A stretch of DNA of 64,000 bases, from NCBI GenBank assembly GCA_964595645.1, contig CAZQQT010000007.1, positions 32,001 to 96,000 on the forward strand, read 5' to 3'. Source of the stretch: an uncultured Thermococci archaeon (GTDB lineage Archaea; Methanobacteriota_B; Thermococci; Methanofastidiosales; B48-G16). Position numbers and translations under genes: made by a program. Positions 1 to 64,000 of this stretch are shown piece by piece (the first letter of the stretch is position 1; the number at the start of each line of letters is the position of its first letter). Below the pieces are notes generated by a model that was not told where the DNA came from, searched no databases, and saw only the letters and a list, made by a program, of their open reading frames with translations.

Positions 1-12
1 TCTTTAACCTGT

Positions 13-2532
13 TCACATCATTGATTTCACTGTATTCCAGTATATCTGTGCTACCCATTCTCTCCGTTCCGGTGATACCTCCTCAGAAGTAATGTATTTC
101 TTCAGTCGTCGTGCACAGCCTCGTTTCGTCTCGGTCACACTGGGGTGCGTGCTCGCGATACAGATATTCAGCTCATCCACCATCTCAGCGATGTACTCCC
201 CGTCGGAGATCGCCAGGATGCGCTCCCGTGCTTCGGGATCTTCTCTGTACTCCATCGCCGTACTTATTGCCAGCATGGAAACACAGTCAATGAGCCAGTC
301 ACCTCCCCTTTCTGCGATGGTGTAGCCGAGATCGGTACTGTGCTCATCGAGAAGATCAATTCGCATCTGTGGGAGGCCTGTGGGAGCATCTATCCAGAAA
401 CTGAGAAATCCAGAGGGGAAGGCGTTACTCCGCTCCAGTCCGATCCCTCCGAGTACTTCAGGTGCTGAAAATCCAGAAGGTCGTGTGATGACACTTCCTT
501 CATCCCATTGGGGCTGCTGCAGTCCGAAGAGAATCTCAATCCTGTAGACCTGCCCTTCCAGTTCCTCAGGAATATCAAAAGCAAGAAGAAGACCGCTTTC
601 ATCCTCGAAAAAAATAGACTCTGAGTGATACACAGTTTTTGTTACCTTTGTATGCTTGTTCTTATGGTCATCGTAGTACCCACGTGGTTTTCCTGGGTTG
701 TTGTTCTTCCACTCTTTCCATTTATCCTCATCTTTTTTCTTTGCTTTCTCGAAAGCGTCATCCCAGCTATCCTTATCCAGACCGTTGAGCTTGTCTGCGA
801 ACTCCTTCTCAAAATGGTCGTGTTCCTTTTTATTGGAGTCTGGATACGCGTATGAGTGGCTGTCCTCATCTGTCGCGGTGTAGACACCCTCCACATGCTC
901 CTCGATATTGGCCGCGACTCCTCCTGAGAAACACTGCATCATCTCAACGAAGATATGGATCCCTGCCTCATCGATGGACTTCAAGATGTCTGCAAACTCA
1001 TCGTCCCAGAGCACCTCGCCACCCCAGAGGGTGATACCCTCGTGAAATCCGACCTCATCGTCCTTGTCACCGTCGTTGTTCCAGTCGACACCTCCATCAT
1101 CCTTATCGATATCGCCATCACCATCGGTATCCTCTCCGATCTTGTCCCATCCTCCGTTGTTCTTTTTGTAGGCGACAAACTTCGATCCGTCCCATTCCAC
1201 CTTTGTATCGTTGGTACCGTCACCGTCGGTGTCCCATTCATTGGTCTCGTACTGCCACGGGCCAAGGTTATTCATTTCCCAGCCCATGTGATCCTTGTCA
1301 CCGTCGTTATCAACATCCTGTCCCGTCTCGTACTCTTCGACACGGCCGTCACCGTTGAGATCGCTGCCCTTCAGCACCCAGGTACCATTCTCCCGCTTGT
1401 ACAGCTGGAGCCTGTTCGTCTGTTTGTCCAGATGGACGAACCAGGCCTCTCCCTTGTTATTTACCCACTGTTGGCTCTCTCGATGTGCTTTCTTTCTGCA
1501 GTCGATCCGTATTTCTTTTTCCGGATACGTTTTTCCTATACTCTCCGAGGATCGTCCCCCGGTGTAGCCAGCGGCGGGATTATACCCTGCGCCGTGATCG
1601 GTGACAAATACTGCCAGCGTGGAACTCGGGGACATCTTATCTGGATATCCTCCCATAACCTCCTCAATTTTATCCTTCGTTGCCGGGTAATCCACGATAT
1701 TTTTTCCATCGAGGATGATTGGCTCGCCGTTGTTATAGAATACATCGATTTCGTCATCCGAAAGCCCAAGCTCTCGAAGTTTCTTGTATTTCGCTTTAAT
1801 ATCCTCCTCGTACCGCTCTTTTTGGTTGTTGTCATCGGCAGTGCCACAGATAATTGTTCCCCTGTCACCTCCGCTGTCTGAGCCTTCTCCATTCAGCGCA
1901 AATCCTAGTGATCCTTCTTGCACGATAGAGGATGGAAACAACATGCTTTTCCCTCCGTAGTCCTCTGTGAGCACATGGTATCGCTCTACGGTGATCAGTG
2001 GCGTGGGGTGGAGAGTAAATGTACCGTATGTGTCAGAAAAGTTCTTTACCTCGCCGTACACAAGAATCTCTGCACCGTCCATTGTATACGGAGGCAGTTC
2101 TCCATCGAGTCTAATAAACGAATGGGCAGGAAGTATTGTGTTCGCAAGAAGAGAGCTGTAATCCAGGACTAAAAATCCAACGCCATCATTGGTCGTTCTC
2201 TCGTCGCCGTACACCCCTAACGTCCAGGTTTTCGTTCCGAAATACTCATCGAGCATGAACGTGAGTCGAGGAACAGAGGTAATCTCTTCTAGGGTTAACG
2301 GTGGCAACTCCGTAGGTTTCGAAGGCTCCTCAGATTCTTCTTCCACGGCCGGTTGAGTCTGTTCGGGTTGTGCTGCTTTCTGTGGTGTTTCAGTCTGTCC
2401 AGGCTCCGCTGTTTTTTCGGGTGTGTCAGTGATTGTTGGTTCTATCGTTTCCGATGGTTCTCCTCCGATGCATCCTACGACAATTATTACAAGAAACAGT
2501 GGCATTATAAGATTAATGTATCTCTTTTGCAT
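13..2532 (-). CDS. Lipoprotein with a clan CD (C13/legumain-like) cysteine peptidase domain interrupted by DxDxDG Ca-binding repeats
   Basis: Lipobox VVGCIGG and a P/T/E-rich linker; legumain-type motifs RYEEDI, VDYPAT, VFVTDHG (His) and MMQCFSGG (Cys); five DxDxDG-like motifs. Confidence 0.7.
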   Translation of the reverse strand: MQKRYINLIMPLFLVIIVVGCIGGEPSETIEPTITDTPEKTAEPGQTETPQKAAQPEQTQPAVEEESEEPSKPTELPPLTLEEITSVPRLTFMLDEYFGTKTWTLGVYGDERTTNDGVGFLVLDYSSLLANTILPAHSFIRLDGELPPYTMDGAEILVYGEVKNFSDTYGTFTLHPTPLITVERYHVLTEDYGGKSMLFPSSIVQEGSLGFALNGEGSDSGGDRGTIICGTADDNNQKERYEEDIKAKYKKLRELGLSDDEIDVFYNNGEPIILDGKNIVDYPATKDKIEEVMGGYPDKMSPSSTLAVFVTDHGAGYNPAAGYTGGRSSESIGKTYPEKEIRIDCRKKAHRESQQWVNNKGEAWFVHLDKQTNRLQLYKRENGTWVLKGSDLNGDGRVEEYETGQDVDNDGDKDHMGWEMNNLGPWQYETNEWDTDGDGTNDTKVEWDGSKFVAYKKNNGGWDKIGEDTDGDGDIDKDDGGVDWNNDGDKDDEVGFHEGITLWGGEVLWDDEFADILKSIDEAGIHIFVEMMQCFSGGVAANIEEHVEGVYTATDEDSHSYAYPDSNKKEHDHFEKEFADKLNGLDKDSWDDAFEKAKKKDEDKWKEWKNNNPGKPRGYYDDHKNKHTKVTKTVYHSESIFFEDESGLLLAFDIPEELEGQVYRIEILFGLQQPQWDEGSVITRPSGFSAPEVLGGIGLERSNAFPSGFLSFWIDAPTGLPQMRIDLLDEHSTDLGYTIAERGGDWLIDCVSMLAISTAMEYREDPEARERILAISDGEYIAEMVDELNICIASTHPSVTETKRGCARRLKKYITSEEVSPERREWVAQIYWNTVKSMM

Positions 2533-2709
2533 TTAACCACTTTTATAGCCAATTATTTCTATATTTAACTTGCGTATATTTATACTTTTCTGTTTCTAAA
2601 AATATAAAAATCTGCAAACACTCTTTGTAAAATATAAGGGGAAATAATAACCGAAGAAGTATCAAATTCTCCCAAAAGATGTTTTGGCCCAAAAATGGGA
2701 GAGAAAGGC

Positions 2710-2904
2710 CTACATAACGAGTGTTAACGTGAAAATACTCCTAAAAAGTAAATGATAATTTTTTATTCTTTCAAAAATCTTCTCAGAAGTACAGATACTA
2801 TCAGAAGCGAAACTGTGTAACTTGCAAGGTACCCTATGAAGTTCTGAGTGAGGTATAACGGTAGTGTCGCCAAAGTACTTGTAGATCGCTGTTACCTCGA
2901 TCAT
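2710..2904 (-). pseudogene. Possible N-terminal remnant of an ABC ATPase
   Basis: MIEVTAIYKYFGDTT resembles an ABC ATPase start with a GGTGA-type RBS upstream; no Walker A follows. Confidence 0.35.
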
Positions 2905-2970
2905 CCACTCACCGTACGCAAATGAGATGGTATGTTTATAAAATCTATTGGCTATATAAAAAAGAGTTAG

Positions 2971-4410
2971 TTAAGCTGCCTTCTTTAACCTCACATCAAA
3001 CCGTGCACCACCCATCCCGGAATCCTTAACCTCAATGCTCCCACCATACTTCTCAGCTATGTCCTTCGCAATGTACGTCCCTAAGCCGGATCCGGATTTC
3101 TCACCTTTTTTGAACCCTTGTTCAAATATCTTCTCTTTCATCTCATCAGATATTCCCTTCCCGTCATCTTCCACAGTGATAATACAACAATCTCCTTTGC
3201 TCTTCGTGCTTACTCTTATTTTATGACAGACGGCATGTGTTATCGCGTTTTCGATCAAGTTAGAAAAGAGCTCATCTAACAAACTCCCTCCTTTGACTGT
3301 ACATGGTAAAATTTGCACTTCAATCTCGATATCCTGGTCATGCAATCGATCAACGTGCTTCGAGACAACACTCTCTACCACACGGCGTATCTCAACTGCC
3401 CCTATTTCTTCTTGTGCCTCAATTTTACGCAGTGTGCTCACTTTTTCTATTATCTCTACAGCAGCGTTGATAGCCTTCGATATCTTTTCATGATATGTTT
3501 TTTCATTATCTGATTCTTTCTCCATTAGCTGTACGTATCCTTTCGCGACCTGCAGTTTGTTCTTCACATCGTGACGTAAAATAGAATGTAAGAATTCTTC
3601 TCTTTTTTCTGCTTGTTTGCGACGTTCAAGTTCCCTATTCGCTTTTTGAAGTTCACTACGCACCTCTTCCACCTTTCTGAGGATAGCTAAGACGGGGCGA
3701 TTTTCGATCCTCACTCCTCTCTTACGACTCTGCCAATTGAGATAAAAATACAGAAAGGGGAAGGCAAACACCGACAGAACGAGACGACTCAGTAACGTAC
3801 CTTGCATAATACTCAGATAGTTGGGAGTCCCGAAAAATGCGCCTGTGTTGAACAACGCGACGTCAAGCACCATAACTCCCAGAAGTGTCAGATACGCTCT
3901 AAGCCATGTTGTGATTTTTAGTTTCGGTTTGCCCAGCACCTCCCACATCATCGCCAAGAAAACGAGATCGATGATGGTCGTGAGTACAGATGCCGTGTTA
4001 ATACGTAAACTGGGGGTTGGAATATAGTTAAGAAGTGCACTACTCGAAAGATCCATCTGTAGGTGTAACGCTGCCGCGATGATAGGAACGAGAGCAGAGA
4101 TTCCAGCGACTGTGAGAATTGCACACTGCGTTGATCGCGGTCCATCAAACACGTACACGACAAAGACCCCAAGCAGAAGTGCGGTGTAGAACACGGTGGA
4201 ACCTACCATGAACGTAATGCCAGCTACTTCCACTTGCACACCGGCATCAGTCGTCCAGGACATAATCGCTGTAATACCACCCAATAGCGCATAGAAAGGT
4301 CCTAACCCAGCACGGTGACGGAGTGAATGAACCCATAGAAACAATAAATAAACTGAAATAGCCTCGATGATCAGGATAATAAGAGCGATATTCAAAAGGA
4401 TCCCTCCCAA
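2971..4410 (-). CDS. Sensor histidine kinase with a Vut_1/YhhQ-like membrane domain
   Basis: Multi-TM N-terminus with LRINTAS and WLR...LDVALF..GAFFG; H-box LRHDVKN; N-box NLIENA; DDGKG; GSGLG. Confidence 0.8.
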   Translation of the reverse strand: MGGILLNIALIILIIEAISVYLLFLWVHSLRHRAGLGPFYALLGGITAIMSWTTDAGVQVEVAGITFMVGSTVFYTALLLGVFVVYVFDGPRSTQCAILTVAGISALVPIIAAALHLQMDLSSSALLNYIPTPSLRINTASVLTTIIDLVFLAMMWEVLGKPKLKITTWLRAYLTLLGVMVLDVALFNTGAFFGTPNYLSIMQGTLLSRLVLSVFAFPFLYFYLNWQSRKRGVRIENRPVLAILRKVEEVRSELQKANRELERRKQAEKREEFLHSILRHDVKNKLQVAKGYVQLMEKESDNEKTYHEKISKAINAAVEIIEKVSTLRKIEAQEEIGAVEIRRVVESVVSKHVDRLHDQDIEIEVQILPCTVKGGSLLDELFSNLIENAITHAVCHKIRVSTKSKGDCCIITVEDDGKGISDEMKEKIFEQGFKKGEKSGSGLGTYIAKDIAEKYGGSIEVKDSGMGGARFDVRLKKAA

Positions 4411-4548
4411 TATCTATGATAATAACTTCTACCAAAATAGACAGATACCATACACGTATTCATCTTTAAATTTTCTATCTCACTATCAACGACGTTTGTA
4501 GTAGGTTCTCTTTCTTTTGGGAGATTTTCTTCTTCGTACATTATCCAT

Positions 4549-4890
4549 TCACCCATACCGTTCCACTTCCTCCACCATCTCGTCGAGATCGAAGGGTTTG
4601 TGGAGGAATCCTACGGCCCCTTTCTCCAGCGCCTCCTCCCTGATGGTAGGATCCGCACTGGCGAACAGGATCTTCACATCGTCCATGGCCCAGATCTCCT
4701 CGGCAACCTGGATTCCATCCTTCCCGTGCATCCGGTAGTCCATGACCACGAGATCGTACTCGTGTGCTGCCACCATCTCCAGGCCCGTCTCCCCGTCGAT
4801 GGCGATGTCCACCGCGTGGCCCACGGACTCGAGGATATCCTTGAAGAGGGTGAGTACCTCCATCTCGTCGTCGATAATGAGGATTCTCAT
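4549..4890 (-). CDS. Single-domain response regulator (CheY-like)
   Basis: LIIDDE, VVMDYRMH, KPF motifs; ATGA overlap with the upstream kinase. Confidence 0.95.
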   Translation of the reverse strand: MRILIIDDEMEVLTLFKDILESVGHAVDIAIDGETGLEMVAAHEYDLVVMDYRMHGKDGIQVAEEIWAMDDVKILFASADPTIREEALEKGAVGFLHKPFDLDEMVEEVERYG

Positions 4891-6986
4891 TCACTCACCG
4901 TCGGGATACTGAGGATGACCTCAGTTCCATTCTCGTGGGAGTGGATATCGAGCTCTCCGCCGTAGTGATCGAGGATCTTCTTCACGAGGTAGAGCCCCAT
5001 GCCCGTGCGTTTGGAGAGGGTCTCGAGGTTCTCGAGGATATCGGTTCGTTTCTGCTCCGAGATGCCGATGCCGTAATCACGGATGTTGATATCGTACATT
5101 CCATCTCTCTTCTTCACGGAAATGTCAATCCGTACCGGTTCGTGAAATGTATACTCCACAGCGTTCTCAAGCACGCTAAAAAGTACCTCGTCGAGGTAGA
5201 CGTTGGCATTCACTTCGGGCTCATCCACCTTCACATTGATCTCGAGTTCCCGATCAAAATGCTCATGGACTCGTTCGATGGATCGTTCCAGCACATCATC
5301 GAGGCGTATTCTCTCTGTAGGTTTCTCTTTGATATTTTTCAGTATCTGAATGCTTTCTGCCAGTCGTTTTGCCTTCATGACCGCTTTTTTTGCATTCTCT
5401 ACATTCTTTTCTATGGTTTCTTTATCTTCCGCTTCCCTGAGAAGATGAAGGTACCCGAGCATGACCTGATTGAGGTTCCCCATATCATGAGCGAGGACAT
5501 CTGCGTAGAACTCCGCTTCCTCTCGTGCCTTTTTTCGTTCCGTAATGTCCATAATATTCCCAATCACTCGTACTATCTGACCATCTTTTATTATCGCTTG
5601 ACTAATTGTCCGTACCCACATGTCACGACCCTGGGCATTCTGGAACCGTACCTCGAGATCATAACCTTCTCCGGTATCTAATAAATGCTCAAAGGCATTC
5701 TTAACCTTGGAACGATCTTCGGGATGATAACATTTCAAACTTTCTTCGATATTATCTATTGAACCAGCTACAGGAAAGCCATGGATGCGGTAAACTTCAT
5801 CGGTCCATACCATAGTTTTGGTCTTCAGATCGTACTCCCATCCCCCTATCTTGGATATCTTCTGGGTCCGTTTGAGCAGATCGCGATTCTTTTGTAGCTC
5901 CTGTTCAGCCTTTTTTCGCTCGGTGATATCCATTCCAGAACTTAATGTTCCTATAATTTCCCTCTGTTCATCTTTTAGAATGGAATTGTGCCATACAATA
6001 ATTTTCTCCTTGCCGTTTTTAGTTAGAACTGGATTTTCGAAATATTCAAAACCATCAGTAATGTTGGTGATAATTTCTTGAAAAACATTCCAAATTTCTT
6101 CTCTTTCCCGTTCAGGGATAAAATTTTCAAACCAGTTCTTCCCGATAATCTCTTCCTTGTCGTACCCCAGAACTTCGGATGCTTTCCTATTGGCCTGTAT
6201 AACGTTGCCATTCCGATCTATAACTACCATCATTACCTCTGCAGTTTCCAGATAGTTCTGTGCTCTATCCCTCTCCCTCGTTAATTTTCTTTTGGCCTCC
6301 TTTTCTCTCCGTTTCATCTGCGTTCGTCGAATTATTTCTTTCTTCATTTTTTCACAGTGTTCCCACGTCACCTTTCCTCTCAATTTGGCAGTAAAGAGGG
6401 AAGGAGGCATGTAGTATGGGTTCCAATGTAGGTCATCGTAAATAATCACATAAGGGTGTGTTCGGATCACGTCCACCAGTATCTCAGGTGAGAACTTCTT
6501 CTCATTGTACTGACAAAGCGCTACAACTTTACTGTCAGGAAGAAACTCATTAAGTTTAGACTCATACTCCATCAGCCTTTCAACTCCGGGCATATCGCTA
6601 AAGAACCACGTCATCTCACCGGTTAGTCTCAGCCCGGCATACCCCTCCTCTAATGCTTCATTCTGGGCATTTTCCAGTAACCTAATCATTTTATGAGGAT
6701 CAAAATAACCGTTCTTTAGATAAGACTCGCTTTTAGTCATGAACACAAACTGATCTGATTTCCTCCATTCTTCCACATTAAATCCTTCACGCTTAAATGC
6801 GTCCACAATCTCCTCTTTAGTCCTATCATCGACGATATAAAGACATTTCTCGTTTTTCTTTATACCCAAAGACATGAACAACGAGAGTATGGAGAGTTGT
6901 TCCTCTTTATTTCTATAGATATTGCACATGTGGCTGCCTAAATCCTGTTTTTCAAACTCTTTTCGCAGCTCCTCACTAACTTCCAT
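4887..6986 (-). CDS. MEDS-PAS-PAS histidine kinase
   Basis: MEDS (SHMCNIY, LRLTGEM, ALCQY, IRTHP); two PAS/PAC units (DITERKKA x2); AHDMGN; ENAVEY; DYGIG; TGMGL. Confidence 0.9.
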   Translation of the reverse strand: MEVSEELRKEFEKQDLGSHMCNIYRNKEEQLSILSLFMSLGIKKNEKCLYIVDDRTKEEIVDAFKREGFNVEEWRKSDQFVFMTKSESYLKNGYFDPHKMIRLLENAQNEALEEGYAGLRLTGEMTWFFSDMPGVERLMEYESKLNEFLPDSKVVALCQYNEKKFSPEILVDVIRTHPYVIIYDDLHWNPYYMPPSLFTAKLRGKVTWEHCEKMKKEIIRRTQMKRREKEAKRKLTRERDRAQNYLETAEVMMVVIDRNGNVIQANRKASEVLGYDKEEIIGKNWFENFIPEREREEIWNVFQEIITNITDGFEYFENPVLTKNGKEKIIVWHNSILKDEQREIIGTLSSGMDITERKKAEQELQKNRDLLKRTQKISKIGGWEYDLKTKTMVWTDEVYRIHGFPVAGSIDNIEESLKCYHPEDRSKVKNAFEHLLDTGEGYDLEVRFQNAQGRDMWVRTISQAIIKDGQIVRVIGNIMDITERKKAREEAEFYADVLAHDMGNLNQVMLGYLHLLREAEDKETIEKNVENAKKAVMKAKRLAESIQILKNIKEKPTERIRLDDVLERSIERVHEHFDRELEINVKVDEPEVNANVYLDEVLFSVLENAVEYTFHEPVRIDISVKKRDGMYDINIRDYGIGISEQKRTDILENLETLSKRTGMGLYLVKKILDHYGGELDIHSHENGTEVILSIPTVSE

Positions 6987-7224
6987 GATTCACCTCTTCT
7001 CCGTAAATAGTGGTAGCATAATAATAATTATTACGAAGTATACCTTTAAAATTCTTTTGGTAGTGTCCTCTCTACAGTATGCCGCATTTAATTGAGAAAA
7101 TGATCTTAGAGACATTTTTTAAACTTAAAGAATTTCGATTTGAAAAATATCACCTTTGAATTCATGCTATTTTTGAAGCAAGATGATTCGTAATGTTTTA
7201 GTATATAGATGTAGTAGTTTTCTC

Positions 7225-7710
7225 ATGTTACGAGAATTCTTACTGCACTTTATTCCCGCACGGATAAAGTGGAAAAAATCTGTGAGCGGTATCGGCGAGA
7301 TGTATGAGGAAATTCTCAATACGCTCGTAGAGAAGCATGGAAACGAAGCGGTGAAGGATCTCGCAGAGGCGATGTACGCAATTGGATCCCGCCAGGGAAA
7401 GGAGATTCAGCAGACAATACGGGTAAAGGACAACGCCTACGGCTGTGCGCTGGCATTGCTGACCATGCATAGAATCTTCGATATAAAAAGTAAAATTGTT
7501 GAAAAAAATGAGAAAAGAGCGGTAATTCATATCGCTGAATGTCCATGGAAGGAGAAAGAGGGATGGAGCTCGAAATGCTGTATGTCACTGGCAGCCTACG
7601 AGCGGGGCGTGGTGGAGAGCATCAACCCGCAGATCGCCCACCGATATACAAAGACACGATCGCTTGACGCTCCCTTCTGCGAGATTATCGTGGAACGGAG
7701 GGATTTATAA
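7225..7710 (+). CDS. V4R/ATC-hydrolase-like small-ligand-binding protein
   Basis: ECPW, CC and PFCE cysteine pattern; start chosen at MLREF. Confidence 0.55.
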   Translation: MLREFLLHFIPARIKWKKSVSGIGEMYEEILNTLVEKHGNEAVKDLAEAMYAIGSRQGKEIQQTIRVKDNAYGCALALLTMHRIFDIKSKIVEKNEKRAVIHIAECPWKEKEGWSSKCCMSLAAYERGVVESINPQIAHRYTKTRSLDAPFCEIIVERRDL

Positions 7711-7732
7711 ATCGTTGAAGAAAAATTTTAGT

Positions 7733-8065
7733 ATGAGGACGATCGAGCTCGGAGCCACCGGAGAGAAGATACCCTTAATGGGACAGGGAGCCTGGGGCAT
7801 CAAGACGTGGGGATCGCAGGAACACTGCGAACAGTGGAAACGTTCTCTCCGACGAGGAATTGAACTCGGAATGACACATATCGATACCGCCGATGCCCAC
7901 GACGCAACGATCCAACAGATTGCCATCGCCTGGCTCATCAACCACGAGAACGTGATCACGATCCCGAAGGCGTTTCACGTCGAGCATGTGGAGGCCAACG
8001 CTGAAGCTGCAGATATCACTCTTTCCAAAAAGGAAATGGAGCTCCTGAACACTGTTTCAACATGA
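7733..8065 (+). pseudogene. Aldo/keto reductase with a large in-frame internal deletion
   Basis: AKR N-terminus (GQGAWG, GMTHIDTA) joined directly to the C-terminus (QIAIAWL, TIPKA, HVEANA); 110 aa versus roughly 280 typical. Confidence 0.85.
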
Positions 8066-8142
8066 CAAGATAGTAATAAAAAATGTGTGAATATCTGTAG
8101 AGGCATCCGAAATCTTTTAAGTGAAATTTCCAAAGTGTTGGT

Positions 8143-8625
8143 ATGGTAGATGAAGAGGAGAAGTACAAAAAAAGAGCAGAGGCTGTCACCGATACGCTCA
8201 ACGAGTTCGTCCGTTCCGTGAACATCTTCAGTAGAAGCTATTTTAACAATGACATTATCGCCCAGAAAATCTTCATAGAAGCCATCCGGTTCGGAATCGA
8301 GAAGGCGAAGATCCCCCTTCCTGAAGCAGACACACCGCTTGGTGCATGTGAGTCGTACATCGAGGTTCTCGATAAGGTAGGACTTATGCCAGAGGATCAG
8401 TTTAAGCTCAAAAAAGAAGGCGATGCAATTACATGCAGAATCAAGCCTCCCTGCCTGTACTCCGCCGGCTGTGCCTACACGGATGAGGAAGGTGTGACCC
8501 CTACCTGCATCCGAGGGCTGGTATTTCACGTGATGATTAAGGATACTGTGGATGAAAACTACCGTCTGAAGGTAAAGGAATTCAATCCAGAAGAAGGGTG
8601 CATTGTCGAGCTGTCACCAGTATAA
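8143..8625 (+). CDS. Hypothetical protein, possibly V4R-like
   Basis: Intact ORF with spaced Cys (PCLY..GC, TCIRG, GCIV). Confidence 0.5.
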   Translation: MVDEEEKYKKRAEAVTDTLNEFVRSVNIFSRSYFNNDIIAQKIFIEAIRFGIEKAKIPLPEADTPLGACESYIEVLDKVGLMPEDQFKLKKEGDAITCRIKPPCLYSAGCAYTDEEGVTPTCIRGLVFHVMIKDTVDENYRLKVKEFNPEEGCIVELSPV

Positions 8626-8653
8626 AAAAAGATAAGAAATAAAAAAAGATAGA

Positions 8654-9832
8654 TTATTTTAATCTAGATTTAATGACCTTTGCCAGTCGTTTCACTCCTT
8701 CCTCTATATCCTCATCGCTCGGGTAGGAGAAGTTAATTCTCATTGTATTCTTTCCACCCATGAAGGCGGAACCGATGACATAGGCAACGTTCTGTTCGAT
8801 GGCATCCTCAAACATCTCCTTGGTATCGATATACTCCGGAAGCGTCACCCAAAGGAACAGTCCTCCACCCGGCTCCGTCCAAGAGACCTCCTTCGGGAAG
8901 TACTTCTCCATGGCACTAATCATGAGATCCCGCTTCCGCTTGTACATTGTTCGGATGCGTTTGAGGTTCTCCTCGAGATATCCTCGCTTGCAGTACTGAT
9001 ACGTGATCCGCTGAGCGAGGACGTTGGTACAAAGATCTGTCGACTGTTTGGCTATCGTGATTTTCCGGATAATATCCTCAGGACCGCATATCCACGCAGT
9101 TCTCAATCCGGGCGAAAACAGCTTTGAGAACGTTCCCAGATAAAGTACATTCTCCTGTGAGTACGCGATCACCGGTTTCGGCGGCTCGCCGCTGAAGGCA
9201 AGTGCGGAGTAGGGGTTGTCCTCCACCACCGGAACATCGTACTTCAGTGATATCTCCACTAGCTTCTTTCGTTTCTCCTCGGACATGCAGATTCCTGCAG
9301 GGTTTTGGAACGTGGAAACGCAGTAGATAAATTTCGGCTTTTTCTCTGATTTCAGTCGCTTTTCTAAGGCATCAAGATCCATTCCATCTTCCTGTAAGGG
9401 AACAGTCTCTATATCGGCCTGATACGCTCTGAATGCTCCCAGTCCTCCAAGGTAGGATGGTGACTCGGTAATAACGATATCCCCTTTCTCGAGGAAGACT
9501 TTGCTCACAAGATCAAGCCCCTGTTGCGAACCGGAGGTGATGAGAAAATTGTCGGGAGAGGAATCGTAACCCCGTCCTGTCATCCAGTCCGCTAAATACT
9601 CTCTGAGCTTCGTGTACCCCTCGGTTGTTCCATACTGAAGCGCTTTCTCAGCTTCATGATCCATTACGTAGTCCACGCACTCTTTTATTCTCTTGACATC
9701 GTACGATTTTGGATTCGGCAATCCACCGGCAAAAGAGATGATCTCTGGTTTTTGTGTCAGTTTCAGCAGCTCACGGATCTCAGACGCTGTGAGACCCTGT
9801 GCTCGCTCTGAGTAGAATTTCTCCCAATCCAT
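8654..9832 (-). CDS. PLP-dependent aminotransferase class I/II (LysN/aromatic type)
   Basis: ISFAGGLP, TSGSQQGLD, FQNPAG, EDNPY, GTFSK, PGLR. Confidence 0.95.
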   Translation of the reverse strand: MDWEKFYSERAQGLTASEIRELLKLTQKPEIISFAGGLPNPKSYDVKRIKECVDYVMDHEAEKALQYGTTEGYTKLREYLADWMTGRGYDSSPDNFLITSGSQQGLDLVSKVFLEKGDIVITESPSYLGGLGAFRAYQADIETVPLQEDGMDLDALEKRLKSEKKPKFIYCVSTFQNPAGICMSEEKRKKLVEISLKYDVPVVEDNPYSALAFSGEPPKPVIAYSQENVLYLGTFSKLFSPGLRTAWICGPEDIIRKITIAKQSTDLCTNVLAQRITYQYCKRGYLEENLKRIRTMYKRKRDLMISAMEKYFPKEVSWTEPGGGLFLWVTLPEYIDTKEMFEDAIEQNVAYVIGSAFMGGKNTMRINFSYPSDEDIEEGVKRLAKVIKSRLK

Positions 9833-9933
9833 GTAGACACCAATCGATCTCTGAATATGAATATAAAAATGTTATGTTAATTATAACACCTTTATACCGA
9901 TAACTTTTTAAATTTCTTTCCCAAATAAGATTT

Positions 9934-10503
9934 ATGGAACAAAAAATAGTTTATTTCGAAAAAAAGGGGAAAGAAAACACAGGAACCGCAATAAACCTCG
10001 CAATGCAACGGGCTGAAGAGCTTGGAATAGATACATTTGTACTGGCTTCAACGCGGGGAGTGACCGCCGAAAAATTTGTGGATCGTGCTCCGAAGGAATG
10101 CAAAGCGATTGTTGTGACCCATCAAGCAGGATTTAGAGAAAAAGGAAAAACAGAAATGAGCGACGAAACAAAAGAAAAACTGAAAAAAGGAGGAATGGAA
10201 ATCCTCACGATGACACATGCACTCTCCGGTGTGGGAAGAGGTGTGTCACGGAAGTTTGATGGTGTCACGCCGCCAGAACTCATGGCGAGTACACTGAGGA
10301 TGTTCTCTCAGGGGATGAAAGTCTGTGTGGAGATAGCAGTAATGGCAGCCGATGCAGGAATCATTGATATGAGCAGTGAAATCATGACAATTGGTGGAAC
10401 GGGAAAAGGTGCAGATACCGTTGCAGTAATAAAGCCGGCACACTCATTTGATATCTTCGATCTTGATGTGAAAGAGATAGTAGCTATGCCGAGAGATAAG
10501 TAA
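9934..10503 (+). CDS. Pyruvate kinase alpha/beta-domain protein (COG1751)
   Basis: YFEKKGKENT, VLASTRG, FSQGMKVCVEIAVMAADAG, GGTGKGADT. Confidence 0.9.
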   Translation: MEQKIVYFEKKGKENTGTAINLAMQRAEELGIDTFVLASTRGVTAEKFVDRAPKECKAIVVTHQAGFREKGKTEMSDETKEKLKKGGMEILTMTHALSGVGRGVSRKFDGVTPPELMASTLRMFSQGMKVCVEIAVMAADAGIIDMSSEIMTIGGTGKGADTVAVIKPAHSFDIFDLDVKEIVAMPRDK

Positions 10504-10567
10504 ATGGACTAAAAGTTTAATTTCATATACCTTAAGTGCATAGACCGGAACATTTATAAAGAGGGGT

Positions 10568-10999
10568 GTGTATAGAGAAGTGATGAATGACATAGACGAT
10601 CTCAGAGAGGAACTGAGGAACGAGTTGAAGGAAGAGATGCAGAAACTGCGAGATGAGATCCTCACGAAAGGGGAAGAAGAGATAGCTGAGCTTATCCCCG
10701 AAAAAAAAGAAAAATCTACTTTCGACGAGGAATTTGCAGAGGAAATACTGAAGGCCCTTGCAAACAAGGAACGACTGAAAATATTGAAAGAACTTTACGG
10801 AAACGCCAAGTATTTCTCCGATCTTCTCGAATGTACAGGACTCGACAACTCCCCACTACGATTCCACCTAAACAGCCTCAGGGACGCGAGATTCATCGAA
10901 CAGGAACGGTACAGGGGAAAGTATCTCATCACCACGCAGGGAAAAATCGCTGTGAGAGTCATCGAGTTTCTCTGTTCTAAATGTGAGGTGAAAGAATGA
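10568..10999 (+). CDS. ArsR-like winged-helix regulator with N-terminal coiled coil
   Basis: KALANKERLKILK, LRFHLNSL, GKYLITTQG. Confidence 0.85.
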   Translation: MYREVMNDIDDLREELRNELKEEMQKLRDEILTKGEEEIAELIPEKKEKSTFDEEFAEEILKALANKERLKILKELYGNAKYFSDLLECTGLDNSPLRFHLNSLRDARFIEQERYRGKYLITTQGKIAVRVIEFLCSKCEVKE

Positions 11000-11373
11000 A
11001 GATTAGAAAAAGTATAGATGAGCTGCAAAAAATAGACCTTAGTGTGGAATGTCCCGAATGCGGGAGAAAAATACGAATTAAAGAGGAAATCGATCTTGAA
11101 GAGGGCTTTCAGGATCCAACATCAATCACAGACATATTCGAATCAATGCTGCTCCAGTGTTCCTGTGGAAATGAGTTTTTTGGAGCGGAAACAAAGGAAA
11201 GTGATCTCATAGATGACCTCGTGGATATACTCATCGAACTCAAGCATGACGGGAAAGTCTCTTACGACGATGGAATATTTTGTCTTGATATAGGCATGAT
11301 TGAAGGCCTGAAATATCTGAAAAAGCTGAAAGATCTTGGAGAAAAATACGACAGGGGTGATATCTTTGAGTAA
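10996..11373 (+). CDS. Hypothetical Zn-ribbon protein
   Basis: CPECG and CSCG; ATGA overlap with the regulator. Confidence 0.6.
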   Translation: MKIRKSIDELQKIDLSVECPECGRKIRIKEEIDLEEGFQDPTSITDIFESMLLQCSCGNEFFGAETKESDLIDDLVDILIELKHDGKVSYDDGIFCLDIGMIEGLKYLKKLKDLGEKYDRGDIFE

Positions 11374-12919
11374 CGCAAAAATCGCAGAAAAACTCTGCAA
11401 CAGAGTAGCATTTGTGTTTCTAGCACTCTGGTTTATTGTCCAGGTGACGGATATACTCGGAACGTACGAGTATCCTGCGTACTTCCTTGGGCTTGTGTTC
11501 CTGTTCTTCCTCGCAGGTTCTATCTTCGGAGGCATGAAATACAGAGCAACGGTGAAAAAGGTAGCGTACGGCATCGCCAAGGCCACCTTCCTTATCTGGC
11601 TGTTCATAAAAATTGGCGGCCATTTTGACTGGGTGGGATTCACCACACCGCTCATCCTTGGAGAGTGGTCATGGACATGGATCGAATACTCCCAGTACGT
11701 CATCATCGCGTTTTTCGCCTCGATACTCATCGGGTACACCGCTGGAAAACACAAGCGGGGCATCAGAACGGTGATGTATGGAATTGGCTTTGTGGGTATC
11801 GCGTTCTGGATCTTCGTAAAACTCCTGGATCTCATTCCAGAGTACCAGACGGCAATTCTCATTGGAAGCATCGGCGCCGTGGCCATCGGGTATGTTGCCG
11901 GTGTGTTTGAAGAAGAACGTCGGTTCCGATGGGTCCATGAAGTTGAGGAGGCTGAAGAGATCCACGAACCGAAGATACAGGAAGAAGCTCAGGTGCTCAC
12001 CGACGACTGCGAGATAAAAAAGGGAAAAACGACGTTTACTATGGATAAGGGTAGTATATTCGTGCCCATCGCCAACGGAGAGGAAATCGGTGGTGTGTTC
12101 TTTGGACAGGGATCCTACGTGGTTGATGCTGAGGTAAAAAAGTACATCAACGTCTTCCAGGGCATCACCGCCCTCACCGGAAAAAAGTGGAATGCCACGA
12201 AAAAGAACATCAAGCTGCAGAGTGCGGAAGACAAAGATTTTGATACTATGGGGCTGAAAAAAGAGGAAATCTTCGATCTCGCGCGGATACAAATAGAAGA
12301 ACGAGAATGGAAGAAAATAGGGAAGAAATTCAAGAAAAATGTAACAAACTTTGAAATGCCCTTCATCAAGGTACGAGAATCCGAAGACGGAGAGTACGTG
12401 AAGGTAGGACCCATCGAGGTAGTCGGGAAAGGAAAAGGATCGAGAGTGAAGATGGGCCCCTTCACCTTCAACGAAGGCATGGACATCGAATGGGAAAACA
12501 GACGACTCTACGATCTCTCCGCCAAGATACGTACAAAAGACAAGGAAATTTCGTTGAAAGTAAAGGATGACAGGGCAACGCTACGGGAAGACGACAGACT
12601 GGTGGTGTCCACACCGGGAAAAGTTATCGTCGAGGATGGTGACGTAAAACTGAAGATCAAGGGGGGCAAGAGGATCCTCAAAACGAATGATCTTAAAATA
12701 TACGAGCGCGAGGAGAAAACAATCCTCAAAACACCCAAAACAAAGATTGTGCTCAACGACGAGGTAAAGATCACACAGAACGGCAAGATGCGGACACTGA
12801 AAAATCCGAGAATGCGTAGAGAGCTGCAGGACGCGATTGACAAGCTCATACGAGATGCTTTAGACAAAAAAGAGATGGAAGAACTGGACGACCTCCTAAC
12901 ACGACTGGAAAAAGAGTAA
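11336..12919 (+). CDS. Hypothetical membrane protein (about 6 TM plus a soluble beta-rich C-terminus)
   Basis: Hydrophobic first ~190 aa, charged remainder; start uncertain. Confidence 0.7.
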   Translation: MEKNTTGVISLSNAKIAEKLCNRVAFVFLALWFIVQVTDILGTYEYPAYFLGLVFLFFLAGSIFGGMKYRATVKKVAYGIAKATFLIWLFIKIGGHFDWVGFTTPLILGEWSWTWIEYSQYVIIAFFASILIGYTAGKHKRGIRTVMYGIGFVGIAFWIFVKLLDLIPEYQTAILIGSIGAVAIGYVAGVFEEERRFRWVHEVEEAEEIHEPKIQEEAQVLTDDCEIKKGKTTFTMDKGSIFVPIANGEEIGGVFFGQGSYVVDAEVKKYINVFQGITALTGKKWNATKKNIKLQSAEDKDFDTMGLKKEEIFDLARIQIEEREWKKIGKKFKKNVTNFEMPFIKVRESEDGEYVKVGPIEVVGKGKGSRVKMGPFTFNEGMDIEWENRRLYDLSAKIRTKDKEISLKVKDDRATLREDDRLVVSTPGKVIVEDGDVKLKIKGGKRILKTNDLKIYEREEKTILKTPKTKIVLNDEVKITQNGKMRTLKNPRMRRELQDAIDKLIRDALDKKEMEELDDLLTRLEKE

Positions 12920-13002
12920 TCATCTTTTCTTCTTTTCTTTTTTGTATCTCTTCTGAGAATAGAGGAGACAAGATTTAAATATCTCCGAATGTTCATGTGC
13001 GT

Positions 13003-13704
13003 ATGAAGAAGATAACTGCAGTGCTCATGATTTTCTCGATGCTTGCGGTGGGCTGTATCGGTGGGGGAGATGAACAGACCACCACGACAGCACCATCGAC
13101 TACTCCAGCCGTTCCTACTACTACTGCGGCTCCCACAGAAAAGTCGTTGGAGGATGTATTCACACCATTATACAAGGATAAAATGTGGGCAAAGCACATG
13201 GCGGCATCTGAGGGGCAGGAAATTCCTATTATCATGAGAATGTTCGATGAGGACGAGATGTACATTTTTGAAACAGAAGCGCCAGTACAGGGGATAAGAG
13301 CGGTAATCCAGGTATGGTACTCCGCAACAGGAGAGAGCATTCTGGAGGGCGAGCTGGTAAAATATGCGGTGAAGATGGATGAAACCGTATACTGTACGAA
13401 AGCGACCACAGCCCCGGCCCCGCTCCAGTATCCCGAAAAGTACAGCATGTATAGCGTTGTCAGGGAAACGACGTACACCACTCCCACGGGAAAAGAAGTA
13501 CCGGTTTTTGTGGTGAAGGATGGAACGGAGGAGTACTGGTTTTCCAGTGAGGTACCGTTCTCCATTGTAAAAATTATCTCCGACGGAGAAGAAATCCTGA
13601 TACTCAATGATTTTGGGTTCGATGCAGAAAGGGAAATATCACGAGAAGAAATAGAACACTGCCAGCCCATGGAGACACCTCCTCAGCAGACAACGAGTCC
13701 GTGA
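13003..13704 (+). CDS. Lipoprotein of unknown function
   Basis: Lipobox AVGCIGG and a Thr-rich linker. Confidence 0.8.
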   Translation: MKKITAVLMIFSMLAVGCIGGGDEQTTTTAPSTTPAVPTTTAAPTEKSLEDVFTPLYKDKMWAKHMAASEGQEIPIIMRMFDEDEMYIFETEAPVQGIRAVIQVWYSATGESILEGELVKYAVKMDETVYCTKATTAPAPLQYPEKYSMYSVVRETTYTTPTGKEVPVFVVKDGTEEYWFSSEVPFSIVKIISDGEEILILNDFGFDAEREISREEIEHCQPMETPPQQTTSP

Positions 13705-13761
13705 TTCTATACTATAAAGATCGGCATGTACTAATCCATAATCTTTTTTCTTTTATGATGC

Positions 13762-13962
13762 TTACTCTTCTCCCAATGTTTCTATGGGGCTCACATCTCT
13801 GAAGATACCAAGACCATTGAAGTACTTCTTTACCCGTACAGGTATGTGGACCTTGGAGATACCACTCGCCTCTTCCGTAACGTCCACCGATCGGTTGGCA
13901 TCATGGGTGAAATCAATGTAGACAATGTTGTACTCCGGATTCTCATCAAAACCATCGCCCGG
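13762..13962 (-). pseudogene. C-terminal remnant of an unknown gene
   Basis: Open frame GDGFDENPEYNIVYIDFTH...PIETLGEE* with no start; ends close to the 13992 repeat. Confidence 0.4.
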
Positions 13963-13991
13963 GCGCTACCATCAGGAGATGATGTAGTCGA

Positions 13992-14057
13992 GGATGAGAC
14001 ACCAGTAATTTTTTAATCTATTTTATTACTTCCTTTTTTATATATTCCAGAAAAAGA
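13992..14057. repeat. 66-bp direct repeat, copy A (duplicate of the DUF6884 gene 3' end)
   Basis: Matches 15097-15162 with 5 mismatches by eye; minus strand encodes LFLEYIKKEVIK*. Confidence 0.9.
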
Positions 14058-14168
14058 TGGAAAGAGTTCTAACACTCTTAGGAGATCCTTCTCCAATACA
14101 TGCCTAAAAATTCTATTAAGAATTTATTAAGAATTGTGGAACGTTATTAAATAGTTCATACACCGTTT

Positions 14169-14660
14169 CTACGGTGTCATTACAGTTATGAACTCCACTC
14201 TCCTAAAGTCGTTGTCGAAGGTAGCAATATCAGTTATTCCATACTTTTTCATCGTTGCAACATGGAAAGCATCAGTTGTAAGCAGTCCATACTTCCACGA
14301 AATCTCCACTGCGCTTTCGAGAAGCTGGCTTGATACCTCAACAATTCGCAACCCTCTGATAGCTGTGATCTCTTGTATGTTTTTTCTGGTTCTATGTAAT
14401 GTAGAGATTGCTTCAGGTTTCTTTCTCAAATATTGTATCGCCTGTCCCATATCTTTGTTATATTTTTTACAGACCTCTAACATCATCATTTTATGGAGAA
14501 CTTCATTGAGCACGAAGAGTGAGCTCATTCCACTAACCTCTCCTTTGTCCATCTTCTCTATAAGTTTCTCACACGAATCAACAAATTGAGGATGCTCTGT
14601 GACGTAATATATAAATATATTCGCATCTATGAAAACAGAACTACTCACAACGACACCCAT
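14169..14660 (-). CDS. vapC: VapC/PIN toxin
   Basis: VFIDANIF, LNEV, TDAFH, ATFDNDF. Confidence 0.92.
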   Translation of the reverse strand: MGVVVSSSVFIDANIFIYYVTEHPQFVDSCEKLIEKMDKGEVSGMSSLFVLNEVLHKMMMLEVCKKYNKDMGQAIQYLRKKPEAISTLHRTRKNIQEITAIRGLRIVEVSSQLLESAVEISWKYGLLTTDAFHVATMKKYGITDIATFDNDFRRVEFITVMTP

Positions 14661-14833
14661 AACTCATCCTCGATAATTTCATCGACAACTCGAGGATCAA
14701 CCTTTAAACTTCCTTTCATCGATTTCACATCTTTTTGTTCTGTTATCTCTATCTCCACCTCTTCACCCTCCTTTAAATTTAATTTTTCCATTGGTTTTAA
14801 CACTTTGTTTTTGTATATAGCTTTTATTTTCAT
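14645..14833 (-). CDS. AF2212/DUF104-family antitoxin
   Basis: IKAIYKNKVLKPMEKLNLKEGEEVEI; overlaps the PIN gene. Confidence 0.9.
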   Translation of the reverse strand: MKIKAIYKNKVLKPMEKLNLKEGEEVEIEITEQKDVKSMKGSLKVDPRVVDEIIEDELWVSL

Positions 14834-15096
14834 GAATATTCCTTGTCTTTTGACTTAATAAATCTTTTCCATACACTATCTGTCTCTTGGAAAAAAATTA
14901 TTTAAGCATGGAAACAGTACTGAATGACGGATAAACAGATTGCAAAGAAAAATAAACCACTCTTAGGGGATAACGCTTGAAAAAATTCTATATTTTGTGA
15001 TTATGAAAACAATTGTTGTTTCCTAGAATTGGAGGATCGGTATATGCGAGATGTGACTGATCCTGGCTATGAAATTCCATAAACACGAATTCATGG

Positions 15097-15162
15097 GGAT
15101 GGGACATCAGCAATTTTTTAATCTATTTTATTACTTCTTTTTTTATATACTCCAGAAAAAGA
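15097..15162. repeat. 66-bp direct repeat, copy B
   Basis: Spans the DUF6884 stop codon; see 13992-14057. Confidence 0.9.
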
Positions 15163-15641
15163 CTGCCTTTCAGAGAAATCACGGGGGCGTGATGCTGTTT
15201 TGCCTCGTTAATCCCGCAGGGTATCGTCTCTGCACCCTGTATTTCTCTGTTCGTGAAAAACACTGACGGAATTGGAATATCTATTAAGAATTTTTCGATG
15301 GCAGTGAGATAATCTTCGCCGAGCAGAAAAAATACCTTTTCGTAGGTGTTTGTCTCGATTATTGATCGCAGTTGCTCCTCGATACCGAGATCCTCACTTC
15401 TTCTCCGTATCGCGTCTCTCCGCATCGTAGTGAAGCTCAGATCGTACGGTTCAATTCCCGTATCCTCATGAATGAGCCCGTACTTCGCAGAGAGAATGTA
15501 CCAGTCCACACTGTGGTAGTTCCGCAGAAGCTCGGTGCCTTGCTTCGTGAGGAGATGCTGGGTTCCCTGGTACAGCTCCGCAGCCCTCTCTTTTCCCTCT
15601 TTTTTCTTCTTGGTGCAGGATGAGACAACGAGAATATTCAT
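15123..15641 (-). CDS. DUF6884/YaaA-like protein, last gene of the preQ0 operon
   Basis: VVSSCTKKK..AAELYQG and WYILSAKYGLI...IEPYD; ATG separated by 1 nt from the queC stop. Confidence 0.7.
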   Translation of the reverse strand: MNILVVSSCTKKKKEGKERAAELYQGTQHLLTKQGTELLRNYHSVDWYILSAKYGLIHEDTGIEPYDLSFTTMRRDAIRRRSEDLGIEEQLRSIIETNTYEKVFFLLGEDYLTAIEKFLIDIPIPSVFFTNREIQGAETIPCGINEAKQHHAPVISLKGSLFLEYIKKEVIK

Positions 15642-15642
15642 A

Positions 15643-16287
15643 TCACTCGTACTCGATGGGATCCTCGCACCCTGCCTTCTCAAACCCTTCCAGCCGGAGT
15701 GTACATGACTCGCACTCACCGCAGGCCTTGTCCGTGGCAAAGTAACAGCTCCACGTGTGTTCAAAGGGCACGCCGAGTTCTATCCCCTTTTGAATGATCT
15801 CCTGTTTACTCATCTCGGCCAGCGGTGTCTTCAAGGTGATATCCCCCCGTTTCGTTCCTTTCTCAATCAACTGTTGGAATGCCTCGAAGTACTGAGGCCG
15901 GCAGTCCGGATATCCAGAGAAATCCACGTAGTTTGCGCCGTAGAAAATGGCCTCTGCACCCACCACCTCGGCCCACGCCACGGCCAGTGAGAGGAAGATT
16001 GAGTTCCTGAAGGGCACGTAGGTACTCGGAATACCTGTGTCATCCCGCGTGACCTCGAGGTCATCTGTCAGCGCGGATCCACCTATCTCCTTTAGAAAGG
16101 CGAGATCGATGATCTTCAACTCTGCGTTGAAATGATCGGCGAGATGGGTGACGCACGCTTCTTCTTTTTCTACGGTGTTCTGCCCGTACGTGATAAAAAG
16201 CGCGTAGAGATCGTACCTTTCCCTCTGCGCGATGGCTGCGCAGACGGTAGAATCAAGTCCGCCCGACATCAACACAACAGCCTTCAA
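15643..16287 (-). CDS. queC: 7-cyano-7-deazaguanine synthase
   Basis: SGGLDS, TYVPFRN, YPDCRP, TWSCY..CGECESC. Confidence 0.97.
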   Translation of the reverse strand: MKAVVLMSGGLDSTVCAAIAQRERYDLYALFITYGQNTVEKEEACVTHLADHFNAELKIIDLAFLKEIGGSALTDDLEVTRDDTGIPSTYVPFRNSIFLSLAVAWAEVVGAEAIFYGANYVDFSGYPDCRPQYFEAFQQLIEKGTKRGDITLKTPLAEMSKQEIIQKGIELGVPFEHTWSCYFATDKACGECESCTLRLEGFEKAGCEDPIEYE

Positions 16288-17057
16288 ATTGATCCCTCCG
16301 AGTAGACGTTATGGCGGTGAATGGACTCGTAGCTCGTGCAGGTAGCTGTTGCGTGACACCCGAACCGTTTTGACCGTTCGAGGATGCCGCGGGTCACATC
16401 CTCCACGAACTTCGGGTTTTCATGCATATCGCGGATAATCTTCGCCTCGTCCTCTGTTTTGAGCAGCGTGTAGACCCGGGAAGAGAAACTCTCCTCCACA
16501 ATGGATATCATCTCCTCAAGGGAGATCTCCTTCTCTAACGCACATGGGATCTCCAGTGTCGCCTTGGCCCGCTGTATATGCGTCTTCCCCGAGGTCTCCA
16601 GTGCGTGGGGGCAGAGCGTGTTGCCGATAACCTCGACCCGCAGGATTTTTCGCCACTCACCATTGTAGATCACGGTTACCTGGATATCGTGGACCTCGAT
16701 AGTGCACTTCTTCGACCGCGGTGTCTCCTCCTCGAGAGGAAGTGTTGAACTAAATGAGATCTCCGCCTTCTCGTACGGATGCTTCTCTCGCACCCGCTGG
16801 AGAATATCTCTGCCGAGATCCTCGAGAGAGTAGTGCTCCTCTTCGATCTCCTCCTCGAGACACGCAGTGATGGACTCAATCAGTCGGGACATATGGATTC
16901 CCTTTCTGTCCTCGGCAAGATCGATGTAGATATCGATCTCAGGGATATGTCTGTACTTCTTCCCGTCCCGCTTTATCTTAATGAGCGTTTTTAATTCTGT
17001 AATTCCAACTTTGTTGAGTTTTATCCGTTGATCCGGTGGTTTGTCCTGTGTATTCAT
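16284..17057 (-). CDS. folE2: GTP cyclohydrolase, FolE2/MptA family
   Basis: KGIHMSR, TLCPH, HIQR, NPKFVED, ESIH. Confidence 0.9.
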   Translation of the reverse strand: MNTQDKPPDQRIKLNKVGITELKTLIKIKRDGKKYRHIPEIDIYIDLAEDRKGIHMSRLIESITACLEEEIEEEHYSLEDLGRDILQRVREKHPYEKAEISFSSTLPLEEETPRSKKCTIEVHDIQVTVIYNGEWRKILRVEVIGNTLCPHALETSGKTHIQRAKATLEIPCALEKEISLEEMISIVEESFSSRVYTLLKTEDEAKIIRDMHENPKFVEDVTRGILERSKRFGCHATATCTSYESIHRHNVYSEGSI

Positions 17058-17674
17058 CTGAGATCACCTAATTTATGGAGCTGGGTGAGTATCCTAAGAT
17101 CGTGATCGATGGGATCTTCACGATAAATGGAAAAAAGCTTTTTGTACTGGAGCTCGTGGAAGTTTGGCTGCAGGATAAGCGGCACATCGAGATCTATCTG
17201 CCTCAGCACGTTTTTCACAAAGAGGTAGTCGTCTCTATCAGAGATAACGGCCTTGAGCTGTCCCTCCTCCATAGTGTCCAAAATTTTTTGAAGAATGGGA
17301 AGATCAATCTGCATCCCGCTACTCGGCGTCTTGAGATCCACGCTAACAAACTCGACATCTTTGATAACATCTTTATATATTGTTCCATTCGTCTCAAGTG
17401 CAACGTTATGGGGCAATGCCTCAACGAGAGGCGCAATATCCTGGAGAAGCGGCTCTCCACCGGTGATACATATCCAGTTCGTGGAGAAATCCTCTATTTC
17501 GTCCACGATATCGTCCAATGACACCTGATCTTCCCGGGTTCTTGCATAGGAGGTGTCACACCAGTTGCACCGAAGATTACACCCGGCGAGCCGTATGAAG
17601 CCCGTGGGCATGCCGCTCTGGAGTCCTTCACCGTTGAGAGAAAAGAAGATCTCACTCAGAAAGTACTTCTGCAT
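17054..17674 (-). CDS. queE: 7-carboxy-7-deazaguanine synthase (radical SAM)
   Basis: EIFFSLNGEG, CNLRCNWCDT, TGGEP, ETNGT, QLHK. Confidence 0.95.
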   Translation of the reverse strand: MQKYFLSEIFFSLNGEGLQSGMPTGFIRLAGCNLRCNWCDTSYARTREDQVSLDDIVDEIEDFSTNWICITGGEPLLQDIAPLVEALPHNVALETNGTIYKDVIKDVEFVSVDLKTPSSGMQIDLPILQKILDTMEEGQLKAVISDRDDYLFVKNVLRQIDLDVPLILQPNFHELQYKKLFSIYREDPIDHDLRILTQLHKLGDLR

Positions 17675-18005
17675 AGTTGTGTCTCCCCTCCCAAACTTGT
17701 ACCGCGACCACCTTCTCCGTGTTTTTTCTGATCTCGTCGTAGATAGATCGCGCGATGTTCTCTACAGTAGGTGTATCGAAATACTCGTTGAGATCTGCGT
17801 GATCGTACCGTTCTACAATGGGGTTCACGATCTTTTTGACTTCATCAAAATCCATAACCATTCCCGATGCCACCTTTCCCTCCAAGGTAACCACGAGTTT
17901 GTACGTGTGACCGTGAAGGTTCTTGCACTTCCCTGCATGTTCCTTCACTCTATGGGCAGCATCAAAATAGAATACCTTGCTTACCTTCGTTCGCATATAA
18001 ATCAT
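17652..18005 (-). CDS. queD: 6-carboxytetrahydropterin synthase
   Basis: FDAAH, CKNLHGHTY, MVMDF, DHADLN, PTVEN. Confidence 0.95.
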   Translation of the reverse strand: MIYMRTKVSKVFYFDAAHRVKEHAGKCKNLHGHTYKLVVTLEGKVASGMVMDFDEVKKIVNPIVERYDHADLNEYFDTPTVENIARSIYDEIRKNTEKVVAVQVWEGRHNYAEVLSE

Positions 18006-18103
18006 TTATTCTGTCACTTAAAAAAGGTATTTGTGATCTCTAGCGCAGTGCGCCGAAGATGGTGGAGAGGAATGTATTTAAAATATCACGGAAAGAGTAC
18101 TGT

Positions 18104-21100
18104 ATGAAAAACAAAATGCGACTAATTTTATGTGTACTTATTATAAGCGGGAGCATCATCAGCGGCTGTCTTCAAGAGGAGCCGACAACAATGTCTCCTG
18201 CAACAGAGACGCTGCAAGAGCCAAAAACACCATCAAAAATTCCTTTTTTTGGGATTGAAGAAGATTTCATCAGAGAAAATGATCTGGTCAGCCTCACTGC
18301 TACAGACATCCGCGAGCTGGGCGTGGGCATCGCTCGAACCCATGGTGGTCCCTTCGTCTGGGAAAACGTGGAGCCTGAGAAGGGACGAATGGATTTTACC
18401 CTGACCGATGAAGTGGTGAAACGGGCTGCTGAAGCAGAGGTCACCCTACTCGCCAGCCTCTGGCCCTACGCCATCTGGGATCAGGACGAGTCCTGTAAGG
18501 TCTGTGGGGAGATTGACGCAATGCGCGGGAGAATTCCCGACTACCGATGTCCTCCACAGGATATGGAGGCATATACCTCCTTCGTAACGGAAATGGTGGA
18601 ACGGTACGACGGCGATGAAAACTTCGGATCCCATCCTATTACCGAGGAGATGAAAATCACGATACGTGAGAACCCAGTGATCTACTGGGAGATCGCCAAT
18701 GAAGTCGACGCCGGTGACAACGTGTCTACCGCACGATTCTTCCAAGGGAGTATCGAAGAATATGTCACACTGTTGAAACGGTCGTATACTGCAATCAAGA
18801 CGGCGTGTGAAGAATGTCAGGTGATCATTGCCGCTCCTGCAGGTCCTGTTGATCTGTACTACTCAGGAATATTCTCCTTAGGTGGAAAGGAGTACTTTGA
18901 TATCTACAATATTCACTGTCCTGTGGAGGAACTCGAGAAGGCCCTCGGCACCATCAACAGACCAGTAGTACTCACCGAGGCTGGAGGACAGTCAGGTATC
19001 GCACTCATCAAGGAGACGGTGAGAATGGCTGCCACCGATGTTGCTTCCGCCATGCTCAGTATGACCATGGATCGGGCCAAAGCGGCGAGCACCAAGGATA
19101 CTGACGGATTCCTGCTGGACAGCGAAGGTGCGAGAACGGAGACCTACCGGGCACTCCAAATGGCAGCCCAAGAGCTCGGTGGATTCACCAGAGCAGAGAA
19201 ACTCACCATGAAGGAAGGAGTCATGGGTGTGCGTGTATACTTTGCACGTGAGAAGCCGACTACCGTCTTGTTCATGGACAAAGGTCCAGGAAAATCAGTG
19301 ACCGTCTCACTGGACGGAAATTTTGCCGTCAAGGACTACTACGGAAAGAAAATGCAGCACGTCAATGAACTTACACTAGAAGGAGAAAATGTGTACTTCC
19401 TCAAGCCCTCTAAAGAACCTGCACAGGGATATACGCTCTCCATTACCATTGAAGGGAAGGGGACAGTGGATCTCATGCCTGAGAAGGAGCGATATGAAGC
19501 AGGAGAGTCCGTCACCTTAAAGCCAGTGCCTGCCGAGGAATACCAGTTCGCCGCATGGATGGGACCAGACGGTGGAGAGGTAACACACAACACCCTTGTC
19601 ATGAATGAAGAAAAAGCGATTACCGCAGTATTTACACAGGTCCCCTCACGAGAGGATCTCGCTGTCCCTCGTTCTTCCATGCCCCCCTTCGATCCGAATA
19701 TTCAGGTAGCATCGGGCTGGGAGGGAACGTACTTCATTCCGCCGGGTAATTTGCTGACACCCGCACATCTGTTTATCGATTCGCAGGGACGATTCATCGT
19801 CAACGAAGTGGGACCTCGGACCGTTGCCCGTATCAAGGACGGGACGGTGACACGATATATCGATGCCGCAGAGTACGCACTGTTCACCATCGCCATGGAC
19901 GCAGAGGACAATATCTATATTTGGGATAACCATATCGATGACGATGCCGCCTCACTGTTTCAGGTGTCTCCCACAGGGGAGATGCGCACACTCGTGGAGA
20001 ACAGCCCAGTGATCGGCACGGACTGGGATACTGGGATCTTCACCGCCTCCCCTTCCGGCGAGATCTACATGTGTACCTTCCATGGGGAAACCTGTCAGCT
20101 GCTCAATATCACGCAAAATGGGGAGATTAAGATCCTCGATGAGAATTTTAAGATACGTCCCACGAACATGACATTCAGTGAGGATAGTACATTCTATATC
20201 ACGACGACAGAAGAGATATATCAGATAGACACGGCAACGGGCGAGGCGAAGCTCCTCATCGACAAACGGAAGTTCCCGGAGCTCGGGATGCATGCCATTA
20301 CCCATGGTGGGTTCTGTGTCCATGACGGATCCTTCTATATCACGGACGGATCCCGTCTCGCAGTGATCGGCGCCGATAGGAACGCACGGCTGCTCGCCCA
20401 GGGGTTCACCTGGGCGCAGGGAATCGCAGTGGATGAGGAGGGTGTCTATATTGTTTCCAGAGCGGACGGCGGCCTCTATAAAATTGCAAACAACACCATC
20501 GAGTGTCTCGTCCCCCCCACCATGCTCAGCACGCCGTACCGCATGGCGTTCAACGCAGAGGACGATCTGTACGTCTACCAGATGGAATCGTTGCGAGTCA
20601 GCCACTTTACCGCAGATGGTGAATTCGTCGAGTACTTCTCCCATCTCAACATCTTCCCGCCGCTAGGGGATCTCACCGTAGATCAGGATGGGAGCCTCTG
20701 GGTCACCTCATCAAAAATTCCGCACTGGCCGAACCTGCCCATGCAGCTGATCCGTATTGAAAAGAACGGCGAACGCACGGTGGTCATTGACGAGTTTGGT
20801 AAAGCCTCGGCTGTTGCATCCTACAATGAAGAGTGTTACGTGAGCGATACCGCATCGGAGACCATCTACCGCGTCTCTCCATCGGGGGAGAGAACACTGT
20901 ATATCACGAATATCCATACCCTAGTATTTGATTTCGATGCAGAAGGGACGGTGTATGCAATTACCGGTGAGAAACAGCACAATGTCCTTAAAATTCAAAA
21001 TGCGACAGAAGTCACACGGATATTCACGACTGATGACACACTCACCGATCTCGTGGTAACACCATCGGGACGGATCATCGTCGCCACGGCAGAGGCCGTA

Positions 21101-21250
21101 TACGAGATTACCGACACCGATACACGACGGGAGATCGTCTCCGGACTCCAAGGGGTAATGGGTACAGGGCTCGCCGTGGACAGTAATGGAGTGATATACG
21201 TGTGTAAAACAATGAAGGGGTATGTGCTCAGACTGGAGAAGACGCAGTAA
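18104..21250 (+). CDS. Lipoprotein: clan GH-A glycoside hydrolase, B-repeat-like linker, tandem beta-propellers
   Basis: ISGC lipobox; YWEIANE and VVLTEAG putative catalytic Glu; YEAGESVTL..P..EYQFAAW; NHL/SMP-30-like repeats (GIAVD, MAFNAEDDLYV, LAVDSNG). Confidence 0.75.
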   Translation: MKNKMRLILCVLIISGSIISGCLQEEPTTMSPATETLQEPKTPSKIPFFGIEEDFIRENDLVSLTATDIRELGVGIARTHGGPFVWENVEPEKGRMDFTLTDEVVKRAAEAEVTLLASLWPYAIWDQDESCKVCGEIDAMRGRIPDYRCPPQDMEAYTSFVTEMVERYDGDENFGSHPITEEMKITIRENPVIYWEIANEVDAGDNVSTARFFQGSIEEYVTLLKRSYTAIKTACEECQVIIAAPAGPVDLYYSGIFSLGGKEYFDIYNIHCPVEELEKALGTINRPVVLTEAGGQSGIALIKETVRMAATDVASAMLSMTMDRAKAASTKDTDGFLLDSEGARTETYRALQMAAQELGGFTRAEKLTMKEGVMGVRVYFAREKPTTVLFMDKGPGKSVTVSLDGNFAVKDYYGKKMQHVNELTLEGENVYFLKPSKEPAQGYTLSITIEGKGTVDLMPEKERYEAGESVTLKPVPAEEYQFAAWMGPDGGEVTHNTLVMNEEKAITAVFTQVPSREDLAVPRSSMPPFDPNIQVASGWEGTYFIPPGNLLTPAHLFIDSQGRFIVNEVGPRTVARIKDGTVTRYIDAAEYALFTIAMDAEDNIYIWDNHIDDDAASLFQVSPTGEMRTLVENSPVIGTDWDTGIFTASPSGEIYMCTFHGETCQLLNITQNGEIKILDENFKIRPTNMTFSEDSTFYITTTEEIYQIDTATGEAKLLIDKRKFPELGMHAITHGGFCVHDGSFYITDGSRLAVIGADRNARLLAQGFTWAQGIAVDEEGVYIVSRADGGLYKIANNTIECLVPPTMLSTPYRMAFNAEDDLYVYQMESLRVSHFTADGEFVEYFSHLNIFPPLGDLTVDQDGSLWVTSSKIPHWPNLPMQLIRIEKNGERTVVIDEFGKASAVASYNEECYVSDTASETIYRVSPSGERTLYITNIHTLVFDFDAEGTVYAITGEKQHNVLKIQNATEVTRIFTTDDTLTDLVVTPSGRIIVATAEAVYEITDTDTRREIVSGLQGVMGTGLAVDSNGVIYVCKTMKGYVLRLEKTQ

Positions 21251-21340
21251 TGTGTCGGCAGGAGAAAGGATATCATGAGCGAAAGATACAGAGGGATAAA
21301 GCTGAAGGAAACAGTGCACCGCCATTCTTCTAGAGAAAAA

Positions 21341-21750
21341 TCACTCAAAATACTCGTAAATTTTTTCAACGAACTCCCTCACATCGTGAAGATCCTCTGC
21401 ACGTATTTCCATCAATCGCTCTTCATCAACTCTGTTATACCGGTGAACGAGAAAATTCCTAAATTTTGCCATTTCTGCCATTCGTGTGGAGAGATCGGCG
21501 GGAATCACACTGTATTTTGCCAGAGTGCTGAACATCTCAGCATAGCTAGAAGGTCGTTCAAACCCTTCTGTTGCAATAATATGACTTGCAATATCTATAA
21601 ACGCCTCAGTAACCTCTAACAAGCTATGTTTCACTGCTTGAATCTCTTCAAAGGACGCTGTATGGGGATCCATCTCTTTAGTTTCTAAGTAACGAATATT
21701 TTTCTCGATGATCTCTATTTTTCCTTGAATCGTCCTTTAGAGACTTTCAT
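21341..21750 (-). pseudogene. HepT/DUF86 HEPN RNase, frameshifted near the 5' end
   Basis: RNFLVH Rx4H motif; the ATG overlapping the MNT stop is out of frame with the body (shift near 21735). Confidence 0.75.
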
Positions 21751-22151
21751 GCTGTGATTCTCCTTTTTACATTCTTATCATGCTCGCGGAGAAACTGTTT
21801 AAAATCGAGATAGGCGACCAGACTCCTCGCTTCAAAATCCTCCCTGATGCGCTCATCCGCGATATATACATGGTGGGCATCGGTGAGCACCTCGTAAATG
21901 AATCGCGGATCCCGTCCATTGAGCACGTGCAGATCGATATCCCTTCCAATCTCTTTTTCTATGATAAGAGAAAGTCGGGCGATCTCTCTAATAGTATACT
22001 CCTCACCCTCTGTGAGGACGAGCCCGATATCCACATCACTCTCTTCATGCTCTCTAGATCGAGCAAAGGGACTGAAAAGGTACGCAACCGCTATTTTCTT
22101 TTCTCTCCCCAATATCTTTTGAATTGCATCCCTCTGCTCTTCATTCAGCAT
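21747..22151 (-). CDS. MntA-like minimal nucleotidyltransferase with a degenerate GS motif
   Basis: AYLFSPFAR...SDVDIG; FGS expected. Confidence 0.8.
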   Translation of the reverse strand: MLNEEQRDAIQKILGREKKIAVAYLFSPFARSREHEESDVDIGLVLTEGEEYTIREIARLSLIIEKEIGRDIDLHVLNGRDPRFIYEVLTDAHHVYIADERIREDFEARSLVAYLDFKQFLREHDKNVKRRITA

Positions 22152-22371
22152 AAATATGTATAGTAATATAAGAATAAAAAGGTTTTGAACTGCACAGCCA
22201 GCTCGCTGGAAAAAAAGGATCATCGTGATATCAGATACGCCACCAAAATTTCTAGTGTATTTTCTCATCGAGTGTGATCTGAGAACTCTCTCGTGTTTGT
22301 CATGTAGTTCTCACTCTCGTTAAATTATTTCCTACAAAAAAATAATAAACAGAAGGTGACAAAGATATCGT

Positions 22372-22667
22372 ATGAGTAAAGAGCTGGAGAGGATCCGACG
22401 TTGTATTCATAAAAAAGAAGAAGAAATCAGAGAAAAATACAAAGCAGAGGCAGTGGGGGTGTTTGGGTCCTATGCGAGAGGTGAGCAAAAAAAGGATAGT
22501 GATTTGGATGTTCTCGTACGGTTTCATGAGGGGGAACACTATTTGATTTTGTCGGCCTTGCAAACTTTCTTGAAGAAGAATTGGACATGAACGTAGATGT
22601 CGTCTCGGAAAGGACCGTAAGGAAGGAGGTGAAAAAGAAGATACTCGCTGAGGTGACTCCACTGTGA
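22372..22667 (+). pseudogene. Frameshifted MNT antitoxin; partner reduced to a GTG-KRD stub
   Basis: VFGSYARG..SDLD, continuing in another frame after the G5 run as TLFDFVGLANFLEEELDMNVDVV...TPL*. Confidence 0.8.
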
Positions 22668-22689
22668 AGAGAGATCTCATATAACGCGT

Positions 22690-24081
22690 CTAAAACAGCT
22701 CCGGATGTTCCGTGTGAATAGGGATCAGTTTATTTGGATTAATTGTCTCTACCATCTCCCGGATCTCTGGACCGGAAGCGTGTCCTGAGGCATGGGCGGC
22801 GCACTCTGGAATCCCGAAGTGATCCAACCAATGGTGTTTCCGGTCCTCATCGAGCTCCATTTCTTCCGAGAACGGCTCGCAGCTCGATTTTATCCAGAGC
22901 GCATTTGTCGGCTTAATATCCACCAGCTGGTTGATCTCCCAGAAACTCGTGGAAACCACGTAGCGTTCTGGATGTTCCCTCAACGTAGCGCAGGTGACGG
23001 TGTTCTCTCGGGTGAGAAACTCACGTTCCCATGTCCGGTAGTCCCGTTCTACCTGGTAGTCCGGCACATCCTCCCGCTCAATCAATCCCCAGCTCTTTTT
23101 GGGAATGAGTATCTGAGTGTCATCGACATGGAACGGCGAGAGATCGCCGAGCTTCTCGAGGAGGTACGCGAGCTTCATATCCACAACGAACTCCCGCTCA
23201 TTCTCTTTCGTCGCGTCGTAAATGGTCTGCACTCTGTCGATGTCCTTTTTCGGATGCTCGACGAAGACGAGACCATCTGTTCGTGTGAGGTGGTGGATCA
23301 TCTCATCACGTACCTTGGTTTCACTATCCTGCCGTATCTCATTGATCCGTGTGCCCTCGCAGAGGAAAATGTCCGGTGCTGCGGCTTGTGCACGCTCAAC
23401 GAACGACTCAGTTTTCTCGCCGTGGTGGCCATGGAAACGGAGATCGCCCGAATACACAACAGTTTCGTCGTCGGAGTAAATGATATAGCCGCAGGCACCA
23501 GGGAGCGAGTGATCCACAGGAACCATCTCCACCTCCAGCGATCCGATCCGTACAGGAGTATTCTGGTCCATCACGTGGTACGTCCGCTGCGTTACGTACT
23601 CGCTCTTGCGCCGTGAGACTCTGCTAAGATCGCCCCGTCTGTTCTCGTAGAAGGTGAAGGTTTCGCAGTGGGTAAAGAAGTCCGCGAATGAGCTACTGCC
23701 CGTCTCTTCAATGTATTGAAGCAGGATCTTCGTAGGCTCCGTGCAGTAGATGGGGATATCCTTCCGCAGGAAGTGGATGTACGCGGCGTGATCCATATGC
23801 GCGTGGCTCAAGAACACTGCATCCACCCTCGTGTCCGCGGGATCACGTCCCATGTGGGTGAGATAGTCCCGTCGGTAAATACCGGGAATATCGGGGAGCA
23901 GATCGAACTCGAAGAAATCCCGGAGAGAGGCACACTTCCGCGGCTGCAGAAACTCGGAGAAGTACCAACCTGTCTGCGAGAAGCTCATCCCGAAGTCGAG
24001 AAGTATCCGTGTATCGTTATGAGAGAGGAGGATCTTGTTGCCGCCGATCTCGTCTTGTCCGCCGAAGATCTCGATCTTCAT
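22690..24081 (-). CDS. RNase J-like MBL/beta-CASP nuclease
   Basis: GGQDEIGGN, LDFG, SHAHMDH, VDHS, YSGD, HASGH, IPIH. Confidence 0.88.
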   Translation of the reverse strand: MKIEIFGGQDEIGGNKILLSHNDTRILLDFGMSFSQTGWYFSEFLQPRKCASLRDFFEFDLLPDIPGIYRRDYLTHMGRDPADTRVDAVFLSHAHMDHAAYIHFLRKDIPIYCTEPTKILLQYIEETGSSSFADFFTHCETFTFYENRRGDLSRVSRRKSEYVTQRTYHVMDQNTPVRIGSLEVEMVPVDHSLPGACGYIIYSDDETVVYSGDLRFHGHHGEKTESFVERAQAAAPDIFLCEGTRINEIRQDSETKVRDEMIHHLTRTDGLVFVEHPKKDIDRVQTIYDATKENEREFVVDMKLAYLLEKLGDLSPFHVDDTQILIPKKSWGLIEREDVPDYQVERDYRTWEREFLTRENTVTCATLREHPERYVVSTSFWEINQLVDIKPTNALWIKSSCEPFSEEMELDEDRKHHWLDHFGIPECAAHASGHASGPEIREMVETINPNKLIPIHTEHPELF

Positions 24082-24818
24082 GATGTTCCTCCACGGTAGA
24101 TCTCACCGACGCGGGTGAGTGCGAGTTTCGCCCGTTTGTCCTCACGTTCCTTCGTGATGAGACCCATCCTCTCAAGTTTCTCCAGACGGTACTGCACACT
24201 GGAACGCTGGATATCATCATCCATCGATTCTACGAGCTCTTTTATCGAGCTCACACCCTGTTTCTCGTGGAGAACATGGATGATATCCCGGTCGAGCTTG
24301 GTTATTTCTTCAATAGGGAACACGGGGATAGACTCGCAGGTCATTGTGCCAATAGCGCCTCCTTTATTCATGAACTCATCTTTCAAATCGCCCTTCGCCG
24401 AGTCGATAATCTTCGGGACGAGGTACTCCTCCGGCTTGGAGTAGAGGATCGCGATCTCGCCGTGATCCCGGAGGAAGAACACGGCGGACATCATAGCAAC
24501 TAACGCGAGTTTTGGTGCTGAGGAGATGTTGACATAGACCTTCCTCCCGTTCTCCAGCTCCTGTCTGATAATCCTCAACGTCGTGAGAAAAACGTTGTCA
24601 AAATCGTAAATATCGACGGTTTCCCCCTCTATTTCCACTGGAAACTCTTTCAGTTTCTGGAGGAAATGATCCGCCAGTGTCGTTGAATGTGTGTAGGTCT
24701 CTCCACTGTGTCTGAGCACGATCACCTTCTCGGCGGGATATCCTTCGATAATGGGCTTCACGATCCGCTCGTACTCGAACCCAGCAGCAACGATATGCAC
24801 TCCCTTTTTCTGTTCCAT
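24078..24818 (-). CDS. DUF6293/HFX_2341-type regulator (CARF-like domain plus winged helix)
   Basis: VHIVAAGFEYERIV, VYVNISSAPK, C-terminal wHTH (SSVQYRLEKLERMGLI...LTRVG); alternative start 24836. Confidence 0.8.
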   Translation of the reverse strand: MEQKKGVHIVAAGFEYERIVKPIIEGYPAEKVIVLRHSGETYTHSTTLADHFLQKLKEFPVEIEGETVDIYDFDNVFLTTLRIIRQELENGRKVYVNISSAPKLALVAMMSAVFFLRDHGEIAILYSKPEEYLVPKIIDSAKGDLKDEFMNKGGAIGTMTCESIPVFPIEEITKLDRDIIHVLHEKQGVSSIKELVESMDDDIQRSSVQYRLEKLERMGLITKEREDKRAKLALTRVGEIYRGGTS

Positions 24819-24839
24819 ACGTACATATTGGTACATGTG

Positions 24840-24870
24840 TTTATAAATTTTTTCATCACGTAACGAAAAG
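24840..24870. promoter_or_regulatory. Conserved bidirectional promoter/operator module, copy 1
   Basis: TTTATAAATTTTTTCATCACGTAACGAAAAG, 29/31 identical to the copy starting at 30264. Confidence 0.7.
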
Positions 24871-24964
24871 GTTGTATATAAAATGTCACTGTTGACATGG
24901 TGCCCCAGCAGTATTACTTTATTAAACATGGATGAGTAGGTGAACCATACAGGAGTTGAGGACC

Positions 24965-25504
24965 ATGGATATCGTATATATCTCCGGTAGCCCGAGGAAA
25001 CAGAGCAACACAGATTATCTTTTGAAGACAACATTAGAAATTACCGGTGGAACGTTTATCAAATTGAGTGAATATCAGATTAATCCGTGTAAATCCTGTT
25101 GGGACTGTCTAGAAACGGGTAAATGTATAATAAATGATGATATGAGCGAAGAACTTATCCCACGTATTTCAAAATCGAAGGGAGTTGTACTGGGGAGTCC
25201 CGTGTACTTCAACAATGTCTCCGCTCAGCTCAAGAAGTTCCTCGATAGAACATGGTGTATCAAAGGGACGCTACGAAATAAGATCGGTGGTGCAGTTGTG
25301 GTAGGGAGGAGATACGGGGCAGAAAGTGCAATTACTGCTATGAACGCTTTCTTCCTTAAACATGAAATGATTCCAGCAAACAGAGGTGTATCGGGAATCG
25401 CGTATCGTCAAAACGAAATTAAAGAAGATCGAGAAGCAGTTGAAGCGGCAGAAAGACTTGGAAAGCGTATTACTGAACTTGGAAAAATAGTAGGTTCTCC
25501 ATAA
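24965..25504 (+). CDS. Iron-sulfur flavoprotein / flavodoxin family
   Basis: SGSPRKQSNT, CKSCWDC..GKC, GSPVYF. Confidence 0.92.
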   Translation: MDIVYISGSPRKQSNTDYLLKTTLEITGGTFIKLSEYQINPCKSCWDCLETGKCIINDDMSEELIPRISKSKGVVLGSPVYFNNVSAQLKKFLDRTWCIKGTLRNKIGGAVVVGRRYGAESAITAMNAFFLKHEMIPANRGVSGIAYRQNEIKEDREAVEAAERLGKRITELGKIVGSP

Positions 25505-25653
25505 CGTGTGCTCTCCTTTCCGTCCATGTTACCGGTACCCATCAGCACGTACAAGGTGTTTTATGGAGGGTGTTAACTAAAGGAAGGGGTATCTTTAGCT
25601 TTACACAAATGGTAGTAGAAGTAGCGCAACAATCCTGGCCTTCATTTTGGAGA

Positions 25654-26025
25654 TCAGTCCGTATCAGTGTTAGGGGAAGAATCACGTTCTTCTCTTTCTC
25701 TCACCCATGAAACGAGAGGGAGAAGAGCGTTTCTCACGTCTTTTCCGTCGTCGGTGAGAGTATAGATAACTTTTGGTGGAGTCTCAGCTGTAACCTCCCG
25801 ATGAACGAATCCCTCCTCTTGCAGTTCTTTCAATCGGTCTGACAGGGATTTTGGGCTGATCCCATTCAACTTTCGCTGTAACTCGTTGAAATGATATCCT
25901 TCTTCCTTAGCACCGAGGAGACTCACGATGCATATCGCCCATTTCTTCGAGATTGTATTCAGTACCCCCTTCACGGAACAGAGGCATGCCCTCTCCTTCT
26001 CGCAACAGCCGTCTTCATGCTTCAT
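25654..26025 (-). CDS. HxlR-family regulator
   Basis: ISKKW, FNELQR, ISPKSLSDRLKEL, PPKVIYTLT; Cys-rich N-terminus. Confidence 0.92.
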   Translation of the reverse strand: MKHEDGCCEKERACLCSVKGVLNTISKKWAICIVSLLGAKEEGYHFNELQRKLNGISPKSLSDRLKELQEEGFVHREVTAETPPKVIYTLTDDGKDVRNALLPLVSWVREREERDSSPNTDTD

Positions 26026-26122
26026 GTAGATACACCTACTTACGTATGTCTTCGTAGCTACACTTCCTTAAACTGCCACGTTTAAATACTTTACTATTTG
26101 TAGTTAATTACGAGATGATAGT

Positions 26123-26329
26123 ATGTGTGAAGAATGTTGCGATACCAAAAAAAGGCATCATGGGATCCACAGACATGGAAGACACGGTCACCACCGATGC
26201 TGTTGCTGCCACGGTACATGGAGACGATTCACGTCGAGAGAAGAAAAAATAGAGATGGTCAAGAAATACAGAGAAGAACTGAAAAAAGAACTAAAAGCAG
26301 TGGACGAAAAAATAGAAGAACTTTCTTAA
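26123..26329 (+). CDS. Small His/Cys-rich coiled-coil protein (DUF5320-like)
   Basis: CEECC..HHGIHRHGRHGHHRCCCCH followed by RRFTSREE and a coiled coil. Confidence 0.7.
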   Translation: MCEECCDTKKRHHGIHRHGRHGHHRCCCCHGTWRRFTSREEKIEMVKKYREELKKELKAVDEKIEELS

Positions 26330-26385
26330 ATTTTTTATTTTTCTATTTTTATATAGGAATATGTCCCAGAAGACACGTAGTTTAC

Positions 26386-26712
26386 TCATTTTTTGAGTAC
26401 ATTGTCGAGCCATTCCAGGTAGCGTTTACTACCGCTGATAGGCGTCGCAATTATCTCCGGTGTCTCGTAGGGGTGTATCGCTTCAATCGCTCTCTCGAGT
26501 TCGTCGTACATTGACCTCTTACTTTTGATAAGACATAGCCATTCCTCTGCCGTCTCCACGCCCTTTTTCCATCGGTAGGTGCTTACGATTGGCCCGACTA
26601 CCTGAACACATCCTGCCAGTCGCTTCTCCACCAGTGTTTCAGCTATTTTTTCGGCATCTTCCTTTTTCTCTACGGTGGTGAAGACCTGGATATACTCTTC
26701 CGTCATGATCAT
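26386..26712 (-). CDS. cutA: Divalent-cation tolerance protein
   Basis: LVEKRLAGCVQ, STYRW, HPYETPEI. Confidence 0.95.
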   Translation of the reverse strand: MIMTEEYIQVFTTVEKKEDAEKIAETLVEKRLAGCVQVVGPIVSTYRWKKGVETAEEWLCLIKSKRSMYDELERAIEAIHPYETPEIIATPISGSKRYLEWLDNVLKK

Positions 26713-26741
26713 GCCCTCTATAGCTCAGTCCCTCTCGCTAG

Positions 26742-26888
26742 TTATTTCTCCCGTTTGAGCTTCTCGAGAATTGCCTGATAGACGAAGTCACTCCTCGTCT
26801 TATAAAAACCCTCCTCTACCATCTCATCGATATCTTTCATGACCTGTGGGGCGACCGTGGTACCAATAGTTCTGTTTTTTCGTGCCAT
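26742..26888 (-). CDS. Small ribbon-helix-helix protein (48 aa, below the ORF-track cutoff)
   Basis: MARKNRTIGTTVAPQVMKDIDEMVEEGFYKTRSDFVYQAILEKLKREK. Confidence 0.7.
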   Translation of the reverse strand: MARKNRTIGTTVAPQVMKDIDEMVEEGFYKTRSDFVYQAILEKLKREK

Positions 26889-26994
26889 GTGTATCCCTCT
26901 ACCTCCATATTTTTAAGGTATTCTCCTATAACTTCAGCAACGTATTCTTTAGTTCTTCCATTCTCTTCATCATAGCTCACGGAGTACGTAATGC

Positions 26995-27075
26995 ACAAAG
27001 GATGTTTGCAGTGTAGGTTACACGCATTGGTGAAGTTCCAAACAACCGAAAACGGAGTGAAGGAAGCCAACAACC
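26995..27075 (-). pseudogene. Radical SAM fragment
   Basis: PFSVVWNFTNACNLHCKH; third Cys missing, fused to unrelated sequence. Confidence 0.6.
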
Positions 27076-27205
27076 ACCGGATGGAACCACAATGAAGACA
27101 TACCCCCCCTACAACACTTCCGGAGAGTTGGCAGATAGATACAGCTGGCAAAAAGTGTTAGATTTAATGAAAAAGTATAAATATCGGGAAACAAGATTAT
27201 TAAGT

Positions 27206-27502
27206 ATGAGCAACAAATCAAAGAGAATGAGAGAGTATGTTCGCAGATTTGGGGGAAAGGGATTCTACGAGATCCTCGTGTACATACGGGATCACGACCG
27301 CGTCATTCTCTCAGACTTCCTCCATATCGCAGGGCATGGTACCGTCATGGACAGACGGGAGGAGCTCCTCGATCTCGGACTGATCTCCGATAAAAAAATC
27401 AAAGAGGGGAGACGGAACTACATTGTCTACGAAATGACACCGAAGGGAGAGACGTTTCTGGAGAAACTGGAAAGACTGCTTGACATCATGGAGAAAGAGT
27501 AG
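27206..27502 (+). CDS. Small winged-helix protein
   Basis: ELLDLGLI..EGRRNYIVYEMTPKG. Confidence 0.7.
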   Translation: MSNKSKRMREYVRRFGGKGFYEILVYIRDHDRVILSDFLHIAGHGTVMDRREELLDLGLISDKKIKEGRRNYIVYEMTPKGETFLEKLERLLDIMEKE

Positions 27503-27546
27503 TAACGAGAGTATCTCAACTGCCTCTCGCGTTCGTATTTCGGTAT

Positions 27547-27948
27547 TTATAGCCCTCTCTGCCTCTTTTTCTCCTGTAATTTCTCGTGGTAGTCTTCGCG
27601 GACAGGGTAGAAAATGTCGAGCATCACAAAGGGCTCGTCCCCGAGACAGGTGTCGCTGTGAGGGACATTGGCAGGGATACAGTAGAAATCTCCTTTCTGG
27701 ACGGTCCGTTCCTCATCGCCGATCCGTAACACCGCCCTCCCGCCGTAGACGATGCCCACCTGTTCGTGCGGGTGGGAGTGCGTCGGCACCGAGTGGCCGG
27801 GGAGCGTCCTGTTGAGAACCATCATCATGTTCTCTCCATGGAGTCCGGTGAGAATCGTGGTTTCTAAGCCGGGAAGCTGGGTGATGGTGGGGGCTTCGTC
27901 CGGATCGATAAAGTAGGGGATCGTCTGGTTGTTCTTTTTCTCTTCCAT
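27547..27948 (-). CDS. Cupin-domain protein
   Basis: HSHPHEQ and IPANVPH. Confidence 0.9.
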   Translation of the reverse strand: MEEKKNNQTIPYFIDPDEAPTITQLPGLETTILTGLHGENMMMVLNRTLPGHSVPTHSHPHEQVGIVYGGRAVLRIGDEERTVQKGDFYCIPANVPHSDTCLGDEPFVMLDIFYPVREDYHEKLQEKKRQRGL

Positions 27949-28092
27949 GTTTGTTATTCTCTCTTATAGCATAAAAACTTTTCAGTGCGACATGATCGCT
28001 TTGGTATTCTCTTCGTAAACCGGTTTTCCAAGACTGTACGCACCATGCACAGTTTCAGAAGCTTTTTATACTTTAGTAAACTATGTAATACC

Positions 28093-28299
28093 ATGTCCAA
28101 GGTCATCAGTTTTAAGGTCCCCGAAGATATGGCAGAGGAGATCGATAAAGAGGTCAAGGAGGGGAATTACCAGTCCCGTGGAGAGTTTTTGAGAGCGCTT
28201 ATTAGGAAACTAGAAAGAAAGAAGCTTTCAGAAAAAGCCAAAAAGGACATAGAAGAGGCCAGGAAACAGGAGGGACGTCCTATAGATGAGCTCCTATAA
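28093..28299 (+). CDS. RHH (CopG/Arc) antitoxin, copy 1
   Basis: VISFKVP...YQSRGEFLRALIR; overlaps the RelE gene. Confidence 0.88.
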   Translation: MSKVISFKVPEDMAEEIDKEVKEGNYQSRGEFLRALIRKLERKKLSEKAKKDIEEARKQEGRPIDELL

Positions 28300-28561
28300 A
28301 ATAACCTACACGAAGAGATTTAAGGAGCGACTGGAGGAGCTTGATAAAACGGTCAAGGGACGAGTATTGAAGAAGATAGAGGAATTCTGCATTCATGTCA
28401 ACAAGTACGGCGTTGATCCGAGACAGCACGGCAGCACCAAATTCATCGCAGATGGAAGGACATGGCGTCTCAGGATAGGGAATTACAGGGTTTTTTTCGA
28501 TATAACTGACGGTGAGATAACGTTCACCACGATTCTCCATAGAGATGTAGCCTACAGGTAA
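28286..28561 (+). CDS. relE: RelE/ParE-family toxin
   Basis: YKITYTKRF, WRLRIGNYRVFF, ILHR. Confidence 0.9.
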   Translation: MSSYKITYTKRFKERLEELDKTVKGRVLKKIEEFCIHVNKYGVDPRQHGSTKFIADGRTWRLRIGNYRVFFDITDGEITFTTILHRDVAYR

Positions 28562-28779
28562 CGAGATCATCCCATTCAATTATCTCCATTTTTTCCGTGT
28601 ATGTTAAAATTTCTATATATCTACACGAGCACAGGTACAAAAACTAACATCTCTATGGTCTAGAAATGGAATATGTACACTAGTTTCTATATAAGATAAA
28701 TTTTTTAGTCACATGACGAAAAGAGTGTATATAAAGCTAAAAAAAACAGTAAGTACATTGCCCCTTCCAATTCTCCTCT

Positions 28780-29205
28780 TCATTTATCGTTCCTATTGCA
28801 CAGTACTGTTCCCTCTTCTAGCGCCCTTGAAATCAATTGATTGTCCGATTTTTTCATCGTTTCAATCTCTTTTTCTGTATATGGAAAAATATCCACAGGG
28901 ATTGGAACGTTGGTGAAGTAATCTAAAAATTTAGGAATTCTATCAAAGAATCGTGTATACTCGCTCTCTGAGTACCAACAGAATGTCTGCATCACTGTAG
29001 AGACCAAAGCTATCGTTTGTTAGTGAACCGAAAAGGATAACGTGAGTAAGGGATGCGTGCTCCTCTATAAGTGTTGAAGCACTTTTTCGAAGTTCCTGGA
29101 GAATGAGTTCCTTATTCCTGTAAATGTTCTCTGCAGAACTCGATGATCTCAGTGGCATATCGTATCGCCTCTTTTGCTTCGTTTTCAGTAAAAAAATCTT
29201 TTTGA
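28780..29205 (-). pseudogene. Frameshifted MNT preceded by a HEPN C-terminal remnant
   Basis: VILFGSL...SDADIL shifts frame near 28965 to RFFDRIP..VDIFPYT; upstream overlapping frame reads DFFTENEAKEAIRYATEIIEFC. Confidence 0.75.
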
Positions 29206-29484
29206 TAAGGATATAAACTTTTTTAAATCCAGAATTATAGGTAACTAGGAACTTTAACACCTTTTTTTAAAATTACATCCATACCGCAAATTAACTAAAA
29301 ATTCATCCTCTTCAGGTAAACCCTACGCAGGTATGACCGTGTGGTCGTTTCTAATCTTCTAAGACGTGTAATTTGCATCGCTATATATTTCACGCTGTTA
29401 AGAAGTCCGTTTTGATCCATTTTAGCTCAAAAGGAGAACTTCAGAAGCTCGCTGAGTGGCAATCGGTGGATGGAGTTATACGTT

Positions 29485-29946
29485 TTATAATTTTACGACG
29501 GTGAGAGAATCTACTTGTCGAAAATCGTCATCAAATGTAGCAATATCCGTTACCCCATGTAATTGACAGGTAGCGGCGATGAGGGCATCGTTGGGGAGGA
29601 GATGGAACTGGTACATCATATCTGTCAATGATTGTATCTCAATTTTCACATCGAGAACACATATATCTAACTCGTTGATCATTGAAATGAATTTGGAGAG
29701 TTCTTTTTCTATCTTATTGTAACCTTCAGCTGAGACATATTTCCTTGCAGAATAAGTGCCTGAAATTCCTTTTTCTTCAAGAATCTCTCTTGTAAGAATG
29801 TACAATGTTTCTTCAATTACATTCATCGAGGTAACGAGAGCGTTTTCATCAGCAATTACCTTTTCCAGAAGCTTTTTTGCATCTTTAGATTTCTCAGATT
29901 GTGTTAAAAAGCTCACAAACACATTGGTATCAATAAATACTTCCAC
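29485..29946 (-). CDS. vapC: VapC/PIN toxin
   Basis: VFIDTNVF, IEET, PNDALI, TFDDDF; GTG start overlaps the antitoxin stop. Confidence 0.9.
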   Translation of the reverse strand: MEVFIDTNVFVSFLTQSEKSKDAKKLLEKVIADENALVTSMNVIEETLYILTREILEEKGISGTYSARKYVSAEGYNKIEKELSKFISMINELDICVLDVKIEIQSLTDMMYQFHLLPNDALIAATCQLHGVTDIATFDDDFRQVDSLTVVKL

Positions 29947-30140
29947 TATCTCACCATGCTCTCTGTCCGCAGCGTTTCTATCTTCTCCTGATCGAGTGAG
30001 AGAGGTATCGACTGATAGTACTTTAACAACACCTTCTTTTGGTCTACTATCCTTATTTTTCCCTTCGATCCTTCTTTTAGGTCCACCTTCCTCACTGGTT
30101 TGAACACCCCATCCTCGTAGATGACCTCTATCTCTTCCAT
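29946..30140 (-). CDS. AF2212/DUF104-family antitoxin
   Basis: IEVIYEDGVFKPVRKVDLKEG. Confidence 0.9.
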   Translation of the reverse strand: MEEIEVIYEDGVFKPVRKVDLKEGSKGKIRIVDQKKVLLKYYQSIPLSLDQEKIETLRTESMVR

Positions 30141-30261
30141 GCACTCTCTTATTTCGGATGAATAAAAAGGTTTTGTAGATTTTATTCATACGGCGTGTCG
30201 CCGTATAATCTGGCGTAGTGCAGATGGTTACTCTTTCTCGTATCTCCCTTCCCATCTTCTA

Positions 30262-30349
30262 TCTTTATAAATTTTTTCATCATGTAACGAAAACTTTATA
30301 AATGAAGACTTGCATAATAAGTATATGAAACAAAAAATATTGTTTCGTA
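30262..30349. repeat. Promoter module copy 2 (88 bp, includes the first codons MKQK)
   Basis: About 78/88 identical to 42096-42183 by eye. Confidence 0.9.
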
Positions 30350-30699
30350 ATAAAAAATATTGTCTTTTAGTGATCTGTCTCCTGCTTCTCCCAGTGGTGG
30401 GAGCAGAGGATGAGGTAGAGATAGAGACATTCTTCCTCTACCCGAACGGTGATGTCGTCAAACAGGAGGTGCCGACAGAGTCGTATACGGTCGATTTCAC
30501 CGAGAGTGATCTCGCACTCTGCAACGATCTTCTCCTCATGCTGGAGGAGACGTTACCGGATCAGCTGACGGCGAGACACATGCAGATGCTCGATCTGGCC
30601 CAGGAACACATCAACAGGGCAAACACTGCTGGAACTGGCGGAGACCTGGAGGAGGCGGTGACCCTCCTGAAAACGGTGTACTTTGAGGTTGCAGGGTGA
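30325..30699 (+). CDS. Secreted hypothetical protein
   Basis: Signal peptide (LLVICLLLLPVVGA/EDE) and an acidic mature part. Confidence 0.7.
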   Translation: MKQKILFRNKKYCLLVICLLLLPVVGAEDEVEIETFFLYPNGDVVKQEVPTESYTVDFTESDLALCNDLLLMLEETLPDQLTARHMQMLDLAQEHINRANTAGTGGDLEEAVTLLKTVYFEVAG

Positions 30700-30703
30700 G
30701 TTA

Positions 30704-31039
30704 ATGAGTATCGGCGATCTTATCAACGACGTGCTCGGCAGTGTCATCGGACGAAAATATACCACCTCCAAAGGAGAACAACGATTACAGGAACAGATCA
30801 GCGACCTCCGGCAGGAATACCGAGCCTCGTTGCTCGCGTTTGTGAAAAATCACTGGAACGAGTTCTCCCCCGAGGAACAGCGCTACTTCAAGGAAACCGT
30901 CGCGCGGGCGCACAGAAAAAAAAAGGAGAAAAACGAGTTTATCGAGGGGATGAAGTGGATCGGTGGGGTGATCGTCGTGTTGACTCTCGGGTTTTTCTTC
31001 TTCTTTTCGATGATGATGGTCGTGATGGCGGTCACATAA
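30704..31039 (+). CDS. Tail-anchored hypothetical protein, paralog of 42697
   Basis: DLINDV..IGR...SKGEQR; C-terminal TM helix. Confidence 0.7.
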   Translation: MSIGDLINDVLGSVIGRKYTTSKGEQRLQEQISDLRQEYRASLLAFVKNHWNEFSPEEQRYFKETVARAHRKKKEKNEFIEGMKWIGGVIVVLTLGFFFFFSMMMVVMAVT

Positions 31040-31061
31040 CATCTACCACAGAGGTGATACC

Positions 31062-31292
31062 ATGTGGACATACGATCTACCCAACGGTGAAGGATACATC
31101 GAACTCTCGTCATTCAGGGAGTGGAACGCGCTCTGGAAGGAGGTGACTGAGCTCTATCTTCTCGGCGACTTCGGCGTGTCGGAAGGAGTCATGACCGAAG
31201 AGCAAGTAGAGGAGATGATCGTGCAGAACCTCCGCAAAAAATATCAGGTGAAATCCTATACCGACGATCAATCGGAAGATCGTGAGGGGTAA
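31062..31292 (+). CDS. Small hypothetical protein
   Basis: GAGGTGA RBS and an intact ORF. Confidence 0.6.
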   Translation: MWTYDLPNGEGYIELSSFREWNALWKEVTELYLLGDFGVSEGVMTEEQVEEMIVQNLRKKYQVKSYTDDQSEDREG

Positions 31293-31422
31293 TGTAGTGT
31301 GAACATTCCTTTCGGCACGATCAGTAGATGAAAGAAGGTTACATCCTTAGATTCTTTCCAAAGATGGTACGCATCGTGCACAGCTTGAAGCTTTTTTATA
31401 CTATCGTAAACGCTATAACACC

Positions 31423-31629
31423 ATGTCCAAGGTCATCAGTTTTAAGGTCCCCGAAGATATGGCAGAGGAGATCGATAAAGAGGTCAAGGAGGGGAATTAC
31501 CAGTCCCGTGGAGAGTTTTTGAGAGCGCTTATTAGGAAACTAGAAAGAAAGAAGCTTTCAGAAAAAGCCAAAAAGGACATAGAAGAGGCCAGGAAACAGG
31601 AGGGACGTCCTATAGATGAGCTCCTATGA
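31423..31629 (+). CDS. RHH antitoxin, copy 2; toxin partner truncated
   Basis: Identical to 28093-28299 except for the stop codon; followed by MSSYEVYL and then sequence lacking RelE motifs. Confidence 0.85.
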   Translation: MSKVISFKVPEDMAEEIDKEVKEGNYQSRGEFLRALIRKLERKKLSEKAKKDIEEARKQEGRPIDELL

Positions 31630-31757
31630 AGTATATCTGTATCAAGAGGATACGGACAAGTACCTCTCCAGATCCATGAGTAACGAAGAACCCTGTCATT
31701 TTCTTTCCTTCAAACAGCAGCCCTGTATATCCCCTCTTGTGAACTCAATAGTGCAGA

Positions 31758-32969
31758 TTAATCTTTTAATTCCTTTTCAAGCAAGGGATGCAAAACTAAC
31801 GTAGAAAACACAAGTAGTACCGAGAATGTTATCCATACCAACCGATATCCTCCAGTATGTTCAATTACATATCCTCCCAAAAGTGAGGATAAAAATCCGC
31901 CGGACATGGCAACAGAATTGACAAACCCAATTGCCAGTCCTCTTGAACTCTGTTTTACTAATCTTGACACGACTGACAATAACGGTCCAAATGCCATAAA
32001 AGAGCCCCAACGGGAAAGAATTATAACAAAAAGAATAAAAAGAAAGTATTTACTATCTTCTAACCACGCAAAAGCGCCTGTACTTACAGATATCATCGTT
32101 CCTATTATGCTTAAATACACAATATTTTGTGTCTTGCCATCCATATAATTACTAAATACATACCCACCAAAAAGTGAACTAGGAATACCAGCCAGAGCAA
32201 ATACCATGGATCCTAACCCAACCATTATTGGGCTGAGCATACACCCCTCTTCCAGCCATGGCGTAAGCCATGTCATAGTTCCTCCAATTTGAAATAATGC
32301 GATAAACAATATCGCGGATAGTAATAGAATGGAAGGAGTTAGTACAATGTCTTTTTTGTTCATGACCGAAAAACCGGCAATATAGTTTTCTTCTCGAGAA
32401 TTGTTACTAAAAATATAAAAAAGAGTTAGTACTATAAATCCTAAAATAGCATAGAGTCTAAGCAGGGATCTCCATGGATATATCCCAATGAGAATTGGTG
32501 TAATTAACAGTACGATCCCAGATCCAAGAGTTAACGACGCCAATTGCATACTTACACCTAATGATTCTTTTTTTGAAGGGAGCCAAGAGAGTATATACAC
32601 GATACAAGGGGATGTCATTGAGGCTGCGCTGATCCCGATCACGGCCCTCGTAGCTAACATGATATTAAAGTTAGAAGTATATGTAAAAATAAAAGAGGAT
32701 ATACAGGCAATCAGCAACCCCCCTGTCATGACTTTTTTGGATCCAACCATATCACTTAATATGCCTGTAAACACGTTGCTGACACAATAAAAAGCTGTAT
32801 AAACCGTCATCAATAAACCTGCTTGGAAATGATTTATACCGGTATCTCTAATTAATGACAGTATTATTGGAGGTATCGAAAAAATATTTATATAAAGAAC
32901 TATTACAGATACGCAAGTAATAGATACTGTAATCCATGGGGACTGAGACTGAAATTTTCTTGATATCAT
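31758..32969 (-). CDS. MFS transporter
   Basis: About 12 TM; motif A GILSDMVGSKK. Confidence 0.92.
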   Translation of the reverse strand: MISRKFQSQSPWITVSITCVSVIVLYINIFSIPPIILSLIRDTGINHFQAGLLMTVYTAFYCVSNVFTGILSDMVGSKKVMTGGLLIACISSFIFTYTSNFNIMLATRAVIGISAASMTSPCIVYILSWLPSKKESLGVSMQLASLTLGSGIVLLITPILIGIYPWRSLLRLYAILGFIVLTLFYIFSNNSREENYIAGFSVMNKKDIVLTPSILLLSAILFIALFQIGGTMTWLTPWLEEGCMLSPIMVGLGSMVFALAGIPSSLFGGYVFSNYMDGKTQNIVYLSIIGTMISVSTGAFAWLEDSKYFLFILFVIILSRWGSFMAFGPLLSVVSRLVKQSSRGLAIGFVNSVAMSGGFLSSLLGGYVIEHTGGYRLVWITFSVLLVFSTLVLHPLLEKELKD

Positions 32970-32989
32970 ATATTCGTGAGGATGGAACG

Positions 32990-34864
32990 TTATCTGTTAG
33001 GACTCTTTCCCACCAATTGCTTAGCTATATCGTTTAATCCAAGATTATCCAATGTTTGTTTTGTAGGTAATCCTCCCGTGTCCCATCCATGAAGAGCGTA
33101 ATATCGATCCAACATCTTATCCCACTCGTCTAGATCAATACTATATTTTCCATCTAAGGATGTACTTACAAACCTTTCTGGAGGGAGATCTTCTTCTCTG
33201 CCCCAATCTGTATGCAAGACGTTAAACGCCTTCTCAACATTTTGGGTTCTCTCGCCTATACGCAAGACATCATGCCAATCAATAGATTTTCCAGTAGCAG
33301 TAGAAAACAAAAGAGCGTAATCCTCTGGAACTAACATGTCCACTCTCAAACTGTTGGTAAACATACATATTCCTACACAGTCCAGAAACGCTTCTAACCG
33401 CTCGAAGAAATATACCATTCTTTCTTTATTTTTGTATTGGCTTATTCCCCCTACCGAAGGAACACCAAAGTACCGTTTGCATATCTCACCATCAAGGTCA
33501 ACTAACCTATTTTCAATTACCGCCCCCCTCGTATGCCCACCTCCTCTTGGGGATACCATGGTACCAAGGGCCCATGAAGGAGATTGCCATAGACACTCAA
33601 AGAGCTCTTGTCCTTTGACATGGATGCAGTACTTTTCTGTTCCTCTTTTGATTTTTGCTGAGGCTCTCTTGCATCCTTCTGCCAAGAGATCACCAAACCC
33701 CTCTCTAAAAGCAATTTTTCTTAAGAGCTCGAAAACAGCCTCAGAGTTCCCCCACTTCAAAGTCAGTCCGTCTGTATCATCTTTTGTCAATAACTCCTTT
33801 TCGTAGCATTCCATTGCCCAGGCTATAACACCGCTAGCATTGTCAACATCAAGACCGAGATCATTGCAAAGTGCATGAGCTTTGAGAACTGTTTTAGCAT
33901 CGGCTAAATCCAATTTGGCACCAAAATTATGGGGATCATTTCCCTGTAAAGCTTCTATATGAACTAATTTACCATCCTCTTTAAACTCATGAATTGTCCA
34001 GCATTTTATCGGACAAGAGGAACAACTCTTTTGATCTACCTTATACTTCAAGAAAACATCCGGCATTAACTGTTCTTTGTTTTCAGGAGGTGGAATTTCA
34101 CCAGAAAAATTTCTATAAGGACTTTCAATATTCCAGGGGGGGTAACAAAAAACGCCATATCTCATTCTCAGCTTGTTGAACTTGTTATTTCTCAACTTCT
34201 CCTTTAGAGTTTCAGCAACTTTCTGAAATTTCTCAGGATCATAGATGTCTATACTCTTGTTACCCTTTACAGCTACAGCCTTAAGGTTTTTTGATCCCAT
34301 TATTGCTCCCAATCCGCATCTTCCAGCTGCCCGTGCTCCATCAATAATGACACAGGAAGATCTCACGAGATTTTCTCCTGCAGGACCTATAGATAAAACT
34401 TTAACATCTTTGTGCCTTTCTTTGAGGATTTTATCTGTTTCGGTGGTAGTCTTTCCTTCAAGATCGTTAGCGTCGATTATTTCAACATCCTCATTGTCGA
34501 TTAATATATACGAAAGATCTGGACATCTACCCCTTACGATTATGTTATTTACTCCTGCAAAGCGCATCTCTGAGGCAAAGTGTCCTCCGGCATTGCTTGA
34601 GCCTATTCCCCCTGTAAGAGTATTCTTAGAGTCTATACTAAGCCGAGATGCACCTGGCGCTTCCGTCCCACAAAGTATACCTGCTCCCAAAGCAAGGATA
34701 TTTTCGGGATCAAAAGGAGAGATACCTACGGGCAACTCATGGAAGAGAATATATTGATTGACACCCCTACCACCAATAAATTCTCTATATTTAGAGAAAT
34801 CTTCGTAAGAAACTTTAAAATTTGACAAGTCAATGTGCAGGATTTTACCCTCTAGGATTTTCAT
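32990..34864 (-). CDS. aor: Tungsten aldehyde:ferredoxin oxidoreductase family protein
   Basis: IGGRG, IGPAGENL, GRCGLGAIMGSKNLKA, CSSCPIKC, LGLD, YYALHGWD; alternative start 34894. Confidence 0.93.
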   Translation of the reverse strand: MKILEGKILHIDLSNFKVSYEDFSKYREFIGGRGVNQYILFHELPVGISPFDPENILALGAGILCGTEAPGASRLSIDSKNTLTGGIGSSNAGGHFASEMRFAGVNNIIVRGRCPDLSYILIDNEDVEIIDANDLEGKTTTETDKILKERHKDVKVLSIGPAGENLVRSSCVIIDGARAAGRCGLGAIMGSKNLKAVAVKGNKSIDIYDPEKFQKVAETLKEKLRNNKFNKLRMRYGVFCYPPWNIESPYRNFSGEIPPPENKEQLMPDVFLKYKVDQKSCSSCPIKCWTIHEFKEDGKLVHIEALQGNDPHNFGAKLDLADAKTVLKAHALCNDLGLDVDNASGVIAWAMECYEKELLTKDDTDGLTLKWGNSEAVFELLRKIAFREGFGDLLAEGCKRASAKIKRGTEKYCIHVKGQELFECLWQSPSWALGTMVSPRGGGHTRGAVIENRLVDLDGEICKRYFGVPSVGGISQYKNKERMVYFFERLEAFLDCVGICMFTNSLRVDMLVPEDYALLFSTATGKSIDWHDVLRIGERTQNVEKAFNVLHTDWGREEDLPPERFVSTSLDGKYSIDLDEWDKMLDRYYALHGWDTGGLPTKQTLDNLGLNDIAKQLVGKSPNR

Positions 34865-34880
34865 TTTGGACACCAATACA

Positions 34881-35636
34881 CTATTTATTTTCAATGTCTA
34901 TATCAGGAAATATAGTCTTTTTTAACTTTTTATAATCTGTTTTTGGAAACGAAACACGACTTTGTTTTAATCCAAGCGAAACAAATAGCTCAGCGACCTT
35001 TATTGATACTCTTGCAGGATTAATTATTGGAATATCCACCCCATTTTTGACCATATCGTCAATCGGTAGAAAGGCCAGTGACATACACCCTAACACAATG
35101 CTTGAAGCTTTATTATTTTCTACAATCTTTTTTGCTTCTTCTAAAAATACTTCGGCGACCTTTTTTTTGCTTTTATTAATTTCTAGAACTGGAACATTAA
35201 TTACCTCTATAGAAGCACATTTATGATCCATATCATATTCCCTTAGAATCCTCCAAGTACTTGGAACTATTGAATCGAGCACTGTAACTATAGAGAATTT
35301 CTCCCCCACCATTGACGCAACAGAGATAGACGACTCAAGTGGTCCAATTATGGGGATATTAGCAAATTCTTTGGCTGGAGTTAGTCCAGCATCTGCTGCA
35401 CAGCCGATAATTGCTACGTCGTATTTGTTTTGAACTTCAGCAAGTTTCTTTAATGTACCTCCAATGCTTATGTACTCTTCAACTGAAGATTCAATAGACG
35501 CCGGCCCTTCATCGATATCTTCTACAATTACCTTGTTTTTATCACTTATAAGAAATGAGTTTGCGAGCTTTTCTCTCCTTTTTTTTTCTTCTTCCGCTAA
35601 CCCTACAGCTGGAAGTATGTACAAAACTCTTGCCAT
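34881..35636 (-). CDS. Asp/Glu/hydantoin racemase family protein
   Basis: GPASIES, IIGCAAD, VLGCMS (two catalytic Cys). Confidence 0.9.
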   Translation of the reverse strand: MARVLYILPAVGLAEEEKKRREKLANSFLISDKNKVIVEDIDEGPASIESSVEEYISIGGTLKKLAEVQNKYDVAIIGCAADAGLTPAKEFANIPIIGPLESSISVASMVGEKFSIVTVLDSIVPSTWRILREYDMDHKCASIEVINVPVLEINKSKKKVAEVFLEEAKKIVENNKASSIVLGCMSLAFLPIDDMVKNGVDIPIINPARVSIKVAELFVSLGLKQSRVSFPKTDYKKLKKTIFPDIDIENK

Positions 35637-35683
35637 ACTATCTCAAGTCCCTATTCATTATTAATTCTTTCTCTGATTTCTTC

Positions 35684-36886
35684 CTACTTCCACACTTTTT
35701 TAAGCACCCTCAATGTGTTTCCTCCGATCACTTTCTCAATCTCTTCATCTGAGTAGCCGTGCTTTACCAGCCATCTAATAATATTCCACGAAGCTTCTGT
35801 GGGATTTTCCAGTCCTTTAACATACTCTACCTCTTCATGTGTGCTGAATGCCTGTTTTATTGACAAATATGCTGCAAACACATGGTGCAACTCTACATGA
35901 TCTCCATACAATGTATCTGGACCGAATCCAACATGATCAATCCCCACAAGATCTTTGATATATTCGAAGTGTTCCATAAAAGATTCTATACCGTGTTCTG
36001 GATGCTTTTTAGTAATTGTGGTGTGTGGAGCAGCTTCGACTCCTATAACACCGCCTTTTTCTGTACAGGCTTGGAATATCTCATCAGGTTTGAGTCGTTT
36101 AACATCCCATAACTCTCTTGAACCTGTGTGAGTGATAAATATTGGCTCTTTACTAGCTTCAATTGCATCCAAGGATGTGTCATCACCACAATGCGACACA
36201 TCAATCGCCATCCCTATTTTATTCATTCTCTCTACTGCATCATGTCCAAAGTACGTCAATCCGCCATCCTTTTTTTCTTTCAGTCCTGAGCCAAGAGCAT
36301 TTGACTCACTATAAACAAGACCCATCATTCTCACGCCAAAACCGTAGAGTATATCAATTCTGTCCACTTCATTTTCTATCATGGCGCTACCCTCTAAGGT
36401 AGGCACAAGTGCGATTCTCCCCTCATCATGTGCCCTTACGATATCGTCCACGCTTTCGCATCGTATCACAAAGTCCTGATGTGCCAAATCACAGATTCGC
36501 ATTCCCAGGTCATGCAATACATCGTTCCACTTCCATCCTCCCTTAGAATGTATGGTACAGGTCCCATCCATTAGGTTGTCGAAGACAGCGTCCAAACAAG
36601 AATGACTTAGTTCTTCGTATGCGGCAAAATGTCGCCCCTCCCTGTTGTACTCAAACATCTTGCTCATGTCCTCTAACCACAGCACAGGATGGTCATGGAG
36701 AGAGATGACAATGTACTTCTCAGCTATTTCTTTTACTGTTTCCTCCTCGCTATCCGATAATGGAACTTCGTATCGCCACTCTTTTTTTTCTTTCGCCAGC
36801 TCAAATCCCTTGTAGTCCTTTCCTTCTTCCAGATACTGATAGGCTTTATACCCAGAATATTTTTTATTTATCCCCATATTTTCCAT
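35684..36886 (-). CDS. Membrane dipeptidase family (M19), cytoplasmic
   Basis: SLHDH, TLEG, GGLTYFG, IDVSH, THTG, HVGFGPD, GGNTLRV. Confidence 0.92.
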   Translation of the reverse strand: MENMGINKKYSGYKAYQYLEEGKDYKGFELAKEKKEWRYEVPLSDSEEETVKEIAEKYIVISLHDHPVLWLEDMSKMFEYNREGRHFAAYEELSHSCLDAVFDNLMDGTCTIHSKGGWKWNDVLHDLGMRICDLAHQDFVIRCESVDDIVRAHDEGRIALVPTLEGSAMIENEVDRIDILYGFGVRMMGLVYSESNALGSGLKEKKDGGLTYFGHDAVERMNKIGMAIDVSHCGDDTSLDAIEASKEPIFITHTGSRELWDVKRLKPDEIFQACTEKGGVIGVEAAPHTTITKKHPEHGIESFMEHFEYIKDLVGIDHVGFGPDTLYGDHVELHHVFAAYLSIKQAFSTHEEVEYVKGLENPTEASWNIIRWLVKHGYSDEEIEKVIGGNTLRVLKKVWK

Positions 36887-36889
36887 CTC

Positions 36890-37870
36890 CTAACTCAATA
36901 CAACTTCAATTCTTTCTTTTTCGAGAAATTTTGTTCCAAATTCCTCTGAAAGTTCTTTTATTTCGCAAACTACATTTTTTAAATCTCTTTCTTTGGGCAA
37001 AGTCGGTTCAAATACCCCTTTATCGGATTTAGTAATGTAGATAGGATGAGCATACACTTTCTCTAAACCATTCTTAGAAAGTATTGTCTCAATAATTAGA
37101 GTATTCTGAGGATATGAAAACATTGTATCGAACAGAATATTGCCCAAACTATAACATACTAATTTTCCCTTATAGATCTCAATTCCTTGCAGACAATGCG
37201 GATGATGGCCCAGTACTACATCAGCTCCTGCTTTGATCGTATCATGAGCCAGTGCTTTCTGGTGGGGTGCTACCGTTCTACTCAGATCAACTCCCCAATG
37301 AAATGAAACAACCACCACATCCGCCTTTTCCTTAGTATTTTTTACATCTTCTTTCATTATCTGTAGATCCCCTTTGTCTATATGCGGCGTCTCTAGTAAA
37401 GGAGAAACATTGATTTTTGCTACTCCGGGTATTCTTTCTTTTGCCTCTGCACCGAAAGACCAAATGGTGCATTCATAAGCCAAAAAAGCTATTTTTAATC
37501 CTTCTTTTTTTATTATTTTAGGTTCGTGGGACTCTTTAAAATTACGACCCCCACCTACATGCTGTATTTGTTTTTCTTCCAGTATGTTCATAGTGTCTAT
37601 CAAGCCTTCGGGACCATAATCTGTGGTGTGGTTATTTGCAAGAGATACAATATCCATTCCTGCTTCTACTACACCTTCCACCATAGAGGGAGGAGTTTTA
37701 ATGGGTACCAATCTCCCTAAAGAAGCAGAGTCTCTAGTAGTTAGTGGTGTTTCTAGATTACCAAATACCACATCTGCCTCTTCTAGTAGCGGTGTGATCT
37801 TGCTAAACGCCGCTTTGGGATCATCTCTCTTCAGATACACATCTCCTATCGACATTAAGGAAACATTCAT
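36890..37870 (-). CDS. CapA/PgsA-family metallophosphoesterase-like protein
   Basis: GDV, GNLE, LANNH, HWG, GHHPH, YSLGN; no signal peptide. Confidence 0.92.
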   Translation of the reverse strand: MNVSLMSIGDVYLKRDDPKAAFSKITPLLEEADVVFGNLETPLTTRDSASLGRLVPIKTPPSMVEGVVEAGMDIVSLANNHTTDYGPEGLIDTMNILEEKQIQHVGGGRNFKESHEPKIIKKEGLKIAFLAYECTIWSFGAEAKERIPGVAKINVSPLLETPHIDKGDLQIMKEDVKNTKEKADVVVVSFHWGVDLSRTVAPHQKALAHDTIKAGADVVLGHHPHCLQGIEIYKGKLVCYSLGNILFDTMFSYPQNTLIIETILSKNGLEKVYAHPIYITKSDKGVFEPTLPKERDLKNVVCEIKELSEEFGTKFLEKERIEVVLS

Positions 37871-37879
37871 TTTTTCACC

Positions 37880-38704
37880 TTACAAAAACTCCAAAACTCG
37901 CTTAATTACATCGCCAGTAAATGTCCAGTGAGCTACCTTTTGTCCCCAGTTCCCGTATATTATGGATGTGAGGATAATACATACCAAAATAAATATGTAT
38001 ATGTAGTCCAACATACCGAATTTCCATGTCTTTCGAGAAACTCTCTTGAAGCCGCTTCTAAATCCTCTTGACTCCATAGAAGCTGCCATTAGTTCCGAGT
38101 GCCGCATGGATGACTTTATGGCGGGTATTAACAACGGGATCCAAGCTTTTCCCTTTTTTATGGGATTTCGAGTTTTAATTGCCCATCCTCTAGCTTGTTG
38201 TGCATCCCGTATGTCTCTCAATTCATCAATGAATACCGGTATATAGGAGAGACCTATACCTAAGGCAAGTACCAGAGAGTCAGGAAGTTTTATTTTATGG
38301 AGAGCATCTACCAACTCTGATACTGGAATCACCTCTGTCAAACATGCCATCATCAATAGGATGGTAAGAAACCTAAGTACGAGTTGCAGGCTAAAGGTGA
38401 TCCCATCTAACGTAACCAAAAGATAGTTGCTAAAAAGGTAGAACTGGTATTCCTCGTTGAAAAGCGGGTGGGAATGGGGGTAATATAGGAGGTTTGCTAT
38501 AAACAAAAAGGCCACTAACAAACCTACCGTAAAGGTGAGTGGCCCCAATACCTTCTTTAAGCTAACATTTCTTAAATAAATCACTGAAGCTAGTGGAGTC
38601 ACCATCAGGAGCAGGACCCACAAGACATCATAAACCATAATTCCGGCGAAAAAAACAACGACATATAGAAAGATTAACGTTCTGGGATCAAATTTAGCTT
38701 TCAT
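37880..38704 (-). CDS. ecfT: ECF transporter T component
   Basis: FDPRT, AQQARG, SMESRGF. Confidence 0.93.
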   Translation of the reverse strand: MKAKFDPRTLIFLYVVVFFAGIMVYDVLWVLLLMVTPLASVIYLRNVSLKKVLGPLTFTVGLLVAFLFIANLLYYPHSHPLFNEEYQFYLFSNYLLVTLDGITFSLQLVLRFLTILLMMACLTEVIPVSELVDALHKIKLPDSLVLALGIGLSYIPVFIDELRDIRDAQQARGWAIKTRNPIKKGKAWIPLLIPAIKSSMRHSELMAASMESRGFRSGFKRVSRKTWKFGMLDYIYIFILVCIILTSIIYGNWGQKVAHWTFTGDVIKRVLEFL

Positions 38705-40434
38705 TGTTTATCACCGCCCAATACTGTTTTAATATAATCAGCCATTTCCTCCACCCTCAACACGTTCTTGGGCAACCATTGATCCAATTTTTGACCCAAT
38801 GTAGTCACTGGAGGTGGATGAAGGTTAGTACTTTTTAATGTATCTCCGTGTGAAAATACCTCTCTGGTACGCCCATCTAGTAATATTTCTCCTTCTTTCA
38901 TAACAATTAGTCTATCGACCCATTTCGCACACAGTTGCATATCATGTGTTATCACGATACAAGTAATGCCTCTATTGTTGTATTCTTTTACAAGTTTCAT
39001 TATCTCATCGCCACGGAGGTAATCCTGGCCCGTTGTCGGCTCATCAACTATTAATACTTCCGGCTCCATGGCTATCACTGAGGCAACGGCTACACGGGTT
39101 CTCTCTCCTAAGCTTAAGCTGAACGGATCCACATCTAAAAAATCAGAAATCTCCATCCGATTGGCAGCCATTTCTACTACCCTTTTAACTTCTTCTTCGG
39201 AGTGTCCTACATTTTCAGGCCCAAATGCTAACTCCTCTCTTACTTTATCTTTGAATATCTGATCGTCTGGATTTTGGAAACAGTAGCCAACAGTAGTGGC
39301 CATCTCATCCGCCCTAAAATTTTTAGTATCTTGTCCCTTCACATAAACCGTACCTTTAGTAGGATATAGCAGGGCATTGAAATGTTTTACCAAGGTTGTT
39401 TTGCCTGAACCATTTTGGCCTACAATACCCACAAACTCTCCTTTTTTTACTGTTAAAGAGCAATTTCTCAGGGCTTCGGTACCATCTGGATATGTGTGGC
39501 TGATATTTTCAGCTTTTATCACCGTTTTTGTGGAAGGAGGTTCTTTTTTATCTTCTATAGGTTTTACTTTCACGTCTCGTTCTTTTAATAGCGGCTGTAG
39601 ATACGTAACCATTTCATCTACGGTGATGGGAACTTCATTGAATTCGATTAAATCTTTGAGCTCTTCCCACAACAACACCATCTGGGGGACTCTCACGCCA
39701 ATTTTGGTAAGCTCTTTTGTGTTTCGTAAGATTTTTTGAGGTGGTCCGTTAAAAACAATTTTTCCTTCATCCATCACAACCATCCTATTGACAAGAGGCG
39801 CTAATGTATCAATCTTGTGCTCTACAAGAACGACTGTCATATCCTGGGCAGATTTTAACGTTCTTATCACAACATCAAAAACTCTAGAACTCCCAATTGG
39901 ATCAATATTGGAAGTGGGCTCATCCAAGATCATTATGTTTTGTTTAGATGCTAAAAGAGCAGCAATGACGCATAATTGTTGCTCTCCTCCAGATAGGGTA
40001 TGAGGATTCTTGTCTCTGTATTTAATTAGTCTTACCTCTCTCATTTGCTTTTCCACTTCTCTATTTGTTATCTCCGGAGGGGTACCGAAGTTTTCAAGGC
40101 TAAAGGCAATTTCATCTTCGACTGTAGGACAAATCAACTGACTCGCTGCGTCCTGACCAATATAGCCAATAATCGGTGACAGTTCACCCATGGTAGAAAA
40201 ATCCTCAATAGTAGACTTGCCATCGACGAAAACATTACCTGTGTATTTCCCCTCAAAAAAGTGGGGGACGGCACCGTTTATCAGTCTGCATAATGTTGTT
40301 TTCCCTGCACCGGCCGGTCCTGTAACTAACAGAACGTCTCCTTCATTTAGCTGCAAGGTAACATCATCTATAGCTATCCTTTCCCCTTCACCATAACTAA
40401 AACTAACATTGCTTATCTGGATTCTTTGCTTCAT
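38701..40434 (-). CDS. ECF transporter fused A-A' ATPase
   Basis: Two Walker A motifs (GPAGAGKT, GQNGSGKT), LSGGE, DEPT x2. Confidence 0.93.
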   Translation of the reverse strand: MKQRIQISNVSFSYGEGERIAIDDVTLQLNEGDVLLVTGPAGAGKTTLCRLINGAVPHFFEGKYTGNVFVDGKSTIEDFSTMGELSPIIGYIGQDAASQLICPTVEDEIAFSLENFGTPPEITNREVEKQMREVRLIKYRDKNPHTLSGGEQQLCVIAALLASKQNIMILDEPTSNIDPIGSSRVFDVVIRTLKSAQDMTVVLVEHKIDTLAPLVNRMVVMDEGKIVFNGPPQKILRNTKELTKIGVRVPQMVLLWEELKDLIEFNEVPITVDEMVTYLQPLLKERDVKVKPIEDKKEPPSTKTVIKAENISHTYPDGTEALRNCSLTVKKGEFVGIVGQNGSGKTTLVKHFNALLYPTKGTVYVKGQDTKNFRADEMATTVGYCFQNPDDQIFKDKVREELAFGPENVGHSEEEVKRVVEMAANRMEISDFLDVDPFSLSLGERTRVAVASVIAMEPEVLIVDEPTTGQDYLRGDEIMKLVKEYNNRGITCIVITHDMQLCAKWVDRLIVMKEGEILLDGRTREVFSHGDTLKSTNLHPPPVTTLGQKLDQWLPKNVLRVEEMADYIKTVLGGDKQ

Positions 40435-40478
40435 TTGCTGCTCCTCCTAAAAAATAATTATTTTCTATTTCTAATTCG

Positions 40479-40685
40479 CTATTCCTTCTTGTGTACTTTG
40501 TTTAGAACATAGGCCACAACACAAATCAATGCGATAGTCAGCACCGCACCTAACCATTTATATTGTTCCAGCAACGTGCTCTGAAGTTCACCAGATGCAA
40601 CATATCCTTCCAAAAGCCAGTACACTGCTCCAATGATAGCCACTATTACCAACAAGAGTACAGCGTATGTTGTATTCTTTTCCAT
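40479..40685 (-). CDS. Small two-TM membrane protein
   Basis: GGAGG RBS; lies between the ECF S and A genes. Confidence 0.7.
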   Translation of the reverse strand: MEKNTTYAVLLLVIVAIIGAVYWLLEGYVASGELQSTLLEQYKWLGAVLTIALICVVAYVLNKVHKKE

Positions 40686-40687
40686 AC

Positions 40688-41332
40688 TTATCTCCCTCCA
40701 GGCCATCTCCAGTTTGGTTCTGGTGTTTTGCCACCAGGCGAGATTGCTCTAACCAAGACCACCACGAGAGTAGCTTGGACGCCTATCCATATTAAACAAG
40801 CTCCACTTGTCCAAGCGAAGACGTACGTGGGCCAAAAGGGCCAGTATCCCATAACATTCGCAGCCATATACATTAGCACAGTGAGGAAAATGGCAAAGAA
40901 AATACTGTACACTACGTAAATCACTGGGATCTTTACCTTCCAAGAAGCTTTCCATAGTTTCAAATCTTTCCATATGAAAGCCATTATTGGCGCTGCAATA
41001 CCGTTACCAAGCCAGACCATAGGAGGGAAAGGCGTAGGGAGGCCCCCCATGATCGATATTATGAACGAAACTATGGGCCCATATGCAAATGCAGTGAAAA
41101 CATAGATAGCTTCTCTGATATCAATGACAAATCCAGGAACTGGCATCGGAATGACAAGCCCTAATGCTCTCCACGCAAAACACAATCCTCCAAGCGTTGC
41201 AGCAATGGCAATTTGCCGTGTTGTCAAAAGGGGTCTCTTCTTCGTTGAATTTTTGTTTTTATCTACCGCTGCCCCTATGGCGGCTCCAACTACTCCACCT
41301 AGGAGCAACCCGACTAACGTTTTTTTACTCAT
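40688..41332 (-). CDS. ECF transporter S component
   Basis: TTRQIAIAA..., IPMP, AFAYGP; operon context. Confidence 0.8.
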   Translation of the reverse strand: MSKKTLVGLLLGGVVGAAIGAAVDKNKNSTKKRPLLTTRQIAIAATLGGLCFAWRALGLVIPMPVPGFVIDIREAIYVFTAFAYGPIVSFIISIMGGLPTPFPPMVWLGNGIAAPIMAFIWKDLKLWKASWKVKIPVIYVVYSIFFAIFLTVLMYMAANVMGYWPFWPTYVFAWTSGACLIWIGVQATLVVVLVRAISPGGKTPEPNWRWPGGR

Positions 41333-41375
41333 ATATTTCACCGGCATAAATCGTGAGGCTAATATTTTTAAACCT

Positions 41376-41398
41376 TTGTTGACATAGCATGTTTACAA
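41376..41398. promoter_or_regulatory. Putative operator between the Lrp gene and the ECF operon
   Basis: TTGTTGACAT-AGC-ATGTTTACAA, 8/10 inverted repeat. Confidence 0.4.
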
Positions 41399-41399
41399 G

Positions 41400-41966
41400 A
41401 TGATAAAAATGAGAAAAAAATTTAACATTTGTAACACAACACTCTATAAAGGTGAAGAATTTATTAATGAATTACTAAAAAATCCTAAACAAACGTTTTC
41501 CAAGTTGGCGGAGAAATTTGATACATATAGGCAGAATATATGGCGAAAAATAAAGAGGTTAGAGAAAGAAAAAGTAATCTGGGGATACACTACAGTAATA
41601 GATGATGAAAAAATAGGGTGGAAAACTTTTGTAATTCTAATGAAAGTAAAGCCATTCACCGAAGAAGTAGCAACACTTCAGATAAAGAGGCAAAAAGAGA
41701 AAATACCAGAAAGGGATGGTGTCAGAATTATAGAGTGTCTTTACGTGAATGGTCCTTACCAGTGCATAAATATTTTTGCTGCAAAGGATCTGGTTACTGC
41801 GCAGAGGTACTATGACACTCTACGTGGCATATATGCAGATGCCCTAGAAGAAAAGCCAACACTTATGGATGTAACGTTTGCATCAATAAAACACGGGAAG
41901 ATAAATCCTGAAATAGAGAAACTCAAAAAATTTGTTCCAATAGAAGACCAAGAATCTGAAAAATAA
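41400..41966 (+). CDS. Lrp/AsnC-family regulator
   Basis: FSKLAEK, WRKIKRLEKEKVIWGYTTVID..KIG. Confidence 0.85.
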   Translation: MIKMRKKFNICNTTLYKGEEFINELLKNPKQTFSKLAEKFDTYRQNIWRKIKRLEKEKVIWGYTTVIDDEKIGWKTFVILMKVKPFTEEVATLQIKRQKEKIPERDGVRIIECLYVNGPYQCINIFAAKDLVTAQRYYDTLRGIYADALEEKPTLMDVTFASIKHGKINPEIEKLKKFVPIEDQESEK

Positions 41967-41983
41967 AAGAACTATAGAACTTC

Positions 41984-42002
41984 ACTCCTTTCTGAAAGGA
42001 GT
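41984..42002. other. Perfect 19-bp palindrome
   Basis: ACTCCTTTC-T-GAAAGGAGT; function unknown. Confidence 0.4.
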
Positions 42003-42095
42003 TATACGGAAGTGCTCTGGAGATTCGTAACTGTCGGAGAGAAAGACACATTTTATAATGATGGTTAATGCCTCCCTCTTACCTATTTGAGTATT

Positions 42096-42183
42096 TCTTT
42101 ACAAGTTTTTTCATCACGTAACGAAAAGTTTATAAATAAGGATTTGCATAATACGTATATGAAACAAAAAATGTTGTTTTGTA
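42096..42183. repeat. Promoter module copy 3
   Basis: See 30262-30349; here the ATG opens only a 13-aa stub, MKQKMLFCTICLR*. Confidence 0.9.
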
Positions 42184-42204
42184 CGATCTGCCTAAGGTGA
42201 GAGA

Positions 42205-42696
42205 ATGGCAATTTTTGGACTGATAGCAGTTGGGTTCCTCGGTATCGGCTACTTTCTATACTACTCGCTGAAAGCACTGGCATGGGTTATCTCAACATTT
42301 TACAACACGTACTCCGCATCCACTAAAGAGAAAACGGAACGGCAGAAACAGAAGTACAGGGACAAAGTCAATGAGGAGTTCGGGAAGACATCCCGACGCA
42401 AATCCACGAGAACACGATCCCACTATAAAAAGACGTATTCATCACACTCATATCATAGTACAAAATCGAGAGTTGCATCACAATCTCATCGTAGTACAAA
42501 ATCGAGGGTGGCGAAGGCACTCCATCTCCTTGAAATCTCACGGAAAGCATCCATAAAAGAGATAAAACGTGCTTACAGAAAGAAAGCGAAGAAGTACCAT
42601 CCCGATACAAACGGTGGTCATACAACAAGAAAATTCATCGAACTCACCAACGCGTACAAGCTCCTCCTCACACTTAAAAAACAGGGGGCGATCTAA
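42205..42696 (+). CDS. Membrane-anchored J-domain protein
   Basis: N-terminal TM; EIKRAYRKKAKKYHPD...AYKLL; internal repeat STKSRVA x2. Confidence 0.85.
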   Translation: MAIFGLIAVGFLGIGYFLYYSLKALAWVISTFYNTYSASTKEKTERQKQKYRDKVNEEFGKTSRRKSTRTRSHYKKTYSSHSYHSTKSRVASQSHRSTKSRVAKALHLLEISRKASIKEIKRAYRKKAKKYHPDTNGGHTTRKFIELTNAYKLLLTLKKQGAI

Positions 42697-42966
42697 ATGG
42701 GTACACTCACGGATCTCATCGTCGACGTCATCTCACGAAACTTAATCAGATCGAAAGGAGAACGCCGGATAGAAGGGCAGACCGCTGCGATGCTTCAGGC
42801 GCTCAACGAGGAGAGAACCGCGCAGGGAAAACCACCAATTGTTGTTGAACAGCGAGAAGGATGGGTCACAAAAGTGGCGAGAGGGTTGGCAACGTTCTTC
42901 ATCGTGCTGCTGTGTGTGCTGATTATTCTCCTCATGATCGCCGCCAAAGTGTTAGTCGTTCCGTGA
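42697..42966 (+). CDS. Tail-anchored hypothetical protein, paralog of 30704
   Basis: DLIVDVISR...SKGERR; C-terminal TM helix. Confidence 0.7.
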   Translation: MGTLTDLIVDVISRNLIRSKGERRIEGQTAAMLQALNEERTAQGKPPIVVEQREGWVTKVARGLATFFIVLLCVLIILLMIAAKVLVVP

Positions 42967-43011
42967 TCAAGAAAAATTGAGGTACAGTATGCGAGTAATG
43001 AGGTGAAAAAC

Positions 43012-43140
43012 ATGGGATGTAAATGGATAGACAACAGAGAATGTCCTCGGGAGAATCCCACCAAAGGAGAGTGTACCAACTGTCTCCTCGCCTTAGTACA
43101 TGAGGATCTCTGGAAGATTGCAGGAAGTAGTATTGTATAA
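43012..43140 (+). CDS. 42-aa Cys-rich peptide
   Basis: GAGGTGA RBS; MGCKWIDNRECPRENPTKGECTNCLL... Confidence 0.55.
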   Translation: MGCKWIDNRECPRENPTKGECTNCLLALVHEDLWKIAGSSIV

Positions 43141-43256
43141 GAACTGTAGTCGTAGAAATCTAATTCAGAAAATTTAATAAGTATGCAAAAAATGTGTATG
43201 TGAGTGATAGGAATGGAAGAAAAGTATGAAATCAGGGATGTGAGAAGTGTTAAAGT

Positions 43257-46238
43257 TTGGATGACGATATCAAATTCAACCTAAATTATTTTGATGGTGG
43301 ACACACACATCACGTTCTTAATAAAAGGGGTTATAAAGAGATTAAATTGAATCAAGACCCTCAGTTAAAGAGAAAATTTATCAATTGGTGTAAGACTAAT
43401 GATTTACCCGAACTGCTTGAAAGAGTAAAAGACCTTGATAAAGGAAAAGAAAGAAAGGATATTATACTCTTAGTACCTCCAAATTACGGTCCGTCCGAAG
43501 AATATCATTTACTGGGAGCATCCTCGTTTTCGAAGAGATACACTGAAGAAATGAATAGCAGGATAGAAACCACTGGATACATGTACTCGGGTTGGAATTA
43601 CAGTATTAAAGAAGAGAAGAAAAAACATCTCTCCGTGCCCTTCCGGTTATATGTAGGTGAGAAGAAAAAGGTAAAGGGCTATTTCCGTGTAGTTGACTTT
43701 TGGACTGATATTGAAGAAGATAAAGACTTAGAGAAGACATTAAATGATGAAAACTGGAGAGATCATTTTCGTGATGATGAACCTACTATAGATCCTACTC
43801 AGTGGAACAGTACCCATGAAGAAATGTGGAAAACAAGAACGATCTTCAAATATGACAAAGTCGAAAGATTCTCAGAAGAAAAAGACCTAAGTGAGTTTGA
43901 AAATATTGAAGGCGAAACACCTCAATTCTATCAAAAAGGATTTGACGTAATTTGTGAAAAGAAAGAGGAGGGAAGAAAGATGGATAAAGATATGAATATT
44001 ATAGGCGTAGTGGCTAAAGTTGCATGGTCTCATAACAGATGGAAGGGGTTTGATGAGGAGGGATATCGAAAAAGAGAAAATTATAACTATAAATTTGTGA
44101 GAATAAGCGGTCACGCCCATGAATGGTGGGGATTTTATGAAGATTTCGATAAAGATTACTACTATGGACATGTGGCGATGAGTGAAAGAACACCTAAGAA
44201 AAAGTTTAAAGACGCCTTAATACCTGTTATATCATATAACATTAATAATCGGGAGTTCTATCTTGTAGGTTTTTTTGGAAATGCAAAATTTACTGGAGAA
44301 AAATATAAAACAGAAACGAAAATGAAAAAACTACTCTCAGAAGACTGTATTGATAGTTTGCCACAAATTGCTGATAAATTTGATCAGGAGGATTGGAAGG
44401 ATGCTGCAGAACGTATGAGAGACTTTATAAAAAACAAAATAAAGTATGACGGGAATATTAAAGCACCGAAAAAATTTTCTACAGTATTTGAAGAGGAAGC
44501 ATATATTAAAATCGATCCACAGGAGGATCTAACCGTGGGGAGACTCGGACAGGCTCCCTACATGTACATCGGACATACCGAAACAGTCCCTCCAGAAAAT
44601 GTTCATAAGTTACTGCTTAAAGCAAAAGAAAGACACGAGACGATCTTAAAAAATACTCAAGATGTAAATAAGGAGGAAGAAATTGAGGAGATAATTGAAA
44701 AAATTGATCGTGTGGTAGATAAATACTTTTCCGAAGTGGAAAGAACTGCAGGACCCATAAATTATTACCTTGAAGTCTCTGCAGCGCCTTGGCAGGGTCC
44801 GATAGGAAAAATATTGGAAACAGGAGTAGATAGTAAATACAAAATGATGCAGGAATTAACTCCTGGAGACGTTGTAATTCATTATAGACCAAGCAGAGTA
44901 AGAAAGTATCCCCAACGATTTGTTGGCTATTCGAAAGTTAAGAAGAGCGCAAAAACATTTAGTAGAGATGAATTGGTGCAATTTTTAAAGAATCGTGACA
45001 TTTTGAGTGAAAAGTATAGAGAATTTGCAGAAGAAGGTGTTCTAAGCTATGATAAAGCTTGGATAGTGGAATTAAAAGATTTTAAAGAATTTAAAAATGA
45101 GAAAAAACCAAGCTACCACACTGTAAAAGATCAACTTGGATTTAAGGTTACTGAAGGCTACCTTCATTCGTTAGATAAAGAAATTGCTGAAGGAATAATT
45201 AATCTAAGCGATCTAAAAGAACCGAACGAGAGAAAGGAAAAATGGAAAGACAAAAAACAAGATCTTGGCTACGAGATAGAGAGAAAATTCACTATCAATG
45301 GCCTATTTTTCCCCGAAGGAGAAAGGGAGACTCTTGAAAAACAGATCACTACGGCAATAAGAAACAGGAAACATATCATTCTCATTGGAGCTCCTGGAAC
45401 GGGAAAATCAAAGCTGGCAAAGGAAATTTGTGAATTCTATGTGGGGAATAAAAACTACATTATGAGTACTGCAACGTCTGACTGGTCAACGTTTGATACG
45501 ATCGGTGGGTACCATCCTGACAAAGAAGGAAAACTGAATTTCAAAAGTGGTATATTCTTGCGATGTTTCAGGGACAGTGAAACTCTTAACCCTGAGGATC
45601 GATGGTTAATAATAGATGAAATAAATCGGGCGGACATAGATAAAGCGTTCGGTTCATTATTCTCAGCCCTTACTGGAGACACCATCACACTGCCATTTGA
45701 GGTTGCAGATGAACAGATAGAGGTCGTAGGAGATCCAAATGATGACGATGAGATTCAAGGGAACAAATTCATAATCCACCCAGACTGGCGGATTATCGCG
45801 ACGATGAACACCTATGACAAAGCTTCACTCTATGAAATGAGTTACGCATTTATGAGACGGTTTGCGTTTGTTCCTGTAGATGTCCCCAATGAAATTGACG
45901 AAGATCTAATTCGAGAATATTTAGACATTTGGCATCTTGAAAGAGAGGAAAACGCTGAGTTAGTTGATAAAGTAACGAAGCTGTGGAAAACTATCAACAA
46001 CTCCAGGAAAATAGGTCCGGCGATCATTAAAGATATCTATGAGTACCTCACTGAAGAGGATGATCTCACCAGCGCCGTGATCATGTACGTGTTGCCACAG
46101 TTTGAGGGATTGCCAGAGGACAAAATATGCACCTTTGTGGATGAGTTAGATATTATTGAAGCAAAAGATGAACTCATAGATTTCTGCGTGGATTTCTTTG
46201 GAATTGCACGAGAAAAATTCAAAAAATCATCTGAGTGA
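43257..46238 (+). CDS. mcrB: McrB-family AAA+ GTPase with a long multi-domain N-terminus
   Basis: GAPGTGKS, IIDEINRADIDKAFG, TMNTYD, FMRRF; EVE-like MQELTPGDVVIHY. Confidence 0.88.
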   Translation: MDDDIKFNLNYFDGGHTHHVLNKRGYKEIKLNQDPQLKRKFINWCKTNDLPELLERVKDLDKGKERKDIILLVPPNYGPSEEYHLLGASSFSKRYTEEMNSRIETTGYMYSGWNYSIKEEKKKHLSVPFRLYVGEKKKVKGYFRVVDFWTDIEEDKDLEKTLNDENWRDHFRDDEPTIDPTQWNSTHEEMWKTRTIFKYDKVERFSEEKDLSEFENIEGETPQFYQKGFDVICEKKEEGRKMDKDMNIIGVVAKVAWSHNRWKGFDEEGYRKRENYNYKFVRISGHAHEWWGFYEDFDKDYYYGHVAMSERTPKKKFKDALIPVISYNINNREFYLVGFFGNAKFTGEKYKTETKMKKLLSEDCIDSLPQIADKFDQEDWKDAAERMRDFIKNKIKYDGNIKAPKKFSTVFEEEAYIKIDPQEDLTVGRLGQAPYMYIGHTETVPPENVHKLLLKAKERHETILKNTQDVNKEEEIEEIIEKIDRVVDKYFSEVERTAGPINYYLEVSAAPWQGPIGKILETGVDSKYKMMQELTPGDVVIHYRPSRVRKYPQRFVGYSKVKKSAKTFSRDELVQFLKNRDILSEKYREFAEEGVLSYDKAWIVELKDFKEFKNEKKPSYHTVKDQLGFKVTEGYLHSLDKEIAEGIINLSDLKEPNERKEKWKDKKQDLGYEIERKFTINGLFFPEGERETLEKQITTAIRNRKHIILIGAPGTGKSKLAKEICEFYVGNKNYIMSTATSDWSTFDTIGGYHPDKEGKLNFKSGIFLRCFRDSETLNPEDRWLIIDEINRADIDKAFGSLFSALTGDTITLPFEVADEQIEVVGDPNDDDEIQGNKFIIHPDWRIIATMNTYDKASLYEMSYAFMRRFAFVPVDVPNEIDEDLIREYLDIWHLEREENAELVDKVTKLWKTINNSRKIGPAIIKDIYEYLTEEDDLTSAVIMYVLPQFEGLPEDKICTFVDELDIIEAKDELIDFCVDFFGIAREKFKKSSE

Positions 46239-47615
46239 AGATAATGAAGGCAGGAGCTAAAACATTATTGGATGATATCGCTGAAGATTTCGTTCAGTAT
46301 CTCAAAAGTGGTAATTTAAACATTAAATCGTTTTCTAAAAGGATAGATCCTACCCTCAACATCGATAATATTGAAAAATTGCTGAGGATACACTTTGTAC
46401 TCACAGAACAACGAGGAGAACACGGTGTTGGAGTAATTGATTTTATTGACAACCTCTCTGAAAGGATACGACGAATAAAAACGACGGTGAAAAAGACAAG
46501 AACGTTATTCAGAGGAAAGGTGCGAGGAAAAATATGTTGGAAAGATACACTGCGGTATCGGTACAACTCAAATCCAAAGGATAGTACTCTTTTCGTCTGT
46601 GACAGACGGGAAAAAAATTACGAAATCTCAGAGAACCTAGTACTGAAAAGACTCCTTCAAATTATCCATGAGATTGTGTATACCGATCTACGAGTCGCGC
46701 TTGAAAAAGAGTACGAGTGGATCGGGGAATGGGCGTCGGAGGAAAAAAACCTAGAGAAAACGTTGAATCGGATATTCTTTAGAAATGTCTATCTGAGAAG
46801 AATTGATCTGACAGACGTGAAAGTCACTAATAGAATGATCAGTAGAGCGAAACGATCGAGACAGCCACTGTACAGAGAAGCAGCTGTGCTCCTCTCGCAG
46901 TATAGGGAGCTGATGAATTACGAGTTTGATCCGGAAGAGGCAAAAAACCTTCTGAAAAATACCTTCATCAACCCGGAGAAAACGGAGGTACTGTTTGAGC
47001 TGTACTGGATAATTAAAATCATAAAAAAATCACTTTACCGATCCGAAGTTCCGGTTGATCGTTCCCGGTGAGAATGTGGTAGCAGAATGGGTATCCGACG
47101 ACTCTACATACAGGATCTACCACGATTCCTGTGGGAGTTTTAAGTTCAAAGAGAGTATTGCATGGCTTAATGTTAATGCACAACTAAAAGACAAAGATAA
47201 CTATCTTGGTCGGGAATTGCAAGTGATAGACATGCTGGAAAAAATGACGGGGAAGGGGTCGCAGGACAGTCTGTGGGGTGGCAGACCGGATATCGTACTC
47301 GAAAAATACGATGAGAACGGTGACATTGTGTCAGTGCTAATAGGTGAGGTTAAATACACGGACAGCAAGAATTACGCGATTCAGGGCCTCAAAGAACTAC
47401 TCGAATATATCGCATTGATCAAAGAAGGTGAGAACTACAAACTACGCTATGAGGATTTGTTCGAAAATATAGACGCAGTGAAGGGATGTTTATTCCTCGA
47501 TGCGATCGCTGACTGGGAGATCGAAGAAGAAAAGAACATCTCAGTAGTGATGTTTGGTGAGGATTCTACCACGTTAAAAAACGTTATAGAGGGAGTGAAA
47601 CGTGACTCGCGTTGA
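46235..47615 (+). pseudogene. mcrC: McrC-like nuclease split by a +1 frameshift in an A7 run
   Basis: GKVRGKICW, ENLVLK, LFELY in the first ORF; RPDIV...IGEVKY in the second; A7 at 47023-47029. Confidence 0.8.
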
Positions 47616-47994
47616 CCGTGCAAAAAACCGAAACATCATTGATATGGCACTCTCGTTTTCTGCGATGACAAGAATCTTTGAGAAAGGATCCACCGAAAAA
47701 GTACGGAAGAAGTTCTACAAGGATATTGACAAATTCTTCAGTATGCACCACGAAGAAGCTTCAACGAAAACAAACTGGACAAAAAAGTACTATATCGTTG
47801 CATTTTTAGAACTCAAGTATCCTCCAATTGATAGCACTAACTACAGAGAGTATGAAGCAGAAATCCAAAACAACATGCACTACCGCCGCGGAGATTTCGA
47901 GCGACACGATAAAAGTTTTATCCTGAAAGGAACAAAGAACAGCGGGTGGCTTGAGAACCCAATCCGAATCGACGCGGGGGAGACGAGGAACTAA
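47602..47994 (+). CDS. Hypothetical protein, probably chimeric or truncated
   Basis: Overlaps the mcrC stop; no recognisable motif. Confidence 0.4.
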   Translation: MTRVDRAKNRNIIDMALSFSAMTRIFEKGSTEKVRKKFYKDIDKFFSMHHEEASTKTNWTKKYYIVAFLELKYPPIDSTNYREYEAEIQNNMHYRRGDFERHDKSFILKGTKNSGWLENPIRIDAGETRN

Positions 47995-48264
47995 CTACCT
48001 CATGAAAAAAGAAATTGCGCAGTACAAACTAAAAAATAAAGAAAAACGAGGATTAAATAGGTGTTATTGTAGGTAGGTTGGAGGAATCTATAATTCCCTT
48101 GGTTCATGATTGTAGAAAATAGTAGCTTCGTGTGGTTAGCGTATCTTTAAATTGAGATTTCTATTTGTTTTAATTTGTATAGAAATCTAACTTTTATAGG
48201 TACTCTTTCGAAATGGAGAAAATATTTATAGAAAGACTTAGAAGTATAATTGAAGGAAATTCCT

Positions 48265-49431
48265 ATGAATAAAAATCTGGTTCAAAATTTGTATGGCGAA
48301 TATGAAGAAAAAATAGATTCAATCATAAAAGAACATGGTGAAGAAGACGGTTTTATAACGGAAGGAAAGATGTGGTGGGACTATTACAAAGAGTTAATAG
48401 ACGAAACGTTGGACAAGATTAAAAACGGCGAATTGACAGAAAAAGATGCTAAAAAGTTTTATAAAACTTTTGGATTTGGTCCCAAACTTTACGGCCGCAC
48501 ATTTATCGAAAATGGGTTATCTAGCATAGAAAAGTTATTTCTCTTCTTAGCCGATGGTGATATTCCTGCGGAAAGAAAAATCGCTGAAGTAGTAGAAGAT
48601 CCAGAAAGTGAAAACTATTTTAGAGGCGTAGGTATCAACTTTGTTACTCTCTTCTTAACGACTTTTTTCCCTAAAAAATACGTGCAATGGAATAGGCAAA
48701 CAGATGGAGCTTTGGAATTGTTAAAGATCTATCCGGAGAAGGAAAGAGGAGAGAAAAAATCTGAGTTCTATTCAAAAATAAATAGTGTCTGCAAAGAGAT
48801 CGGTAGAACTGTGGATGTCAATTTTTTACCGAAGATTGATAACTTCCTTTACTGTCTAAACAAAGGATATATTGGAACAGAAATAGTTGAACCTGAGTAC
48901 GAAAAGGAAGCAAAGAAAAAGGAAGAACTTGAAGAAAAAGAACTGAAAACGGAAGAGGTAAGAACCCATACGAAAATGATGTACTATCTTATAAAAATAG
49001 GATTAAAGAAAAACTATAATGTGTGGGTTGCTAAAAATGACAGAAATAAAGAATATAGGGAAGAAAAATTTTCAGACCTCTGTTTAAGCGAAATACCAAA
49101 TTTTACAGGACCCGATACATTAGCAATCGCAAAGTATATAGATGTGATATGGTTTAGAAAAAATACTTTACATCCTGTCCGTTTTTTTGAGATAGAACAC
49201 ACCACAACAATTTATTCTGGATTATTGCGATTAAACGATGTTGCAGTGGATTATCCTATTGGCAAAGCAACGATTGTCATTCCGGAAGAAAGGATTAATT
49301 TATTTGAAACACAGATAGATAGACGAACCTTCAAAGTGGGCACCGATTTATCGGATGTATGTGACTATTTAACTTACGGAGATCTAAAAAAGTGGTATGA
49401 AGCAGTAAATATTGATTCAAAATACTCATAG
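48265..49431 (+). CDS. Putative PD-(D/E)xK restriction endonuclease-like protein
   Basis: C-terminal IDVIWF...FEIEHTTTIYSGLLRL; helical N-domain (TLFLTTFFPKKYVQWN). Confidence 0.7.
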   Translation: MNKNLVQNLYGEYEEKIDSIIKEHGEEDGFITEGKMWWDYYKELIDETLDKIKNGELTEKDAKKFYKTFGFGPKLYGRTFIENGLSSIEKLFLFLADGDIPAERKIAEVVEDPESENYFRGVGINFVTLFLTTFFPKKYVQWNRQTDGALELLKIYPEKERGEKKSEFYSKINSVCKEIGRTVDVNFLPKIDNFLYCLNKGYIGTEIVEPEYEKEAKKKEELEEKELKTEEVRTHTKMMYYLIKIGLKKNYNVWVAKNDRNKEYREEKFSDLCLSEIPNFTGPDTLAIAKYIDVIWFRKNTLHPVRFFEIEHTTTIYSGLLRLNDVAVDYPIGKATIVIPEERINLFETQIDRRTFKVGTDLSDVCDYLTYGDLKKWYEAVNIDSKYS

Positions 49432-49644
49432 CACGATTCACTCCAAGATTTGATAACAACACTGTGTAGAGGAAAGAGTTGAATTCGTAAAACTCTAGAA
49501 AGATCCTCGCAAGAGAGGAAAGGAGGATAATATTCGCTTACCAGCCTCGTAGTTATTTTACAGTTCAAAGTAGATACTCACGAGGAAAGGATAAATTTTA
49601 AATAGAATCTAGTGGAATAATAACAAAGAGTAGGAGGAGGAATA

Positions 49645-51171
49645 ATGCAAAAAAAACTAGGAAAAATGACACTTGATAGGCTTGAATCACATTTATGGGA
49701 GTCTGCAAACATTTTGAGAGGAAGTATCGACTCATCTGACTACAAGAATTATATTTTTGGTCTACTGTTTCTGAAACGGCTGAGTGATGTATTCGAAGAG
49801 AAACAAGAAGAAATCAGGAAAAATCATGGAGAAGAATTTATCGAAGATAGAGACTTCCATGAGTTTTATGTGCCTGAGAGAGCCCGCTGGGACAACATCA
49901 AAGAAAAAACACAAGACATTGGTGCAGAACTAAACAAAGCATTTGAAGTCTTGGAGGAAGAAAACAGTCTTTTAGAGGGAGTATTAGTCAGCATTGACTA
50001 TAACGATAAAGAACGGCTACCTGACAACGTGCTAGAAGAACTCATTCAACATTTCACAACATATGGGTTGGGGAACAAGGATCTGGAGGATCCCGATCTG
50101 TTAGGCAGAGCCTACGAATACCTCATCCGACAGTTTGCCGACGATGCAGGGAAAAAAGGAGGTGAGTTTTACACACCTCGAGGCGTGGTTAAACTGATAG
50201 TGGAGATACTGGATCCGAAGGAAGGAATGAGAATCTACGACCCCTGTTGCGGATCCGGTGGAATGCTGATATACTCTGCAAAGCATTTAGAAGAGAATGG
50301 TCACAGCCCTTCGGAAATATCGCTGTACGGACAGGAACGGAATCTGAATACCTGGGCCATCTGCAAGATGAACATGTTGCTTCATGGGTTATACGATGCA
50401 AAAGTAGAGAAGGGAGATACCATGCGGGATCCAAAGTTCGTGGAGGAAGGAACATTGCAGCAGTTCGATATTGTGGTCGCAAATCCTATGTGGAACCAGA
50501 GTTCGTGGAGCAAAGAGTACCTCAAAAATGCCGAGCCGTATGGGCGCTTCTCTTATGGACTTCCACCAAAGAACTCGGCGGACTGGGCGTGGATACAACA
50601 CATGCTGGCCAGCACACACAAAAAGGGGAAGGTCGGCGTTGTTTTGGATAACGGTGTGCTGTTCAGAAGCAGAAGTGAGGGTAAAATCAGGGAGAAGGTG
50701 ATAAAAGACGATCTCATTGAAGCCGTCATTGCCCTCCCACCAAATCTATTCTACAACACATCGTCTCCGGGAACGATCCTCATTCTCAACAAGGACAAAC
50801 CTACCGAGCGAAAAGATAAAGTCATCTTCGTGTATGCCGAGGAGGAATACAGAGAAGGAAGTGCACAGAATTTCTTGGAAGAAGAGCACATCCAGAAGAT
50901 CGTGGATGCTATCGAAGATTATGAAGATCAAGAGAGATTCTGCAGAGTCGTTGGATATGAAGAGATCGAGAAGAACGACTTTAATTTAAATGTTCCCAGG
51001 TATGTGGATACTATTGAGCCGGAGGAACCGATAGATGTGAACGAAGCATGGGCTGAGTTGAAAGAAGTTGAGCAGGAAAGAGACGAGATTACGAGTGAGA
51101 TGAACGGATATCTGGAGGAGATCGGGTATGATTACTCTATGGTTGAGGGAAGTGGTGGGAAAGAAAAATGA
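49645..51171 (+). CDS. hsdM: Type I R-M methyltransferase
   Basis: LWESANILRG, GEFYTP, DPCCGSGG, ANPMW. Confidence 0.96.
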   Translation: MQKKLGKMTLDRLESHLWESANILRGSIDSSDYKNYIFGLLFLKRLSDVFEEKQEEIRKNHGEEFIEDRDFHEFYVPERARWDNIKEKTQDIGAELNKAFEVLEEENSLLEGVLVSIDYNDKERLPDNVLEELIQHFTTYGLGNKDLEDPDLLGRAYEYLIRQFADDAGKKGGEFYTPRGVVKLIVEILDPKEGMRIYDPCCGSGGMLIYSAKHLEENGHSPSEISLYGQERNLNTWAICKMNMLLHGLYDAKVEKGDTMRDPKFVEEGTLQQFDIVVANPMWNQSSWSKEYLKNAEPYGRFSYGLPPKNSADWAWIQHMLASTHKKGKVGVVLDNGVLFRSRSEGKIREKVIKDDLIEAVIALPPNLFYNTSSPGTILILNKDKPTERKDKVIFVYAEEEYREGSAQNFLEEEHIQKIVDAIEDYEDQERFCRVVGYEEIEKNDFNLNVPRYVDTIEPEEPIDVNEAWAELKEVEQERDEITSEMNGYLEEIGYDYSMVEGSGGKEK

Positions 51172-52679
51172 GAATCCTCTTGGATACGAACATATTGATA
51201 TATCGGGAATCAAACCAGATTCTTTCTGAGGACATCCAAGAGCTGACAAAAATACTGAATCGAGGTGACTTTGATATTCTAATTCACCCCGCAACTTTTG
51301 ATGATATTAGTAAAGACGGGTATGAAAAAAGAAAAAGGATTATGGAATCTAAGTTCAAAACATATTCTACATTAGAAAAACCTCCGAACCCATTGGAAGA
51401 TCAAGAATTTTTAGATCGCGTTGAATGGTATTCACATCCCGAGGACGAGATTGACAATAAAATTCTTTATGCAGTATGCAGAAATGCAGTTGATTTTTTA
51501 ATCACTGAAGATCATGGGATACATCACAATGCTAAGGAGATTGGTATTGATGAACGTGTTCTTCTTGCACAAGACGCTTTGAAATTATTTGAACAAAAGG
51601 AAGAAAAACCTCCGAATGTACCTCCATCGTTGGAAAAAAATTATGTTTACAATTTGGACATTTCCGATCCTATTTTCGATAGCTTAAAAAGAGATTATCC
51701 GGATTTCGAGGATTGGTTTGAGAAAATATCGAAAGAGGGAAGGAAATGTTATGTTAACCGTAGAAAAGACGGTAAAGTAGGTGCTTTGTTGATATATAAA
51801 CTGGAAGAAGAAGATATGACCAACACAAGTCCACCTTTACCATTGAAAAGGAGATTAAAAATATGTACCTTAAAAGTCACTCATGTCGGTTATAAGATAG
51901 GAGAACTATTCATTAAAACCTCAGTAGACATGGCATTGAAAAAAGGTTGTGAACAAATCTATCTCACACATTTCACAGAACCCGACGATAGATTGGTATC
52001 ATTGATAAACGATTTTGGGTTTTACAAAGGAGCGGTTAAACATTGGGATGATGGTCGAGAAGAAGACATTTTTTTGAAAGAACTATTTGCCGGAGATGAC
52101 GTAGAACAATTATCCCCGCTAGAGATCTCTGAAAAATATTATCCAACATACTATCATGGAAGAAATGTTCGCAAATTTATTGTACCAATAGTCCCAAAGT
52201 ACCACGATAGGCTATTCACCGACTGCGGGGGACGACAAACCTTTTTACATGAACATGCTGGCGAGTTCGTAACGGAGGGAAACACAATAAAAAAAGCTTA
52301 TTTAAGCCATTCAAAAACCGGAATGGTAAGACCAGGCGATATTCTGCTCTTTTATCGTTCTCATGATCAACAAAGAATAACTTCTCTCGGTGTTGTGGAA
52401 AAAGTTCATGATGAACTTACAAATGCAGGTGAAATAGCCAGTATTGTGGGTAAACGTACTGTCTATTCGTTAAGAGAAATAGAAGAAATGTCAGAAAAAG
52501 AAACAAAGGTAATTTTGTTTAGACATCACTTTCACTTGCCTCTTCCACTAGATTATAAATTCTTGAGGAAACAATCCATAATCAAAGGGCCTACAAGGTC
52601 TATAACTAAAATCGACCACGATAACTATTTAAAAATGGTTGAAAAAGGTGGTATAGATGAACGTTTTACTGTCGATTAA
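51168..52679 (+). CDS. PIN-GNAT-PUA(ASCH/EVE-like) fusion protein
   Basis: LLDTNILI and LITED (PIN); LKICTLKV..GYKIGELFI..IYLT..FGF (GNAT); IVPIVPKY..VRPGDILLFYRS (PUA-like). Confidence 0.8.
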   Translation: MRILLDTNILIYRESNQILSEDIQELTKILNRGDFDILIHPATFDDISKDGYEKRKRIMESKFKTYSTLEKPPNPLEDQEFLDRVEWYSHPEDEIDNKILYAVCRNAVDFLITEDHGIHHNAKEIGIDERVLLAQDALKLFEQKEEKPPNVPPSLEKNYVYNLDISDPIFDSLKRDYPDFEDWFEKISKEGRKCYVNRRKDGKVGALLIYKLEEEDMTNTSPPLPLKRRLKICTLKVTHVGYKIGELFIKTSVDMALKKGCEQIYLTHFTEPDDRLVSLINDFGFYKGAVKHWDDGREEDIFLKELFAGDDVEQLSPLEISEKYYPTYYHGRNVRKFIVPIVPKYHDRLFTDCGGRQTFLHEHAGEFVTEGNTIKKAYLSHSKTGMVRPGDILLFYRSHDQQRITSLGVVEKVHDELTNAGEIASIVGKRTVYSLREIEEMSEKETKVILFRHHFHLPLPLDYKFLRKQSIIKGPTRSITKIDHDNYLKMVEKGGIDERFTVD

Positions 52680-53061
52680 ACCAAAATATGTTGAAAAGAT
52701 CGCCGAGGGTGAGAAGAAACTGGAGTTCAGAAAGGTGATCTTCAAGGACGAGAACAGGCCGGACACCATATACATATATTGCACCTCTCCTGTCAAGAAG
52801 ATAATCGGCTATTTCACCACCGGTGAGATCTTCGAGGACGACCCGGCCGAGCTCTGGGACAGGTTCCATAACCTTGCAGGTATAAGTGAAGAGGAGTTCT
52901 TCGATTACTTCTCGGGAAAGGAAAGAGGATACGCCATCGGTATCGAGGACTTCAACCAGTTCGACAACGCTATCGACCCTTACGAAGTGATCCCGGGATT
53001 CACACCACCCCAGTCCTTCTGCTATATGAACGACGATCTCCAGAGGTATCACGATGTCTGA
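52657..53061 (+). CDS. ASCH-domain protein
   Basis: LLSIKPKYVEKIAEGEKKLEFRK, IYCTSPV, PPQSFCY. Confidence 0.92.
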   Translation: MNVLLSIKPKYVEKIAEGEKKLEFRKVIFKDENRPDTIYIYCTSPVKKIIGYFTTGEIFEDDPAELWDRFHNLAGISEEEFFDYFSGKERGYAIGIEDFNQFDNAIDPYEVIPGFTPPQSFCYMNDDLQRYHDV

Positions 53062-54376
53062 GTACAAGGAAGTGCAGATCGGGCCCAAGACGGTGGAGAT
53101 ACCTGTGGAGTGGGATAAAGTTAAAGTTGAAGGTATTTTCGAGATAATTAAAGGGCAAAGTTATAAAAGTAAATATTATGCTGATGAAGAGGATGGGTTT
53201 ATATTCATTAATTTAAAATGTATAAACAAGAAAGGAGGATTTAATAAAGAAGGTATAAAATTTTATCAGGGACCTTTTGCAGAGAAAAATTTTGTTGAAC
53301 CAGGAAATTTGATAATGGCCAATACAGATTTAAACCGTGACGCAGAAGTAGTAGGATATCCTCTTTATGTACCAGAATTTAATAATGAAAAAAAAATAGG
53401 AATATCTATGGATGTCTCAGTGTTAAGAAAAAAGAACAGTTGTGTAATTGATAAATATTTTTATTATTTATTTAGCAATGAGATTATTCACGGTGCAGTA
53501 CAAAATTTTGCTGAAGGATCAACTGTATTACATCTTGATTTAGATTCTGTAAAAAATTTAACAATCCCCCTCCCACCACTCCCCGAACAGCGCCGTATCG
53601 CAGAGATCTTATCTACCGTGGACGATGCCATCCAGAAGACGGATGAGGTCATCGAGAAGGCGGAGAGGTTGAAGAAGGGGCTGATGCAGGACCTGTTGAC
53701 CAAGGGGATAGGGCACGATGAGTTTAAGGAAGTGCAGATCGGGCCGAGATCTATTAAAATCCCCAAAGAATGGGATATTAAGAATTTACAACCGTCCAAT
53801 GGGATTGTAAAAAAAGTTACTGATGGATCCCATTACTCACCACCCCAAATAGAAGAGGGTGAATATCTTTACGCAACCGTTACGAACTTTAGCGATAGGG
53901 GTATAGATTATGGAACATGTAATAAAATAAATGAAGAAGAATATCTTAAGATGGTAGAAGGGGGTAATAAACCTCTGAAAGGAGATGTACTTTTCAGTAA
54001 AGATGGGACTATTGGAATCACTGATGTATATGAAGATGATGAAGATGTGGTATTACTTTCGTCCATTGCAATCATTAGGCCTATACAAAATCAAGTAAAT
54101 CCAATTTATTTGAAATATTTTCTATCTTCAAAAGAAATCGAACATCAAATACGTTCTTTTAAAAGTGGAACTGCGATTCGCCGTGTAGTTCTTAGAGATA
54201 TCAAAAAATTCAAAATTCCACTACCATCTCTACCCGAACAGCGCCGCATCGCAGAGATTCTATCAAATATCGACAGTAAAATCCAAAAAGAAAAATCCTA
54301 TAAACAAAACCTCCAGAAACTCAAAAAAGGATTGATGCAGGACCTGTTGACAGGAAAAGTGAGGGTGAATACATGA
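53054..54376 (+). CDS. hsdS: Type I R-M specificity subunit
   Basis: Two TRDs; LPPLPEQRRIAEILS and KKGLMQDLLT each twice. Confidence 0.96.
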   Translation: MSEYKEVQIGPKTVEIPVEWDKVKVEGIFEIIKGQSYKSKYYADEEDGFIFINLKCINKKGGFNKEGIKFYQGPFAEKNFVEPGNLIMANTDLNRDAEVVGYPLYVPEFNNEKKIGISMDVSVLRKKNSCVIDKYFYYLFSNEIIHGAVQNFAEGSTVLHLDLDSVKNLTIPLPPLPEQRRIAEILSTVDDAIQKTDEVIEKAERLKKGLMQDLLTKGIGHDEFKEVQIGPRSIKIPKEWDIKNLQPSNGIVKKVTDGSHYSPPQIEEGEYLYATVTNFSDRGIDYGTCNKINEEEYLKMVEGGNKPLKGDVLFSKDGTIGITDVYEDDEDVVLLSSIAIIRPIQNQVNPIYLKYFLSSKEIEHQIRSFKSGTAIRRVVLRDIKKFKIPLPSLPEQRRIAEILSNIDSKIQKEKSYKQNLQKLKKGLMQDLLTGKVRVNT

Positions 54377-57300
54377 CACAGGATTGGACTGAGTACCACC
54401 TGACGGAGAAACCAGCATTAGATCTTCTAGAAGAGCTGGGGTATACAGTCTACGATATCAATGAGACCTTTGAACGACCGGAACGAGACTTGTTGCGAGA
54501 GGTGCTGTTACTGAACAACGTACGGTCGGCGATTCAACGAATTAACCCATGGATCTCAGAGAATAACCTCAATAAAGCGGTGAACATGATCCGTCCCACA
54601 AGAATCCGGGCCGCTGGAATGATAGAAGCCAACGAGATCACCTACACCCGACTGGTCAAGTACATCTCAGTTCCTCAGGATCTGGGAAAAGGAAAAAAGA
54701 ATCAGACGGTAAAGTACATTGATTTTGAGCATCCTGAAAACAACGAGTTCTTGGCACTGAACCAGTACAAGGTAAAAGGACACGAGAAAATAAAACCGGA
54801 CATCGTGATCTTTGTTAACGGCATTCCCATCGGCGTCATCGAGTGCAAAAACGAGACTACCTGCGATGATCCAGAGGACGATGCCATCGATCAGTTGCGA
54901 CGGTATCAGAACATTCGGTACGAGAATGAGAATGAAGGTGCAGAGCAACTGTTTTATCCTAACCAAATACTTGTAGCAGCCTGGCGGGATTCTGCCTCCT
55001 CCTGTGCCATTGGTGCACCAGCCCGACAGTTCAAAGCGTGGAAGGATCCCTATCCACACACAAAAGAAGAGATTCGATCCGTAGTCGGAAGAAACGTTAC
55101 CCTCCAAGATATACTCCTCTTCTCCCTCTTCAAAAAAGATCGTCTGCTAGATCTCATTCAGAACTTCATCGTGTTTGAACGCGCAGGAAACAAGCTCATC
55201 AAAAAACTGGCGCGGTACCAGCAGTATCGAGCAGTAACCAAAGCTGTCGAACGGATAAAGAACGCAGACACACTGATTGATCGGAGTGGTACTGTCTGGC
55301 ACACTCAGGGATCGGGGAAGTCTCTCTCCATGCTCTTTTTGGCCCTCAAACTGCGACGAATGGAAGGACTGGGAAATCCCACACTTCTCGTAGTAACAGA
55401 CAGAATCGATCTCGACGACCAGATCACCGGTACCTTCGAACGGTGCGGATTTCCAAATCCAATCCAAGCGCAAGATACAGACAATCTCAAAGAGTTGCTC
55501 AGAAGAAACGTCGGAAAAACGATTATGACGACGGTGCACAAATTCCAGGAACGTGTGAAGGAGAAATACCCTGTTCTCACTGAAGATACGAATGTGTTTG
55601 TAATGGCCGACGAGGCACACAGGACACAGTACAAAGACTTGGCGGCAAATATGCGAAGAGCCTTGCCCAACGCCTGCTACTTGGGATTCACGGGGACGCC
55701 TATCGACAAAGAAGAGAGAAGCACACTGCGGACCTTCGGATCCTATATCGACACCTACACCATCGATGAGTCCGTTGACGATGGAATGACGCTCAATATC
55801 CTTTACGAGGGAAGAATCCCTGAGTTACGAGTTGAAGGACGCGATCTCGACGATTTATTCGACAGAATATTCAAAAACTACTCCAACGAAGAGAAGAAAA
55901 AAATAAAAGAGAAGTACGCAACTGAACGAGACATTGCTGAAGCAAAATCCAGAATTGAACGGATATGTCTTGATATCATCGATCATTACGAATCAAAAAT
56001 ATATCCCCTCAAAGGACAGATAGTAACAGTGAGCAGAGAAGCAGCCGCCAGATACAAGGAAGCAATGGACAGGTTTAACGGACCTGAGTCTGCTGTGATC
56101 ATCAGCAGTGATCAGAACGATCCGCCGCTTCTCAAGAAGTACCATACATCTGCTGGTGAACGAAAGCATCTTATTGAAACATTTAAAGATCCGGAAAGTA
56201 ATCTCTGCCTCCTCATTGTCTGTGATATGCTGCTGACTGGATTTGACGCACCAGTAGAGCAGGTAATGTATTTAGACAAGCCGCTCAAAGAACATAATCT
56301 CCTGCAAGCGATTGCACGAGTGAACAGACGGTTTGAAGAGAAAAATTATGGTCTTATTGTGGACTACTATGGCGTGTTTGATTACCTCCAAGAAGCATTG
56401 GCCGTCTTCAATAAAAAGGATATAGAAAACGCTGTCACCCCCATCAAGGATGAAAAACCGAGGCTGGAGAGAACGTATAGACAGGTTATGCAGTTTTTTG
56501 AAGGAGTGGATCTTGATGACCTCGATGAGTGCATCCTAACCTTTAAAGACGAAGACAAACGACTGAAGTTCAAACGTGCTTTTAAAGCCTTTGCAAAGAG
56601 CATGGATATCGTTATGCCCGATCCAATCGCGGATCCGTACCGTGAGGATCTCAAAACACTGGGGAAAATTTACAAAGCGGTGAGAAACCACTACCGTGAC
56701 AGCTCTTTGGACATAAAGGGTGTTGGTGGGAAGGTAAAGCGGCTAATAGATGAACATATTCGCGCAACCGACATCAAAATACTCAATGAACCGGTCTCTA
56801 TTCTTGACAAAGAGGAGTTCGATCGTACTGTAGAAGAGCATGAAAATATTGAGACTAAAGCTAGTGAGATGGAACACGCAATCCGAAGTGAGATTAGTGT
56901 GAAAATGGAAGAGAACCCTGTCTTTTACCAATCGCTGAAAGAACGGTTAGAGGAAATTATCGAAAAGAGAGTCCAGGGAAGATTCACCTTTACCAAACAG
57001 TTAGAAGAAATGAGAGAGATAATCCACGAAATTCGAGATGTGAGGACAAAAGCCGAGAAGCTAGGATTGAATGAGCGAGAGTTTGCTCTCTACGAACTGC
57101 TCCTCGACGAAAGAGAACATGAACGGGTGGAGACAGTGAGTGAGAGTACGGGAGCCTACCATCCTGGTGGTCCTGAACTGCATATTAATAAAAAGGTTAG
57201 AGATTTATCCAAACAATTAATGGACGACCTTGAAGACATGAGAGTCGTGGATTGGAAGGAAAAGAAAATGATTCTAAAAGAAATGAGAAAAGTGATCAAA

Positions 57301-57387
57301 CTCACGTTGAGTGAGTACAAAGAATTCAAGAAAAATCTGGATAGCGTCACAACGAAAGTGATCAAACTCGCGAGGAATATCCTATGA
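54373..57387 (+). CDS. hsdR: Type I R-M restriction subunit
   Basis: PDIV..IECK, HTQGSGKS, DEAHR, GFTGTP, LTGFD, QAIARVNR. Confidence 0.96.
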   Translation: MTQDWTEYHLTEKPALDLLEELGYTVYDINETFERPERDLLREVLLLNNVRSAIQRINPWISENNLNKAVNMIRPTRIRAAGMIEANEITYTRLVKYISVPQDLGKGKKNQTVKYIDFEHPENNEFLALNQYKVKGHEKIKPDIVIFVNGIPIGVIECKNETTCDDPEDDAIDQLRRYQNIRYENENEGAEQLFYPNQILVAAWRDSASSCAIGAPARQFKAWKDPYPHTKEEIRSVVGRNVTLQDILLFSLFKKDRLLDLIQNFIVFERAGNKLIKKLARYQQYRAVTKAVERIKNADTLIDRSGTVWHTQGSGKSLSMLFLALKLRRMEGLGNPTLLVVTDRIDLDDQITGTFERCGFPNPIQAQDTDNLKELLRRNVGKTIMTTVHKFQERVKEKYPVLTEDTNVFVMADEAHRTQYKDLAANMRRALPNACYLGFTGTPIDKEERSTLRTFGSYIDTYTIDESVDDGMTLNILYEGRIPELRVEGRDLDDLFDRIFKNYSNEEKKKIKEKYATERDIAEAKSRIERICLDIIDHYESKIYPLKGQIVTVSREAAARYKEAMDRFNGPESAVIISSDQNDPPLLKKYHTSAGERKHLIETFKDPESNLCLLIVCDMLLTGFDAPVEQVMYLDKPLKEHNLLQAIARVNRRFEEKNYGLIVDYYGVFDYLQEALAVFNKKDIENAVTPIKDEKPRLERTYRQVMQFFEGVDLDDLDECILTFKDEDKRLKFKRAFKAFAKSMDIVMPDPIADPYREDLKTLGKIYKAVRNHYRDSSLDIKGVGGKVKRLIDEHIRATDIKILNEPVSILDKEEFDRTVEEHENIETKASEMEHAIRSEISVKMEENPVFYQSLKERLEEIIEKRVQGRFTFTKQLEEMREIIHEIRDVRTKAEKLGLNEREFALYELLLDEREHERVETVSESTGAYHPGGPELHINKKVRDLSKQLMDDLEDMRVVDWKEKKMILKEMRKVIKLTLSEYKEFKKNLDSVTTKVIKLARNIL

Positions 57388-58121
57388 AATCTACAGAAAA
57401 AGTCTCCCTTGGAAAAACAACAATTCACTACAAAATTGTTCGGAGTAAGAGAAAGACGTTGGGAATTAAAGTTGGACTTGAAGAAGGAGTAATTGTTAGA
57501 GCACCGACTCACTTACCGGTGGACGTTATACGAAAAAAGGTACAAGAAAAGGGGGACTGGATTCTACAAAAACTTGAAAAAATGGGTGAAATTGAGCCGA
57601 AACCAGCTCCTAAAGAATTTATGAGTGGAGAAAAATTGCCGTATTTAGGAAGAAGATATAGGTTAAAGGTTAATAAGGAAAATAATAGTTCTAAAGAAGT
57701 TGATGTGAGATTATATCGTGGTAAATTTTATATTGGCCTCAGCTCTCAGATAAACGAGAGTGAGAGAAGGACGAAAATACGGCAAGCGCTAATCAAATGG
57801 TATAGATCGCACGCACAAAAAAGAATCGCAGAAAGAGTAGAGAAGTATCAATCCAAAATTGGTGTAACGCCTGCGAAAGTAAAGGTAAAGCATCAAAAGA
57901 AACGGTGGGGGAGTTGCTCCAACAAGCGCAACCTGAACTTCAACTGGAGAATTATCATGGCCCCGATATCGCTTGTTGACTACGTGGTAGTACACGAACT
58001 TACTCATCTTAAGTACCCACATCACTCAAAAGAGTTCTGGGATACTATTGCATCAATTCTTCCTGACTATAAAGAAAGACGTGAAAGGTTAAGGGTAAAG
58101 GGAAACACGTTAGAATTTTAG
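57384..58121 (+). CDS. YgjP/DUF45 (SprT-like) HExxH metallo-hydrolase
   Basis: RWGSC, YVVVHELTH, HSKEFW. Confidence 0.93.
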   Translation: MKSTEKVSLGKTTIHYKIVRSKRKTLGIKVGLEEGVIVRAPTHLPVDVIRKKVQEKGDWILQKLEKMGEIEPKPAPKEFMSGEKLPYLGRRYRLKVNKENNSSKEVDVRLYRGKFYIGLSSQINESERRTKIRQALIKWYRSHAQKRIAERVEKYQSKIGVTPAKVKVKHQKKRWGSCSNKRNLNFNWRIIMAPISLVDYVVVHELTHLKYPHHSKEFWDTIASILPDYKERRERLRVKGNTLEF

Positions 58122-58187
58122 ATAGAGAGAATAGTATAGTAGAAGATTTATAAAGATCATCTGCGAAGAGAGAGGAGGGTGTGTGGT

Positions 58188-58889
58188 ATGAAAAATTCAT
58201 TCACGCTTCGTGAACTGCCAGAAGAAGAAAGACCAAGAGAGCGTCTTCAAACTCTTGGAGTGAATTATCTCTCAATGCAAGAACTATTAGCCTTAGTAAT
58301 TGAAAGGGGAAGTAGAGGAAAGAATGTGTTGACTATTGCCCAAGAACTCCTCGCTACGTTCGGGAACCTCTCCAAAATCAAAGAAGCTTCCATAGAACAA
58401 CTTCAACAGGTCGATGGAATCGGGATTGCTACTGCATGTAAGCTAAAGGCCTCGCTAAAATTAGGTGAAAAAGCATTGATCGTGCACGAACGGTATGGAC
58501 AAAAAGTGGAATCACCGGAAAATATATTCCATTTACTTAAAAATGACCTGGGAAACAAAAAGAGAGAACATTTTAAAATAATCTTATTGAACACGAAAAA
58601 ACATATTATAGCCATTGAAAATATCTCTATCGGATCTTTAAATAGTAGCATTGCACACCCACGAGAGATATTCCGTTCTGCTATTCAACATGCAGCGGAT
58701 TCTGTAATTTTGGTGCATAATCATCCTTCGGGTGATCCTAGTCCAAGTGATGACGATATTGAGCTCACTGAAAGACTCATAAAGGTGGGAGATATTTTGG
58801 GTATAAAAGTAGTAGACCATGTGATTATCGCTGGTAAGTCCTTCGTGAACCTTCGGGGGGAGGAAGAAACTGCTGGAATATGGAAATAA
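58188..58889 (+). CDS. radC: RadC/JAB-domain protein
   Basis: RPRERL, HPREIF, HNHPSGDPSPS..D, DHVI. Confidence 0.95.
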   Translation: MKNSFTLRELPEEERPRERLQTLGVNYLSMQELLALVIERGSRGKNVLTIAQELLATFGNLSKIKEASIEQLQQVDGIGIATACKLKASLKLGEKALIVHERYGQKVESPENIFHLLKNDLGNKKREHFKIILLNTKKHIIAIENISIGSLNSSIAHPREIFRSAIQHAADSVILVHNHPSGDPSPSDDDIELTERLIKVGDILGIKVVDHVIIAGKSFVNLRGEEETAGIWK

Positions 58890-58934
58890 AGTATCTTAAG
58901 CTCATATCAAATCTTTGCATAGGAGTACCACAAT

Positions 58935-59174
58935 TTACTTCTCCTCTTCTATCTCCTCAAGTCGCTCCTTGTATTTCCCCATCATGGAGAGCGAGATACC
59001 AAACGCAATGGCCAGGATCATGAAGGGAATGAACGCTGCCAGCCACCACGTCGAGTCGAGCACCTCAAGTACCGCGGTAAGAAGCGCCGGAGGGAACAGT
59101 GCACCGCCCAAGATCTTGGTATATCGCCTCCAGTGAGCAAGCTGTGATCTGAGAGTTCGTTCGTCGTCATTCAT
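58935..59174 (-). CDS. Small two-TM membrane protein
   Basis: Intact hydrophobic ORF. Confidence 0.6.
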   Translation of the reverse strand: MNDDERTLRSQLAHWRRYTKILGGALFPPALLTAVLEVLDSTWWLAAFIPFMILAIAFGISLSMMGKYKERLEEIEEEK

Positions 59175-59261
59175 TATGGAGCGTATCTCACCACATCTTA
59201 AAGTAGATTGTGCCCTGGGACCATCACAACGTTTTTAAAGTGATAGACTAGAATATTATAG

Positions 59262-59630
59262 GTGACTACTCAAATGTGCTCACATACCTCACACCACAAA
59301 AAACCCGTCGATAGACGGATAGAGAGACTCCAGGAGCTGGCAAAGGCCCTCCACTGTCCCACACGGTGGAAGATCATCGCAATCCTCGGATCGGAGACGG
59401 CAACGACAAGCGAGATACGTGACGAGCTCCACACCCACGGGTACGAGATCACGCAGTCCTGTCTGTACTACCACCTCGCCGAGCTAAAAAATGCAGAACT
59501 CATCGAGGTTGCAGCGTTCGTCGAGGAAGGACAGGGAGCCCCCGAGAAGACGTGGAAACTCACCAGCGAACAAATCGTTATCGATCTGATCGAGACGGCA
59601 GGTGACGCCAATGAAGATCATCCGCGCTGA
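59262..59630 (+). CDS. ArsR-family winged-helix regulator
   Basis: KALHCPTRWKII, LYYHLAEL, GAPEKTW. Confidence 0.85.
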   Translation: MTTQMCSHTSHHKKPVDRRIERLQELAKALHCPTRWKIIAILGSETATTSEIRDELHTHGYEITQSCLYYHLAELKNAELIEVAAFVEEGQGAPEKTWKLTSEQIVIDLIETAGDANEDHPR

Positions 59631-60537
59631 ACAGCTCGACAAATCCTTCGACGGGATCCACGCCGTTGACGGCGTCTCCTTCTCGGTATCCAAGGGCGAG
59701 ATATTCGGGTTTCTCGGGCCCAACGGCGCCGGCAAAACAACGACGGTGAGGATCTTCACCGGGGTGATCACTCCCGATGTGGGAACCGCCTGGATCCACG
59801 GGAAGAACGTCAGAGAAAATCCAACCGGTGCGAAGGAGAATATCGGTATCGTCCCCGAGACGGCAAACGCCTATATCGATATGACCGGCTGGCAGAACAT
59901 GATGCTGATGGGCGAGCTCTACGGTGTCCCGAAACAGCGGAGAGAAGCACGGGCAGAGACGCTGATGGACCGTTTCGGCCTTAAAGAGCGATCCCACGAT
60001 ATCGTCAAGGGGTACAGCAAGGGGATGAAAAAGCGGCTGCTCCTGGCCATGGCCATGATCCACGACCCCTCGATACTGTTTCTCGATGAACCCATCGCCG
60101 GACTGGACGTGCAGAGCCAGCGGCTGATCAAGCAGCGAACCCGTGAACTCCACGCCCAGGGAAAAACAATATTTTTAACAACGCACAACATCCCCGTAGC
60201 CAATGAACTCTGCACCCGGGTGGCAGTGATCAACCACGGAAAAATCGCCGCCATCGACACCCCCGAGACCTTAAAAAGCGAGATGAAAGGAACGCAGTCC
60301 GTCGAGGTACGGTTCGCCTCACAGCCGCCGCAGAATATGCTGAAGGAACGCATCAGCGCAGAAAAAATCGAAATACGAGGCGATCGATACCGAATTTACA
60401 CCGCCGATCCCGTCGCCACGGTGGAAGCACTCCTCCAGCTCGCACGGAACGAAGGGAGGAAAATCCTCTCACTGCAGACGCTGGGCCCCAGCCTCGAAGA
60501 CGTCTTTGTCGAGCTCACGGAGGGTGCGCGCCCATGA
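59611..60537 (+). CDS. ABC-2 exporter ATPase
   Basis: GPNGAGKTT, YSKGM, LDEP. Confidence 0.95.
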   Translation: MKIIRAEQLDKSFDGIHAVDGVSFSVSKGEIFGFLGPNGAGKTTTVRIFTGVITPDVGTAWIHGKNVRENPTGAKENIGIVPETANAYIDMTGWQNMMLMGELYGVPKQRREARAETLMDRFGLKERSHDIVKGYSKGMKKRLLLAMAMIHDPSILFLDEPIAGLDVQSQRLIKQRTRELHAQGKTIFLTTHNIPVANELCTRVAVINHGKIAAIDTPETLKSEMKGTQSVEVRFASQPPQNMLKERISAEKIEIRGDRYRIYTADPVATVEALLQLARNEGRKILSLQTLGPSLEDVFVELTEGARP

Positions 60538-61277
60538 TCCAACTGAGCAAATCCATTGCCGTCGCCAAGAAGAACCTTCGTATTTACTACGCGAAGGGAC
60601 CGGTAGTCATCTTCGGTATGTTGTTACCCTTCTTCTTTTTCCTGGCATTCTGGATGGGGAGGGAGATGCCCGCCACCATGCTGGGCACAGGACTCGTGGG
60701 AATGGCAATCTGGTTTACCGCCACGTCCATCAGCCCGGTGATCACGCCGTGGGAAACGAGGACGAAGACGCTTGAACGGCTCGTCTCATCTCCCATCAGC
60801 CACGCCGGAATCTTACTCGGTGATGTCCTGTCCTCGGCGTTGATAGGTATCGTGATGACCGCAGCGCCGGTGCTAATCGCCCTTTTCTTTCTCGAACTGA
60901 CGATTGTCCACCCGCTCCTCCTCTTCATCGGGATTCTCCTGGCAAGCCTGTGCTTCTCGACCATCGGCGTGCTGATGGCGGCCTTCCCCACCGATACGCC
61001 TGCAGACGTGATGATGCTCTCCACGTTGGTCAAGTTCCCCATGGTCTTCATCAGCGGGATTTTCATTCCGATCCACGAGCTTCCTGCGTGGGGAACGGCG
61101 GTGGCCCATCTCTCCCCGCTGACCTACCTCACCGATCTCACCCGCCACTGTTTTGGCGGGGGTGACGCATTCTGGCCCTCACCACTCCACGATATCCTCA
61201 TCCTCATGGGATTCACCGTGCTCTTCGCGGTAGTAGCTGTGGTATCCCACAGAAAAACACTGCCGGGCAGGCTGTAA
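60534..61277 (+). CDS. ABC-2 permease
   Basis: TLERLVSSP, FISGIFIP, SPLTY. Confidence 0.92.
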   Translation: MIQLSKSIAVAKKNLRIYYAKGPVVIFGMLLPFFFFLAFWMGREMPATMLGTGLVGMAIWFTATSISPVITPWETRTKTLERLVSSPISHAGILLGDVLSSALIGIVMTAAPVLIALFFLELTIVHPLLLFIGILLASLCFSTIGVLMAAFPTDTPADVMMLSTLVKFPMVFISGIFIPIHELPAWGTAVAHLSPLTYLTDLTRHCFGGGDAFWPSPLHDILILMGFTVLFAVVAVVSHRKTLPGRL

Positions 61278-61373
61278 TACTGCGCGAGTGTACCACGGAG
61301 CGACCTTGTTGACTGTTGAACGTGGAGAGAGGGTGCACACCATGAAACCGAGGTTTACTGAGCAGGTGATCAC

Positions 61374-63176
61374 ATGTCGAAAACGAAAAGGAAACATCCA
61401 AGAAAAAAAGGTAAGCGCACGAACACCCGCATGATCCCCACGTTGGGGAGGTTAGGCGGATACGCCCGACGCCACTGGCTGAAGATTGCCGGTGCCATGG
61501 TAGCCGTGGTGATCTCCACGGCCTTGGGGCTCGTTCCTCCCTGGCTCATCCGGTACGGCGTGGATACCATAATACTGAAAGGGAGGACGGATCGTCTCGT
61601 GATTATAGGGTTGGCAATGGTCGGTACCGCCGTACTGAAGGGGTTTTTTGACTTTGTAAAAAGTTATGTATCGGAGTACATCGCACAAACCATCATCCAT
61701 GACATCCGCGTGAACCTGTACGAACATCTCACCACCCTCTCATTTTCCTTTTACGATGAATCGAGAACAGGCGATCTCATGTCCCGGCTCACCGCCGATG
61801 CAGACTCACTTCGCCGTTTCCTGGGGAGAGTGAGTACCTACGTTTCTGAGAATATCCTGACCATCGCCGGTATTCTAGTGGTCATGATGATCTGGGACTA
61901 CCGTCTGGGAATGCTGTACCTGTTGCTCCTTCCGTTCATGGTTTTCGGAATGACCATATACGCCACCAGAGTGAGACCGATGTTTCGGAAGGTACGGCGA
62001 ACATTTGCCGCGCTGACCCATGTAGTCCAGGAAAACTTCGTTGGCATCGAGGTAATCAAGCTTTTTGGAAGAGAACGCGAGGAAGAAAAAAAGTTTCACG
62101 CACAAAACAAGCAGTACATCGACATCAATATAGAAGCAGCTAAAGTCTCAGCGTTGTGGATGCCGTATGTCCATTTTCTTATGGGGTTGGGCACCGCGTT
62201 AGTTGTGTGGTACGGCGGTCGGCTGGTCATCACCGACGTGATTTCTCTGGGGACGTTGGCAGGGTTTATCAGCTACATTGCGATGCTGCTGCGTCCTGTG
62301 AGACAGACGGGAATGATGATAAACTTCAGCAGCCAGGCTGTGGCTGCCGCCGAAAGAATATTTGAAGTGATGGACACCTCCTCGGAGATAGAAGACGCCC
62401 CCGATGCCTACGATCTACCCGCAGTGGAAGGTGAGGTAGAAGTTAACGATGTCAGTTTTTCCTACCGGGGAGGAACACAGGTGTTGAAGGATATCAACAT
62501 CCACGTAGCGCCGGGACAGACAGTGGCGATAGTGGGCCCCACCGGCGCCGGAAAAAGCACGTTGCTCCATCTCCTCCCTCGATTTTACGATCCCGACGAG
62601 GGACAGATCCTCATAGATGGACACGATATCAGGGAGGTCACACTCAACAGTTTGAGAAAACAGGTGGGGATTGTACTGCAACACACCTTTCTGTTCGGAG
62701 CCTCTATCAGAGAGAATATCTCCTACGGTAAGCCGGAAGCCCCCATGGACAAGATCATTGAATGTGCTAAAATTGCGCAGATCCATGAGTTCATTGAATC
62801 GTTGCCCCTCGGGTATGAGACGCCGATAGGAGAACGGGGCGTGAACTTATCCGGAGGGCAAAAACAGCGGTTGGCCATGGCCAGAGTGTTACTGACCGAT
62901 CCGGCGTTACTGATACTGGATGAACCCACCTCCAGTATCGATGCTGAGACAGAGGAGAGAATGCGGGAGGCCATGAAGGACGTGATTAAAGATAGAACAA
63001 CGTTTGTGATTGCACATAGACTGTGGACGGTAAAACATGCAGATAAAATTCTGGTAATTAAAAACGGCGAGATAGTAGAAAAAGGAACACATCACGAACT
63101 ACTTTCTCGTGGCGAAGGGTTCTATACGGACGTATATCAACAGGTCCTGAAAAACGAAGAGGCAGGTGAGAAATAA
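61374..63176 (+). CDS. Fused ABC exporter (TMD plus NBD)
   Basis: RTGDLMSR, GPTGAGKS, LSGGQKQR, LDEPTS. Confidence 0.95.
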   Translation: MSKTKRKHPRKKGKRTNTRMIPTLGRLGGYARRHWLKIAGAMVAVVISTALGLVPPWLIRYGVDTIILKGRTDRLVIIGLAMVGTAVLKGFFDFVKSYVSEYIAQTIIHDIRVNLYEHLTTLSFSFYDESRTGDLMSRLTADADSLRRFLGRVSTYVSENILTIAGILVVMMIWDYRLGMLYLLLLPFMVFGMTIYATRVRPMFRKVRRTFAALTHVVQENFVGIEVIKLFGREREEEKKFHAQNKQYIDINIEAAKVSALWMPYVHFLMGLGTALVVWYGGRLVITDVISLGTLAGFISYIAMLLRPVRQTGMMINFSSQAVAAAERIFEVMDTSSEIEDAPDAYDLPAVEGEVEVNDVSFSYRGGTQVLKDINIHVAPGQTVAIVGPTGAGKSTLLHLLPRFYDPDEGQILIDGHDIREVTLNSLRKQVGIVLQHTFLFGASIRENISYGKPEAPMDKIIECAKIAQIHEFIESLPLGYETPIGERGVNLSGGQKQRLAMARVLLTDPALLILDEPTSSIDAETEERMREAMKDVIKDRTTFVIAHRLWTVKHADKILVIKNGEIVEKGTHHELLSRGEGFYTDVYQQVLKNEEAGEK

Positions 63177-64000
63177 TGCGAGGCGGATTCGGTCGTAGAA
63201 TTTCATCGGGTGATGAAGAAGATTTCTCCTTGAAACAGCTGGATAAACGAGCACTGAAATTTCTATTGAAATATCTCAAAAAACACACGAAGGTCCTATT
63301 GATCGCCATCGCCTGTATGGTGATAGTCACGTTGGCCAGTCTCGCCGGTCCCTTTTTAATCAAGATAGCCGTTGATGACTACATCATGGAGGGGGATATG
63401 GCTGGACTGAACTGGGTAGTGATACTGATGGTACTCTCGTATGGGATATACTGGCTTTTTTCCTACTTTCAGACCTACCTCTCCAACTGGATAGGGCAGA
63501 AGATCGTGGGAGATATCAGAGAGGATCTTTACCGTCATCTTCAGGAACTCTCCATCGACTTTTTCCACAAGCGCAATACAGGAGACATCATGTCTCGGGT
63601 TACCCATGATGTGAACGCCCTCTCCGATCTGGTGTCAACAGGGTTTGTCCACCTGCTCAATGATCTCCTCACCGTCACAGGGATTGTGGTAATAATGGTG
63701 GTATTAGACGTGAAACTGGCCCTGGTAAGTTTCATTACCATCCCCTTCATTTTCTTTGTGGTATACGTTCTTGGCAAAAGGATGAGGAAAGCATACAGAG
63801 GAGTCAGAGAAAAGCTGGCCGAACTAAACGCTGATGTTGAAGAAAATTTATCTGGAATTAGACTGATTCAAGCGTTAAATAGAGAGTCAATAAACACGGG
63901 CAAATTCAGTAGGTTGAGCTGGGAAAATTTAAAGGCAAACCTGAAGGCGGCCTCCTACTTCTCCCTTTTATTCCCAGTAATGAACCTGAGCAAAGTGTTC
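63176..64000 (+). CDS. Second fused ABC exporter, partial (runs off the window)
   Basis: TAATG overlap; GPFLIKIAVD, TGDIMSRVTHD. Confidence 0.9.
   Translation, partial: MRGGFGRRISSGDEEDFSLKQLDKRALKFLLKYLKKHTKVLLIAIACMVIVTLASLAGPFLIKIAVDDYIMEGDMAGLNWVVILMVLSYGIYWLFSYFQTYLSNWIGQKIVGDIREDLYRHLQELSIDFFHKRNTGDIMSRVTHDVNALSDLVSTGFVHLLNDLLTVTGIVVIMVVLDVKLALVSFITIPFIFFVVYVLGKRMRKAYRGVREKLAELNADVEENLSGIRLIQALNRESINTGKFSRLSWENLKANLKAASYFSLLFPVMNLSKVF

What the first reader, a model, noticed from the sequence alone, without database searches (positions are those of the whole stretch)
51124..53061. PIN-GNAT-PUA plus ASCH module spliced into the hsdM-hsdS junction: candidate acetylation writer/reader/eraser guarding a type I R-M system
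Seen: both genes overlap their neighbours, giving one coupled hsdM-X-ASCH-hsdS-hsdR operon. hsdM reads ..EIGYD plus a 12-aa tail (GGGTATGAT at 51124) and ASCH ends RYHDV* over the hsdS ATG (GATGTCTGAG); joining these recreates a plausible ancestral GYDV*/MSE junction, which points to a precise insertion. Known: PrrC is a toxin embedded in a type I R-M operon and fires when the R-M system is inhibited; PIN domains are RNases; GNAT toxins acetylate tRNA; the ASCH protein YqfB hydrolyses N4-acetylcytidine. GNAT-ASCH pairing may have been noted computationally, but I know of no characterised R-M-embedded form. Inference: either an abortive-infection back-up (PIN/GNAT toxin held in check by ASCH or the Hsd complex) or a second nucleic-acid modification layer. 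This is my best candidate for a new system in the window.
Basis: partly seen in the sequence, partly recalled or inferred. Interest (0 to 1): 0.82.

Follow-up and report, generated by a model that had tools for sequence, protein, structure and literature searches.

The report
Known acetyltransferase-ASCH cassette inside restriction operon
Two overlapping genes wedged between the methylase and specificity genes of a type I restriction system are real and intact, but they belong to an already catalogued and, as far as I could find, untested candidate toxin-antitoxin or virus-defence pair (PIN-GNAT-EVE plus ASCH; PADLOC PDC-M11; labelled GevT/GevA in one phage record).

Summary
hsdM, a 503-aa PIN-GNAT-PUA-like gene (X), a 134-aa ASCH gene, hsdS, hsdR and a YgjP-like gene form one + strand chain with overlaps of 4, 23, 8, 4 and 4 nt.

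The pair is not new. X matches PADLOC PDC-M11A (E 5e-160) and ASCH matches PDC-M11B (E 2e-48). Bell, Wolf and Koonin (2020) described (PIN)-GNAT-EVE + ASCH operons and their link to type I R-M. Payne et al. (2024) drew the PDC candidates from cassettes embedded in BREX, DISARM or type I R-M systems. GenBank PV340567.1 labels a PIN-less homologue pair GevT toxin/GevA antitoxin. This scan has notes on the family in at least 74 other genomes. I found no published test.

What I add:
- The X/ASCH overlap is exactly 23 nt in 68 of 70 loci, and also in an E. coli phage.
- The ASCH partner keeps S6, K20, E23 and R25 invariant, which has the spacing of the EOLA1 ac4C-deacetylase site.
- About one locus in five lies beside hsd genes, and this arose several times.
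- ASCH-HsdS and ASCH-RHH fusions exist.
- In the window X and ASCH differ sharply in composition, which argues against one simple insertion.

Best reading (about 0.4): a self-contained writer/eraser toxin-antitoxin or abortive-infection module. A PrrC-like guard dedicated to the R-M system is less likely.

The parts
49645..51171 (+). hsdM, type I R-M methyltransferase (508 aa)
   Evidence: Pfam N6_Mtase E 1.4e-112 and HsdM_N E 7.5e-32.
51133..51171 (+). 12-codon hsdM tail (YSMVEGSGGKEK*) that carries the GGTGG Shine-Dalgarno-like motif of X and ends in the ATGA stop/start overlap
   Evidence: hsdM of insert-free relatives L088, L090 and L091 ends 1-2 residues after the G-[LF] motif. Purine-rich GGAGG/GGTGG motifs lie upstream of X in other loci. 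A similar 18-nt stretch lies at the 3' end of X (D7).
51168..51596 (+). X residues 1-143: PIN domain (predicted RNase)
   Evidence: The AF2 domain model (pLDDT 83.8) hits only PIN proteins in Foldseek (7og5, VapC11/15, FitB, Utp24). D6, D96, T113, E114 and D115 are invariant in 48 sequences. Pfam PIN_3 is below its cut-off.
51624..52142 (+). X residues about 153-325: GNAT acetyltransferase domain
   Evidence: Foldseek hits NatD 4ua3, archaeal NAT 4lx9, PaiA 1tiq and Ard1 2x7b at E 1e-5 to 1e-6. A profile hits Naa50 6yzz at E 0.012. G241, G245 and E246 are invariant. PF00583 is on record for one relative.
52155..52679 (+). X residues about 330-503: PUA-like (EVE/ASCH-type) reader domain, with the stop codon
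   Evidence: Foldseek top hit is ZmASCH 5guq (E 1.2e-7), and the EVE protein 1zce also matches. PF01878 (EVE) is on record for two relatives. G390, D391 and Y396 are invariant and S398 is nearly so. No match to the partner's K-x-x-E-x-R site was found by BLASTP or hhalign.
52657..52679 (+). 23-nt dual-coding overlap of X and ASCH
   Evidence: The overlap is exactly 23 nt in 68 of 70 related loci. It is also 23 nt in Escherichia phage PhiR47_2 (GevT/GevA) and on a Halalkaliarchaeum plasmid.
52657..53061 (+). ASCH protein (134 aa), the PDC-M11B / GevA-type partner; predicted amidohydrolase and antitoxin
   Evidence: PADLOC PDC-M11B E 1.6e-48. ZmASCH 5guq at E 9e-23 with a profile. S6, K20, E23, R25, Y41 and S120 are invariant in 64 sequences.
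53054..54376 (+). hsdS specificity subunit (440 aa, two target-recognition domains)
   Evidence: Pfam Methylase_S E 2.2e-37, two stretches.
54373..57387 (+). hsdR restriction subunit (1004 aa)
   Evidence: Pfam SWI2_SNF2, HSDR_N, T1R_D3-like and T1RH-like_C.
57384..58121 (+). YgjP-like metallopeptidase gene coupled to hsdR
   Evidence: Pfam YgjP-like E 1.5e-63. The same gene follows hsdR in L006.

Best explanation
Identity (about 0.95). The two genes are a complete, apparently functional copy of the (PIN)-GNAT-EVE + ASCH cassette. This is PADLOC candidate PDC-M11, and a PIN-less homologue pair is labelled GevT/GevA in one phage record. The cassette sits in the accessory-gene slot between hsdM and hsdS of an intact type I R-M operon in an uncultured archaeon.

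Mechanism (about 0.4, inferred). It is a self-contained writer/eraser toxin-antitoxin or abortive-infection module.
- The large protein docks on a modified base through its EVE-like domain. The target is most likely RNA, such as tRNA.
- It then acetylates the target with its GNAT domain and/or cuts it with its PIN domain.
- The small ASCH protein is made by translational coupling from the conserved 23-nt overlap. It keeps the toxin harmless, most likely by hydrolysing the N-acetyl mark with its S/K/E/R site, and possibly also by binding.
- Infection, or loss of the cassette, tips the balance and stops growth.

Its place inside the hsd operon reflects a recurrent landing site and co-expression. 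There may also be a physical link between ASCH and HsdS. It does not reflect a strict dependence on the R-M system.
For: Identity:
- Full-length matches to PDC-M11A (E 4.7e-160) and PDC-M11B (E 1.6e-48).
- PIN, GNAT and PUA-like folds are confirmed.
- At least 1971 homologues exist, and 244 places in species-representative genomes encode a relative.

Autonomous pair:
- In 80 loci only X and ASCH recur. Every other neighbour family occurs in 8 loci or fewer.
- Only 3 of 41 related genomes carry X.
- Homologues lie on plasmids and in phages. In phage PhiR47_2 the pair follows cI and is annotated as toxin and antitoxin.

Coupling: the overlap is 23 nt in 68 of 70 loci.

Enzymatic partner:
- S6, K20, E23 and R25 are invariant. 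They have the spacing of the EOLA1 residues S7, K21, E24 and R26, which a 2026 preprint reports as the ac4C deacetylase site (10.64898/2026.08.01.741249).
- Y41 and S120 align with Y47 and S128 of ZmASCH. [quoted passage not shown]

Antitoxin-like fusions: ASCH-RHH (P0124), and HTH-annotated ASCH genes next to GNAT genes on rhizobial plasmids.

Link to R-M:
- 15 of 80 loci have hsd genes nearby, mostly in the order M-X-ASCH-S.
- The association needs at least 5 well-supported changes on the X tree.
- An ASCH-HsdS fusion exists (P0123).
Against: - Nothing here shows toxicity, acetylation, deacetylation or phage protection.
- I found no paper behind the GevT/GevA label.
- The ASCH site is shared by the whole TRIP4-like clade. 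The closest solved relative was reported as a weak RNase, not a deacetylase.
- A profile of the partner did not reach YqfB or EOLA1 in the PDB.
- The GNAT domain resembles protein N-terminal acetyltransferases at least as much as a bacterial toxin entry (7byy ranks 24th), so the substrate class is open.
- The ASCH-HsdS fusion, and the DNA-base-acetylation proposal that Bell et al. attribute to Iyer et al. 2013, point to DNA rather than RNA.
Confidence: 0.45

Rival explanations
1. R-M guard in the manner of PrrC. The module is held silent by the Hsd complex or by ASCH docked on HsdS, and it fires its PIN/GNAT activities when a phage anti-restriction protein disables the R-M enzyme.
For: - The pair lies inside the hsd operon with full translational coupling.
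- The same order, M-X-ASCH-S, recurs in L003, L006, L024, L030 and L042.
- An ASCH-HsdS fusion protein exists (P0123). Bell et al. report such fusions in Methanohalophilus (PMC7641849).
Against: - About four in five loci have no hsd gene within 8 kb.
- Neighbours include housekeeping genes.
- PIN-less homologues work from prophage immunity regions.
- PrrC is almost exclusively embedded in type I R-M (Payne et al. 2024), which is not the case here.
- There is no similarity to PrrC domains.
Confidence: 0.12
2. Second DNA modification layer. According to Bell et al. 2020, Iyer et al. [quoted passage not shown] In this reading GNAT-EVE writes the mark, and the EVE and ASCH domains read or erase it, giving an extra self/non-self mark next to m6A.
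For: - Bell et al. (PMC7641849) cite this proposal. From the HTH-ASCH and ASCH-HsdS fusions they argue that the operon's ASCH domains bind modified DNA.
- I confirmed an ASCH-HsdS fusion.
- ZmASCH binds ssDNA as well as ssRNA (PMC5615036).
Against: - A constitutive eraser encoded with, and coupled to, the writer is odd for a stable epigenetic mark.
- The PIN domain is typically an RNase.
- No dedicated nuclease that would read the absence of the mark travels with the pair in most loci.
Confidence: 0.15
3. Sensor-nuclease for modified invaders. The EVE-like and ASCH domains recognise unusual bases in phage DNA or RNA and direct the PIN nuclease to them. This would complement a type I enzyme that hypermodified phages escape. 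GNAT would serve regulation.
For: - EVE and other PUA-like domains serve as modified-base sensors in type IV restriction enzymes (PMC7641849, PMC12707154).
- The window's island also holds McrBC-like and sensor-nuclease genes just upstream (earlier notes; REase_II hit).
Against: - The strict conservation of the GNAT cofactor loop and of the ASCH catalytic-type residues is not explained by this reading.
- The PIN domain is missing from the phage-borne relatives, so it cannot be the only effector.
Confidence: 0.12
4. Selfish addiction cassette without a defence role. It is a mobile toxin-antitoxin pair that lands in permissive slots such as the hsdM-hsdS junction and persists by post-segregational killing.
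For: - Distribution is sporadic: X in 3 of 41 relatives and ASCH in 4 of 133 genomes of the phylum.
- The X tree mixes archaeal and bacterial phyla.
- The pair is carried on plasmids and phages.
- The composition inside the window's pair is mosaic.
Against: - Hsd genes are roughly ten-fold or more enriched near the pair (my own rough estimate).
- Other defence candidates such as YhcG/DUF1016 and AlbA_2 genes share the slot.
- The pair also sits in prophage defence hotspots (and earlier notes).
Confidence: 0.15

Closest known systems
(PIN)-GNAT-EVE + ASCH operons (Bell, Wolf and Koonin 2020, PMC7641849, which cites Iyer et al. 2013), equal to PADLOC phage-defence candidate PDC-M11 (PDC set of Payne et al. 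2024, bioRxiv 10.1101/2024.01.29.577857)
   Same: Same three-domain large protein and same ASCH partner, with full-length HMM matches. Same reported association with type I R-M operons in archaea and bacteria.
   Different: Nothing essential. This copy is a divergent member (best relative 66% identical). It has an unusual compositional break between its two genes.
GevT toxin / GevA antitoxin as annotated in Escherichia phage PhiR47_2 (GenBank PV340567.1)
   Same: GNAT-EVE protein followed by an ASCH protein with the same 23-nt overlap. The GevT region is 27% identical to residues 150-502 of X.
   Different: The phage protein lacks the PIN domain and sits after the repressor cI, not in an R-M operon. 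I could not find the study behind the names.
PrrC anticodon nuclease embedded in the EcoprrI type I R-M operon
   Same: An accessory RNA-directed effector gene placed between hsd genes and co-expressed with them.
   Different: No shared domains. PrrC is almost always R-M-embedded (Payne et al. 2024), whereas this pair is embedded in about one locus in five. This pair also carries its own putative neutraliser.
DarT/DarG (a comparison of working logic only, from general knowledge)
   Same: A toxin that writes a chemical group onto nucleic acid is followed by an antitoxin enzyme that removes it. The pair is mobile and associated with defence.
   Different: The chemistry is different (ADP-ribose versus a presumed acetyl group) and the folds are unrelated. 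Neither activity has been shown for this family.
ZmASCH of Zymomonas mobilis (PDB 5guq; PMC5615036) and the ASCH deacetylases YqfB and EOLA1
   Same: The partner protein is a sequence homologue of ZmASCH (E 9e-23). It shares that protein's S, K, E, R, Y47 and S128 positions. The K-x-x-E-x-R spacing equals that of EOLA1 (preprint 10.64898/2026.08.01.741249).
   Different: ZmASCH was reported as a weak Mg-dependent ssRNA nuclease. YqfB and EOLA1 act mainly on free ac4C. Neither was reached by my PDB profile search.
GNAT toxins of type II toxin-antitoxin systems (AtaT, TacT, KacT, ItaT)
   Same: GNAT fold and a predicted toxin role. A 'bacterial toxin' entry, 7byy, is among the structural matches.
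   Different: Those toxins are single-domain proteins neutralised by RHH/DUF1778 antitoxins that bind them. Here the GNAT is flanked by PIN and EVE domains and paired with an ASCH protein.

Membership tests
(PIN)-GNAT-EVE + ASCH cassette / PADLOC PDC-M11 / GevTA | The large protein matches the PDC-M11A profile over its full length | tested here: met
   PDLC04422: E 4.7e-160, residues 1-502 against profile positions 1-500 of 501.
(PIN)-GNAT-EVE + ASCH cassette / PADLOC PDC-M11 / GevTA | The small protein matches the PDC-M11B profile | tested here: met
   PDLC04424 E 1.6e-48 and PDLC04425 E 1.3e-47.
(PIN)-GNAT-EVE + ASCH cassette / PADLOC PDC-M11 / GevTA | Domain order: PIN, GNAT, then a PUA-like (EVE) domain | tested here: met
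   AF2 models. Foldseek gives PIN proteins for residues 1-148, and GNAT and ASCH/EVE proteins for the rest. EVE versus ASCH type for the C-terminal domain is not resolved by my data: Pfam EVE is on record only for two relatives.
(PIN)-GNAT-EVE + ASCH cassette / PADLOC PDC-M11 / GevTA | The ASCH gene lies directly downstream on the same strand | tested here: met
   23-nt overlap in the window and in 68 of 70 related loci.
(PIN)-GNAT-EVE + ASCH cassette / PADLOC PDC-M11 / GevTA | Toxin and antitoxin, or anti-phage, activity | not testable with these tools
   The only support is an annotation in GenBank PV340567.1. No paper was found.
PrrC-type R-M guard | Near-exclusive embedding in type I R-M operons | tested here: not met
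   15 of 80 loci have hsd genes within 8 kb; 9 of 45, 5 of 27 and 2 of 20 at rising flank thresholds.
PrrC-type R-M guard | PrrC domain make-up (ATPase-like N-domain plus anticodon-nuclease C-domain) | tested here: not met
   No such match in Pfam, NCBIfam or PADLOC.
PrrC-type R-M guard | Silencing by, and physical contact with, the Hsd complex | not testable with these tools
   The only hint is indirect: the ASCH-HsdS fusion P0123.
ASCH N4-acetylcytidine amidohydrolases (YqfB / EOLA1) | Active-site Ser plus the K-x-x-[T/S/E]-x-R triad | tested here: met
   S6, K20, E23 and R25 are invariant in 64 partner proteins. The spacing is that described for EOLA1 (preprint 10.64898/2026.08.01.741249).
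ASCH N4-acetylcytidine amidohydrolases (YqfB / EOLA1) | Detectable sequence relationship to YqfB or EOLA1 | tested here: inconclusive
   The profile search of the PDB found ZmASCH (E 9e-23) and 2kku (E 0.003), but not 1TE7 or 5Y7D at E up to 10.
ASCH N4-acetylcytidine amidohydrolases (YqfB / EOLA1) | Deacetylase activity | not testable with these tools
   This needs an enzyme assay.
GNAT toxins of type II toxin-antitoxin systems | A GNAT toxin neutralised by an RHH/DUF1778 antitoxin that binds it | tested here: not met
   The partner is an ASCH protein. Only rare relatives carry an added RHH domain (P0124).
Type I restriction-modification system (host operon) | Complete HsdM, HsdS (two TRDs) and HsdR with their hallmark domains | tested here: met
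   Pfam matches for all three, with no internal stops.

The most novel reading that the evidence does not exclude
In the R-M-embedded copies the ASCH protein docks on HsdS, as in the natural ASCH-HsdS fusions. It would tie an acetylation-based writer/eraser module to the type I complex. The cell would then gain either a second, reversible nucleic-acid mark or a back-up effector that is released when the restriction enzyme is inhibited.
Probability: 0.12. Interest if true: 0.8.

Novelty: new member of a known kind. Interest (0 to 1): 0.3.

Why it matters
The family is large (at least 1971 relatives in the protein collection) and spreads across archaea, bacteria, plasmids and phages. It is repeatedly placed in defence contexts. 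Even so, I found no published test of its chemistry.

If the GNAT domain acetylates a nucleobase and the ASCH partner removes the mark, this would be a new reversible nucleic-acid modification used in conflict between cells and viruses, parallel to DarTG.

This window adds no new kind of system. It does supply an intact archaeal example. My survey also gives concrete handles for experiments: the invariant S/K/E/R site of the partner, the fixed 23-nt overlap, and the ASCH-HsdS and ASCH-RHH fusions.

Tried and rejected
- **Empty-site allele.** The same-genus genome G001 has an hsdM 89% identical, but its contig ends at residue 424 and no hsdS or hsdR piece was found. More distant operons (about 40% identity) show hsdS starting 0-5 nt after hsdM but cannot prove the proposed junction.
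- **Target-site duplication or terminal repeats around 51133-53053.** Only short chance-level repeats were found. The one positional match (D7) is explained by both gene ends encoding a GGTGG ribosome-binding motif.
- **Common origin of the C-terminal domain of X and the ASCH partner.** BLASTP gave nothing. hhalign gave only a short PQS motif at probability 1.4%. My by-eye alignment is therefore not used as evidence.
- **Sequence matches of X to solved structures.** None are useful. The folds were needed.
- **Close relatives of the window's ASCH, to explain its high GC3.** None exceed 47% identity in 133 genomes of the phylum.
- **Literature on GevT/GevA.** No paper in the held library. Brenes and Laub 2025 and Iyer et al. 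2013 are not held.
Neighbourhoods were therefore read from 80 genome loci with my own ORF calls and Pfam/PADLOC tallies.

Full report
**1. The observation**

The ORF map shows one uninterrupted + strand chain:
- hsdM 49645-51171
- a 503-aa gene, here called X, 51168-52679
- a 134-aa gene, 52657-53061
- hsdS 53054-54376
- hsdR 54373-57387
- a YgjP-like gene 57384-58121
- RadC after a short gap

The overlaps are 4, 23, 8, 4 and 4 nt. GGGTATGAT lies at 51124. The hsdM tail reads YSMVEGSGGKEK*. ASCH ends RYHDV* over the hsdS ATG. Pfam confirms complete HsdM, HsdS (two specificity domains) and HsdR.

**2. What the two genes are**

By sequence alone, Pfam gives only sub-threshold PIN_3 for X and sub-threshold ASCH for the small protein. 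PADLOC profiles match both over their full length:
- X to PDC-M11A, E 4.7e-160
- the small protein to PDC-M11B, E 1.6e-48

An AlphaFold model of X built on 48 relatives (pLDDT 83.7) has three domains separated by a low-confidence linker at residues 144-152.
- Foldseek places the middle domain among GNAT acetyltransferases (NatD, archaeal NAT, PaiA, Ard1).
- It places the C-terminal domain next to ZmASCH (5guq, E 1.2e-7) and the EVE protein 1zce.
- The N-terminal 148 residues, folded alone (pLDDT 83.8), match only PIN proteins: HARP RNase P, VapC toxins, FitB and Utp24.

The small protein is a clear sequence relative of ZmASCH (E 1.6e-15 alone, 9e-23 as a profile).

Residues expected for activity are invariant across the family.
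- In X: D6, D96, T113, E114 and D115 in the PIN domain, and G241, G245 and E246 in the GNAT loop.
- In the partner: S6, K20, E23, R25, Y41 and S120.

The first four partner residues have the spacing of S7, K21, E24 and R26 of human EOLA1. A 2026 preprint reports these as the catalytic site of an N4-acetylcytidine deacetylase and says they are conserved through the TRIP4-like ASCH clade. Y41 and S120 align with Y47 and S128 of ZmASCH. [quoted passage not shown]

I could not show by BLASTP or profile comparison that the C-terminal domain of X shares this site. It has the G-D...F-Y-x-S stretch (G390, D391 and Y396 invariant), which I recall as typical of EVE domains. That resemblance is from memory and was not tested.

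**3. Relatives and context**

- The protein collection holds at least 1971 relatives of X, mostly from methanogen, ANME and other archaeal assemblies, with some bacteria.
- A scan of species-representative genomes found 244 places that encode a relative. I studied the best 80.
- ASCH lies directly downstream on the same strand in 70 of the 75 loci that reach past the end of X.
- The overlap is exactly 23 nt in 68 of those 70.
- The same 23 nt separate the start of 'GevA' from the stop of 'GevT' in Escherichia phage PhiR47_2. There the large protein lacks PIN and is only 27% identical.
- The same 23 nt are seen on a Halalkaliarchaeum plasmid.

Nothing else is conserved around the pair. After X and ASCH, the most common neighbour clusters occur in 8 loci or fewer. 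Among 132 immediate neighbours the leading Pfam families are HsdS (7), YhcG/DUF1016 nuclease (5) and N6_Mtase (4), and housekeeping genes are also present.

With iterated profiles, 15 of 80 loci have hsd genes within 8 kb. The fraction is 9 of 45, 5 of 27 and 2 of 20 as the required flank grows. In most of these the order is hsdM, then X-ASCH, then hsdS. YhcG/DUF1016 or AlbA_2-type genes often share the same slot.

On a tree of X, the hsd-linked copies need 9 changes of state, and at least 5 are forced by well-supported branches. One clade holds 9 of them. The window's copy sits elsewhere on a long branch.

X is present in only 3 of 41 related genomes, and ASCH in 4 of 133 genomes of the phylum.

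So the pair is a mobile, self-contained cassette that has entered type I operons repeatedly. From the frequency of hsdM in the related genomes (11 of 41), I estimate the enrichment near hsd genes as roughly ten-fold or more. This is a rough inference, not a test.

**4. The insertion claim**

In insert-free relatives, hsdM ends one or two residues after a G-[LF] motif that corresponds to the window's G-Y-D, and hsdS starts within 5 nt (L088, L090, L091). The window's 12-codon tail is therefore extra.

The tail carries a GGTGG motif 10-14 nt before the ATG of X. Similar purine-rich motifs precede X elsewhere, and the same motif precedes the ASCH start inside the end of X. This explains the only positional repeat found (D7). 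The tail therefore looks like the cassette's own ribosome-binding region read in the hsdM frame, which supports an insertion.

The exact ancestral junction cannot be shown. No empty site is available and there is no target duplication.

The two genes also do not look like one recent piece. X has GC3 0.30 and ASCH 0.67. That gap of 0.38 compares with a median of 0.01 and a maximum of 0.19 in 73 related loci. The AT-rich parts of the operon are X and the hsdS specificity domains. hsdM, ASCH, the conserved parts of hsdS and hsdR are GC-richer. A later exchange of X alone, by recombination at the conserved overlap, is a simple explanation but is untested.

**5. How it most likely works**

Shown:
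- two intact genes, tightly coupled
- three conserved catalytic-type sites
- an autonomous and mobile distribution
- recurrent embedding in type I operons
- fusions of the ASCH partner to HsdS (P0123), to an RHH domain of the kind found in antitoxins (P0124), and to a second GNAT (P0122, L066, L067)

Inferred: a writer/eraser toxin-antitoxin or abortive-infection module.
- The EVE-like domain would select a modified base.
- The GNAT domain would acetylate, and the PIN domain would cut.
- The ASCH partner would remove the mark.

RNA, especially tRNA, is favoured for four reasons. PIN domains are RNases. Known GNAT toxins act on charged tRNA. ZmASCH acts on ssRNA. The characterised ASCH hydrolases act on acetylcytidine.

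I put this mechanism at about 0.4. The rivals are a guard wired to the Hsd complex, a DNA acetyl mark, a sensor-nuclease for modified invaders, and a purely selfish addiction cassette. Each is set out with its tests in the Rival explanations section.

**6. Comparison with what is known**

- Bell, Wolf and Koonin (2020) describe exactly this family. [quoted passage not shown] They state that PIN-GNAT-EVE genes are frequently found with type I R-M operons in bacteria and archaea. They report that ASCH is fused to HsdS in Methanohalophilus, and that none of the modules has been characterised. They credit Iyer et al. 2013 with the first description and the DNA-acetylation idea.
- Payne et al. (2024) derived the PADLOC 'PDC' candidates from cassettes embedded in BREX, DISARM and type I R-M systems and left the 145 candidates untested. 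PDC-M11 carries that preprint's PDC naming. I did not find the name PDC-M11 in its main text, and the link came from an earlier scan note.
- GenBank PV340567.1 names the PIN-less phage form GevT toxin/GevA antitoxin. I could not find the supporting study.
- The EOLA1 preprint remarks that bacterial homologues lie in R-M operons next to predicted tRNA endoRNases and may contribute to phage defence.
- Earlier notes of this scan record the same family in at least 74 other genomes.

The locus is therefore a new member of a known, mechanistically unsolved kind.

**7. Verdict**

- Novelty is low.
- Interest is 0.3. It rests on the unsolved chemistry of the family and on the small additions made here: the fixed 23-nt overlap, the invariant ASCH site, repeated independent embedding, the ASCH-HsdS and ASCH-RHH fusions, and the compositional mosaic.

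Noticed in passing
window 51168-53061: There is a sharp compositional break inside the conserved pair. X has GC3 0.30 and ASCH 0.67, a larger gap than in any of 73 related loci. This suggests X (or ASCH) was exchanged by recombination at the conserved overlap.
   Followed up: partly
L066:2348-4048, L067:9505-11202, protein P0122: In Methanolobus, Methanococcoides and ANME-3 relatives, the gene after X encodes a 565-aa protein: ASCH fused to a second GNAT domain plus an unassigned C-terminal part.
   Followed up: partly
proteins P0123 and P0124: Close relatives of the window's ASCH (about 50% identity) occur fused to a full HsdS (684 aa) and to a ribbon-helix-helix domain (294 aa).
   Followed up: partly
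L006:6839-7918, L030:5569-6633, L042:5742-8004, L089:3002-4345: The hsdM-hsdS slot of related operons also holds YhcG/DUF1016 PD-(D/E)XK nuclease genes (the Pfam families of five immediate neighbours) and AlbA_2/Schlafen-HATPase_c_4 genes, sometimes together with the X-ASCH pair. PADLOC PDC-S02 matches six of the 132 neighbours; I assume but did not check that these are the YhcG genes. The junction is a general landing site for accessory genes.
   Followed up: partly
window 48250-49431: A 393-aa gene just upstream of hsdM has a weak type II restriction-enzyme match at its C-terminus (PADLOC REase_II, E 1.9e-10) and no Pfam hit.
   Followed up: no
window 57384-58889: A YgjP-like metallopeptidase gene overlaps the end of hsdR by 4 nt and is followed by RadC. 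The same hsdR-YgjP or hsdR-RadC order is seen in L006 and L042.
   Followed up: no
L060 and L061: Identical X proteins are recorded in a Methanospirillum assembly and in an assembly labelled Thiopseudomonas. This is either very recent transfer or a binning error.
   Followed up: no
Methanothermobacter phage psiM100, AF301375.1 8233-9522: A 43% identical copy covering residues 1-433 of X lies in the 'inserted fragment IFa' (ORFD) of this archaeal virus.
   Followed up: no
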